The translations under genes were made by a program, and so were the position numbers. A DNA stretch of 63,508 bases, counting the filler, from Octopus bimaculoides (lineage: Eukaryota): assembly GCF_001194135.2 (NCBI RefSeq). It is 6 parts of 6 records of this genome, joined end to end, with 100 filler letters (N's around TTAATTAATTAA, not from the genome) between each part and the next. Parts side by side here need not be neighbours in the genome. Positions count along the whole stretch, not along the records: positions 6,141 to 16,090 come from NC_068985.1; 5 more parts are not named here. One strand, given 5' to 3'. Each line of letters begins with the position of its first letter. Positions within the stretch are counted from its first letter, which is position 1. The notes under the pieces are model-generated. The model saw only the letters and a program-made list of their open reading frames with translations. It searched no databases and was not told the DNA's origin. Of this stretch, positions 1-63,508 are shown piece by piece.

Positions 1-279
1 GTCCACCAAGCATTTCATGAATGAAAACATTTTCATGAAATTCTTCTGATATATACATTCATTTAGTCCATCGTACATGCACTTAGTAAACTATCTAATA
101 CGAATATATCGGCTAAGTTAATAGGGGAAATAAAGATGCATGTTCTATATATGTTCGTTCGCGCACATACATATATTGAATTATATATATGTATGCAAAC
201 ATACTGTATATATACAGCCCCAACCAACATAGACACAAACGCATATACATATATATATATACGTATGTATGGCTCTGTG

Positions 280-332
<53 letters not shown>

Positions 333-3300
333 ATATTGATATATACATATATATGTGTGTGTGTGCATATACGGAGCAAATACTTCACGCATAAAGTAAT
401 TGATGAAAATAATAATTTTTGTGAATTATTTGCTCCGTATCAAAATTATTTTCACACTGGTGGCTAACATGATTCAGCAGAAAACGAATCAGTTGCAGCG
501 CAGATTTCAACATGACGGGTTGGGGCTCTCCATCATGGTAACGCATGCTGAGGAGGGTGAGGCTGTTATGCTAATCCAGAAACAGGTCTGCGTGAGTCCA
601 ATTGTGAATATATGCTGAGAGATTGTCTTGGCCCGTTTGCCTTCGGACGGTTGATTTCTGTAGTTATCGTCAGTGTATTTTGGAGATTCAAATAAGAGTT
701 TTGACTGTTATTTCCAGCAGGTAGACATATTTAGTATGTCCTTTGATTAATTTTAATCCTTCAGTTATATATATATATATATCAGTACATATGTAAGTCA
801 AAGTATATTTAAGAAGATTGAGTATGCCGGAATGTGTGGGTGTGAATGTGTATTGCATCTAACTGTTATATTATTATGAAGGACGAACTAATATTATTGA
901 CTTGAGATATATGAACAATAATTCAGTAATTCTACGTTGGAAGGTTCATTGTATCTCTGGAATTATGCAGCCAAATATATATATATATATATATATATAT
1001 ANNNNNNNNNNNNNNNNNNNNNNNNNNNNNNNNNNNNNNNNNNNNNNNNNNNNNNNNNNNNNNNNNNNNNNNNNNNNNNNNNNNNNNNNNNNNNNNNNNN
1101 NNNNNNCCAGTATGTTGAAGAAATATTGGCTGTTTTTGTTGTTTTGTTCTTGTTAAAATTGATTTTTCATTGATTTTGATATTATTATTATTATCATTAT
1201 TATTAATATTATTGTTATTATTATTATTATTAATAGTATTATCATTATTATTATTATCATAATTTTATTAGTGGCTTGATTATTATCGTTAATATTAATA
1301 AATAATTAATAATGATAATTATTATTATTAATTATGTATTTGATTTCATAATCACGGGTTGAATGTAAACGAGAAATCAAAATGTAAAAATAGCATAAAC
1401 ATTGTGTTGATAAAATATGTTTCCACTATTAGATGAAATTGAAAGTTCATTTATTGTTTCATAAATAGAATTTTAGAAAAAATATCCATGTTTTAATCTG
1501 AAAATGAATGTCTTTCAACAGATATATTTTACATAATTACATAAGTTTGAAAATGCAAATTTTATCTAACATTCTTCCATTTATTCATTTACTAGCTGCA
1601 ATCTTCCATATAATGTTTTTAATTTTTCTCCTGTTTTTTTTTCTTTAAGTTTATATATATTTTTTTCTTCATAAAATTATATTTTCGCAGTCAGCGATTC
1701 AATGGAATACCTACATATTTTTAATATATTTAAAAAGAAAACATATTTTTTACTGCGTAAATTATCATCAGTTGAAATAAGGCATTTGTTTTAATCGAAT
1801 GAGGAACAGATATAGAAAAAGACATAACGATACAAAATAGTCGAAAAACAACAATTTATTGTATATGGCAAGTATTATTCGAAACTGTTCGTTGGTGTTA
1901 TCAAGATCTTGCTAATGGATTTATGCAGACAACAATCCGAGTATTATATACCATTAACAAATAATTCAAAGTGAAAAGCTAGTAGATATGATCGATAGAG
2001 GAGAGTGTTAACACATATTGCATAGCTCTGCATAGTTTCGAGCCTCTATGTTACATCAGATTTGTGATATAAAATCGTGCGCGGTCGACTTTAATTTCAT
2101 CCCTCCAAAGAAAACATCAAAACAGATAAATAAATATCAGTGACATGAATATCGGATCAATCTACCTTAGACCTCATTAGCCCTCAGTTCTTCATGTTAA
2201 CTTATTTATATATGACAAGTAATGTATGTGTATGTACAACCAATAAGTAATAAAAGGAATCAAAGTGTCAATATTTACCCCATATACATTTATATATATA
2301 TATATATATGCGTGTGTGTGCGTGCGTGTATGTGTGTGTGTGTGTGTGTGTATATGTACGCATATATATATATATATGTATATTTAAATAAGCGTATTCC
2401 CATAAGCGTGTATATATTGGGATATAATGTGTGAAAGAATGTGTGAAGGAACAGCAATATACATGCATGAATAAATTCAGTATATTTGTGAGGGTGTATA
2501 TGAATGTTTATGCGCTTTAATTGCGTGGTATTGGTTTTATTATTATTATTATCTCAGCTGTGGACATTACAAATAGTGAACTATATAAGTTACGGTGGAA
2601 ACAGCGAGACAGTATTGATATATATTGTTTCCAATACATTGTAGAAATAGTGTTTCACTACATCGTGTTACCAGACAACCCACGCATGGACATTCTCGTA
2701 CTTACATATACGCCTTGGTTTATAATGACATAGATGTGAAGCCTTATTCATTTGCATGTATGTATATAAATCATTAGCGAGATGACTGTGTCAGTACATC
2801 ACACATATTACACACATAAATTTATGAACATGCATATAAATGTATGCATTTAATGCATTTACATATATGTGTGTGTATACATATACATACATACAGTGTG
2901 CATGTATATATACATACATGTGCATATATATATATGTATACATATATATGTATATATANNNNNNNNNNNNNNNNNNNNNNNNNNNNNNNNNNNNNNNNNN
3001 NNNNNNNNNNNNNNNNNNNNNNNNNNNNNNNNNNNNNNNNNNNNNNNNNNNNNNNNNNNNNNNNNNNNNNNNNNNNNNNNNNNNNNNNNNNNNNNNNNNN
3101 NNNNNNNNNNNNNNNNNNNNNNNTATATATTAGCTTGCGTGTGTGTATGGAAATCTACGGTCCACATGTGCGTGTTCAAGTGTATGCGTGTATTCGCACG
3201 TATATGCATAAGCATGGTACAAAAGATACCGTTACATGTGATTGTTTGTGAGTCTATGTTTATGTAAGTGCCGTGTGTCTCTGTTTTTAAGCTTGAAATC

Positions 3301-4204
3301 ACAGGGATTCATCTACCATCATATCTATGTGTCTTTGTGTATGCGCATTTAAGTATGTGTCTGTATGGGTATGCATGTACAAATATCTATGTTGATATTT
3401 ATGACTATATATATATATATATATATTATTATTAACCCATAAAAACAATTTAACACATAAATATATTCGTAGATGTGTATCTTTAAGGATATTAATCTGC
3501 AAGTTTACAGATAACTGTGAATGCAATATATGCAAATTACAAATACGTATTCATGTAAATTTGTACACGTTTGGTTTCTCTAGACTAAAATAAATTATTA
3601 ATTTTAGGATTTCATGTAAAACCACCGGAATGTTTCGCTTTAAGTTTTCAAAACTTTAACATGTAATTCGACAATTGATAATGAATTCCAAAATATTACC
3701 TATATTTCTCGGTTCCTGTAATTCGTTTGCAATGATTCGCAAATTTGACGTGGATTAACAATTATAACTATGTGATAAAAGAGCTCACATTCTACTTAAT
3801 GGAGAATAAATATAATGTGATACATATACCTCGTATTCTACTTAGTACGAAATAAACATCTATATATATTGCGTTTGGTGGTTCATCTTCCTCATTTACA
3901 TATGCATGTGTATATATACATGTAGTTGTAATACTAAGTAGTTCTAAGTTATATACAATAAGGCTTCCAAACATGTAGCAACATGTGTGCATGTATTTGT
4001 TTTAAAGCGTACATGTGATATTCCCTACACACAAACACACACACAGGTGTATCAGTCTATCTATCTGTCTGTCTATCTGTCTATATATATATATATATAT
4101 ACATACAAGTACATATACATACATACATACATATATGTATATATTGACCGTTGACTGAACACTATTCAGTTTTTTTCTCCGTGTTTTTCTCCTTGTCTCC
4201 GTAT

Positions 4205-4241
4205 CCTTTCTGTTGAAGAGCGTAGCTCGAAACGTCCAAGA
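4205..4241 (+). ncRNA. Hammerhead-ribozyme-like motif (minimal type I, atypical core) inside a dispersed repeat (~4150-4330)
   Basis: Reads CCTTT-CTGTTGA-A-GAGC(gta)GCTC-GAA-ACGT-C-CAAGA: 4-bp stem II, GAAA core, palindromic ACGT stem III, GUC triplet. The core is CUGUUGA rather than CUGANGA and stem I is imperfect. Confidence 0.4.
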
Positions 4242-4416
4242 CTTTCCGTATTCCTGAGAGTCATACTAATACATCCTTTTGTTATTTACACCACCTGTCT
4301 TCGTCTGTTGTTGTTTTTTCGTACATTTTCCCATATATATATATATATATACATTTTTATATATATTTATATATATAAACATATATGATATACATATATA
4401 TATATATATATTTATA

Positions 4417-4685
4417 TCGTGAAGTGTATTTGCCACCTAAATGTGGCTATTAACACACTGTATATGCCCTATCAGTGTTTGGAAGTGGAAATCATCGTTC
4501 CCAACTCCAGCCTGACGTGATACACACTTACGCAAGTTTCTACGTATTGACCCGTCATCAGCGTGTGACAACCAGCGCTTGTCGATGAAAAGTCGTTTAC
4601 AATGCAAGTATACATACGTTTTCCAGCAACAGTAGCATCAGCCCTTAATGGTTAGCCACATTTAGGCGGCAAATTTACTTCACGA
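4417..4685. mobile_element. MITE with 33-bp terminal inverted repeats (Tc1/mariner-like)
   Basis: Left TIR tcgtgaagtgtatttgccacctaaatgtggcta (4417-4449) matches the reverse complement of 4653-4685 with 3 mismatches. TA lies on the left flank and TG on the right. No ORF. Confidence 0.8.
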
Positions 4686-4775
4686 TGTCGTGCAGCTACC
4701 TCGCTCAGAGATTTATAATTGCATATATATATATAACGTTGGATATACACATAAACACACGCACTTTAAGATATA

Positions 4776-4817
<42 letters not shown>

Positions 4818-6084
4818 NNNNNNNNNNNNNNNNNNNNNNNNNNNNNNNNNNNNNNNNNNNNNNNNNNNNNNNNNNNNNNNNNNNNNNNNNNNNNNNNNNN
4901 NNNNNNNNNNNNNNNNNNNNNNNNNNNNNNNNNNNNNNNNNNNNNNNNNNNNNNNNNNNNNNNNNNNNNNNNNNNNNNNNNNNNNNNNNNNNNNNNNNNN
5001 NNNNNNNNNNNNNNNNNNNNNNNNNNNNNNNNNNNNNNNNNNNNAAACCGGTTATTTCTCCAAATACAATGTTTATATACCAAAACATTTTATAACATCT
5101 TTGTGACATAATTTAAATATATACTTTAACCATGTAACACAAGCCTTCTGTAGTTTTTTCACTCTTATTATCTTATATATATATATAGAAGGATTTATTT
5201 TTCGTAATGAGATGAAAAACCAAGGCTGTGTACATTATAGAACATTTATAAATAGGAAGTCTTATAGCTGTTTCCAGGATATTTATTATATCCCTTTATC
5301 GGAGACGGTGCGAGAGGATGCTTAAGTAATAGTTAATTTAGATAAGATAGGAAATAGAAAGTGAATGCAGGGATATTGTATTTATAAATCCATTGTTTAG
5401 GCAGAATGGTATACATATAAGATTCCAATACCTTGTGAGTAAAACATACATTGGGGGAGACAGATGCAGTTGAATAAGATCTGATTAAAATTCGTAGTAT
5501 GCTATAAAAAGCATACTACAATTATTGGCTAGAAATGACATTACATAATTGTAATGCTCTTCTTATTGCCTAAGCATCAGGAATTTCGTATCATTCATAG
5601 AGTTTATATAAAGAGCTGCATATAGAAAAATGGATTGAACGACATTCTTCATTCAAAATCTCCACAGCTGTTTCCACAAATCATTGCACCCGTAATATAC
5701 TGATGCCATAATATGGTTAACATATTGTGTAATCAGCATTATCCATCAAAACTGTAAGTTGTGTTTTTTCATGTGATTATTTTAAATAAACTCTTCGGTA
5801 GATCATATTATTTTACACTCTATGCGATTGAATACCCAAAGCTGTGAGCTATTTCCAGTAATTTGCAGATACAAATTTTAAAATAATGACCAAAAAAAAT
5901 GAATCTTACATCTTTGACCGATGGCTGTGATTACGATGTGTGGTAACAATTATAGAGTTTTTGAGTAAAATATGTCATCCAATCCATTTCCTTCTGTCTC
6001 TCTCTCTTTCTCCCTTATTCCCTCTCTCACTGTATATATANNNNNNNNNNNNNNNNNNNNNNNNNNNNNNNNNNNNNNNNNNNN

Positions 6085-6096
6085 TTAATTAATTAA
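6085..6096. other. Assembly gap linker TTAATTAATTAA (artefact); also at 16135-16146, 41025-41036, 54467-54478, 56748-56759
   Basis: The same 12-mer sits in the centre of 100-base gaps (44 N on each side) five times. Confidence 0.95.
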
Positions 6097-6626
6097 NNNN
6101 NNNNNNNNNNNNNNNNNNNNNNNNNNNNNNNNNNNNNNNNTGTCCTCCGCAGATAGATGTGGAGGTCATAACGTTGTCCGTGTTGCATAGGCTGAAGGGA
6201 CTTAATGAGGAATATCGCTTGTGGCCGGGCGACGCCGACACGTCACCCGCTTTGTGCTTAAATGAGGCGTGGACGATGACGGTAGATGTGGTCACAAGCG
6301 ATGCTGGGGTGGAATATGGATAAAAAGTTGAAATGCCTCAATGTTATGAATTGAGGAGGGGTTTGAAACCTCATTTTGTTTAAAACAAAGTAAGAGGCGT
6401 AATGCCTCCTTTTTGTATCAATGAACATTGCGAACAGTGTAAGAGGCTTGTTGCCTCATATTTAAGAGAACAATATTTTCGGGGATCAGACAGTCGGCGG
6501 GCGCTGCTTGTTTCCCTCATTTATTCATTAATCATCATTTTTTCATTCACATAACATTATGTCTATGTCCAGCCCGCAGCTTCCCTTTTTCTGTTTGCGG
6601 CCTTTATGGTCAATCGTGATGAAATA

Positions 6627-7187
6627 AAGAAGCTTGCTTCCCAACCATATGGTTCCAGGTTCAGTCCCACTGTGTGGCACTTTCAGCAAGTGCCTAGTAT
6701 AGCCTCGGGCCGACCAAAGCCTTGTGAATGGGTTTGGTAAACGGAAACTGAAAGAAGTCCATCGTGTGTNNNNNNNNNNNNNNNNNNNNNNNNNNNNNNN
6801 NNNNNNNNNNNNNNNNNNNNNNNNNNNNNNNNNNNNNNNNNNNNNNNNNNNNNNNNNNNNNNNNNNNNNNNNNNNNNNNNNNNNNNNNNNNNNNNNNNNN
6901 NNNNNNNNNNNNNNNNNNNNNNNNNNNNNNNNNNNNNNNNNNNNNNNNNNNNNNTGTGTGTGTGTGTGTATGTATGTATGTTAGTGTGTTTGTGTCCCCC
7001 CCCCCCCACATCGCTTGATAACCGATGCTGGCGTGTTTACATCCCTGAAATTTAGCGGTTTGGCCAAAGAGACCGATAGAATAAGCACTAGGCTTACAAA
7101 GCATAAATCCTAGGGTCGATTTTTTCGACTAAAATCCTTTAAGGTGGTGCTCCAGCATGGCCGTAGTCAAGTGACTGAAACAAGTAA
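6627..7187 (+). mobile_element. tRNA-derived SINE, family A (5'-truncated, internal microsatellite gap)
   Basis: Collinear with copies at 17703 and 39623 (gcttgcttcccaacca..., gaccgatagaataag..., ctccagcatggcc...actgaaac). Confidence 0.85.
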
Positions 7188-7490
7188 TGAGATTGCACCT
7201 TGAAAGTTACCCTCCAAGGTACAAGTCCTGGCAAGGTGTTCATGGAAGATCAGCGGTCGCTGATGCATACCGGCCTCCCCTCTCCACGTCACCAGTGTTA
7301 TCCAACGGAAAGGCAAAGGCTGATACAGCTTGGCACCAGTGACGTCACAACTCATTTCTATAGCTGAGTGAACTGGAGCAATGTGAAATAAATTGTCTTG
7401 CTCAAGAATACAACACACGGCCCGGTCCGGGAATCGCACTTACTACCTCATGATTGTGTGCCCGACGCTCTAACCACTGAGCCATGCGCC
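7188..7490 (-). mobile_element. tRNA-derived SINE, family C
   Basis: Minus strand begins ggcgcatggctcagtggttagagc (A-box). Matches 61790-62065 and 63197-63493. Confidence 0.85.
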
Positions 7491-7640
7491 CCCCTCTCTC
7501 TCTTTCTTTCTCCCCCTCTCCCTCTCTCCCTCTCTCTCTCTCTCTCTCGCTCACACACACACACACACACACACACGTAAATTTGTGTGTGTGTGTACTA
7601 TTGAAATATATATATTATATATATAATAAATATCTATTAT

Positions 7641-7826
7641 CTTTTATTTGTTTCAATCATTAGACTGTGGTACTGCCTTGAAGAATTTTTGGTTGAATGA
7701 ATCGACCCCAATTCTTTCTTTTAAGCCCGGTATTTATTCTATTGTGCTATTTTGCTGAAGCGTCAAATTACAGGGGCGTAAACAAACCAATGCCAGTTGT
7801 AAAGCGGTGGTTGGTGGAGACAAATA
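7641..7826 (-). mobile_element. SINE family A, diverged 3' half
   Basis: Reverse-complement similarity to the 3' half of the 39623-40034 copy. Confidence 0.65.
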
Positions 7827-8034
7827 CATTTAATATCACATTCTGAAACCTGATTTTAAAGACACTACTCAGTAATGATTTCGGTAATTCAAGCGACCTT
7901 CCGAAATTACTTATAAATCTGAAATTTAATTGGATGCCTTCCACAATGTTTGTGTTTGTAGCAACAATCCTAACCTAGATATGTGATCAATGATCTAATG
8001 TAACCCTCTAACTTGTTGAGAAATGAGCTCCGCA

Positions 8035-8065
8035 ACGTAGGGTCGCTGCTGCAGCGACCCTACGT
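8035..8065. repeat. Perfect 31-bp GC-rich palindrome (15-bp arms, 1-nt spacer)
   Basis: ACGTAGGGTCGCTGC-T-GCAGCGACCCTACGT. Confidence 0.95.
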
Positions 8066-9608
8066 CATGTCCTCAAGATTCGGCTGTTATGGGGTGTTTC
8101 CCTCACCATCTTCTGCTGCCTAATCCCTCTTTTCTTTTTCTTTGTTTTCTTGTAAATTAAATTGTGATCCAATTTCATGCAAATAAAAAAAAAAGAAGCA
8201 AAAACAAAAATTTGTTGACTGTTTCCAACTTGATCAGAGTTATGAACATTCTGGTTCTAAATGAAAAGTCTAGTCTTTGAGATACTTTTGTTGATATGAT
8301 ACACGTGAGGTCACATCGAGTTTTAATTAAGAACTGGGAAACCCAACACTTTGTATTAAGTTTGAGGGTTCAGATGTGTACTATATTTTCACGACTTTCA
8401 TGACTGTAACCATTGTGTTTTGGTGCTGATGACGGGGATAGCTTATAATGACACCATTGGAGTGGAAATATGCATTCAAATCTTTCGTTGAAATGTGTCA
8501 TAACCTGTCACTATTGTGGCTAAGTGAAGCTTAGAGAAGGAAATTAAGAATGTGTAGTAAAATGAGATGGATTTAACTGGAGGGTGGGGGTCTTAGTTAC
8601 AGCTCAATTTTGGTTTAGAAGTACTGATTGAGAAGGATTCTGTAAAGTTATAAGAAATTCTTTTGGAAAGAGATCTGAAGACTCAACAACAATTTGGGAG
8701 GTAAAGGAAATTTCAGAATATACAATGGTTTTGCTGCCTTCATGATTATATTGTAGGTGTTGTGGTCGGGTTAGTAGTTTCCTGCAGGTGTGGCTGAGTG
8801 GTGGGTATGAATCTTTAGGTTAACTGAGATGGATCAAAGTTGAGTCACATTTTTTACAAGGGAGATGCAGAGGATTGTAGAGACAACAGTTGTACATCAG
8901 GATGGTGTGCTGTGTGGTACTGGTTAGATATTCTAAAGAGGAAAGAGATTATGATGGCAAGATAATGCCAAAATTTAGGGGTAAATATACAGATGAAGAT
9001 TGCATGGAGAGATGGTGTGTCGATCATGGATATATTATTGAGTGAGGATAGTAAATGATGTAAAATGTCAAGCGCGTATGGTGAAAGGTGAATATTGTTC
9101 AGAATACAATCAATTCATTCTACACACATGTATGTTGGAGAGTGAAGTGGTGTCCTCGATGTAAAATATAACTGATGTTGGTTGAAGGAACTGGAGCGAA
9201 GTTAGAGACATCAAATGATTGTAGAAGTATGAAAAGGAGAATTCTTTGGAAGTTTTCACTTGTGACATCCACAGATAAGTGGAGTGAGTGTAGTAAGGTG
9301 AGTGGAGTTTAACAATTAGGGTTGAGGGTGGAGACCAGACATGAGAGAGAGGCAGAAGATAGGGAAAGAGAGGGATGTAGCTTGCATGCTATCACGTGGC
9401 AGTAGGTGGTGCCTTTGTTGGGGGAGATAGAGTGGTGCATATATATGATAGATATGTGTGAATGTGTATACACACATCAACACACAGACATACACATACA
9501 CTCACACACAAACGCACACACACACACATATACAAATTGTTATTTAAAATAGTTTGATTTGTATATATATAAACATAAATAATGTGTATGTGTGTGTATG
9601 TAAATCTG

Positions 9609-9665
<57 letters not shown>

Positions 9666-10398
9666 AAGGTGTATATATGTATATATGGATGTGTGTGTGT
9701 GTATATATATGTATGTTTATACACACACACACACAAGCTTTCATATACATAGATACAAACATACTCAGACATACATGTTACACGAAATGCTTTTCTTTTG
9801 ACGAGGCAATAGTGGTGGTGGTTGCGGCGGCGGCGGTGGTGAGGCCCGGTGAAATATATCTGTGATGACTGTTTCTTAACAACAAGTAAGCCTGTCATGT
9901 GAGAGTAGGCTGCAGTTTGCTATAGCTGTAGATGGTGCAATTGTGAGGAGAGAATTCCTACTCGTGTGCAGCAACTAATGAACGAGTTAGGGCAGCAGCT
10001 GTTCGCATCTAACACATATATGATCATCATTTTTGGTGAACGAAGGTGCCAACAGGTGGGCATTAATTTAATGAGAGAATTTGGAAAGTGAAGGAGAATA
10101 TCGCATTTTCGTTTATTTTACCAGGAAATCCCCAGAAACTAAAAAAAGTATGTCTAAAATAAAATAAAACAAAACGTTATTAACAGTTCTGAGGGAGGCA
10201 CTGAGTGACAGTGCCGGTAGAGTGTTTGAGATGGGGTGTAACTGCTGTATTTAGTTTCGTCTCTTTCTCTTCTGAGTTCACTTTCCACCAAGTGTCATTG
10301 TTACACTTCAACTTTTCGTGGGTCGATGATTGCAGAATATGGTACCTTTCAATCATCGATTTAATTGAATACATCCATCACATAGCATTTGCTTTGAC

Positions 10399-10755
10399 GG
10401 CGGCTTGGCAGAATCGTTAGTGTGTCGAATAAAATGCTTCGCGATATTTGTTCCAGCTCTTTATGATTTGAGTTCAAATCCTACCGAGACCAATTTTGCT
10501 TTTGGTCCTTCCGGGGTCGATAAAATAAAGTACTAGTCAAGTACTAGGGTCAGAGTAATCAACTAATCTCCTCTGATGAAAACAAAATTAGAAATTAGCA
10601 TTATCATGGCGTCGAGCTGACAAAATCGTTTGCACTTTGGAAATAGTACTTAGCAGTAATTCTTCTGGCTCTTTACGTTCAGAGTTCAAATCCCGCTGAG
10701 GTCAACTTTGCCTTTTATCCTTTCAGGATCGATAAAATAAGCACCAGTCAAGTAC
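10399..10755 (+). mobile_element. Two tandem diverged SINE family B copies (~10399-10570, ~10612-10755)
   Basis: Shared head gctggcagaatcgttag and core gagttcaaatcc...ctttgcc..tcatcctt..ggggtcgataaa.taagtac. Confidence 0.8.
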
Positions 10756-10987
10756 TTATTTCATCCATCTTCTCATATGTGTGTGTATGTATATATATAT
10801 ATATATAATGATAGAAAAATAAGTCAGAAAATGGAGCGATCTTTATTTATTTATCTATTAATTTAATCGTCCATAATATCAATTTTTAAACCCTGGTACA
10901 TTTTTGCCGAACCACTGAGTTACTGGGATTATAATCAAACCAACACTGGTTGTGAAGAGGTGGTGAGGAGACAAGCACAAGCCCAGA

Positions 10988-11066
<79 letters not shown>

Positions 11067-12038
11067 NNNNNNNNNNNNNNNNNNNNNNNNNNNNNNNNNN
11101 NNNNNNNNNNNNNNNNNNNNNNNNNNNNNNNNNNNNNNNNNNNNNNNNNNNNNNNNNNNNNNNNNNNNNNNNNNNNNNNNNNNNNNNNNNNNNNNNNNNN
11201 NNNNNNNNNNNNNNNNNNNNNNNNNNNNNNNNNNNNNNNNNNNNNNNNNNNNNNNNNNNNNNNNNNNNNNNNNNNNNNNNNNNNNNNNNNNNNNNNNNNN
11301 NNNNNNNNNNNNNNNNNNNNNNNNNNNNNNNNNNNNNNNNNNNNNNNNNNNNNNNNNNNNNNNNNNNNNNNNNNNNNNNNNNNNNNNNNNNNNNNNNNNN
11401 NNNNNNNNNNNNNNNNNNNNNNNNNNNNNNNNNNNNNNNNNNNNNNNNNNNNNNNNNNNNNNNNNNNNNNNNNNNNNNNNNNNNNNNNNNNNNNNNNNNN
11501 NNNNNNNNNNNNNNNNNNNNNNNNNNNNNNNNNNNNNNNNNNNNNNNNNNNNNNNNNNNNNNNNNNNNNNNNNNNNNNNNNNNNNNNNNNNNNNNNNNNN
11601 NNNNNNNNNNNNNNNNNNNNNNNNNNNNNNNNNNNNNNNNNNNNNNNNNNNNNNNNNNNNNNNNNNNNNNNNNNNNNNNNNNNNNNNNNNNNNNNNNNNN
11701 NNNNNNNNNNNNNNNNNNNNNNNNNNNNNNNNNNNNNNNNNNNNNNNNNNNNNNNNNNNNNNNNNNNNNNNNNNNNNNNNNNNNNNNNNNNNNNNNNNNN
11801 NNNNNNNNNNNNNNNNNNNNNNNNNNNNNNNNNNNNNNNNNNNNNNNNNNNNNNNNNNNNNNNNNNNNNNNNNNNNNNNNNNNNNNNNNNNNNNNNNNNN
11901 NNNNNNNNNNNNNNNNNNNNNNNNNNNNNNNNNNNNNNNNNNNNNNNNNNNNNNNNNNNNNNNNNNNNNNNNNNNNNNNNNNNNNNNNNNNNNNNNNNNN
12001 NNNNNNNNNNNNNNNNNNNNNNNNNNNNNNNNNNNNNN

Positions 12039-12094
<56 letters not shown>

Positions 12095-12463
12095 ACAGAC
12101 ACACAGACACACACACACACACATAACGTTCATATACATACATATAGATAAAGAGAGCGACAGAGAGAGTAACACTTACTGGTTCATCTTTAACCTAGAA
12201 TGAACGTAGCGGAAGCAAAAAGAAAAAGAAAAAAAGAAAAACAGTGCATGTAAAAGAATGCTTCATCCTTCACCATTTAATGTTTGTATGGAAGGAGTTG
12301 AGTAGTATCGAGGGAGAATAGTATATCTCAGTCTAACTTCATCACCGCAGAATCCGGTGTTAAGCAGAGACTTCATGACTTATTGGAGAATTAAATTCTT
12401 AACAATTATTAACAGTTGTTTAAAGGGGAAGATATCTATTCACTGAAGCGCTTCCATGTGAGT

Positions 12464-12503
<40 letters not shown>

Positions 12504-12655
12504 GTGTGCGTGTGCGCACGCGCGCGTTGTAAGTATATATGTGCACGTATGTATGTATATGTGTGTATGTATATATATTCTTGCCAAATAAAAACACGCA
12601 CTACATATTCGTTCTTCACTCGTTTATTACTGTTCTTATTTTAACTGATGTCCAT

Positions 12656-12700
12656 TGTCCGGAAGTGTTTCATCACGCATTTGTGACCTCTTCAGCGACA
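12656..12700 (-). ncRNA. Degenerate minimal type I hammerhead-like motif, second family
   Basis: Minus strand reads TGTCG-CTGAAGA-G-GTCAC(aaatgc)GTGAT-GAAAC-AC-TTC-CGGACA. The core and 5-bp stem II are intact, stem III is broken, stem I has a bulge, and AATAAA follows about 30 nt downstream. Confidence 0.4.
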
Positions 12701-13092
12701 CTTTCCGTCTTCCTGTATTCTCCTGGTCTGCCTAGTCATTACATATATACATACATACATACATACATACATACAACGCATCCATAAAACAAACATACAA
12801 ATCTGCGCATACACTAACACCAAATACTGCACACACACACATGCACAAATACCTAGATGATGTTGATAAAAGTTCCAATGAAGGAGTCTTGAATCTATGT
12901 TAGAGTCCGGCTCTTTCTCTATGGACAAGAAATACAGAAATGAAACTGATTGATAACATACATACATACATATGTATGTAATATAGTTTGGGAAGTGCCC
13001 TTGAGTCACTCTCTTACTTCTAAATATTTATAAAAATATACATATACTCACTCATAGTTTGAGTTCTATTTTTCCTGTTTGCATCACTATAC

Positions 13093-13158
<66 letters not shown>

Positions 13159-13922
13159 GCACGAATGTGTGCGTGTGTATGCATGCTTGTGTATGCTTAT
13201 GTATGTATGTATGTTTGTATGTATGTATGTATGTATGCATGCATGCATGCATGTATGTATGTATATATGTATGTATGTATGCATGCATGCATGCATGTAT
13301 GTATGTATGTATGTATGTATGTATGTATGTATCTGTGTGTGTGTGCGCGCGCGCGCGCCTGCGAGTGTATTACATGTGTATGGATGTACCCATCTCTTCG
13401 CTAATGTATTTTACCATTTTAATTATCTTTTGGGCTAATATCATTTTGTGGTCTAAGCAAGAGAGGAGTCCTTAGATGTAGCGGTGGTGGTGATGGAGGT
13501 GGTGATGTGTGGAGGGAATGAATTGGATAATGTTTCGCTATTAACGCTTTTCCAGAAGTCATAAGTGGTGTTTAGTGACCGCAAGTGAGAAGCGATCTCG
13601 AGTCACAAGGTCGATTCTCCCTCTCTCTCTCTCTCTCTGTAATATAATTATAAGTATTAGTTTTAATGCAATAGCTAATATCAACAATGTTAATGTGATA
13701 TCTCTACTAAAAGCAGATACACGTAAAGTAGTTAAAATATTGTCGAAAGAAGAATAAAGTTTGGTAGGTTGGCCGCCTTTCCCCTCTCTTTCTTTTAGTC
13801 TTTCTACCCTACCCTCTCATCTCATTTAGTCTTTCGTCTTCCTTTTTCTCCCCGTTCATTTAGTCTTTGTCTTCCTCTCTTTCATTTCAGTCAGTGTTCC
13901 TCCTCCTCTTTCAGTTCATTTA

Positions 13923-14017
<95 letters not shown>

Positions 14018-14166
14018 GCTCTCTTCCTATAGATTCCTATATGGTTTTTATCTTAGTAATAATATGGCTCAGTAAGTTATCTCCCTTCAACTGTTTCCCA
14101 TTAATAAACATGCGCGTGTGTGTTAATTCGTTTTCTCTTCCTCTCTCTACCTGTTTCTCCTCCCAG

Positions 14167-14292
14167 CATCATCGACAATCTCAGGCATACTGAGCCGGTC
14201 CCCCCTCTACACCAACCTACCAACCAGCCAGCCAGCCAAACCGCCTGCCTGCCAACGCGCCTGCCTGCCAACTAACCAGCCAACCAGACAAG
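14167..14292 (+). other. Candidate non-coding 5' UTR exon of the tropomyosin-like gene
   Basis: Strong polypyrimidine acceptor (ttctcctcccAG at 14165-66) and donor AAG|GTAGTT at 14293. A matching acceptor TTTCAG at 14572-77 lies 7 nt before the ATG. Based on motifs only, with no transcript evidence. Confidence 0.3.
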
Positions 14293-14584
14293 GTAGTTTC
14301 TTTGACTTTCTGTATCTCATTCCACCTTATCTCCGTTTGGGTTAGTTGTGTGTGCGTGTGTGCCTGTCTACAGCTAGCAGCGGGCAGTGAAGTCAGGAAG
14401 TGCTTGAGTCGAGAAACAAAAATATTTAGGGGAAGAAAAACACCTAAACCAACTGAAGTAACTACCCCCCAAACGAAATATTCCTCAAGCAAAGTAGAAG
14501 GAATCTCGCAGTTCTGTATATATTCCATCGATTAGTTCAGAATAAAAAAGTTTTGTTGCAAATCGTAACTGTTTCAGATCAACC

Positions 14585-15328
14585 ATGGATGTTTGCAAGC
14601 AGAAAATGAAATCCCTTCGCCTTGAGGCGGAAACGGCCAAGGAAAAAGCAGACGAATTTGAAAAGAAGCTTAAAGAAGCGGAGCAAGCAAAATTCTTGTT
14701 GGAACAAGATTTGACAGCATGGCAGAAAAAATATAGTAGTTTAGAAAATGAACTAGACAATGTAACTCGAGAGTTGGAAAGAATACAGGATATAGAGAAA
14801 GCGAAGAACAAGCTGGATGACGAGTTGGTCTGGCAGCAGAAGAAATATGCCATCTTAGAACAGGACTTGGACAATGCTCAGAATGAATTGGAGAAGGTAA
14901 AGGATTGTTATGCTGCTAAGGAAAAAACGGAAGAAGAACTTACATGGCTTCAGAAAGCACACACTAACGTAGAGAAAGATCTCGATGATGTGACTTCTAA
15001 ACTCGAAAACACCGCTGACCGCTTGGATGGCTCTGAACAGAAAGTGTCCGAACTTGAAGCTGAGATCCAGGCTCTCCATCGTCGTATCCAAATGCAAGAA
15101 ATGGACTTGACTCGTAGTGAAGAGATGCTTGAATTGAAGAGTGTAAAAGAAGAGACCAACCAGGAGAAATTGAGTGAAGCCGAGTTGCGAGCGTCCACAG
15201 CCGAAGCGAACGTGACCCGACTGGAAGGAGAAATCGATAGGTTGGAGACGGAAGTACAGGCCGAAAAAGACAAATACCAAGTTTTGTGTGACGATTTGGA
15301 AACTGCGTACGCCGAACTGTCAGTTTAA
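14585..15328 (+). CDS. Divergent tropomyosin-like coiled-coil protein, 247 aa, uninterrupted CDS
   Basis: N-terminus MDVCKQKMKSLRLEAETAKEKADEFE resembles MDAIKKKM..MK.EKENA.DRA. EAEIQALHRRIQ..EMDL.RSEE resembles the tropomyosin [23 protein letters not shown] motif. C-terminus EIDRLETEVQAEKDKY...DLETAYAEL resembles EVDRLEDEL.AEKE.Y...ELD.TFAEL. No proline, good start context (aaccATGG), the only long non-repeat ORF in the window. Confidence 0.9.
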   Translation: MDVCKQKMKSLRLEAETAKEKADEFEKKLKEAEQAKFLLEQDLTAWQKKYSSLENELDNVTRELERIQDIEKAKNKLDDELVWQQKKYAILEQDLDNAQNELEKVKDCYAAKEKTEEELTWLQKAHTNVEKDLDDVTSKLENTADRLDGSEQKVSELEAEIQALHRRIQMQEMDLTRSEEMLELKSVKEETNQEKLSEAELRASTAEANVTRLEGEIDRLETEVQAEKDKYQVLCDDLETAYAELSV

Positions 15329-16049
15329 GAAGTTTATCTTTATTTCTCTCCTTCTTCTTCTGCTGTATGAATTTTCTGATTTCTCCTTTCTCCACACCAC
15401 TCCAATCTTTTCACCTTTTCCTTCTCTTGTCTAATGACTGCCCAATCTTGTTGACACGCTTAAGACATTGCCATTGTGATTACGCTATTACAATTAAGAC
15501 ACGAGCAACAACAACAACAACAACAACAACATCAACAACACCAACATCAGCAACAACATCGATCGCAACAATGACTACATTTCTGACAAGACCAAAAAGT
15601 GAATATATACTTAAAACCTTCGAAATGTTCAACGTTAAGAAGATGCTTTGATATCCGTGAGTATAATGGTTTTTTTCCCCTCTACAACTTCTTCAACAGC
15701 AATCACAACAATACTTACATATATGGAGATGTTTAGGGCAGAAAAAAATAATTTTTACTGACAGATACAAACTACCGCATATTGCCTGACACTGATTTAT
15801 ATAGTGTCTATATCATATGTGTGTGTGTGTGTGTGTATACATACTTACGTACATACACGCATACACACACACACACATACATACACGCACGCGCGCACAC
15901 TGTACACTAATACTGGTCTATTTAAAATGTACAGTTGATATGATATATACTGTCCAATGTTATTTACTGTCTATCAAGTAGGTACTGTCTATATAATATA
16001 TAGTGTCTACAGGATATAAACTGTGTATATAAAATATACTATCTCCCTT

Positions 16050-16082
<33 letters not shown>

Positions 16083-16190
16083 TATATATANNNNNNNNNN
16101 NNNNNNNNNNNNNNNNNNNNNNNNNNNNNNNNNNTTAATTAATTAANNNNNNNNNNNNNNNNNNNNNNNNNNNNNNNNNNNNNNNNNNNN

Positions 16191-16226
<36 letters not shown>

Positions 16227-17058
16227 GTGTGCGTGTGTTTGTGTGTGTGTATTGCTAATTTTTATCAGTGCAATTTTATTAATTTTTTCAAAACTAATTT
16301 CTTCGTTTTATCTCAACATTTTATTCACTTTTTAAAAAATATCTTTTCGGCAATAAACATAATTATTTATTTATGAAAAATGATAATTTCCATGAAATAT
16401 TTTTTTGTTTCTAGATTGAAATATTTTTGTAGATATGATTAATATTTTGCATTATAAGATTTGATTCTATTTTGGTTTCATCCTATATCTTTGAGTTTGA
16501 GATTACATAGAAATTTCTCTTTCATTTTCTTTATCACATTTTAAATTCACATAAAGAGTCTTTTTTGGTTTTGCGTTCCATTTTTTATCGTTGAAATATA
16601 TAAGATGTAAATAAGATGGATTCTTAAGACAGTAGTTAACCCAGATATATGGATACATAGTTTGAAATATTATCTCTTTAATATTTCTTTCTCTTCTATT
16701 AGTACGAGTCCCGATATCTTAAGACAAAACTAATGGAGTGGTTTTGATATTCATCGCTTTTTTGACTGCGCTAACAACACAGATGGTATTAACGAGCAAA
16801 CGTGAGACGGTTGATGTGGTAGCTGAAACATTTAGAACTAAACATGAGGTCCGCCTCAAATTTCAGTCTACCCTTTTAGAAGACAAATCCATGTTGCTTA
16901 ATCTACACTTTGCCTGAAAGAAAAAAAAAGTGATCACGTCTTGCATTCTTTTGCTCAGTGATCATCTCTCGACCTGGAATGATCATTGAATAAACAGCAG
17001 TAACTTATAGAAGTCATGTGAAATTACTTGTGTCTGTGTGCTTGTATACCTGCATGTA

Positions 17059-17137
<79 letters not shown>

Positions 17138-17702
17138 CTTTCTGCTAAAACTTAGATCACGCCTTACACGTTGTATTCACTTATTTATTTGTTTTTCTGT
17201 GTCTTATGTTTGATGCCGTGAAAAATGGACGCACTGTTTGCTGCAGAAAGTCATTACTGGCTACTGAAAATCGGGATTGCTCCATATAATTTGTAGCCTA
17301 TGAGACTAAATATACATCTTCTGAAGGCTAATGTATGTATATTGCCTTATCCAAAAATTTCTAGCCATCAACTTTTGTTAGAGGATACTACGTATTATAT
17401 CCATTTGCATCTAGAAAAGTTAAAATTTCCTTTTTTTACGACACACCACCAATGCTTATTTACTTTCCTGAAGGGGAATACCTGTTTTCTGGGGAATAGT
17501 TAACAATTCACTTTGAATGAATAACTTTAACGAGTGAATTTATTTTCAAAGTCCTTGCTAAATGCCCTTAACAAATTTGAGGTTTTTCATAGTGTCCTGT
17601 CTTAATCTCCTGTGCTTTAAATTTCCACATTAGCTTTACTCGGTTTTATCGTTTTATGTGTTGGCATATATGTGCGTTAAGAAATTTAATCTTGTGAGCA
17701 AT

Positions 17703-18098
17703 AGGTACAGGCGTGGCTGTGTGGTAAGAAGTTTGCTTCCCAGCTACATGATTCCGGGCTCAGCCTCGCTGCGTGACACCTTTGTCACGTGTCTTCGACT
17801 ATTGCCTCAGGTCGACCAAAGCCTTGTGAGTGGATTTGGTAGACGGAAACTAAAAGAAGTGTGTCGCATTTATATAAGTATATAGTTATGTTTGCCTCTG
17901 TGTTTGTTCCCACTACTATCACTTGACAACCGATATTGGTGTGTTTACGTCCCCGTAACTTAGCGTTCGGCGTTATAGACCGATAGAATAAGTACTAAGC
18001 TTACAAAGAATAAGTCCTGAGAACTATTTGTTCGACTACCCCTCCTTAAGTTGGTGCTCCAGCATGGCACCAGTCAAATGACTGAAACCAATAAAGAA
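17703..18098 (+). mobile_element. SINE family A, full length
   Basis: Head gtggctgtgtggtaagaag (A-box-like) and ggttcagtcc-type B-box region. Collinear with 39623-40034. Confidence 0.9.
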
Positions 18099-21000
18099 TA
18101 TGAGAATAATGCTTCTCTCCATTTTGCTGCTGGTTATCCTGGGCCAAATATACGGTCAAAAATATTTTATACTAATTTGATTATCACAATGTAGAAACTT
18201 ACATCGAATTTAGTATCCTATTCACCTTTATTTATCGTTCGTATAAAGTTGAAGAACCCATAGAATACATATATTATATTATTGGAAATTATCTGAATGA
18301 TCTGGAGACGTTTTCTCTACGTTCTGTTTTACATTTATCTGTTTGTGTATGTGTATTTAATCCTTAGAGTATAAACTGCAGTCAGATCTGATGTAAAATA
18401 GTGTCTTCACATATAAGAGTACACATTGTTCACAATTACTGCAGCAGCATCAGAACCAAATTCGCCTACTTCATCAGTTTATGGAAAACAGAGAATAGAT
18501 AATATCTAATTTTTGTTATGCAGTCATTTATATTCTCTTTCCGCCTACATAACGTTTCTGGCATTATCAAGGTGCATCTTCCGCATCTTTTAGTGCATTA
18601 TAATGCTACAGTCCATCAAGGGCTTCATCAGGGCATTTTGAACGAGAAGTGCATATTGGTACTCGCTTCGATTATATTTATGTATATATATATATATAAN
18701 NNNNNNNNNNNNNNNNNNNNNNNNNNNNNNNNNNNNNNNNNNNNNNNNNNNNNNNNNNNNNNNNNNNNNNNNNNNNNNNNNNNNNNNNNNNNNNNNNNNN
18801 NNNNNNNNNNNNNNNNNNNNNNNNNNNNNNNNNNNNNNNNNNNNNNNNNNNNNNNNNNNNNNNNNNNNNNNNNNNNNNNNNNNNNNNNNATATATATATA
18901 TATATATACATATATATATACATATATATAGTTGCAAGGGTGCATTCATATCTGTATGTGTCGTGTACACCTTCGATTTCACTTTCCAATAAGTACATTA
19001 CTGTATTTCAGTTTTACGAATTTCAAGAAGCAGATCTTTCTACACAAACTTCGAGTCTGTTAGAATTTACACATTATGCTGTTCTTTATCTGATTTTAAT
19101 TAAATTTCTGTCAAGTTCAAATAATAAAGATACAATTAATATAATTTCGTAATAGATTTTGAGTACATTATTTATCAAGTAAATATAATATTTAGAAATG
19201 TTCAGGTATGTCAATAATATTTCAGTTACAGTTTTCCTAAATTGTTATTAGACATTTATGCTTCATCGGGAAATTGAAATTTTTCTGAATATGATTATAT
19301 GCTTGTTTGCTAAGCTCGGGAATATGTTGGGTCCATTATTAATTCGAATATTTATGTACACTTGATAACACGACAGATAATGTCCGAGAAAATACACTAT
19401 ACGCTCCCGAAATGGAACATCATGATTTGTGCTCACACATGAATTGTTGGTGCAAGGTTTAATGTTTACAAAAACATTTACGTTAGTTTAAGGCTCCTGC
19501 ATTACAATGACTTTATTAGTTTCTTGTGTATTCACAAGAAAAAATAACGTAAATTTTACGTTAAACTCGTACTTTTTATGATAGTATAAGAAAACAACAA
19601 AGTCTATGTATGTTTTAGCATTTTGTTTAAAGACAGTTATTAAAATGTATCACACTAGCTATCTATGATGAATTATTTATATTTGTATTTAATTATCCAG
19701 ACAATTATTCAAATAAAAGCGCAATCAAAATTAATACTCGATTGATAAGCAGCTCCAAAAGTAATTTATTTATCGTTCGTATAAAGTTGAAGAACCATCA
19801 CATGCATGCCGTTACAAACTACTTGCTTCATTTGAACGAGTTCAGGTTACATTTTCCCAGAACTTCCGCTCCATATTCACTGATTTAAAAGGTTCGGTTC
19901 AGATTCACACGGAGAAACCAAATATTGATTTCTTCCATAGGCACAAGTTTTCAAATCCATAGTAGCAGTAAATACGATTGTATAATTTGTACGCTTTTCT
20001 CAAGGTCGTTATTAGCACAAGCAAAATAACTACGACTCCAGCTTAACATCAGCTTGCGTACTCAGCAATTCTAAGATAAATAGAAGGCCTTATATGTTGT
20101 GAGTATGTGGATAACGGATTAAATAAAGCCCCCGACACCAGCAATTGTCCAACACTTATTTGGTCCCATAGGAATGAAAAAGTAGATCTCCAAGAGATTT
20201 AAAGTTAGAACGTAAGTAGATGTAATTCAATTGCAATATATTTTTCGACTTTCTACCGGTTCTGCTAGTTAGCGTACTGCTCTTGAGAAAAATGTAATGC
20301 TCAATAAACTAATATTTGAATTTTATGGGGAAAGCTTTGTAGAGTAGATGCCGTTTTCACAATGTAAGTTTGATTCCTGTTTGTGTGAAATACAATTTTC
20401 CATATACTGCAGTATCATTTGTTCATTACTTATAAAAGCAAACATAAGCATTTTGAGTCTCCGTTTAAAATATTTTCGTTGTTGTTTTACTCAACGTCAA
20501 TGCTTTAAGATTATACTTTTCATCATAGTTAATCCAATCATTACTAAACTGTCATTTGATTTTTTTTTTTTTGTGGTGGGTGGTTTCACATCTAATGTGA
20601 CTTTTCGTGATAGTAATGTATAATTCGAGGGCGATTTTACTGCTATTTGTAGTAAATCGAGTAAACATGCGGCAGCTTTTCCGGGTATGTAAATTGCATG
20701 AGGCAAGGGAGGCAATTGAAAATATTTGCTCATTGTACTTTAGTGTGACATTCTTCAACGAATGATTAATTCCTTTATGTTCGGAAAGAATAAGGTAAAA
20801 GTTGTGACTCAGTAGGGAAATATGCAGTATATGATAGATAAAACAGTGCCTGAAATGAGAGTTGATGGGTGGGTTCGGTTGTAACTTTTATAGACATATT
20901 TACCATGATGTAGTTCACCTAACTTCAAACTACAAACTGAAATAAATGTAAACTGAATGGAATGCTGAAAGTGAAGAATGTTGCTTCTACATTTAGGATA

Positions 21001-22694
21001 CTGCTGCCGCTTCACAATTTGCATGCGCATTCATCTTAGACAACCGAATGAATAAAATAAAATCTATCTCAGACCAGCCCACGGACAGCTCCTGTGCTAT
21101 TGTTTCGCCCTTTTCTTTACTTCCGCTACAGTAAATGTCTCTGCCCGTACGAGCATGGTGGTAATGAAACTCTCTACTCAGCATTCCCAGCCTACCGATC
21201 TCTCTTTCTTTCATTATATTGTTCTATCCAGGCACCAGGCCCTACACATACAGCTATGCACTCCTCTAGAACCTCGCTATTCTGGAGTTACCTCCTCTTC
21301 TTTCGTCGGTGTTGATTTGCGTTGGTCGTAGAAAGAAAACATCCATTTTTTTGTGATTGCAGAATAGAACAAGCAATGCATTACCTGCTTCTTCGCCTAT
21401 TATGGGATGCCCCTTTTTATTTAGATGGTTTATGAAGTAATATTAAAACGAGTCATGATTTAGAAATCACAAAGGAACATAATATAGACATGAAATATTA
21501 AATTACTATCTGTGATTTCGATTTTATTATAAGCTTGTATACCAACACAGCATAAAGCTCACTACAGAGATATAGAAGAAAGATTAAGGATATAGAAGTA
21601 AAAGCGTAGGCAAAAAAGCAAAGATTGTAACCTGTGTTTTTACAAGTGTTTTAATCTGTAAGATTCACGAGTATTATTATTTAAGACAATTATTATTCAG
21701 AGAATATTTTAATCCGTTCAACACCAGACATCGCTTTCTCCTAGTAACCACATAAATTACTTTTGGAGCTGCTTATCAATCGAGTATTAAATTCAGCTCG
21801 GAGCTTCATATATAATATTTATACATGAATACAGTTAGTTATAAATTTACAACATCAAAATGACTGACTGGAAAGTATAAAATTAAACAAATTGTGAAAC
21901 TGAAGAATAAACAAAACAGATGAAAATATACACATAAAAAAGTAAGAATGAGATAGATGTAGAAACAAAAGAAAGTAAACATCTAATGTTGATCCTGAAT
22001 AAGATAAGATCAGTAACCCATATTTATGAAAAATGAGCAAACATTTCCAGAAGCTCATTCAGTGGATGTTATTTCCAAAAACTGTTACCATTCCATTATG
22101 ATTTAATAACAACCAGATGAATTCGAAGAAATGCAAAAGAACCAATCAATAAATAAAACATACATATCGTCTACTTAATATTCTACAGAATCTCATAAAT
22201 CAATGAAGATGAAGAATTTTCTTTTTTTTTTTTTCACACTGAGAAGAATTTATATTTGTATTTATTCTTTTTTTCCTTCGATATATAGTTTTTCTTCATA
22301 TATTTTTAATAATGATGAATAGTTTTTCTCCATCATATTAATAAGGATTTAAGATAAATCTTGCCTGCCAGCTCTATTGATGATGATAATGATGATGATG
22401 ATGATGATGATGATGATNNNNNNNNNNCATCATCATCATCATCAACATCATCAACATCATCAGTATCATTACTCTTATTAGTTTCAACGCCATTGTTTAC
22501 ATCACCATCACCTTTACATTATTGACGTTGTAGTTGATGCTATTTGCTTTATCGTTGCTTCCCTAAACTTGTTATTTGAGTATCATTTGCTTGTTACTAC
22601 TACTACTACTATTACTACTACCACTACTACTACTACTACTACTACTAGTAGTAGTGGTAGTAGTAGTAGTAGTAGTTGCAGCAGCAGCAGTAGC

Positions 22695-22790
<96 letters not shown>

Positions 22791-25700
22791 TGTAAAAATT
22801 GATGTCCAACGACGTCGGGTTTACATCGTTGTCACAAGATGAATTTCAATATTGTCATTACTTTAGGTTATCACTCGCTGAAATTGGATCCAATCCTGTT
22901 CGACCTAGAATTCTGATACTTGAGTATTTCTGTATTTTCATGTTATTTATAATATAATTTTTTGTAAAAGGAGTTTTTGTTCCGTTCAGCACCGCACGTA
23001 ATTAGGAGTGGGGTAAAAGGTTATATTACATGACGTAAGTGAAGAGAAAATGATACAACATTTTTAAAAAATCGAATCACTTTCCACAGGTTACAGGGAA
23101 ATTTTCTGCATTTAATTCTGCTCACAGTCAATGATATAGATCCATTCTCACAGAGTGCGAGTTGTCATAGATGTTGGTGGCCTTGGTAGAAAAAAATAAG
23201 GTCTCACCTAGTAGAAATCGAAACAGCCTTTCGTAGATTACGAAACTTTGCTCATTCACTAGTCATCCTTGATTAGAAAACATTTTACGTGTTCTTAATT
23301 GGCTAAATGTTTTAGTCTATAAAACATACTGCTCTATCTAATGTTTTGTTGTTTTATTTTATGATGGTAGACGCTAAATCTAAGGACATTTGGTAGCAAA
23401 TTCTTGCAGTCAGAGATGCCAAGTGGTTTCCGATCACTTCGTCATCTAACGTGTACATAGTATCAAACTGAATTTGAACAGAAACTGTCACACTAAACTT
23501 TCTATTATAGTTTCTACCAAATAATTTAGAATGTTTAGTGCGTCCCAATAGTTACAGGTACAAACCCGAATCTGTAATCTGGATAGAGTGGCCGGAAATT
23601 CGTGAATAGTTCAGCGTAGGTATTTTTTCTCTTTTGCTGATCTTTAAATTTGTTAACACTAGCTGGGCAGCTATTTCCACAACAGTACGAATTTTTATAA
23701 GACATCTTAAAGAGGAAGGACTGTGCATCGTTGAGTTTAAAACAATTGAATTTTGATCTTGTATCGTTAAGTGGGTTCTCCTAATATTAGACGGCGCATC
23801 GCCCCGGCCGGAGCGGCAGCTCGGTTGTATGACTATCAGAAACGAGATCTTTTCGCTGAAACAGAATAAACAAATGAAATTTATTTTTAAATGGTTACCT
23901 TCATGAACTTTCGCGAAATGGATATCAAAGAACAAAGCTAACCACTCCAAGAGACTGAACTCCGTTAATTCAACACCAGTGCTCGGTTCTGTATCAAACT
24001 AAGCAATGGATTAAATCTTTCATCCAAGAAAATGACATGCGTCTCCGTCAGTCTTGCACTGATTTTCTGTCAATTAAGTTTCGTTCACAGGGCTTTTGTC
24101 AAGTCGAAGTTGTTGTAGAAGACATTTCCGTTTTCCTTTTTTTTTTTCTTAATAGAAACCGAAATCAGATAATTACAAAGTCAACTTCCAAATAACATAC
24201 AGACATGCCTACAAACATTTTTAATCAAAAGGGATACGAGATTACACTGACATTAAAGAGCATAAGCAGAAAATCATTCTACGAAAATTAAATTTGGTTT
24301 CTTTATTTATCAAGGGGAAAATTTTTTGTTGGTTAGCGTCCATCTGCCCTTATTTTATGTATGAATTAACGAAGCTGGGTGATGCTCAAGTTCTTCTTAG
24401 GCGTACTAAGAACGTATTAAGAAGAAAATAATAGGATTGTATAAACTGCAGAACTTTAGTTTTAATTTTCAGTTTAATTGATATTGAACGAATTAAGCTG
24501 CGTATAGAATCTCCTTTCTTTCTAAAATTGCACACAACTCTAAATTCAGTGTTCAGTATGGAATTTTAAGACATTCAACTTTAACTAAGTTAATTAATAT
24601 AAAACAAACGTATTCTTTGGCCCTTGATTTGAATCAATTGAAGATTTCTGCTTCAATATACTTTAGTATTTATATTTGTAAACAAAATCATATTAAATGA
24701 TTTAACTGAACATTAAAAGAATTTGTTGTCAGTAATGATGATACACGAGGGTGGCATAATCGAAAGATGTGATGCTCATACGATTGTGAAATCTATGAAC
24801 ACAACAAGTAATATAATAACTGAATCAAGTTTTCCGAAAGTTTATTGTTTATACTATTTACCGAGGCTTATTGCCATATATGTGCTATAAAAATAAAATA
24901 TTGATATTAATAAAAGTGATAAAGAAAACATATGAGAATAACCATTAGAATGAAGAAAATAACTGAAGGGAAAAGATAACTAACAAACAGGATGAAGGAA
25001 AAGGATTAAAGGAACAGAATGGAGAAGAAGAAGATGAAGAAGATGAAAGAGAAGATAAAAAAAATATGTATGAAAGGTTAGATGAAATACAGTAAACAAC
25101 AGGAACAGATAATATTTAATGGGTGTCTGTTTAGTACATTTCGTCACAATTTGTGTTCTGTTTTAGCAATCTAGCGAGCTTTCGCCACCTGTAGACGAGA
25201 CTTAAACTGTGATCTCTCACTAGTTCTGAGTAGGCTATATAATTATATAATCGCAATACCAGATTTGTATAGAATACACAAATAATTGCTACCTCATACA
25301 CTGAAGCGAAATCCTTAGAAACAGCTATCGACATTTCCAGAATTTCCGTAAGGGTTAAAGGTAAACTAAAAATCATTTTCTATAATAGAAACCATTTGCA
25401 TCACAAACGTCAAATTTATCTGAGTAGGCCACAATGGATAGGAAGATGATAAAAGGACACTTAGAACAAAGAAGACGAAGATAAATAGAAGAAACCAATT
25501 AAAGTGGTTAGGTTCTCTATAGCAAACGATTTTTCAGTGTGTTCTCTCGGCTTTCAAAGATAAAATAATTGAGCGATGTTAAAACAAAACAACACTATCA
25601 GAAACGTCATCACGACCAACACCGCTACTATCATGGAACTATGATCGACTTCAGGAGAAACCGTGCTTCGAATTGTTTTCTTTTGCGACTTCCACAAAGA

Positions 25701-26814
25701 AAAATATCATTAAACGAATTTTAGAAAAAAAAATATGTATGTGTGTGTATATGTGTGTGTGTATGTGTGTGTGTGTATGTGTGTGTGTGTGTGTGTGTGT
25801 AAAAGGAAAGAGAAGTAGCCATTATTTATATTGTAATATTATTCTTTTACAACTCTTGTACTTAACGAAAACATTTTTTCTTCTTTCTACTTTATTATCT
25901 TTAACGAGCTAAAATGAATAAAACGGCGACACTGCCAACATGAATGCCCATAACAATAAAGGAATTCTTTTGTTTTTTTTGTCTATCTTAGAAAAATAGT
26001 TTTGCAAATCGATTGATTTTGTCATATCATAGACACATAAAGTATAACAAGTAAACAAACATAAAAGAAAAGTGCCGCAGAGTCACAACACTAAAAAGTC
26101 AGCTTCTAATGATTGCATATCCTCTATTCAATGACATACTTTGCGATCTTCATCTTCGTTAATAAATTTTCTCTTCGAATTTGTACATCATTAACCCTTA
26201 TGGAGTTGCTATAAATGCTAGAAACAGCAACTAAATCCCCCTTAAAATTTCACTATTGCATTGGAACAATACATTAGATGTGTTCATGGTTTATGCACTA
26301 ATCCAAGAAAAAAAGGAAGATGAGCATGGATGGATTATCATCAACATTATCGTCAATTGATTACCTATAATATATCTTTAACAGCCATAATAAAATGACA
26401 AATAATGATCACTTTAAGCTACAGTCGTACCTTGAACCTGACTCATTTTCAGACTAAGTTGTGTATCTTTTATCCTTTTACTTAATACATGTAAGAAGAG
26501 GTATGTAAGTCAGACAATTTTATTTCACATCCTCAGAAAATTATGACAATTTACCCGAGCAGAAGTTAATAATGAAATGATACCTTGTTATGTCTCAAGC
26601 TACTGCTATGTAGCACCTTCGGATGATCACTACTCGACTGCTACTCAACAGCGACTGAACTCCTCTACCACGGCTAGACAACCTCTATTTATATGTCTTG
26701 GGCGATCTTACTTCTTCGCTTGTGGGCGTCGACACAACATACATAAAAAAAATGAAGTAAATTAAACAGGGTTATATTTCATTTTGGAAGCACTCTAAAT
26801 GTTTCATTGATAGA

Positions 26815-26985
26815 TTTATACAATCCTCCAAAACGGCGGCTTCCACTTAATGGATGGTGCGGTCATCTTTATGGTGGAATGTAGTCTTCCGGGAATAGGA
26901 GTAGTTTCCACCGATGTCTGCCCACATTTGAACTGGCGATGCCAATGATTGACTACGACCTTTCAAGTATAAGAACCTGATCGCT
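26815..26985 (-). mobile_element. Mariner-like transposase relic (N-terminal HTH region), pseudogenised
   Basis: Minus translation VVNHWHRQFKCGQTSVETTPIPGRLHST, frameshift, then DDRTIH*VEAAVLED. This fits the mariner pattern W...FK.GRTS.ED..RSGRP.....V...VLEDRR. Confidence 0.75.
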
Positions 26986-28923
26986 GATCTGCATCCAACT
27001 GCCTCCTTTGCAACACCCTAGTCCACTTCAGCTGCCGTAAAAGACAAACGAACACTAGTGGAAAGCTGCAATTTACAATGTGACAGGTAGAGACATATAT
27101 AATTATATCTGTACAAGTTCCGTTTCCTGCAATTACCGGAAGTGGGTCAGGAGAAGTCTTTATTGAACATCTCTTGTATGTACAGTTAACTACTTAACGT
27201 CTCTATTAAACTTCACGCTTATAAAAAGATTCTCTATCATTTTGCGTAACTTAACGCTCACAAACTTTAAGTTACACACCATGGTCTATAGGTATTAACC
27301 ATTCTAGCTTAATATATTTATTTATATTATCGTATAAGTTTTTCTACTTTAAATATATTGTCAACAGGATAACAACTATCGATTCCTTGGTTGGGTGTAT
27401 GTTAATCAATCGACACCGCCAAGTATGGATTTTAAAGGTGACATTAACGTAAGACTCGTAATATTATTACCAAACTACAAAGGTTAACAACTATAATATT
27501 AAGTATTTTCTGTGTCCATGAAGGGAGTTGGTAGCAAGAAGGCATCACTCGATTTTACCTATCTAAGAACTTACTGGTTCTAGTTAAAGTTGATCCTATT
27601 AAAACTTGAACTTGATATCATAAGAGGTTGTATTCAAATACTATGAAGCATGTATGTGCTATGCTGTTCTATGTTTTCATCAAATTCACAAAATATTTTA
27701 ATTAAGTGCGGGCTTACTTAATGTAGTGAGACGAATAGAAATCTAATTAATTTAAATTACCACCCACCATGTAATGAAAAGAAAATTTATTATCGTTAAT
27801 GAAACTTCTTGCAAGAAAGAAAAGAGAAAGAACATCAACATTTAAATTGATTGAAAATTGACTAGTGACTTGCAGTGAGAATGAATTTGATCTTCAGGAA
27901 GCACCGTGACAAATCTGATATAATCCGGTCTTATGAAATCTCTTCAGGGATGCAGTATCAATAATATACCAGCAATCAGAATTTATTTTTTGTAGAGGTA
28001 CATGATGTTCTCGAAGTGTCACATGATTTACTTAATAAATAATATGTTTGGTATTTTATCAATTCTGACGGAATGGATAAGGAATTATAATTAAAAAACA
28101 TAGCCAAATCTAAATACAAAAAATTTAGTCAACTGTTTCGGGGTAGTTAATTAAATTGCTTTTTAGCATAGCAATAATGGCTCCAATAGCAAAAGTGCAA
28201 CAATAGCATAGCAACACGGGAATCATGGAAGCCTTGTAATGACACAAACAGCCGCGGCACACGCAAACGGAGAGTAAAGAAGGCACCATGAATAATATGA
28301 ACGATAATTATTAATTCACGAAAAGGAGCAAAAATAGTAACAAAATGGTGGTTACAACTTTACAAACAACTAAAAAAAAGTGGGGGACAAAGATCTGAAC
28401 ACAAACAAAAATGATATCAATAATAGCAAAAACAACAACAATAATAAATGTTGTTAGCAACAGCCTGAGTGCAAAGACAAACCGAAATTCGTTTAAACGG
28501 TTTGAACAAACAACAGCAGTGTAGTAATAACAATTAACTGTTTCTGATTTTTTTTCCTCTCTAAAACTTAGGATTTCCTTTCACTGGGAACGTTAATTAG
28601 ATATATATTGTTGTTCTTCTTGCCGTTGTCGTTCGAGGTGATTGTTGTGATGGCTGTGGTGAAAGTGTTTTTTTTTTAATTTTTATATTTCTTATGATGT
28701 TAATGGTAGCAATGATGGAGATAATGTGAGTGGTGCTGATAGTCGATTTCTTTTTCTTCTCATTCTTCCTATTCCATGCTATGACTCTATTTTTTTCGCT
28801 TCGTTTATTCTTCATTTTATTGTTGTTGATTATACTGTACTTCATTTCCTAACATTTTCTTCGTATGTTTTTGATTTCGTCAGGAGTTTTTTCTTATGAT
28901 GCAGAGCTTAATAGTAGCAGCAT

Positions 28924-29025
<102 letters not shown>

Positions 29026-29613
29026 AGCTGCTGCTACAGCTGCTACTACTACTACTATTNNNNNNNNNNNNNNNNNNNNNNNNNNNNNNNNNNNNNNNNN
29101 NNNNNNNNNNNNNNNNNNNNNNNNNNNNNNNNNNNNNNNNNNNNNNNNNNNNNNNNNNNNNNNNNNNNNNNNNNNNNNNNNNNNNNNNNNNNNNNNNNNN
29201 NNNNNNNNNNNNNNNNNNNNNNNNNNNNNNNNNNNNNNNNNNNNNNNNNNNNNNNNNNNNNNNNNNNNNNNNNNNNNNNNNNNNNNNNNNNNNNNNNNNN
29301 NNNNNNGATGATGAACATCATCCTTATCGCAATTTTCGTCACCATCATCAACACTACCATCATCATCATCATTAACATCATCATCATCCCCATAGTCGTT
29401 GTCTTCTACTTCTACATCATCATAACCATCGTCATCATCATCATCATCATCATCATCATCGTCATCATCATCATCATTATCATCATCGTCAATATTTTCT
29501 TTGAAAAATTCTTCTTATTTTTTCGTTGTGCTTGTATTGGTTTATTTTTCATATTTTCATTTTCAGGTGTGTTTCTATATTTTCCTCTCTATTTTTTTTT
29601 TCATTAGCGCCTT

Positions 29614-29790
29614 TTGTCATATATTTTTTGTAATTCATATAATGCACTTTGGTTTCTTTCTCTCCATCTTTCCCTTCTCCCTTACACTTCACTTCATTCT
29701 CTTCTCTGCCTTACTAAGCAACTCCATCCGTTGCTATACATACAAATATATACATACATACATACATACATACATACATACATACATACA
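29614..29790 (+). repeat. ~160-bp non-simple sequence plus (TACA)n with an inverted partner at 34239-34399
   Basis: ttgtcatatatttt..gtaattcatataatgcactttggtttctttct...ctccatccg is near-identical to the reverse complement of 34239-34399. Confidence 0.9.
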
Positions 29791-29877
29791 TACATACATA
29801 CATACAAATACATACATACATACATACATACATACATGCATGCATACATATATACATACATACTTACGTACATACAA

Positions 29878-29924
<47 letters not shown>

Positions 29925-30124
29925 GTTTAAACTGAGCTGTATATCCCTGTTATTTAACATGCTTCTAATACCCCTTTTAACAATTTTAATTTTAATTTTA
30001 TTGTTAAAGAACATAATATTACACGGCCTTTTGCTATACCTTGATTATACAATTTTTCCCTCTGAGCTCTTAATGATTTTCTAGATTTTCTAGATCCCAG
30101 CATGTCGTCCTAAGTTTCATAGCG

Positions 30125-30142
30125 TAACCCTAACCCTAACCC
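30125..30142. repeat. Short interstitial telomere-type repeat (TAACCC)3
   Basis: Three exact hexamers. Confidence 0.7.
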
Positions 30143-31694
30143 TTTAACTGAAAATAATGATGAAAGTTAATGTCACCCCTACCCTACCTCTATTATGGGC
30201 ACTTACTGCTATCTAGTTCACTCCTTCTAAAGTTTTTTTTTTCTTTTTGTGGCGAGGGGTACCTATGTCAATAAGAAATTAATGTTTGTTTCTGTTTGTG
30301 ATGAGGAGTATTTATGGCATTAAGAAATTAAGAAATAGTAAGAAATTAAGGAATAGGTGAAACATCTAGTAATATTTATTTATGAGAAGCAGCCAAGTCT
30401 AAGTTGTCAACTCACAATGGTCTTTATTCTCAATAAACGTAGTATTCTAGCCTTAGATATTTTGCTGATGATAAGAAGGTAGATAAAAAAAATAATTCAG
30501 ATGGATTATAATGCTATGACCCTCACTGTGTTCCATGCTACTCCAAAATTGTAGTTCTTCTCTTAGATTATTCATGCTGCAATAGTGACAGCATGAAATT
30601 CTTTCATCTTCTAGCTCTGACGAAATATTTGAGAAAATTATATTAATATATCTTGTCTGTTGAAAATCCATGTTTATTGCAACTGAAAATAGCACTGTAT
30701 TTAGACGTATGTAATACTTGCATTGTTCAATTAAATGCAGCCGCTTGAAACGGTCGTATTGCACTAATACTTGACATCCAGTTACTTATTTTGATTTAAC
30801 ACACACAAACACGCACACACACACATACACACANNNNNNNNNNNNNNNNNNNNNNNNNNNNNNNNNNNNNNNNNNNNNNNNNNNNNNNNNNNNNNNNNNN
30901 NNNNNNNNNNNNNNNNNNNNNNNNNNNNNNNNNNNNNNNNNNNNNNNNNNNNNNNNNNNNNNNNNNNNNNNNNNNNNNNNNNNNNNNNNNNNNNNNNNNN
31001 NNNNNNNNNNNNNNNNNNNNNNNNNNNNNNNNNNNNNNNNNNNNNNNNNNNNNNNNNNNNNNNNNNNNNNNNNNNNNNNNNNNNNNNNNNNNNNNNNNNN
31101 NNNNNNNNNNNNNNNNNNNNNNNNNNNNNNNNNNNNNNNNNNNNNNNNNNNNNNNNNNNNNNNNNNNNNNNNNNNNNNNNNNNNNNNNNNNNNNNNNNNN
31201 NNNNNNNNNNNNNNNNNNNNNNNNNNNNNNNNNNNNNNNNNNNNNNNNNNNNNNNNNNNNNNNNNNNNNNNNNNNNNNNNNNNNNNNNNNNNNNNNNNNN
31301 NNNNNNNNNNNNNNNNNNNNNNNNNNNNNNNNNNNNNNNNNNNNNNNNNNNNNNNNNNNNNNNNNNNNNNTATATATACACACATATGCGTGCGCGCGTA
31401 CACACACGCACATATTGTTGCTGCAGTTGTTGAAGCTGAATCCTTGGTAGATTTGTCACGCGTCAAAAAAAAAAAAAATGCCTTACATTACTCCAACACA
31501 CAATTCCTTTCATTTCTGAGACAGATTCTTTTTGAAATTTTAGAATGCTCTTCTCTTCATACCATACAGACATTCTTATTTCAGACTTTGCGTTAATTGA
31601 ACTTAGAATTCAAATATCTGGTAGCAACGCCACTAATTATTTTCTCCACTGTACTTACCATTCTGTCAGCTCGACGCCGTAGTAATAATAATAA

Positions 31695-32541
31695 TTCTTT
31701 CTACTAACAGCACAAGGCCGGGTATTTGGGGGGAATGGACTAGTTGATTTCATTGACCCCATTTTTCCAGTGGTTCTTTGCTAATCGACCACGAAAGGAT
31801 GAAAAGCAAAGTCGACCTCGGCGGAATTTAAAATCAAAACGTAGCGCCGGGCGAAATACCGCTAAGCATTTCGTTCAGAGTGCTAACAATTCTGCCAGCT
31901 CACTACCTGTTAGTAATAATAATAATAATGATTTCAAATTTCGGCACAAGGCCAGCAAGTTCAGGGAGGGGACTAGTTAATTATATTGAACGCAGTATAT
32001 AACTGGTACTTATATAATTGATCCCGAAAGGATGAAAGCAAAGTCGACATCGGTCGAATTTGAAATCAGAACATAAAGACGAACGAAATGCTGTTAAGTA
32101 TTTTTGCCCGATGTGATAACGATTCTACCAGTCCACCACCTTATGTTTTGAATTTTGGCACAAGGCCAGCAGTTTTTGTGGGGAGGGAAATTCGATGATA
32201 GTAACTCCAGTATTTCATTGGTACCTAGTTTGTTGATCCCTGTGGGAGAAAGGTGAAGTCGACCTCGGCGGAATTTGAACTCAAATGGAAATTAGAAAGA
32301 AATACTGAGAAACATTTTAGCCAAGTAATAACGATAATGGTTTCGAATTGTGGTGCAAGGCCAGTTAGTTTTTGAGGGAAGGGGCAGTCTATTACGACCC
32401 AGTACTTCACTGATAGTTATTTTATCGTTCCCGTAAGTATGAAAAGTAATGTCCACCTCGGAGGTGTTTGAACTCGAATGGGCCATTCGAAAGAGATGCT
32501 GTGAAACATTTTCTTCAAGTAACAACAACAACAACAACAAC

Positions 32542-32612
<71 letters not shown>

Positions 32613-32740
32613 TTGATTTGGACACAAGGCCAATAAAATCTGGTCTAGAGTACAGTTAATTAAATCGATCTCAGTACGTTACTGACGACTTGTTTTATAG
32701 AACCTAGAGAGATGAGAGACAAGAGATAAAACTGATCACG
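31695..32740 (-). mobile_element. Head-to-tail array of five SINE family B copies with AAT-rich linkers
   Basis: Repeated modules cacaaggcc...gatgaaag.caaagtcgacctcggcggaatttgaactc...gccagct at about 31695, 31930, 32150, 32345 and 32615. Confidence 0.85.
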
Positions 32741-33964
32741 ACCGAAATTATTGTTAACCAAAACAGAAATTGAAATTGTAGTAAAAATAGTAATAGCAAA
32801 TAAAGATAGCAAATCTTGTTCAGTTAACTTGTGGTTGATAAGAAAAAAGTTTGGTAGAAGGGAACATGCAGGATAAGAAAGTTCAAAAGCTCAGATATAA
32901 ACAAAAAAATTGGTTTTAGAATGTTAAGGCAGTTAAAAATGAAAGAAAAACTATTAGCATGAAAGTAAATTGTACAAGAAAGAAATCATAGTACTTCTAC
33001 GAGCACATGCCAACTATATTGTTTAAAGAAGTTCTCCAAGATGAGAACTGATTTCTAGCAGAGCCAACTGTAACGAAACGATACAGATGATTGGGAAATT
33101 GTATTCTTTTTTTTCATTCTTCAGCAGAAGGCCATTAGCAAAATTACGAAACTGGAGAGTGTTTCGCTATGAATGCAATAGAGTCGTGAAAACGCTTCAC
33201 TAAAATTTGAGAATTGTTTTTCACCAACAGAAATAGAATTGGCGTGTATGAAAAACATACAAATCAAAAATATTGAACAAATTAGTAAAAAAGAAACAAA
33301 AAAAAAATGCGTGGGGAAGGCTTCTCGTGCATTTTCTTTAGTAAAATATTTCACAGAAATATAAACAAACCCAGTAAGGTATATATATATCTGCCGTAAA
33401 AGAAGGCTAAATTTCGAGCAACGAGCTCAAAATATATGATAGTGAAAATGGAATTATATTTAAAGGAATAACATGATGAATGCCAGAAAAAAAATGACTG
33501 AACCACCGGAATGAACATATATAGACACACTTGAAAAACACAGTGAATAACCAATTATTTTAGAGCAAAAGCACACCATATTACGCTGTGATGTGCATAC
33601 TTGTGAGTTAGTGTGCGTGTGTGTGTGTGGGGGGGAATATATGTGAGTGTGTGCCTGCTCGTGTACCTCTGTGTATTCTTTGTTTTTTTTATTGAGTGCA
33701 GCCCATTGGACAAGCTTTTCTCCCTTTTCATAGATCGGCTTCTCAAGTACATTGCAACAATGTTAATTGCATGCGTCTAGGGAATTATATTATTAGAAAG
33801 AGAAACTAGTTTAAATAGCTATGTTAGGAAAATGTGTACTACATAAAGCAGCTACATGGTAAACCATGTTCTTCAGGTGATGTCAACATAAGGCCGATGC
33901 TAGTTCAATCCCAGTATATGAAACAATCGTCACGTAGGGTTGACAAACATATATACATACATAG

Positions 33965-33998
<34 letters not shown>

Positions 33999-34008
33999 NN
34001 NNNNNNNN

Positions 34009-34042
<34 letters not shown>

Positions 34043-34888
34043 GTTGCCCACTCGTGACAGAGAAAGACAATCTCTGACCATTGCCCATGCAAAATACCAG
34101 TAATGCTTGTGCTTGATGTTATTGCACTACCACTCCGCTTTACTTGGATTCGCATCTGCATTTTACTGCTCGACGCAGCTGCCCACTACTTGACCTGACA
34201 CAGAATGTTCACCGCGCCGGTGATTGCACAAGCTAAACTGTATGTATGTATGTATGTATGTATGTATTTGTATATATAATGACGGATGGAGTTGTTTAGT
34301 AAGGCAGAGAAGAGAATGAAGTGAAGTGTAAGGGAGAAGGGAAAGATGGCGAGAAAGAAACCAAAGTGCATTATATGAATTACAAAACATATATGACAAG
34401 CTTGTTGAGTACTTCGTAGGCTCTTCCCACCCTACTGACATATTCCAGAGACAAAACTGGGCTAGATATCCATTGCCATTATGGGTTGCAGGCTCAGGCA
34501 TGTGGGAGTGCCATGATCATAAGCGCAAGCAAAAGTTCCCCAAAATTTTCTATGCCATTCCCTGCAAAGTGACGTTCTGCTAGAACGAGGTACCCTTAGC
34601 AAAAGCTAAGAGGTGTCTCACTTCCAGCACGCTGGACACCAACACCGAATTTCAAAGGGCATGTGTTATTATTAGATAGTCATTGAACAAACACTAGCTT
34701 TATCCGTCCATTTGGCAGGTCACTAGGCAAGGTCTTGTTTCTTTTATCACCAGGCGGTGATGGCTTAGTTAGTCGTCTTTGACATGACCATGCAACAGGT
34801 TGTACTGCATTCCATGTTAACAGTAGCACTCATGAGAGAAACCCCCAAATGCCACACAAAGGTAAGTATGTGTTTGTGTGTGTGTGTG

Positions 34889-34919
<31 letters not shown>

Positions 34920-35483
34920 AGAAAAATTAACAAGCCAGTTTATCTCGATATCAATAAAAACTGAATTTCTGTCATTTCTTAGTACGCTCTTGTTGCTTAA
35001 TGGAAGCATGCTACTGATGACGCTTAAGAATGTAGTAATTCCACAATCGCTATCAGATACTTTTCGTCTGCTACTGATATATATCGGTGCTTTTTAACAT
35101 TTTACCTCGATACAACATTTTTCAAGACGAATACCGCATTTGCAGGGCTTTCTACATTACATCTGAGTTATATATAATATACGAAGTGATATACTATGTA
35201 TGTGTTTCTGTGTATGTGTACGCTATTTGAGTGCGTGATCTTTATTTCTTTGAATATGTTTTTGCATGTGAATTCGTATTGTATTCAGACCACGACAATA
35301 TTCAATGCCTTTTCGTTTTTATAAGTTTGTCTAAGTGCCTTGCCAAGATAATATTTCTCAATCCAGCAATGTCATATCTAGACCTTTACTGGCATATCTT
35401 CAGGATGTGAAATGTTTTGGGTCTTTCTAGCGTAAATTTCATATGAGAAATGCACATGACGCTCGTAGTAGTTTGTTATTTCA

Positions 35484-35514
<31 letters not shown>

Positions 35515-35699
35515 GCACACACACACAAACACACACATACATATATACATACATGCATACATGCATACATACATACATACATACATACATAGACGCCTAC
35601 ATACATGAGCCGCAAAAAAACAAAACACACAACAAGCGCACGCACACACTCACACACATACAAACAAACAGACAACACACACACAAATAGATATATTTG

Positions 35700-35860
35700 G
35701 CACGCTTCTATCATTTTCCATGTTCCAAATCCATTCACAAGGCTTTGATCGGCCTTAATAGAAGACAATTGCCCGATGCACCACGCAGTATGATTGAACA
35801 CGGAACCATGTGGTATGTGGTGGGGAGGCAAGGTTCTCACTACACAGCTACACGTATGCG
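35700..35860 (-). mobile_element. SINE family A, 5' half, diverged
   Basis: Reverse complement of the family A head (tccattcacaaggctttg..ggcc...gaaccatgtgg...ctcactacacagc). Confidence 0.7.
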
Positions 35861-35903
35861 TATGCATGTATGTATGTATGTATGTATGTATGCATGCATG
35901 TAT

Positions 35904-35942
<39 letters not shown>

Positions 35943-36645
35943 NNNNNNNNNNNNNNNNNNNNNNNNNNNNNNNNNNNNNNNNNNNNNNNNNNNNNNNNNN
36001 NNNNNNNNNNNNNNNNNNNNNNNNNNNNNNNNNNNNNNNNNNNNNNNNNNNNNNNNNNNNNNNNNNNNNNNNNNNNNNNNNNNNNNNNNNNNNNNNNNNN
36101 NNNNNNNNNNNNNNNNNNNNNNNNNNNNNNNNNNNNNNNNNNNNNNNNNNNNNNNNNNNNNNNNNNNNNNNNNNNNNNNNNNNNNNNNNNNNNNNNNNNN
36201 NNNNNNNNNNNNNNNNNNNNNNNNNNNNNNNNNNNNNNNNNNNNNNNNNNNNNNNNNNNNNNNNNNNNNNNNNNNNNNNNNNNNNNNNNNNNNNNNNNNN
36301 NNNNNNNNNNNNNNNNNNNNNNNNNNNNNNNNNNNNNNNNNNNNNNNNNNNNNNNNNNNNNNNNNNNNNNNNNNNNNNNNNNNNNNNNNNNNNNNNNNNN
36401 NNNNNNNNNNNNNNNNNNNNNNNNNNNNNNNNNNNNNNNNNNNNNNNNNNNNNNNNNNNNNNNNNNNNNNNNNNNNNNNNNNNNNNNNNNNNNNNNNNNN
36501 NNNNNNNNNNNNNNNNNNNNNNNNNNNNNNNNNNNNNNNNNNNNNNNNNNNNNNNNNNNNNNNNNNNNNNNNNNNNNNNNNNNNNNNNNNNNNNNNNNNN
36601 NNNNNNNNNNNNNNNNNNNNNNNNNNNNNNNNNNNNNNNNNNNNN

Positions 36646-36685
<40 letters not shown>

Positions 36686-39054
36686 GCGCGTATACATATG
36701 CATACATACATACATAAACACGCACATAGCAGTAACCCGTCGGTTTAGTTGTGCCTGAAATTCTCAGTTTCAACTTTGTCACTGTTTGTAAATTATATTA
36801 AGTGCGCAGGTATCTGGGGAATGTTAATTGAATGAACCAGTAGTTGATCTTATCGTGCAATTGAATACTAATAGTCGAATCCGATGTAGATTCATTTACT
36901 TTTATGTTACATACAACGTATCGATGCGATGCATATTCTAAAGAAGGACAAAAAGCAAAAGCATAATCTAATCAAATTGTAAAATGCTCATCATTGCTAC
37001 TCGTTCTTTAACATCAGTAGAGGACGCTGACAATAACGAGGACGATGTGAAGAAAGAGAGGACAACAATGAAATGATAATGACGATTGTAGAAGCTAAAG
37101 ATAATTAGCAAGAGATCGAGGCGAGGTGAGAGTAGATGTGTATATTAGCTTTTATTGCCGTCTGCTTTAAAGATTTCCTTTTGCATCGCTGTTAATAGTT
37201 AAATGCGATACAGAAACAACAAAAACGAAACGAAACGAAACACAAAACTATCGCATCTCAACATTTACCGCTTTACCCCGTTCCTCCGCTCTCTTTCACT
37301 CTTTCCCTCTCTCTCACACTCTTTGGCCCAGTTTTCTACATAACCTCCCCCCAGCAACACCTCTCCCCTCTCCTCGCTTTTATTCTTTCCTACTGTTGTT
37401 CATCTCTTCTTCTTCTTCTCTCTCTTTCTCCAGTATCTTCCTCTTCTCCTGCCTCGCAGCTCTTTTCCGATATTCCGACGCACATACATACATATATAAA
37501 CACACATATGCACACATACGTATATAGTATATATGTTTGTATTTATATATATATATTCGTGTGCGCGTGTTTGTACGTATGTGTATACATATATGCATAT
37601 ATTTCTGTGTATATAAACGTACAGACGTATAACACTCACCCCCCCCACACACACACACATACACATATATTTTCTACTCCTCTCTTTCCATTCTCCTATT
37701 TTGTCTTCCTATTCTCCCAGTCTACTTTGTCGCCCCTATCACAATTTCACCCCTTCTATCTCTCGCCCTCTTTCTCTCTCCTTGTCTCTCTCTCTCTTTC
37801 TCTCTTTCTTTCTCGCCCTTCCATTCCCACTTTATGATAATACGATCGGCGAAGCGTTATTTAGCAGACTAAAACACGGAAGTGAAAAGAATTGGAGCTC
37901 GAAAAATTGAAAAAGAAGAGTAAAGACAAAAATAAAAAGAAAAGATATAATGAGAACGAGAAAACATAAATGAAAATAAAAGAGAGAAAACAACCAGAAG
38001 AGGAGCAAGCATCCCTCTCTTTATATCTCTCTGCTGCTCACACTTCTAACAGAATCAATCATTCTTTCTCCCTCCTACTCACATGTTTCTCACTGTCTCC
38101 CTCTACCCCTCTCTCTTCTGTCTCCTTTCAGTGCTACAAATGTAGTACTGCAGTGTCAATAACGTGTTCACAAAGTGTGCGTACGATATATTTTCTCATT
38201 TTCCGTTGAAGTATTTTTGTCGTTTTCGCTTTAAATTTCAATTGATTATTATTATTACTATTACTATTATTATTATTATTATTATTATTATTGTAGTTAT
38301 TTCTTTTCCCGACGTCAGATTTCTAAGATGAGAGACGAGTCTTCCTTTTTAGAAATATCTATAGTTATAAAAGATAGAGCAGAGCAAAGACGTGAGAAGA
38401 GATAGAAAAAAAAAGTTCAGTGGAGGTGAAGGAAAGTGATAAATAGAAGCGGAGAATAGGCAATAAACAGAGGTTATTTAAGAAATTAAAAACAAAAAGA
38501 AAAAAACAAAAAAAACAAGGGAGATGCTCGAGTGATACGGTTAAATCAATACCTGTAATTTTGTACNNNNNNNNNNNNNNNNNNNNNNNNNNNNNNNNNN
38601 NNNNNNNNNNNNNNNNNNNNNNNNNNNNNNNNNNNNNNNNNNNNNNNNNNNNNNNNNNNNNNNNNNNNNNNNNNNNNNNNNNNNNNNNNNNNNNNNNNNN
38701 NNNNNNNNNNNNNNNNNNNNNNNNNNNNNNNNNNNNNNNNNNNNNNNNNNNNNNNNNNNNNNNNNNNNNNNNNNNNNNNNNNNNNNNNNNNNNNNNNNNN
38801 NNNNNNNNNNNNNNNNNNNNNNNNNNNNNNNNNNNNNNNNNNNNNNNNNNNNNNNNNNNNNNNNNNNNNNNNNNNNNNNNNNNNNNNNNNNNNNNNNNNN
38901 NNNNNNNNNNNNNNNNNNNNNNNNNNNNNNNNNNNNNNNNNNNNNNNNNNNNNNNNNNNNNNNNNNNNNNNNNNNNNNNNNNNNNNNNNNNNNNNNNNNN
39001 NNNNNNNNNNNNNNNNNNNNNNNNNNNNNNNNNNNNNNNNNNNNNNNNNNNNNN

Positions 39055-39098
<44 letters not shown>

Positions 39099-39622
39099 TG
39101 TGTGTATAGAGAGAGAGCGAGAGCTGGAGAGGGAGATACATATGTGTGTGAGGGTGTGTGGGCGTGAGTGTGTTTGTGTGTGTATGCATATGTATGCATG
39201 TCTCTATGCATGAACACAGTAGCTATTCTTTAAGAATAACTTAGACTAACGTACACTTTGGTATTAACTGGCAGCTTCAGATTTTGCTTTAACTTATCGA
39301 TTTGCTTGTTGCATAAGAACAGGGTTTCAAATTCATAAATGCAAAGAAATGTATGAGAAGTCAACATCGTTGCAAACCTCATGAATTGTGTTGTGATGTA
39401 AGTGTAAATTAAATGCCTCTAACAAAGAATGAAAAGTGAAGAGCTTCCTTCAAATCACCGGTGTTCAAGATTCAGTGTACCAGTAAGTTTTGGACTTGTT
39501 TCGGAATGCTATACTGGATTTAACCATATTTATATTTGGATCTTTGTAATAGTGAAATGCAATGATAACAGTGGCACTCAGAGGTAAATACAGTGGCATA
39601 TTGCCACTTTATCTTGCCAATT

Positions 39623-40034
39623 AGGCGCAGGAGTGGCTGTGTGGTGATTAGCTTGCTTACCAGCCACATGGTTCCGGGTTCAGTCCCACTGCGTGGTATC
39701 TTGGGCAAGTGTCTTCTACTATAGCCTCGGGCCGACCAAAGCCTTGTGAGTAGATTTGGTAGACGGAAATTGAAAGAAGTCTGTCGTGTGTATGTATATA
39801 TATATATGTATGTATGTGTGTGTGTCTGTGTTTGTCCCCCCAACCTCGCTTGACAACCAATAGTGGTGTGTTTACGTCCCCGTAACTTAGCGGTTCGACA
39901 AAACAGACCAATAGAATAAGTACTAGGCTTACAAAGAATACGTCCTGGGTTCGCTTGGCTCGACTAAAAGGCGGTGTCCCAGCATGCCTGCAGTCAAATG
40001 ACTGAAACATGTAAAAGAGTAAAAAGGGTAAGAG
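39623..40034 (+). mobile_element. SINE family A, full length, best-preserved copy
   Basis: aggcgcaggagtggctgtgtgg...ggttccgggttcagtcccactgcgtgg...aaagagtaaaa tail. Confidence 0.92.
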
Positions 40035-40067
40035 TAATTCAAGCATTTAGCTCTCACTAAATTAATT

Positions 40068-40281
40068 GTTTCAAATTTGGCTTAAGGCCAGCAATTTCGG
40101 GTAAGAGGATAAGTCGATTATGTCGACTCCGGTGTTCGGCTGGTACTTATTTTATCGTCCCCGAAAGAATGAAAGGCAAAGTCAACCTAGGCGGAATATG
40201 ATGAGCAAAGAACATTAAAACAGACGAAATTTCTGCTGAGCTTTTTTCCGGCACAGTAGCGATCCCCCCATCTTGCCGCTT
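40068..40281 (-). mobile_element. SINE family B
   Basis: Family B core on the minus strand, tail-to-tail with the preceding family A copy. Confidence 0.8.
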
Positions 40282-41106
40282 CACGATTCTGCTCGAAACA
40301 GTTTAAGTAGAGGTGCTTAATGTGGCTCTTGAGTGATGCTTTATCTATCGATCACGTATTATCGAAAAGCAAAACCGGATGTAGCCTAGTTTGAACTAAA
40401 CAGCTAAAGACTCCCCAACTAAATATCGTGAGAAATGTCCCTTGTTCTCTTTATTCTGTCACGTTTGGTGTCATGATCTTGATCTAACTTAAACATTTTA
40501 AATTCGTAGAAACAATTGTTTCAGAAAGGATTAAAAAAAATAAAATATTTGTGAAGTTAGAAGAATCAACACTTTTGGCCGTTTCACTTGAAAAAACAAA
40601 AACAAAAACAAACGTTCATCTTGGACTATATCAAAAAACATTTCTGAAAGTTGGCAATGGATTTCAAAGGTAGCATTTATCCAAACAACTCAAGTAACTT
40701 CTATTAAATACGTTATATTTATGTATATTGTACTGGATATTTTCTTTAGGTTTTATGAGGTTTCATCCAGGCAACACCCATGAACTCAAGAAAATAAATT
40801 AACAGCTGATAAAAATAGACAGTCTATATTTTTAGAAAACGTGATAAACAAAGATGCTTCGCACATAATTCTTTCTTTCAAACACTGGATACGTACTAAT
40901 TTCCTTTTATGAATGACAGCTTTATCGATATTGTCAAAAATTCACTGACGATACCAAAAAAAAAAAAAAAAAAAAAAAAANNNNNNNNNNNNNNNNNNNN
41001 NNNNNNNNNNNNNNNNNNNNNNNNTTAATTAATTAANNNNNNNNNNNNNNNNNNNNNNNNNNNNNNNNNNNNNNNNNNNNATATATATATATATATATAC
41101 ATATAT

Positions 41107-41405
41107 GACGGGCTTCTTTCAGCTTCCGTCGAACACAATCATAGATATGTTGTTGAGTAATTATCTCAACTATATACACGTCAGCGGTAAAAAGGTTTGA
41201 AAATATTGTCATGGAAAGTAAAAAAGAAAAAAAGCTTAGAAAAAAGATAATCGCAAAATATGTACAAGTTCAAATATCATAAGACAAGTTTGTGGTCGAC
41301 CCGAAGCTATGGTAGAAGACACTTGGTCGAGGTGCCACGCAGTGTGATTGAACCCAGAACCATGTAGTTGGGAAGCAAGCTTCTTACCACACAGCCATGC
41401 ATGCG
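41107..41405 (-). mobile_element. SINE family A 5' half interrupted by a 158-bp inverted copy of nearby DNA
   Basis: gacgggcttctttcagcttccgtc, then insert 41131-41288, then tttgtggtcgacccgaagc...cttaccacacagcca. Confidence 0.85.
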
Positions 41406-41422
41406 CCTCTATATATAGAAAG

Positions 41423-41424
<2 letters not shown>

Positions 41425-41502
<78 letters not shown>

Positions 41503-41503
41503 G

Positions 41504-41553
<50 letters not shown>
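41425..41553. repeat. (GATA)n tetranucleotide microsatellite; one example of dozens of (AT)n, (AC)n, (TACA)n, (AAT)n, (CT)n and (ACT)n tracts
   Basis: Read directly from the sequence. Confidence 0.95.
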
Positions 41554-41554
<1 letters not shown>

Positions 41555-42104
41555 TAATGTGTGTGTGTTTTATATTTTATATATGTATCATGTTTATATC
41601 TAATTTTTCCCCTTGTCTTATGATATTTGAACTTGTACATATTTTGCGATTATCTTTTTTCTAAGCTTTTTTTCTTTTTTACTTTCCATGACAATATTTT
41701 CAAACCTTTTTACCGCTGACGTGTATATAGTTGAGATAATTACTCAACAACATATCTATGATTGTGTTCATTCACAAATACGTCTCTTTACAGCTGGAAT
41801 TATATGAAATTCAAATATTTTTATTTTTCATTTCAGAAAAATATATATATATATATAAATATAAATAATATTTACTAAAACCGAAGGTAGATAGAAACCT
41901 GTCATTTTGTTTCAACTTAAATGCAAGTCATTTGATTCAGATGTGGAATTATAGGTCGCGAAACAAACCGTGTAAAATTGCATAGATTATCAGGCTGTTT
42001 GTGATGCTACTACTGCTGTTTTAGTTCGAGTTTCTGTTATCGTAATTTTTTTGTATTTATTTGCCTACGTCATAAGAAATATAATGTAAAAGAATTTGTA
42101 GATA

Positions 42105-42310
42105 TTGGATTTAGTATTTGGTACGAGGCCAGCAATTTTGGGAGAAAAGCTAAATTGATCACATCAACCCAAATGTTCAACTGATGCTTATCGACGCCGA
42201 ATGGATGAAAGGCAGTAGATGATCTCTGCAGAATTTGAACTCAGAACGTAAGACGGACGAAATGCCGCTAAGCATTATGCCCTCCGTGCTAACGATTCTG
42301 CGAGCTCGAT
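42105..42310 (-). mobile_element. SINE family B
   Basis: gaatttgaactcagaacgtaagacggacgaaatgccgctaagcatt...gctaacgattctg matches the family B reverse complement. Confidence 0.85.
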
Positions 42311-42424
42311 ACCTTGACAATGCGTAAATATTAGAATGGAACAAGTTGCCGACGATCCATGTGATTATCATTTGTGTTTGCCTTTTTCACCATTTGGGGG
42401 TGAAGTGGGCTGAAAAAGGAAGAA

Positions 42425-42718
42425 ATGGAGTGTGAACCTGTTCCAGCACATGCGGAAAGTTATGCTTCAGCAACTGGTAAAGGTACAGATTTGCTAGAAG
42501 TGCGTGAAATAAAAATTGAACAGAAGAAGCTGAAGGAACACTACGGGCTTATTCAGAAGGTGGGATACAGTTTAAAGCTGACCCCTCCACAAGAGGTGAC
42601 AACAAGTACCAATAAAGGAACAGTGGTATACAGAACTCTACCTACAGTCACAATGAAAATGGAGAGAGCTACAGAAAAAGCTATTGAAGAATATCTGAAT
42701 GGAGGCATCTTACTCTGA
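42425..42718 (+). pseudogene. Orphan 97-codon ORF, possibly a frameshifted relic extending to 42854; product unknown
   Basis: Non-repetitive, protein-like composition. A 48-codon open frame (YSESDNFTINYRQLATDD...) starts 1 nt out of phase just before the stop. No family recognised. Confidence 0.3.
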
Positions 42719-43253
42719 ATCTGATAATTTCACTATCAACTATCGTCAGTTAGCCACTGATGATAGAAAGGACGCCATTCATACCTACGCGTTCTCTGTT
42801 TTTACACGCATTACCTATAAAGATATTTCTTTTCCAAGATTGTTATCGCCGTGAAGCTTTTTCCACATTTGAATATACACAAATGTGTAAAATATATATT
42901 TTCATAGGTCTATTTTAATCACTGCTGTTTAATGTGCATCTAATGAAATAGTTTTGAAAAGCTTTGCATACACCAGCAAATTTATCATTTGTTGTTTGAA
43001 TATAAGAGCGCTCATTCTTAGTGAACAACAGATTCCTTATGTGTAGATAATGAAGGGTAACAACGCAGAAACATATGTCTTTCGTCTGATTATAATATTT
43101 TTCACGGGTGGTTGATGAGGAATATTTGTATCCCGAAACAATTGGCGATGCGAAGATTTTTTTCCACATTTGAGTGCCCGTAAACATATCGAATATAAAA
43201 GTACACGACCATATGTTAAGCATCGCTGCTTAGAGTGGCTCAAATTGTTTTCT

Positions 43254-43289
<36 letters not shown>

Positions 43290-43964
43290 ATGATGATGAT
43301 GATAATGATAAGGAAAGTAGGTAAGTGTACGCTTAGAGGGAAAGGTATGTAACTTCAAACTCATCGTCCTCATTAAAGTCACCAAAAGCAACAGGATAAT
43401 TGTCCTCCTTGTTTACGTTATCATCATCATCGTCATTAACATTATCATCATCATTATCATCATCAAAATCACCCTCGTCGTCGTCTTCGTCGTCGTCACT
43501 TCAACATCAATTTTCCCTTCAAGCCATAGCTTGAATGGCCCTGAAGTATGCGAAATCGTTTTTCACCTCAAACATGTCTCGCCATGCCTTGGAAGCCCGC
43601 CATCTTGCCATATGACCTTACCAGTCTTCCCAATATCTTTCAGTGTCATCCTTTGTCAACAAACCATTTTTTGGCTCGTCATTTTACAATGATATAAACT
43701 TGGTGAGATCAATACTTTAGCCGTGACATTAGTTAGTTCGATGCAGTTTAAGTAGACAAAACTACTTCAAACACGAGATTTGAATGCTGAAAATATAAAG
43801 AATACTTTGAGCAACTTTTAAACAAGCTAGATGCATAAGTGTAATGTGACGAAGAGTTAAAGTCACTTAAATCTTCTAAAAAGGAAAACATACAATTTAC
43901 TAAAAGCTTGCCACTCATGAATATACAAATAATGTATTAAAGCTCACAAGATCGATCGAATCTA

Positions 43965-44182
43965 CGAAGGGGTGCTGAAAAGTTCCTGGCTTTAAGGGTG
44001 TCACGAAAGACCTGGTTGGTGGACCAACCTTCTGAGTTCTTTTACAGGTTTTAAAAAAATCTGAAGGACCGTTGCAATATGTGTGTGAATCTGAGAGGGG
44101 AATACTTTGAATAAAATCATAATTAATTGATTCTCCGCTATTTTCTTCTACACATAGTCAAGAACTTTCCAGTACCCCTTCG
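43965..44182. mobile_element. Mariner-derived MITE with ~27-bp TIRs and TA target duplication
   Basis: TA|cgaaggggtgctgaaaagttcctggct ... agtcaagaactttccagtaccccttcg|TA. Confidence 0.9.
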
Positions 44183-44384
44183 TATATTTAGGTTTTGTCG
44201 TGGTGCGTGTGAATTTTAAGTGATTGGCTTGTTAGTTCCAAAACGTTTAGAGGTCTGACATAGTGTAGACAAAGATATTTGTTTACCAAAGAAATGTTGG
44301 AACCAAGGGTTCGTGTAGCCAATATTCTAACAAAATATATAGTAAATTCTTCAGTTCTATATTTAAGAGATGAGAAATTATATA

Positions 44385-44500
44385 TATTATTTACATTTGA
44401 CGGATATTTGTCTTTATCTTGTTTGTTGTTAACACAACGTTTCGGCTGATATACCCTCCAGACTTCATCAGGTGTCTTGGGAAAATTTCGAACCTGGGTT

Positions 44501-44543
<43 letters not shown>

Positions 44544-44614
44544 TCACTGCCTGGAATCGAACTTGGAATCTTGGGGTTAGTAGCCCGCGCTGTAAACCAC
44601 TACGCCATATGCCC
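44385..44614 (-). mobile_element. SINE family E: tRNA-like head + (AAT)n + hammerhead-bearing tail
   Basis: Minus strand reads gggcatatggcgtagtgg (A-box)...caagttcgattcc (B-box)...(aat)n-gagaacccaggttcgaaatt..caagacacctgatgaag... Same architecture as 48567-48825. Confidence 0.85.
44431..44476 (-). ncRNA. Minimal type I hammerhead ribozyme motif (Penelope-associated type)
   Basis: GACAC-CUGAUGA-A-GUCUG(GAGGGUAUAU)CAGCC-GAA-ACGU-U-GUGUU. Stem I GACAC/GUGUU has 5 pairs, the core is intact, stem II has 4 of 5 pairs, and the self-complementary ACGU stem III could form only in a dimer. Confidence 0.7.
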
Positions 44615-45651
44615 GAAACGTTGTGTTAACAACAAACGAGATGAGGAAAAATATCCGTCAAACGTAAATAATGTGGATAATTTATGGTAAACTATTGTCT
44701 GTAATTATCATTTACTTCAGCGGTGATCGTAGAATATACATAAAACCATTTTGATATTGCATTAGAAAAGCAAAATGTATATCTAACAAGAGCTTAAGTG
44801 GATCAGTGGATTAGTTGCGGAATATTTATTTAGAGGGGAAACGCTGCATTGTTGACGCATATATTGTGTTAGAGATCTATGAACTTGCTTCATGTAATTT
44901 GAATCATTTTCTCCAAATCGTGATTATATTGAGAGTATATAGCTTTTTCTTTTGTCTTGGTCTTCAGATTTTCTTCTAAATTACTCATGTCAGCTTTCAG
45001 ATTTCCTCTTCTGACAGCTTTATCTTACTCACATCGGATTTTTCCTGAATCCAAGTGAAAAATATCAACATTATTCATATACAAAATTTCCTGCTTTCTG
45101 TACTCTCATCAATATTGATACTAACCGTGGCCATCCCATTCCTCAAAATCCTTCGATATCCTTCCTTGCTCTCATTGAGAGTTCTATATTATTTTCACCG
45201 AGTTCTTTAATAAATCGCTTCAAGCTGGCTTCGAACCATTTGTATTCTTCAAACGAAGTCGATTTTCTTTACAAGGGAATTCTATGCTGTAGTGTGAGAT
45301 TCTCGTTACAGACGTCCCGTTATTTTGTTTGATTTGCGACCACAACTACTTCTAATGTCACATACTGAAGTATGCGAAATTTCGTGCACATAGTTTTCTC
45401 CTCCTTATTTTCCCCTCTCCATTGTTTTTCTCTTCTTCTTTATCACAGAAACCTGAAGAATATACATTGTTCTGGCACTTTGAATTCTGATAGCAAATCT
45501 TGCTGAGGTGAACTTTGTCATCCGTCCGATATCGATAAAGTAACAGTCAAGTATTGAGATCGATATATTCGACTCACCTTCCCGTCAATTGCTGACATTA
45601 TGCAGAAATCAGAACCAATTCTATCAGATGTTGCTGTTGTTGTTGTTGTTG

Positions 45652-45921
45652 CTAAGTCGGTGAGCTGGCAGAATCGATAGCACGCTGCACGAAATGCTTA
45701 GTGGCATTTCGTCCATCTGTCCGTTCTAAGTTCAAATTCCAACGAAGTCCACTTTGTCTTTCATCATTTCGGGTCGATAAAATAAGTACCAGTTGATGTA
45801 ATCAACCTGCTACCCCATCCATCCTGAAATTGCGGGCGTTGTGCCAAAATTTACAACTATTATCCTCATCATCCTCATCATCATCATTATTATCATCATT
45901 ATTATTATCATTATTATTATT

Positions 45922-45962
<41 letters not shown>

Positions 45963-46320
45963 TATCATTATTATTATTATCATCATCATCAAGGCGAAGA
46001 GCTGGCAGAAATGTTAGCAGGCCGTACATCGACCCCAGTGCGTAACTGGTACTTAATTTATCGACCCCAAAAGAATGAAAGGCAAAGTCGATCTCGGCGG
46101 AATTTGAACTCAAAACGTAACGGCAGACGAAATACCGCTAAGCATTTCGCCCGGTGTGCTAACGATTCTGCCAGCTCGCCGCCCTGAGTTCAAATTCTGC
46201 CGAGGTCGACTTTGCCCTTCATCCTTTCGGGGTCGATAAATTAGGTATTGGTAAAACACTGGTGTCAATGTCATTGACTCTTCCCCTTCCGCAAAATGTC
46301 AGACCTTGTATCTTTTAGAA
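45652..46320. mobile_element. SINE family B cluster: plus copy (~45652-45870) and plus copy (45991-46320) containing an inverted copy (46025-46183)
   Basis: Head aaggcgaagagctggcagaa at 45991, reverse-complement copy ending ccagctcgccgcc at 46183, then plus-strand ctgagttcaaattc core from 46184. Confidence 0.85.
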
Positions 46321-46330
46321 GAAAAGATTA

Positions 46331-46410
<80 letters not shown>

Positions 46411-47829
46411 GCTTTTGTCCTTGTTGCAGTTCCTGACTTTCTTCCTTTGATCTTTGCCATTGTCCTTCTTGCTGCTTATTTGGCCGCTGCTCTCATTTGG
46501 GCGTCTGGGCGATTAGTCCGAACCAAATACAGCGGTCAATTATAACAATATTACATATTCCGGTCTCAAACGTATTTCTTTGCATCAATTTTAGAAATGT
46601 CACGTCAGCCATATACGATTAACCTTTTAACAAAATTAACGTCGATAATAAGTTTAGACATGCGTTTAATCCTCCAGAGTTTTGTCTACTAACCTTTTTA
46701 GTCATCAAGAGTTATTGAGACAGCTCATAACATTTCAGAGTTAGTTGTCACTGTAAACTTTGATGTACTTTTGCCCTTGTTCTTATACCAGAATTGATCG
46801 TGTATTCGCAGTTTATTTCACGCCTGTTTTGGTTTGCATAGAAATTAACAGCTTAATGATAAACGGTGATAAACCAGCGCGTTATTTATTAAATATAAAG
46901 TACAAAAATCCCACAATATATATAAAGTGGCCTCTGTTAATATGAAGAATGTGAGATGATGGTCATTCCTGTCGATTTCGAATGTAAGAATTTCTGAACG
47001 AGAGGCTCTAAAAAGAAACTGTATTTATTTGCGATGGATGCGTGAATGTAATTTTAGTCCAGGGGTGGATTGTGGTATGAATTCACAATGGGGGCAGTTA
47101 TGATTTTCATCTTGCCTGGGACTGGACAAACGTGTATCTTGATTGTGTAGAATCCTTTTATTGTTCTGTTTCTTCAGTTTACATTGTTTAGAAGTATCAT
47201 AACACATTTTATGCCACTCAGATTAATCTAGGCAATAAACCTTCTCAAGATATTAAAATTAAGTTTTCGGGATTTTAGTGAACGCTTCAGCTTATCTTTA
47301 TATCGAAGGAGAATGTTTAATTGACCGTGGAATATCTCTCCTTTTTAGACATCACAACAGAATTTTCGGAATTCGATCATCTTGCCCTGAAACAACATGT
47401 CCTGTACTGAATTCTCAACACCATTCTTTCGATACTGGAGATTTCACGTACTTCCTTGTGTCGATAAAGTTAAGAAGGCACAAGTAAGGGTTGCAAAAAC
47501 ATATTAACTCGAAAACATGCTTTCAGGTTTTGAAATTTTCAGAAGGTTTTTTGCTAATCATATTGTTGGAATGAGGCTAACAGGATATCGATGCGCCCAC
47601 ACAATTTTGCTCTACTGTCAAAAAAAAAATAATAAAATGATTATGTTCATATTGTCGTGATGTTGTGGTATAAAACAAAGATTAGATTTGATTTAAGATC
47701 TGAACGTTAAATGTAGTTAACAACAGGAACAACCAGGAGAAAGAAAACTACTGCTCGGCTGATCACAAGTAGCTGACAGTTTGTTACGCAGATTAATATT
47801 TTCCCCAATTAATGCCGATGGTCCGTCCT

Positions 47830-48190
47830 CTCATCCATCCATGCATTCAGCTCTATTCCTGGATAGGTCGTAGGGTTATAGTCCTTAGGCACCTCATCCA
47901 TAGGGCCCTGTCTGAATCAACTGTCACTATATTTTCCAGCTGGATTCCCGAACGTGACTTACTAAGATTATTGATATTATCCAGCAAATTCTTTCTTGCT
48001 ATACCCCTAGATATCCTACTTATTGACTCGCCTTGACGAGTCTTTCTATCCTTTCCTACAACACTCTAATCATGTATCCGTAGTGTCGGACCTCCGACCT
48101 TTCAATGCACAGAAACAGCGGCTCGAACGCGAGAGACTACGTCATCCTCAAGCTACACACCCTGTACAGTAACGTTGCCCCAGAAACCCT
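47830..48190 (-). mobile_element. RTE-clade LINE 3' end, degenerate
   Basis: Minus translation FEPLFLCIERSEVRHYGYMIRV (compare LLRIERSQLRWFGHV.RM) and LLDNINNLSKSRSGIQLENI...DRALW, followed by a GGATGGATG tail. Confidence 0.75.
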
Positions 48191-48361
48191 TCAGAGAAAT
48201 CCCGTTTTGGCCACTTGTGTTTGCAATCATACACTTTTGGTCATTAACTACTATTTATGACACAAAATGAAGATATGCATGAAAACTGAATCTAAGATAG
48301 CAAGTACACTTTTTTACTAAGCTCTCCCTTTTTGTGAATCGAAATTATTATTATTATTATA

Positions 48362-48417
<56 letters not shown>

Positions 48418-48440
48418 CATTATTATTATTATTATCATTA

Positions 48441-48487
48441 TTCAGGCCACTGCCTGGAATCGAACTCGGAATCTTGGGGTTAGTAGC
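48441..48487 (-). mobile_element. SINE family E head fragment, head-to-head with the 48567 copy
   Basis: ttcaggccactgcctggaatcgaactcggaatcttggggttagtagc is the reverse complement of the family E B-box region, preceded by (ATT)n. Confidence 0.8.
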
Positions 48488-48566
48488 ATATAGGAACCGG
48501 TATTAAGGAAGAATAGGAAAATATTAGATTTATAAGCCCACTAAAATTCACTCCATAATTGTACAC

Positions 48567-48825
48567 GGGCATATGGCGCAGTGGTTAAGAGCGCGGGCTA
48601 CTAACCCCAAGATTCCGAGTTCGATTCCAAGCAGTGACCCGAATAATAATAATAATAACAACATAGAAAAATACTTTAGGAATGAGAACATAAGAACCCA
48701 GGTTCGAAATTTCCTCAAGACACCTGATGAACGCTGGAGGGTATATCAGCCGAAAGTTGTGTTAACAAAAAACAAGATGAGGACAAGAATTTATTAAATG
48801 TAAAAAATGTAAATAATGTACATGT
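48567..48825 (+). mobile_element. SINE family E with degenerate hammerhead motif (48719-48763)
   Basis: A-box TGGCGCAGTGG (48574-84), B-box GAGTTCGATTCC (48617-28), (AAT)n, then GACAC-CTGATGA-A-CGCTG..CAGCC-GAAA-GTT-GTGTT (stem III C lost). Confidence 0.85.
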
Positions 48826-50847
48826 TCTAACAATCTGACTTATCCATAGTAAACAGTTTGAAAAGTGACGATGTCAGTTCTCAAAAACGGTCTCTTACAA
48901 TTGTTATAGACTAGCAATATGTAAATTAAAATTGTCATATTAACACGTAAAACTATTTTCATGTACTGCAAAGGTGTTCAGCTTCCTATAGAATTAAAAC
49001 AGAAATCCCATATAGAAAAGAATGATTCCGATAACGAAGGACAATAAAATGTTATTCAGGAATGGGGTAGTGGCTGGGTATTGTAAACGAAATTGATAAA
49101 CATATTTTTTGATAAATATACAAAAAATTAGGATAACAAAAATTACTGCGAAAGACCATTATTTAAGAACTAGCGGTGTAGTGCTTATCATTCCTTATAA
49201 ATCCGTCGAAGCCATTTCTAGTAGTAGTAGTAGTAGTAGTAGTAGAAGCATCTGCAGCAATAGCAATAGTTCCTGTTTCTTGATGTCGATGGTGATAGTG
49301 ATGGTAATGGTGATGATGGTATTGAAGTAGCTGCTGGCGTTGCAGATTAAAATTTGAGACTTCGATGAAAAGAAATATATACGACAGCTGTTTCGTTTCC
49401 AGACAGAATTACAGACGAAGGGTTTCTATTTGAAGAACAGCTTCACAAGGAATCTATTTTGTGCCATCTCCTGTACAAGACATCTTATCACGGCAGTAAA
49501 TAGGAAATTCTGATTACTTGTTAAATTGATATATGTGTCTACTTGTGCGTGTATCTGATTTATGTGTGCGACTGTGTTTGCGTGTATATATANNNNNNNN
49601 NNNNNNNNNNNNNNNNNNNNNNNNNNNNNNNNNNNNNNNNNNNNNNNNNNNNNNNNNNNNNNNNNNNNNNNNNNNNNNNNNNNNNNNNNNNNNNNNNNNN
49701 NNNNNNNNNNNNNNNNNNNNNNNNNNNNNNNNNNNNNNNNNNNNNNNNNNNNNNNNNNNNNNNNNNNNNNNNNNNNNNNNNNNNNNNNNNNNNNNNNNNN
49801 NNNNNNNNNNNNNNNNNNNNNNNNNNNNNNNNNNNNNNNNNNNNNNNNNNNNNNNNNNNNNNNNNNNNNNNNNNNNNNNNNNNNNNNNNNNNNNNNNNNN
49901 NNNNNNNNNNNNNNNNNNNNNNNNNNNNNNNNNNNNNNNNNNNNNNNNNNNNNNNNNNNNNNNNNNNNNNNNNNNNNNNNNNNNNNNNNNNNNNNNNNNN
50001 NNNNNNNNNNNNNNNNNNNNNNNNNNNNNNNNNNNNNNNNNNNNNNNNNNNNNNNNNNNNNNNNNNNNNNNNNNNNNNNNNNNNNNNNNNNNNNNNNNNN
50101 NNNNNNNNNNNNNNNNNNNNNNNNNNNNNNNNNNNNNNNNNNNNNNNNNNNNNNNNNNNNNNNNNNNNNNNNNNNNNNNNNNNNNNNNNNNNTATACAGA
50201 GAGAGAGACATATATACATGTATGTATGTATGTCTGTCTGTATGTATGTATGAATGTAGTACACATTGTAACGGAAACGTGAATACATATAAAATTGAAT
50301 CTTTCAATGATGTTTCGTAGGTTATCAGTTTCCTTCTTTGTGGCTTTCTGTCTATGTCTAAAAATATGATGTCATATAAGTACATACACACATATATGTA
50401 TACATATAGAAAGATAGATAGATCGATAGATAGATAGATAGACATACATGCATACACACACATATATAAGCACACGCACATTCTTGCCGAGAGAGATGTG
50501 GGAGAATTATTCACCCGTTGAAGCGAGGGAACATGCATGCGGTGTTAAGGATGTTTCGGAATAGAGTTCCTGTAAGGGGCGTCAGAATTAGAAAGTAGGA
50601 AGAAGAAATGTCCCCTATATATTTAGTGCTTTCGAGTGGGGTTACCCAGTCGTTAATGACAATTGTTTTCTGTGAATTAAAAGGAGATGAGGTTCGTTCT
50701 ATAACAATTACTGGTGTGTTTACATTTAGCGTGAATGAGTTTTTTGGTGTGCTCTTTGCGTAACGTCAAATATGTGAGGAGAACTAAGTGCTTTGACTTC
50801 GGTTTGTGCTGCATTTCTTGTGGCAAGTAAGTCACCTGTAATTTTTT

Positions 50848-51050
50848 TTCTGCTATAGGCACAAGGCCTGAAAATTTGTGGGCGGGGTTTCAGTCGATCA
50901 AGTACCAGTCAGCAACTGGTACTTAATTTTTCGACCCCGAAGGATGAAAGGCAAATTCGACCTCGGCGGAATTTGAACTCAGAACGTAGCGACAGACAAA
51001 ATACTAAGCATTTCGCCCGACTTGCTAACGTTTCTGCCAGCTCCCCGCCA
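50848..51050 (-). mobile_element. SINE family B, well preserved
   Basis: cgaccccgaaaggatgaaaggcaaattcgacctcggcggaatttgaactcagaacg...tctgccagctccccgcc. Confidence 0.9.
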
Positions 51051-51145
51051 CATATATTTTTTTCTGTAATGTAATATAACAGACCACACATTTATGCATA
51101 TACATACACACACACATATATATATATACGTGTATATGTATGCGC

Positions 51146-51179
<34 letters not shown>

Positions 51180-52360
51180 GCGCATACATATACACGCACA
51201 CATATATACACACATACATATACATACTCAAACACATATACACACATATATATATATATACATATACACACACATATACACACATACATATACATGCTCA
51301 AACACATAAACACGTACACACATATACACGTACACGCATATACACATATATACACACAAACCTACACACGCACACATATACACACAGATATATACACATA
51401 CATACATAAATTGCAGTACTCATTATATGTGTGTGTTTATGTGTGTATGCACGCGCGCATGCGTGTGGGCGTGAAGACCGACAAGGACACTGACTCCTGT
51501 TGAGTTTTATGAACCCATAGCGACATGAGATATTTCCTTATTTTTTCATTTTCCGTAGCGTTGTGCTACGAATGAGGAGTGATTTCTTGGCTCGTAATAT
51601 CATCTTGTTTTCTTTGTCTTTCATTGTTGTGACTGTTTTAGCAAATTTCAGATTTGCAATAGCCTTTGGCATGGATATTTCTGCCTCATAGACCTCATTG
51701 ACAAACTGAAAGGAAAAAGCACTTATTTTTGTTATTTAACATCTTCACGAACCATTGAATCATTTGTGTATTCCTCCAAAGAATTAAGTTCAGGTGTGCT
51801 TTCGCTTTCACTATGAATGTTGCTGACATTCTTAAAGGCTGTATTAATCCGATGTGTTCATTTTATTTATTATATTTTTTGTGGTGTTTCCGTTGTTATT
51901 TATGAAGATTTTGGTGTTCGCATATTTACTTCGTTTTCAGTTTCATGCTGGTCGTTATTTTTTCTTTCTATGTTTTATCTCGCTAAAGAACGTATAGTTT
52001 CGTTTTGTGACGGTGCTGAAACCCGAAGTAGAAAAGAGACGTCTGTTAGTAGTTCGACTTATGAAGTTTCGGGTTCTTGTCATATCCACAAAACTACCCA
52101 CAGATTTGGACTACCTCGTTGCTGTTGATTTTCTGATTTTGCTAAGTTTCTGAAGAATACACCTTTGGTTGTTGAGGAGTAATTCTCTTGATTATCGGTC
52201 ATATAGGAATAAAAATATGACTGCATCTTTATAGATGATGCAGGGTAAAGAGTTAAAGAATTATATGTTTGTGTATATGTGTGTATGNNNNNNNNNNNNN
52301 NNNNNNNNNNNNNNNNNNNNNNNNNNNNNNNNNNNNNNNNNNNNNNNNNNNNNNNNNNNN

Positions 52361-52392
<32 letters not shown>

Positions 52393-52899
52393 TACAGACA
52401 TGTATGTATATATATATGGGTTTATGTGTATGTACAGAAATAGATATGTATGCATGCATGCAACTGCATCGATGTATGCATTAATTCACACGCACTTTTG
52501 CAACAAGATTACAATTCATAATCATATGTGAATGCACATCCGTATATAACAGACCAAATAGACGTATACTTTAATAATGAACTATATCAAAAGAAAAAAG
52601 AAAGAAAGAAAAAGGCACATAAGTACAACCCCCGACAACATTACCACCACCATCATCTCCGCCGCAACCATCCGAAAATATAAAATATTCCGATATACAA
52701 ACAAAATGACGGAAATTCCAAAAAGGAAAAGAAAATTTAAAATTTAAAATTTGCAAATGAAACTTAAAAATGAATGAAGAATTATTTCTTGCAAATGTAT
52801 ATGTGACTATGTACATTTATGTTTGTAGATATGTGTGTATGGATAAATACGTAAATGATTGTTGTTACACACACACATACACATAATATATATACATAC

Positions 52900-52962
<63 letters not shown>

Positions 52963-53148
52963 TCTACATATGCAGGTAGATATTATCTCAGTTTTCCCTC
53001 TTCTTCTCTCTCTCTCTCTCTCTTTTTCCCTATATATATAGATATGTACATGTACATGTATTATATATAGATATGTACATGTACATGTATGTATGTATAT
53101 CTAAATGTATGCAAGTATGTGTCTATATATATATAGATGTATTTATGC

Positions 53149-53182
<34 letters not shown>

Positions 53183-53997
53183 ATACATACGCATATGTAT
53201 ATTTGCATGCATATACTATCACTGTGTTCCTCTCTTTCTCTCTCTCTCTCTCTTTCTCTCTCACTGTTTCTATCACACTCCCTCTTTCCATCTTTCCTTC
53301 TTTCTTTCTCCTTCTCTCTCTCTTTCACTCACTCACTCTCCCTCCATCTCTCCTTCTCTACCTATCCCTCCTTCTGTTAACTTCAAAAGTTATCTCCTGA
53401 GAAATGCCATATTTTCAGACATCGCTATGTATGGAAAGAATTTCTCCATGAAACAAAGGTGCGAGAAATAATCTAAACACTCAAAGAAATGTTTTCCAAT
53501 ATAATCTTCTTCCTTCTGTTTCATCTCAACATATTTTCCTTTCCTTCTATACCGTATATTTCGTAGATTTTTTTTTTTTTGCACTATTTTTCGTATCCTT
53601 TTTGTTAAGTCTTTTCTTGATGTTTTGTTGTCATTTTTGTATTTCTATATTTCTTGGTATTTTTTTTTTCTTGTGCTGTTGTATTAAAATCGTTTTGTTT
53701 TAGAGTATTCCACGCCTTATTTTCTGCTATTTACTTTTGTTGTTTTGTTCTTTGCCTTTTGTTTTCAGTGTAAATTATAATTAAAACGTCCTACATAGTT
53801 TGTTTCTGTCTGTTAATGATATAAATTACGTTTTTCCATCTGTACAGATTCTAGCATTATGCATATGTGTATTTATGTATATATAAAGTCTGTCTGTGTG
53901 AGTACATATATTTGTATACACACACACACATATATAGAGAGAGATAGACGTATATATATGTATGTACATATATGTGTATACATATTATATACACATA

Positions 53998-54031
<34 letters not shown>

Positions 54032-54385
54032 CATCTGAATATGTGTGTGAGTATGTGTTTATTGAGAGAGAGGAGAGGGAGGAGGAGGAACAGGTGAGTA
54101 GATATAGGTATTCGTATGTCAATACTTAATACTTGCTCGCTCCCATACTTTCTGTAAACGAGTCGCACATAAATGCGCACGCATACACACAACACGAACT
54201 CACATTGACAAGCACATACACAAACACAAACCACTTATGTATTTGTGTGCGTGTGTGTGCACGTTTCTGTACATATATACATGTATGTGTATATACATGC
54301 CTATTTATATAGAAATGCATATATATACATACATACATAGATATGTCAATAAATACATATGTATGCACGCATACATATCTATATA

Positions 54386-54422
<37 letters not shown>

Positions 54423-54522
54423 NNNNNNNNNNNNNNNNNNNNNNNNNNNNNNNNNNNNNNNNNNNNTTAATTAATTAANNNNNNNNNNNNNNNNNNNNNN
54501 NNNNNNNNNNNNNNNNNNNNNN

Positions 54523-54579
<57 letters not shown>

Positions 54580-54705
54580 CAAATGTATATACACACATAC
54601 ACACTCACATACGTATACGCATATACGTGAGAGGCAATAGTAAGACATTGAGAAAAGAAAGAGGAAGAGAGCCAGTGAGAGAAAGAGAGAGTACGAGAGA
54701 AGGAA

Positions 54706-54736
<31 letters not shown>

Positions 54737-54850
54737 GAGATAGAGAGAGTACAAGAGTGAGAAGGAGAAGAAAAGAGAAAGTTAATCAGGAAATTCCAAA
54801 TGGAATCAGATAGAGAAATATTTAGACATTTGTAGGACAAGCTTTCAACT

Positions 54851-54932
54851 GCTGTGGTGGCCGAGTGGTTAAGGCGTTGGACTTGAAATCCAATGGGTTG
54901 TACCCGCGCAGGTTCGAATCCTGCCCGCAGCG
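54851..54932 (+). tRNA. trnS(UGA): tRNA-Ser (anticodon TGA), 82 nt, long variable arm
   Basis: Acceptor stem GCTGTGG/CCGCAGC, D-loop TGGCCGAGTGG (A-box), anticodon arm TTGGA-CTTGAAA-TCCAA, T-arm GCAGG-TTCGAAT-CCTGC, discriminator G, Pol III T5 terminator at 54939-43. Confidence 0.95.
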
Positions 54933-55052
54933 ACTTAGTTTTTGTGTCTTTTTTGTCGATTTCTTTTTTGTTTTTGTAGTTTTACTTTCTCCACTCCTTT
55001 CCTGTAGACTTATTCACTTTTATATATATATTTTATTTAAAGCTTAGATGAA

Positions 55053-55200
55053 GGTGCAGCTATGTAGCTAAGAATTTTGCTTCGCAACCTCGTGGTCTCC
55101 AGTTCGATTCTACGACGTGGCGTCTTCGGCAAGTGTTTTCTACTAAAGCTTTGGGCTGATCAATATCTTGTGAATAGATTGACGGGAGATTGAGGAAAGA
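55053..55200 (+). mobile_element. Highly diverged SINE family A head between the two tRNA genes
   Basis: ccagttcgattc...ggcaagtgttttctacta..gc.ttggg..gat...tcttgtgaatagatt.gacgg parallels the family A consensus. Confidence 0.6.
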
Positions 55201-55283
55201 AGCAAAAGAAAGAGAAAAGCTAATCAATTAAATAAAATCTTATCAAATAATATCTATATATTTTTAGGCCACTTCTGTCAGCT

Positions 55284-55365
55284 GCTGTGGTGGCCGAGTG
55301 GTTAAGGCGTTGGACTTGAAATCCAATGGGTTATACCCGCGTAGGTTCGAATCCTGCCCGCAGCG
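55284..55365 (+). tRNA. trnS(UGA): tRNA-Ser (anticodon TGA), second copy
   Basis: Identical to 54851-54932 except one variable-loop change and a T-stem C>T that gives a G:U pair. T7 terminator at 55368-74. Confidence 0.93.
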
Positions 55366-55463
55366 ACTTTTTTTAACGGTTTTTATTGCTTGCTTTTGTA
55401 GTTTCACTTTCTCTAGTCTCTTTTTATAGATTTATTCGCTTTCCGTTTCTTTAAAGCTTAGGT

Positions 55464-55487
55464 GCAGGTTCGAATCCTGCTCGCTGC
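55464..55487 (+). pseudogene. 3' fragment (T-arm plus acceptor strand) of a third tRNA-Ser-type gene
   Basis: GCAGGTTCGAATCCTGCTCGCTGC. The T-arm is identical to copy 1, but the acceptor strand differs and would pair with a 5' GCAGCGA. Confidence 0.7.
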
Positions 55488-55622
55488 AATTTGGATTTAG
55501 TGCTTTTTTTATGTTGATACCTCATGATGTTTGTGTTTATATTCCGTGACTTAGCAGTGCGACACTGTGACATCGATAAAATAAGCAGTAAGACTTTCAG
55601 AAATAACAATAAGCTAATGGTA

Positions 55623-55757
55623 TTCATTATAAGCACTGAGCCATGCGCCTTCATTATAAGCACTGAGCCATGCGCTTTCTTTATAAGTATTGAGCCATGC
55701 CTCTTCTTTATAAGCATTGAGCCATGCGCTTTCATTATAAGCACTGAGCCATGCGCC
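55623..55757. repeat. Minisatellite, 27-bp unit x5
   Basis: Unit ttcattataagcactgagccatgcgc(c/t), starting at 55623, 55650, 55677, 55704 and 55731. Confidence 0.92.
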
Positions 55758-56672
55758 TCCACATATTTTTGTTTAGAAACATGTTTGTTGTAGAAATACT
55801 GTGAGTTAAATTAAAACAAATTTAGAAGCATATATTTATATTTACTGACGCGAGCACATGAGTCTGTGTAAAAATAATAGTGAAGTTAACGTAGGCTGGT
55901 AGTAAGACTATTGGGCTAGCGAGTTCAAGGTTGTGGGTTCAGTATCCGGGTCGGACGGAGCGTTGTGTGTACTTGATGAAGGCTCTTCTTTTAAAGTTGC
56001 TTCCGGTTGCGTTTGCTGCGAAAATGGTTCGTCGGAAATGCTTAGCCTGAAAATATTGCAGATGGAAAATGTCAACGGCCTTTGACGGGTATCGGGTAAC
56101 AGTAACACACACACACACAGAGTCATCATCATATATAGGTTCTGGTGATGCAAACAGAACAATTCAGACCATGAGAATATATGCGTGTGTATGGGGGCGT
56201 GGGGGTGTGCTTGTTATAAATAACAAATTAATGTGTGTGTATGTGTGTGAGACCACTATCCAGTAACCATCAAAGGCCGTTGACATTTTGTATCTGTAAA
56301 GCTTTCAGCCTATCTATCTATCTATCTATCTATATATATATATATATATATATGATTATAATTAAATATAATTACAATAGAGGGCACACGAGGCACCTAC
56401 TTGCTAGAAAGAGGAGCTAAAACCTCAAGTAAATCCCTGAAATACACGCCAGATCACCAGAAATCGGGCAAGTGAGAATAGGTTATCAAACTCATCACAG
56501 ATCAAAGCTGTAGAATGAAGAATCGGATATATTTGGATATATATCTATCACCGTTTCTACCAGACTCTCTGATGCTGCAATACATCGCTTGCAACTGAGC
56601 GCTTCCTCCTCCTGTTGTAGCTTCTGAATGATGCCACCCGGCTGGCTACGCAGGTAGGCCGACATTGCACCC

Positions 56673-56703
<31 letters not shown>

Positions 56704-56828
56704 NNNNNNNNNNNNNNNNNNNNNNNNNNNNNNNNNNNNNNNNNNNNTTAATTAATTAANNNNNNNNNNNNNNNNNNNNNNNNNNNNNNNNNNNNNNNNN
56801 NNNACCAGCCACATTACGAATTGTAAGT

Positions 56829-57320
56829 CACAGCATAAATAATTCTTTCCACTACAGGCACAAGCTGGTCGGCGTGCTAACGATTCTGCCAGCTCGCCAC
56901 CCTTCACAACATTAATTCTCTCTACTAATCCTTCACAGCATAAATAATCCTCTCTACTCTATGCACAAGGCCTGAGATTTTGGGGGAGGGGACTAGTTGA
57001 TTTCATCGACCCCAGTGCGTAACTGGCACTTATTTCATCGATCCCGAAAGGATGAAAGGCAAAGTCGACCTCGGAGGAATTTGAACTCAGAACGTAGCAG
57101 CAGACGAAGTACCACTAAGCATTTCGCCCGGTGTGCTAACGTTTCTGCCAGCTTACCGCCTTAGTCACAGCATAAATAATCATTTCTACTATTGGTACAA
57201 GGCCTGAAATTGGGGTGGGGGCGGATAATCGATTATATCGACCTCAGTACTCAACTGGTACTTAATTTATCGATCCTGAAAGGCAAAGTCGACCTCAGCA
57301 GAATATGAACTCAGAACGTA
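56829..57320 (-). mobile_element. Stack of three SINE family B copies separated by an identical 15-mer
   Basis: cacagcataaataat occurs at 56829, 56934 and 57166, each followed by a family B 3' end. Confidence 0.85.
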
Positions 57321-57944
57321 AAGTTTTACACCATCTGAAGAGTCATTAGTTGAACTATCTCTTGACAGACATTTCAATAAATGCCCATAAATTAAATGAA
57401 TCTATCTGGGCCATGATCATGGCCCGTTGTGCTTTATGTATTGAGGGAGACTTGCTTAGTTTTGGATTCTAAGAGGGTCATGGAAAAATGGTACATGATA
57501 TGAAATTAACAAAACTTCACTAAATAAAAACAAAACCCAACATAAAATATTCTCTATAGCTTCTTCACGATCTGCTGGAGTATACTCTTTATGATATATT
57601 TACACACTATGCAGTTAACGAGAAGAAATTATTGAAATTAGTCATTACTCATTTTACCCCATTTTAGACATCATTTTTGAAACTTAAAAAAATTGACTTG
57701 GAATCCAACAGAGAAAAGAATGGTCAAAGTTGAGGAAATTTTCTTGGAAAAAGAGGACCTGCCACCTATGTTTCAGACTCTCACAACTTCAACAACTATG
57801 CTGAGCAATTTTTACTCCCAAATATAAGGTAGCAATACAAAATGATAATGTAATACTTGCAATGCAGTGATTTCAAACAAGTAGGGAGAAAATAATGAGA
57901 AATCAGGTTACACACTTTTCTCTGGTTACTAATTTTGCCTCCTC

Positions 57945-57988
<44 letters not shown>

Positions 57989-58594
57989 NNNNNNNNNNNN
58001 NNNNNNNNNNNNNNNNNNNNNNNNNNNNNNNNNNNNNNNNNNNNNNNNNNNNNNNNNNNNNNNNNNNNNNNNNNNNNNNNNNNNNNNNNNNNNNNNNNNN
58101 NNNNNNNNNNNNNNNNNNNNNNNNNNNNNNNNNNNNNNNNNNNNNNNNNNNNNNNNNNNNNNNNNNNNNNNNNNNNNNNNNNNNNNNNNNNNNNNNNNNN
58201 NNNNNNNNNNNNNNNNNNNNNNNNNNNNNNNNNNNNNNNNNNNNNNNNNNNNNNNNNNNNNNNNNNNNNNNNNNNNNNNNNNNNNNNNNNNNNNNNNNNN
58301 NNNNNNNNNNNNNNNNNNNNNNNNNNNNNNNNNNNNNNNNNNNNNNNNNNNNNNNNNNNNNNNNNNNNNNNNNNNNNNNNNNNNNNNNNNNNNNNNNNNN
58401 NNNNNNNNNNNNNNNNNNNNNNNNNNNNNNNNNNNNNNNNNNNNNNNNNNNNNNNNNNNNNNNNNNNNNNNNNNNNNNNNNNNNNNNNNNNNNNNNNNNN
58501 NNNNNNNNNNNNNNNNNNNNNNNNNNNNNNNNNNNNNNNNNNNNNNNNNNNNNNNNNNNNNNNNNNNNNNNNNNNNNNNNNNNNNNNNNNNNNN

Positions 58595-58641
<47 letters not shown>

Positions 58642-58654
58642 ATGTATGTATGTA

Positions 58655-58685
<31 letters not shown>

Positions 58686-59074
58686 ATTTCATTCCATAAC
58701 AACTACCTCTGAAGAGCACAGGGTTACATAATCAGACTGTTGCTTAACACTCCTTTGAATCCTTAGTGCGAAACCGATTGGTAAGATCGGCCGTAATGGA
58801 TATGTAATGTACGCGCGCGCGCGCACAGAGAGATTGATAGACAAAGATACGCACACACATACATAAACATTGTTACTTTAAATGCTCATTAAGTTTGTAA
58901 TTAGTTACAAATATGTACTTAGATACGAAGTACATATTAATATTTAATTCTTACTTTTGAAGTGAAAAACGACACGTTCCACCATCAAACCCCAATGTAC
59001 GGTTTTTAATTTATAGATTACCATGTTAAAATTTTACACCGCTACCTTTGACAACACACCGGTTACAAATGCAG

Positions 59075-59092
59075 TGTTTTGATTGGTCAATC
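59075..59092. promoter_or_regulatory. Possible NF-Y/CCAAT box upstream of the right-end gene
   Basis: TTTGATTGGTC (ATTGG at 59082-86) in repeat-poor DNA about 2.5 kb before the ATG. Motif match only. Confidence 0.25.
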
Positions 59093-60480
59093 GTCCCACA
59101 AATGGTGGATTTAAAATTAAATGTCCACAGCAAAGACAACGTTTGTAAGTAATATTTTATGAATGACATTTAATTATTTTCAATGGATTAAGGCTGTGAT
59201 TTACAGCTTGTAGTGTTATATAGATGCTTAAATACTAGCTTGATTCATAATAGTCTGTTAACAGCAAGCATTTTCGTTAGTGTTTTGATTGCCTCTTCTA
59301 GGTAAATAAACAGATTGAGACATAAGAGTCAAAGCAACGAAATTATTAAAACTCACCAGTTTAAATATTGTTTGGAATAAATTACTTTAGCGTTTCGTTT
59401 CAACGTTTGCAAATGTCTCTGTGGAATTATGTATTTGCATTGGCATCGGAAACGGACAAAGGTTATTTCTTAAATATTGAGCATCAACAAAAGTTTGGTG
59501 ATTTGAACAGAAAATGGAGGGAAATCGCGATTGGGTTAAAAGCTAAGTAATATCCTACTCAGAACGTTGGCAAAACAACTGGTGAAAGCCATTCTCCTGT
59601 AGCTTTATATATCACATATATATTTATATATATTGATAGATAAATGTCTTAACGTACTCGAAGTTATATGATCTAGATCTTGTCATTTACTCTTTTCATA
59701 TGTAAAATTTGTTTGGAAGACGAAAGATTCGACTCTGATCGAACGAATATATGATCGGAGGCATTCCATTCGTGACCATCCCGTCTTCTTCTTATATGCA
59801 GAAAGAGCCCAAGGCCACATTGTCCAACGTTCCCTTTATTTCTAAAACAGTATAGTGTAGTTTGAAAGAGAGAAAGAGATATTTAGCTGCTGTTTCTAGT
59901 AGTTCAAGCAACCAAGTAGAAGTTCCCCTGCTGACTCGAGGCATGGTCGATGCAATTAATGTTCGGTTTGAATTTCTGGCAAGAAAACTTTGTCGCGAGC
60001 GATCAATCCAACAAGAGTGTCCTTGCGTGACTACACATAGGTTAATGTTGTTTTATCTACTCTATGCATAAAAACAAAACAAAAACAAAAAAAGCATGTT
60101 TACGGCGAAGTGTCTGAGTATAAGATTGGCGTTTCTTAGTTTCTGTGGGAGCCGTGAAAGTGAAAGTATTTACCTTGTTTAAAGTTGTCAGAAAAACCCC
60201 ACCCCAGATCTTGTAAGCAAAGTTGGGTCTTTAATACTTTGATGCACAACAAACATTTTGTTACTGATTCATGCGCCACTGAAATTGGATTCCGTCTGTA
60301 ATATGCCCGTGTATCTTTTATCCTAGTTGGTTGTACCGGTTGGATAGATACTGCAAAGCATCTCGTGTGTGACCTGTCACTTTTGAAGTTGGATCGATCG
60401 AATATATTCTTTCCTCCTCTAGGCACAAGACCCGAAATTTTTTGGGAGTGGTACTTAATTTGGTAATTTTTCAGATTAAC

Positions 60481-60613
60481 ACCCGCACGATTACCTAACC
60501 CTAAACTGTAACCCTAAAACCGTAATCCTGACCCTACAACCGTTACCTTGACACTAACCCTAAACCCAACCCTAAAACCCTAACCCTAACACCCTAGTGA
60601 AAATCGTGCGGGT
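60481..60613. mobile_element. 133-bp mini-element: 12-bp perfect inverted repeats enclosing degenerate (TAACCC)n
   Basis: ACCCGCACGATT (60481-92) and AATCGTGCGGGT (60602-13) flank repeated taaccc/aaccct variants. Confidence 0.7.
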
Positions 60614-60675
60614 CCATAATTAAATTTTGCGTTTAGAGGGTGCTTTGTACAACAGCACCAGCGTAGTAGTGCCAT

Positions 60676-61056
60676 GTTGGCACTCCATCGCTTACGACGA
60701 CGAGGGCTCCAGTTGATCCGATCAACAGAACAATCTGCTTGTGAAATTAATGCACAAGTGGCTGAGCACACCACAGACACGTGTACCCTTCACGTTGTTC
60801 TTGGGGATATTCAGCGTGACACAGAGTGACAAGGCTGACCCTTTGAATTACAGGCACAACAGAAACAGGAAGTAAGAATGAGAGAAAGTTGTGGTGGAAG
60901 AGTACAGCAGGGTTCGTCACCATCCCCTGCCGGAGTCTCGTGGAGCTTTAGGTGTTTTCGCTCAATAACCACTCACAACGCCCTGTCTGAGAATCGAAAC
61001 CGCGATCCTTTGACCACGAGTCCGCTGCCCTAACCACTGGGCCATTGCGCCTCCAC
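60676..61056 (-). mobile_element. Full-length tRNA-derived SINE, family D, with 11-bp target-site duplication
   Basis: Head gtggaggcgcaatggcccagtggttaggg on the minus strand. AGTAGTGCCAT flanks both sides (60665-75, 61057-67). Partial copies at about 61376-61476 and 62405-62609. Confidence 0.92.
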
Positions 61057-61138
61057 AGTAGTGCCATAACAAATGCAAAAACTGATTATTGAATTTAGTT
61101 TTGAAAGAGTTATATAAAATGTTATTCTTTTATTAAAG

Positions 61139-61263
61139 CTGATGGAGAATCTTAATCACCAAGTGTATTTGATATCAACATCTTGATGGAAGAAGGATGA
61201 ATTTGGAGTCTGGCGTTGATCTAATGTGAACTTAAACTCTGTAATTTACCTGGCACCAGAAAG
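61139..61263 (+). other. Candidate 5' UTR exon of the right-end gene
   Basis: Acceptor ttcttttattaaAG (61137-38) and donor AAAG|GTAAGA (61264). No long open frame, only short uORFs. Confidence 0.4.
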
Positions 61264-61599
61264 GTAAGAAAAGATGGTTCTCTCATGAAATTGGAATGAA
61301 TTTGAAGCTTATCAAAATTCTAGATCTTTACATTTCAGATTTTTATTGCACTGGTTAATGTCATGTTAATGTCATGTGGAGCTTTAAGTGTTTTCGCTCA
61401 ATAAACACAACGCCCGGTCTTGGAATCAAAACCGCGATTCTATGCTGCCCTAACCACTGGGCCATTGCGCCTCCACATTTGAACTATTAACTATTGACAG
61501 TTTCTGTATTATTCCTAAATCTGTTTAAATTCATTCTTTTTTTATTTTTCATTTAATTTCATTTTTTTTCTTCTTATTTTTCAGTGAAATAACTCCACA

Positions 61600-61635
61600 A
61601 TGGATCCCAGACATTTTAATATGTCTGCAAACACT
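61600..61635 (+). CDS. First coding exon (MDPRHFNMSANT) of an unidentified spliced gene; exon 61585-61635
   Basis: Long polypyrimidine tract with CAG acceptor (61582-84), in-frame TGA at 61585 upstream of the ATG, and a phase-0 GTAAGT donor at 61636. Confidence 0.7.
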
Positions 61636-61789
61636 GTAAGTAGTTTAAATTGCTATTTGCTCTGATTTTAATTATGCCTCTTATATTTAATTATAGACAT
61701 GTGACTTTTTTAATTCAAAATTTACTTGATTTTATATTTGTGTGTGTTTGTATATGTATGTATGTGTGTATATGTATGTGTATGTGTGA

Positions 61790-62065
61790 AGGCACATGGC
61801 TCAGTGGTTAGAGTGTCAGGTTCACAATCAAGAGGTATTGAGTTCAATTCCTGGCCCGGGCTGTCTTTTGTGTTCTTGAGCAAGACACTTTATTTTGTGT
61901 TGCTCCAGTTCACCCAGCTGTAGAAATGAATTTCCACATCACTCGCGCTTAGCTATATCAGTCTTTGCCTTTCCCTTGGATAACATTGATGGCATGGAGA
62001 GAGGAGGTGGTATGCATGGGCGATTGCTGGTCATCCATAAACGACCTTGCCCAGACTTGTGACTT
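61790..62065 (+). mobile_element. SINE family C, intronic
   Basis: ggcacatggctcagtggttagag...gagttcaattcc...gtgttcttgagcaagacactt. Confidence 0.88.
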
Positions 62066-62663
62066 GTAGGTAGAATATATATACATATACATACATACAC
62101 ACACACATACACAAAGGGGTCCTTAGATAAAAACTGGTTGAGAACCCAGGTGCTAAAAGGATAAATGTGTATGAAATTTTGATGGGAGATTTTAATTAAG
62201 ATCACTTTAAAACAGGATGTTTGTGTTCCAGGCAGGTTGGTAACAAAAGGGTTACAACACTTAAAAGCAAGTGTCAACCAATCAAGAATTGACCCTTTAT
62301 CATTGTCATTTGTATGTATTTCAATTCGGAGTTTCAACATGGACCCGGTTTCTATGGCATATATGTTCCCCACCCCAGCTAGACGGGACGCCAGTCCATC
62401 GCAGCGTTACTCAAGAAATAGGAAGAAAGAGTGAGAGAAAGTTGGGACGAAAGAGTACAACAGGGGTCGCCACCAACCCCTGCTGGAGCCTCATGGAGCT
62501 TTAGGTGTTTTCGCTCAACAAATACACACAACGCCCAGTCTGGGAATCGAAACCGTGATCCTCCAACTGCGAGTCTACTGCCCTAACCACTGGGCCATTG
62601 CGCCTCCACACATACTCTTATATTTCTAATTAATTCTTTGATGTCTTCTCATTTCCATTACAG

Positions 62664-62732
62664 TCTTTTATGCAGAAACATACTGTGGACAAAGCCTTTC
62701 AGAGCCTCCTGGAGGAGAGTGTCATATTTGAA
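62664..62732 (+). CDS. Second coding exon (SFMQKHTVDKAFQSLLEESVIFE); gene continues beyond the window
   Basis: Acceptor ttccattaCAG, 69 nt open in phase 0 (compatible with the previous exon), GTAAGT donor at 62733. Confidence 0.75.
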
Positions 62733-63045
62733 GTAAGTCGTTTGTTTTCTTATATTTATAAACCAACATACATGTGGATTGTTGGTGATTTTCCTCTGTC
62801 TCCTCTTTCTGCGTCTTATTAATACTTTGCATGTACCACGTCCTCACGTTGTTTTTTTTTTATTAATTATTTAGTTCCACTGCATAGCACCTTGCGTAAG
62901 ATTTTGTTCTATCTCCATTAGGATTGTTTTCATATCTTAACATGAGCTAAGGACCAGTCCATTAGACTCCAGTTGTTTGATGAGCATGTGTGTGTGTTGG
63001 GAGATTGTTGTGGCATAGTGCAGGGTGTTTCAAAATGAGTGATTC

Positions 63046-63168
63046 ACTGTTACAGGGTGCACCTACCTCAACATGCTGTCCATTTAGTTGTTGCTCCAGT
63101 TGGAAAAAGAGGTACCTGACTTCATTATGCAACAAGACAGGGCCCCACTACATTGGCATAAGAAGTAA
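63046..63168 (+). mobile_element. Tc1/mariner transposase catalytic-domain relic
   Basis: Translation TVTGCTYLNMLSI*LLLQLEKEVPDFIMQQDRAPLHWHKK resembles TVTG..YL.ML...L.PQL...FQQDGAPPH. A TIR-like cagggtgttt lies at 63021. Confidence 0.75.
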
Positions 63169-63196
63169 AGGAATAAAGTTCCCCTTCGGTCATATA

Positions 63197-63493
63197 TGAC
63201 CATGAGATTGCATCTAGAAAGTTCCCCTCCAAGGCACAAGTCCAGGTAGGGTTGTTTGTGGAAGACCAGCAGTCACCCATACATACCAGCCTCCCTTCTC
63301 CATGCTACCATTGTTATCCAAGAGAAAGGCAAAGGCTGATACAGCTTGGCACCTGTAATGTCGCAACTCATTACTACAGGTGAGTGAACTGGAGCAACGT
63401 GAAATAAAGTGTCTTGCTCAAGAACACAACACACAGCCCGGTCCGGGAATCAAACTCACAACTTCTCAATTGTAAGCTCAGTGCCTTCACTCA
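63197..63493 (-). mobile_element. SINE family C
   Basis: Collinear with 7188-7490 (aaggcaaaggctgatacagcttggcacc...gtcttgctcaagaacacaacac). Confidence 0.88.
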
Positions 63494-63508
63494 GTTTTCT
63501 CAATTAGC

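Follow-up and report, generated by a model that had tools for sequence, protein, structure and literature searches.

What kind of protein is encoded by an isolated, intronless tropomyosin-like ORF of Octopus bimaculoides, and is the gene functional? The window studied here (the whole 63,508-nt stretch of DNA analysed, filler included) contains an intact 247-codon ORF at 14585..15328 (+), located on chromosome CM046605.1 and detected by ORF listing. It forms a complete single-exon CDS encoding a short tropomyosin of 247 aa, with the stop codon at 15326-15328, and a 247-aa gene call is present at this locus in GCA_001194135.2 (CM046605.1). No further gene lies within 10 kb on either side, the flanks containing only microsatellites and assembly gaps, and an Rfam scan of the piece holding the gene gave no match. 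An earlier note, made from the sequence, had described an intronless tropomyosin rebuilt from a tripled 38-residue module and apparently lacking the canonical middle. The absence of introns is borne out for the coding sequence by a foreign mRNA contig (L005), collinear with the genomic CDS over ~750 nt; introns in the UTRs are possible. A candidate 3' splice acceptor (tgtttcag, 14570..14577, +), read from the sequence 7 nt upstream of the ATG, would imply a 5'UTR intron if it is a true acceptor.

The 247-aa protein matches Pfam PF00261 (Tropomyosin) over residues 1-246 (79.6 bits against a cut-off of 38.6, E 3.2e-22), while L005 and octopod paralogues of 171 and 209 aa score 68-73 bits, all over the cut-off. 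Matches to solved muscle tropomyosins cover its first 68 and last ~120 residues (phmmer, best E 2.6e-14). Residues 1-31 (14585..14677, +) form an exon-1a-type N-terminal segment (MDVCKQKMKSLRLE...) in heptad phase 0, sharing 12-15 of 31 positions with the 171- and 209-aa paralogues; this start (MDxxKxKM) is of the high-molecular-weight exon-1a type and not of the exon-1b type. Pairwise alignment to muscle tropomyosin gives a piecewise match from which the canonical middle is missing. The first 68 residues pair with positions 1-68 of the muscle chains, a phmmer domain pairing query 139-244 with chain 63-164 places residues 139-181 on canonical 63-105 (offset exactly 76), and residues 126-244 align to canonical 162-280 (offset 36). 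The segment comprising residues 146-181 (15020..15127, +) is collinear with canonical 70-105, EAEIQALHRRIQ matching canonical DAEADVASLNRRIQ, and also with residues 70-105 of the 171-aa form. It is followed by the C-terminal segment, residues 182-247 (15128..15325, +), of which 195-247 correspond to canonical 231-283; this is the order proposed earlier, in which a segment resembling canonical ~70-107 runs straight into the C-terminus. Similarity to the head-to-tail overlap segments is present at both ends, each of which is a presumed overlap end, and the overlap complex itself is presumed from the sequence. AlphaFold2 predicts the monomer to be a single uninterrupted helix (residues 2-246, mean pLDDT 91.9) with no dip at the module borders. 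A Foldseek comparison of this model with the PDB returned no match, which is uninformative and taken as expected for a single long helix.

The N-terminal segment is followed by the tripled module. Residues 32-69 (R1; 14678..14791, +), 70-107 (R2; 14792..14905, +) and 108-145 (R3; 14906..15019, +) are ungapped copies, just as had been read by eye, with 18/38 residues identical between R1 and R2, 15/38 between R1 and R3 and 15/38 for the remaining pair. At the DNA level the copies are 58, 49 and 47 % identical, and it is because of this low identity that Tandem Repeats Finder detects no DNA-level tandem repeat inside the gene. R1 is homologous to canonical period-2 residues 32-69 (16/38 identical to P0008, a canonical tropomyosin of molluscan type). 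The lone module of the 171-aa form shares 18/38 residues with R2 and 17/38 with R3, and R3 is 28/38 identical to its equivalent in fragment P0001. Ungapped self-comparison of the protein scores highest at offset 38 (181), followed by offset 76 (84). Plain shuffles score 43±7 (maximum 71), and heptad-preserving shuffles reach 34.8±14.5 at offset 38 (maximum 97) and 84±17 at any offset (maximum 134), placing the offset-38 score ~10 SD over the heptad-preserving set. In canonical tropomyosins of 277-294 aa from the same search, the peak mostly falls on an offset divisible by 7 (42, 77, 56...) and scores 50-106; the one outlier, P0033, reaches a self-score of 206 at offset 147. Since the shuffles and most canonical tropomyosins score far lower, the repeat excess at a non-heptad offset is real. 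The protein also contains three Cys and, as pointed out previously, three Trp (W46, W83 and W121), which are conserved in the comparison with L005; Trp is missing from 11 of the 15 canonical-length tropomyosin matches. The presence of these Trp residues stands, although they do not share a common register: in the 38-residue frame, W46 is shifted rightwards by one column relative to W83 and W121.

As 38 = 5 x 7 + 3, each module copy brings its own core register, with a 3-residue heptad break at the border. A shift in heptad phase with each repeat had been predicted on this arithmetic, and the phase scan and core-position listing indeed reveal a progression of 0→3→6 (R2 at +3, R3 at +6), with a stammer placed precisely at each of the two module borders. 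The first, at the R1/R2 border (14783..14794, +), consists of 3 extra residues in I67(d)-Q-D-I70-...-K74(a), and the L005 orthologue displays the same pattern at this border. The second, also located by phase scan, is at the R2/R3 border (14897..14908, +; V105(d)-K-D-C108-...-K112(a)), with C108 conserved in P0001, P0002 and L005. Core a/d residues of the protein are conserved with respect to L005. Elsewhere in the family, the phase moves 0→3 in the 209-aa form; the 171-aa form and canonical tropomyosin each keep a single phase throughout. The 247-aa protein does not display the uninterrupted heptad repeat that is a trait of animal tropomyosins, which have been described as free of stammers (PMC11626781). 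Fungal tropomyosins do contain a stammer, yet are able to bind actin and to assemble into cables (PMC11626781, PMC3805550); because these members break the rule too, an uninterrupted heptad is the mark of the animal subgroup and not of the whole family. Given the description of animal tropomyosins, two heptad breaks could nonetheless impair canonical actin binding instead of permitting it.

L005 is a polyadenylated mRNA contig from a different species that likewise comprises 247 codons, with 74 % amino acid identity and no codon indels. It carries a 1-nt frameshift within an A9 run, which is taken to be an assembly or sequencing error. R1, R2 and R3 share 27/38, 26/38 and 26/38 residues with the L005 modules at the same positions (off-diagonal values 10-21), and the modules of both genes are orthologous one to one. 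Similarity between L005 and the window is confined to the CDS and ends at its borders, none being seen between the L005 5'UTR and the window DNA upstream of the CDS. Comparison of the two genes gives pN 0.157 and pS 0.753 (saturated); as saturation of synonymous sites makes dS inestimable, only pN/pS is given for deep comparisons. Besides L005 there are three distinct transcript fragments. Two transcript fragments, from runs ERR17118xx/ERR17119xx (which we take to be ocean metatranscriptomes), are 72-76 % identical to the 247-aa protein without gaps, and modules 2 and 3 are also found in two transcript fragments from other runs. A contig search for DNA encoding fragment P0001 found none. Since L005 is polyadenylated, equal in length and composed of orthologous modules with a pN of 0.16 against a pS of 0.75, the 247-aa gene is old, expressed and under purifying selection, the transcripts coming from species other than O. 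bimaculoides. The earlier note had named disrupted and unexpressed orthologues as fatal to its reading; the L005 orthologue is intact and transcribed.

An indexed homology search with the 247-aa protein returned a single fragment, and the wider family emerged only through an exhaustive HMMER search and follow-up of P0003. It comprises 171-aa ORFs with a single module and unbroken heptads in O. bimaculoides (L004:14172-14687), O. vulgaris (P0073) and Argonauta hians (P0003), and two-module ORFs of 209 aa located 7-9.6 kb upstream of the 171-aa ORFs in O. bimaculoides and Argonauta. The 209-aa ORFs (L004:4537-5166 and L002:2415-3044) are unannotated, and the 171-aa gene is annotated as a 193-aa model. 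Database names include 'tropomyosin-2-like' (GAB1608282.1, Argonauta hians) and 'tropomyosin Por p 1.0101' (P0074, O. bimaculoides). On another chromosome, CM046607.1, the 209- and 171-aa genes lie in tandem, while the 247-aa gene stands alone on CM046605.1. No earlier description of the family was found in a literature search for cephalopod intronless or short tropomyosins; new here is the octopod tandem pair of single-exon 209- and 171-aa paralogues.

The 171-, 209- and 247-aa proteins can be aligned with no indels other than gaps of precisely 38 or 76 residues. The 247-aa gene shares with its paralogues an uninterrupted, single-exon CDS, the MxxCKxKM start, a CDDLE/CEDLD motif near the C-terminus, the loss of 112 central residues compared with the 284-aa form, and the 38-residue module (1-3 copies), but differs in having three modules as opposed to one or two and in its chromosomal location. 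Over the C-terminal 102 residues the 171- and 209-aa forms are ~80 % identical, and each is ~45 % identical to the 247-aa protein. The dN is 0.49 between the 247- and 171-aa genes and 0.12-0.18 between the 209- and 171-aa genes; the dN of 0.18 between the 247-aa gene and L005 is about twice that of the 171/209 genes across the Octopus-Argonauta split (0.08-0.10). Residues 1-102 and 231-283 of canonical P0008 have collinear counterparts in the 171-aa form (its residues 119-171 corresponding to 231-283), which is without 112 residues (16 heptads) of the canonical 284-aa protein. The canonical middle is absent as claimed earlier, although this loss is common to the whole family and not specific to the 247-aa gene. 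Two routes to the present architecture had been put forward, replacement of central periods or expansion of a ~171-aa four-period ancestor to six periods. The evidence favours a ~171-aa family ancestor that was later expanded, because the 171-aa paralogue has a single module and unbroken heptads and is collinear with canonical tropomyosin, and because a two-module 209-aa form exists. A two-module ancestor with loss in the 171-aa gene is also compatible with parsimony on module number alone, and at 38 residues the module identity matrix is too noisy to tell whether the 209- and 247-aa duplications share an event.

Relative to canonical 284-aa high-molecular-weight tropomyosin (PDB 1C1G, 2TMA; P0008), the 247-aa protein belongs to the same Pfam family and shares the exon-1a-type N-terminus over residues 1-68, the LxRRIQ segment, a collinear stretch of the last ~55 residues, acidic/basic residues at the period-1, period-2 and period-7 actin contacts, and an all-helical prediction. 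In contrast to the canonical protein, it lacks the 112 central residues (which include the mid-molecule troponin-T site), has two additional copies of period 2, and displays two heptad breaks, three Trp, three Cys and one coding exon. Vertebrate low-molecular-weight tropomyosins (PDB 8IAH chains, 'Tropomyosin 3', 248 aa) are nearly equal in length and presumably have the same six-actin span, but align only weakly over the full length (E 0.002-0.014). These owe their ~248 aa to the use of exon 1b as first exon in place of exons 1a and 2, with continuous heptads, and not to a middle deletion followed by re-expansion of period 2.

A close analogy is found in Saccharomyces cerevisiae, where Tpm1 corresponds to Tpm2 with 38 residues duplicated internally and covers five actins instead of four (PMC12440208, PMC2120352). 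The 38-residue difference between Tpm1 (199 aa) and Tpm2 (161 aa) given in the earlier note agrees with this duplication. The yeast pair resembles the octopod family in this respect, although it represents an independent event in a different kingdom and a single step, as opposed to the two octopod steps (1, 2 and 3 modules). Schizosaccharomyces pombe Cdc8 (161 aa; PDB 8PUZ/8PV0/9FF9; ~four periods) is likewise short and stammered, and in its crystal structure the coiled coil runs on without interruption, its pitch being locally lower and its curvature greater at the stammer (PMC11626781). It differs in its marginal similarity to the 247-aa protein (E 0.58), its one central stammer and the lack of any link to a recent repeat.

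Actin-contact residues in the modules were scored following PMC9832952, in which cryo-EM shows actin K326/K328 bridging to tropomyosin D20/E23, D58/E62 and D254/E257. Acidic residues occupy the canonical D20/E23 positions (E20 and D23 in the 247-aa protein), and D218 and E221 are the equivalents of D254/E257. R1 retains Q47-K48-K49, E54 and D58, R2 retains the QKK, E and D equivalents, and R3 has QKA, E and D. The acidic residue equivalent to E62 is lost in every module (R, N and S, respectively). The quasi-repeating ~39-residue actin-binding periods with a conserved charged surface can therefore be recognised in all three modules, with the exception of the E62 equivalent.

Could the ORF be a decaying processed pseudogene, i.e. 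a tropomyosin retrocopy with a frame left open by chance? The intronless CDS, the isolation of the locus and the absence of the exact protein sequence from a 15-billion-protein collection fit such an origin, as does the lack of a canonical AATAAA within ~760 nt 3' of the stop. No poly(A) tract occurs within 760 nt downstream of the CDS either, and at ~30 % identity to canonical tropomyosin retrogene hallmarks would have decayed. However, all 247 codons are intact, an orthologue at pS 0.75 has kept its length at low pN and is transcribed as polyadenylated RNA with similarity that stops at the CDS borders, and three more distinct transcript fragments exist alongside the conserved a/d core, so that we regard decay as very improbable. 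The nearby N gaps and many microsatellites might instead suggest that the triplication was created during assembly of the O. bimaculoides genome. The probability of this is negligible: the copies have diverged in DNA beyond what an assembler creates, and the three-module layout recurs in an independent mRNA contig, with modules 2 and 3 in two more fragments. The artefact is refuted by these independent transcripts.

Both the length of the protein and the end-to-end Pfam alignment (residues 1-246 to profile 1-240 of 242) would suit an ordinary ~248-aa, six-period cytoskeletal tropomyosin of low molecular weight in which the repeat is the usual weak periodicity. The best collinear partner, the 242-aa tropomyosin P0056 (1-246 to 1-240), is only 23 % identical (E 2.9e-4), and the piecewise alignment is far better; the earlier note had looked to a collinear match of this kind, free of repeat excess, as the outcome that would undo its reading, which survives this check. 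Moreover, the offset of 38 is no multiple of 7 and far exceeds the heptad-preserving shuffles, paralogue lengths differ by exactly 38 and 76 residues, and the N-terminus is of the exon-1a type, leaving little room for this explanation. A more serious, though still unlikely, alternative is a tropomyosin-derived coiled coil that has departed from actin regulation to become a neofunctionalised scaffold or partner binder. The raised dN against both the 171-aa gene and L005, the fast divergence (~45 % identity to the paralogues), the conserved Trp residues (counted as surface residues, and mostly missing from canonical family members), the two heptad breaks and the loss of the E62 equivalent all point in this direction. 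Against it, the overlap segments at both ends and the QKK/E/D contact positions are kept, stammer-bearing fungal tropomyosins are bona fide actin binders, and the yeast proteins gain one actin subunit by a step of equal length, 38 residues.

We therefore consider it likely that the 247-aa ORF encodes a functional, lineage-specific tropomyosin, derived from a ~171-aa ancestor by tripling of the period-2 module and acting as a stammer-bordered coiled coil on actin. The ancestor would correspond to canonical tropomyosin minus 112 central residues, and as these amount to 16 heptads its heptad repeat would have been unbroken. Tandem in-frame duplication of a 38-residue stretch (canonical 32-69, actin-binding period 2) may have generated the two-module 209-aa gene, with three modules of the same stretch giving the 247-aa protein. 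The latter is expected to form one continuous helix; two parallel chains would wind into a coiled coil that is locally overwound at two points and polymerises head-to-tail through the conserved termini. Along the actin filament one module would contact one actin subunit, such that the 171-, 209- and 247-aa members would span ~4, 5 and 6 actins. Dimerisation, dimer register, actin binding, this stoichiometry and the cellular role are predictions from homology and architecture. Because the central region is missing, the 247-aa protein is probably a regulator of cytoskeletal filaments and not a troponin-regulated muscle one; a lineage-specific actin regulator, as first suggested, is what we infer.

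The number of actin subunits covered per molecule is determined by tropomyosin length, and how a ~39-residue period is reconciled with the 7-residue coiled-coil repeat is a long-standing structural question. The octopod genes provide a natural series within one animal lineage, with 1, 2 and 3 modules of identical register and 0, 1 and 2 stammers, all under purifying selection. The family offers a ready test of whether a 38-residue module plus stammer is a portable 'one-actin' unit, as well as a clear-cut example of convergence with yeast Tpm1 and Tpm2. In practical terms, it draws attention to genes that lack annotation or are wrongly modelled, namely the 209-aa ORFs and the 171-aa gene with its 193-aa model, and to divergent tropomyosin-like proteins of edible cephalopods that at present carry automatic, allergen-derived names. 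More tentatively, and with the balance of probability somewhat against it, octopods (and perhaps cephalopods generally) may possess a graded set of single-exon cytoskeletal tropomyosins spanning 4, 5 and 6 actins, built by stepwise duplication of a self-contained 38-residue actin-binding module with stammer junctions. If true, animals would have arrived independently at the fungal Tpm2/Tpm1 solution, these would be the first animal tropomyosins with heptad breaks, and 'five heptads plus a stammer' would represent a general structural means of lengthening a tropomyosin by one actin.

By its sequence, the window protein is a tropomyosin, as the earlier note had proposed. It matches Pfam PF00261 at 79.6 bits (gathering score 38.6). 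In a comparison with solved structures, three of its stretches match muscle tropomyosin chains: residues 1-68 pair with chain positions 1-68; residues 139-181 with 63-105, at an offset of exactly 76 and with EAEIQALHRRIQ versus DAEADVASLNRRIQ inside; and residues 126-244 with 162-280, at an offset of 36. An AlphaFold2 model consists of one unbroken helix (residues 2-246, mean pLDDT 91.9), and a Foldseek search with this model returned 0 matches, which we take to be expected for a bare helix.

The reading frame at 14585..15328 (+) is open throughout its 247 codons, as first described, beginning MDVCKQKM and terminating AELSV*. An identical gene call is present in GCA_001194135.2 on chromosome CM046605.1 (63.20-63.22 Mb). 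This accession is the Octopus bimaculoides assembly, in line with the names that NCBI gives to the paralogue P0074, which lies on a different chromosome there. No second convincing gene was found in the 20 kb around the window gene, where microsatellites, N gaps and an ORF resembling a transposon were the only other features, and an Rfam scan of the piece gave 0 matches. The upstream region contains several N gaps and dense microsatellites, (TC)48, (TATG)34, (CA/AC)n and (TA)39, at 13926-14024, 13198-13332, 10990-12123 and 9609-9686, as well as a CCAGCCAACC-type low-complexity stretch (~14215-14290). Either of two motifs upstream of the ATG may mark the start of the coding exon on its 5' side: TATATAT (14517-14523), at a distance of 62-68 nt, or tgtttcag (14570-14577), a possible splice acceptor, at 7 nt. 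Four long antisense ORFs (107-141 aa; 14485-15395, minus strand) overlap the gene and are taken to result from the GAA/AAG richness of its coiled-coil coding strand, not to be genes. Outside the window, ~9 kb downstream of the gene, a 175-aa minus-strand ORF (19557-20084 of the surrounding genomic stretch L001) carries motifs that we take to resemble the C-terminal part of retrotransposon proteins, and is likely a transposon fragment.

The 38-residue repeat is real. Residues 32-69, 70-107 and 108-145 align without gaps, with 18/38, 15/38 and 15/38 identities. Ungapped self-comparison scores highest at offset 38 (181) and next at offset 76 (84), while plain shuffles reach at most 71, and shuffles preserving heptad class give 34.8±14.5 at offset 38 (maximum 97); the gap-free triplication previously aligned by eye is thus borne out. 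Most canonical tropomyosins of 277-294 aa recovered alongside have their highest self-score (50-106) at a multiple of seven, such as 42, 56 or 77. One outlier is P0033, a 283-aa tropomyosin-like match from another organism, whose very strong self-match (206 at offset 147) points to an internal duplication of another kind or to a chimeric gene model. Because the DNA of the module copies is only 47-58% identical and was missed by Tandem Repeats Finder, the duplication is old and not an assembly artefact.

Heptad phase was read by a sliding count of hydrophobic a/d positions. It is 0 to ~residue 60, 3 over ~64-100 and 6 from ~106 to the end, in keeping with the phase shift per repeat suggested earlier. 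The core residues place both breaks exactly at module borders with a 3-3-4 spacing: L64(a)-I67(d)-I70-K74(a) and L102(a)-V105(d)-C108-K112(a). In fungal-tropomyosin usage, a gain of three residues, which amounts to a loss of four, is called a stammer (PMC11626781, PMC3805550), and the two breaks are stammers in this sense. The same residues hold the same heptad positions inside every module, hence each is a self-contained structural copy. The protein has cysteines at residues 4, 108 and 235. All the 171-, 209- and 247-aa members described below have Cys4, which sits at a core d position, and all 247-type sequences keep Cys108, a core residue of the second stammer; both could form interchain disulfides in a parallel dimer.

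An exhaustive HMMER search found almost nothing between the window protein and ordinary tropomyosins, except P0003 (NCBI name 'tropomyosin-2-like [Argonauta hians]'; 171 aa, 47% identical). Orthologues of this 171-aa protein are present in O. vulgaris (P0073) and O. bimaculoides, the latter as an intact single-exon 171-codon ORF on CM046607.1 (L004:14172-14687). The deposited O. bimaculoides model P0074 ('tropomyosin Por p 1.0101'; 193 aa, L004:10001-14687) has another first exon, spliced into the middle of this ORF and displacing the conserved MEACKKKM N-terminus; either the model is wrong or it represents an alternative N-terminus. Upstream of the 171-aa gene, on the same strand and 7-9.6 kb away, lie 209-aa ORFs in Argonauta (L002:2415-3044) and O. 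bimaculoides (L004:4537-5166), both carried as gene calls. Since protein-database searches returned neither and no precomputed Pfam record exists, public protein sets apparently lack these paralogues. In NCBI and UniRef the individual 171-aa genes go under automatically assigned names. Every member of the family scores above the Pfam cut-off, and gaps of exactly 38 or 76 residues suffice in their MAFFT alignment. The 171-aa proteins contain one module at constant heptad phase, the 209-aa proteins two modules with one shift, and the 247-aa proteins show two shifts. Over the last 102 residues the 209- and 171-aa genes are ~80% identical; the window protein, encoded on CM046605.1 rather than with this pair on CM046607.1, is ~45% identical to either. 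In an incomplete coverage of the literature, and thus as absence of evidence only, we found no paper on this octopod family, on its lengths rising in steps of 38 residues, or on an animal tropomyosin with stammers.

The 171-aa protein is collinear with P0008, a canonical 284-aa molluscan-type tropomyosin, at 1-102 and, for residues 119-171, at 231-283; it lacks 112 residues, exactly 16 heptads. In having one module and, directly after it at canonical spacing, the LNRKI/LHRRI segment, this protein shares the state of the outgroup. Most simply, therefore, these alignments make the one-module arrangement ancestral and the 209- and 247-aa forms expansions, favouring the earlier suggestion of a ~171-aa ancestor. 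A two-module ancestor with precise unequal-crossover loss in the 171-aa gene is a possible alternative. The modules, at 38 residues each, are too short to show if the duplications behind the 209- and 247-aa forms go back to a single event.

In run SRR9970006, a 953-nt Logan contig (L005) that ends in a poly(A) run encodes a full-length orthologue from another species that starts MDVCKNKM. Its frame is broken once, inside an A9 homopolymer (L005:541-549), probably through faulty sequencing or assembly, though a genuine frameshift or slippage during transcription is possible. With one A removed it has 247 codons, and its protein is 74% identical to the window protein with zero codon indels; it also shares the three Trp, C4, C108 and the pattern of stammers. 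Nucleotide similarity (73%) ends at the CDS borders; pN is 0.157, and pS, at 0.753, is saturated. The modules are one-to-one orthologous (27/38, 26/38 and 26/38 on the diagonal, 10-21 off it), so the triplication predates the split. Two further fragments, P0001 and P0002, come from ERR1711900 and ERR1711879, which we take to be ocean metatranscriptomes, and are 72-76% identical to the window protein without gaps. Because their odd 'MG...' starts coincide with internal Met73 of L005, they are read as 5'-truncated contigs; the three are mutually distinct (79-89%). For calibration, the 171-aa gene gives dS 0.20 and ω 0.16 between O. bimaculoides and O. vulgaris, and dN 0.10 with saturated synonymous sites against Argonauta.

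This conservation and transcription rule out a dead retrocopy, and the orthologue is the contrary of disrupted and unexpressed. Independent transcripts likewise dispose of an assembly artefact. An ordinary low-molecular-weight tropomyosin is ruled out by the weak collinear alignment (23% at best), the strong offset-38 repeat and the exact-gap paralogues. Neofunctionalisation of the window protein away from actin, although improbable, is the serious rival: the protein evolves faster, has conserved Trp and two heptad breaks, and has lost the E62 equivalent from its modules. Each module nevertheless retains equivalents of canonical Q47-K48-K49, E54 and D58, and the termini are still acidic where canonical tropomyosin has D20/E23 and D254/E257.

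In the cardiac thin filament, cryo-EM places actin K326/K328 in bridges to D20/E23, D58/E62 and D254/E257 (PMC9832952). Yeast Tpm1 is longer than Tpm2 by an internal duplication of 38 residues and covers five actins instead of four (PMC12440208, PMC2120352), a step like those between the octopod forms. Stammer-containing fungal tropomyosins, which the octopod 209- and 247-aa forms resemble in this respect, bind actin and make cables, the stammer giving a locally shorter pitch and higher curvature (PMC11626781, PMC3805550). By analogy, the 171-, 209- and 247-aa octopod proteins would form parallel coiled-coil dimers spanning ~4, 5 and 6 actins, one actin contact being gained per added module and each stammer providing the local overwinding demanded by a non-heptad insert. 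The centre missing from these short tropomyosins presumably includes the mid-molecule troponin-T site, and a cytoskeletal role is therefore more likely for them than a troponin-regulated one.
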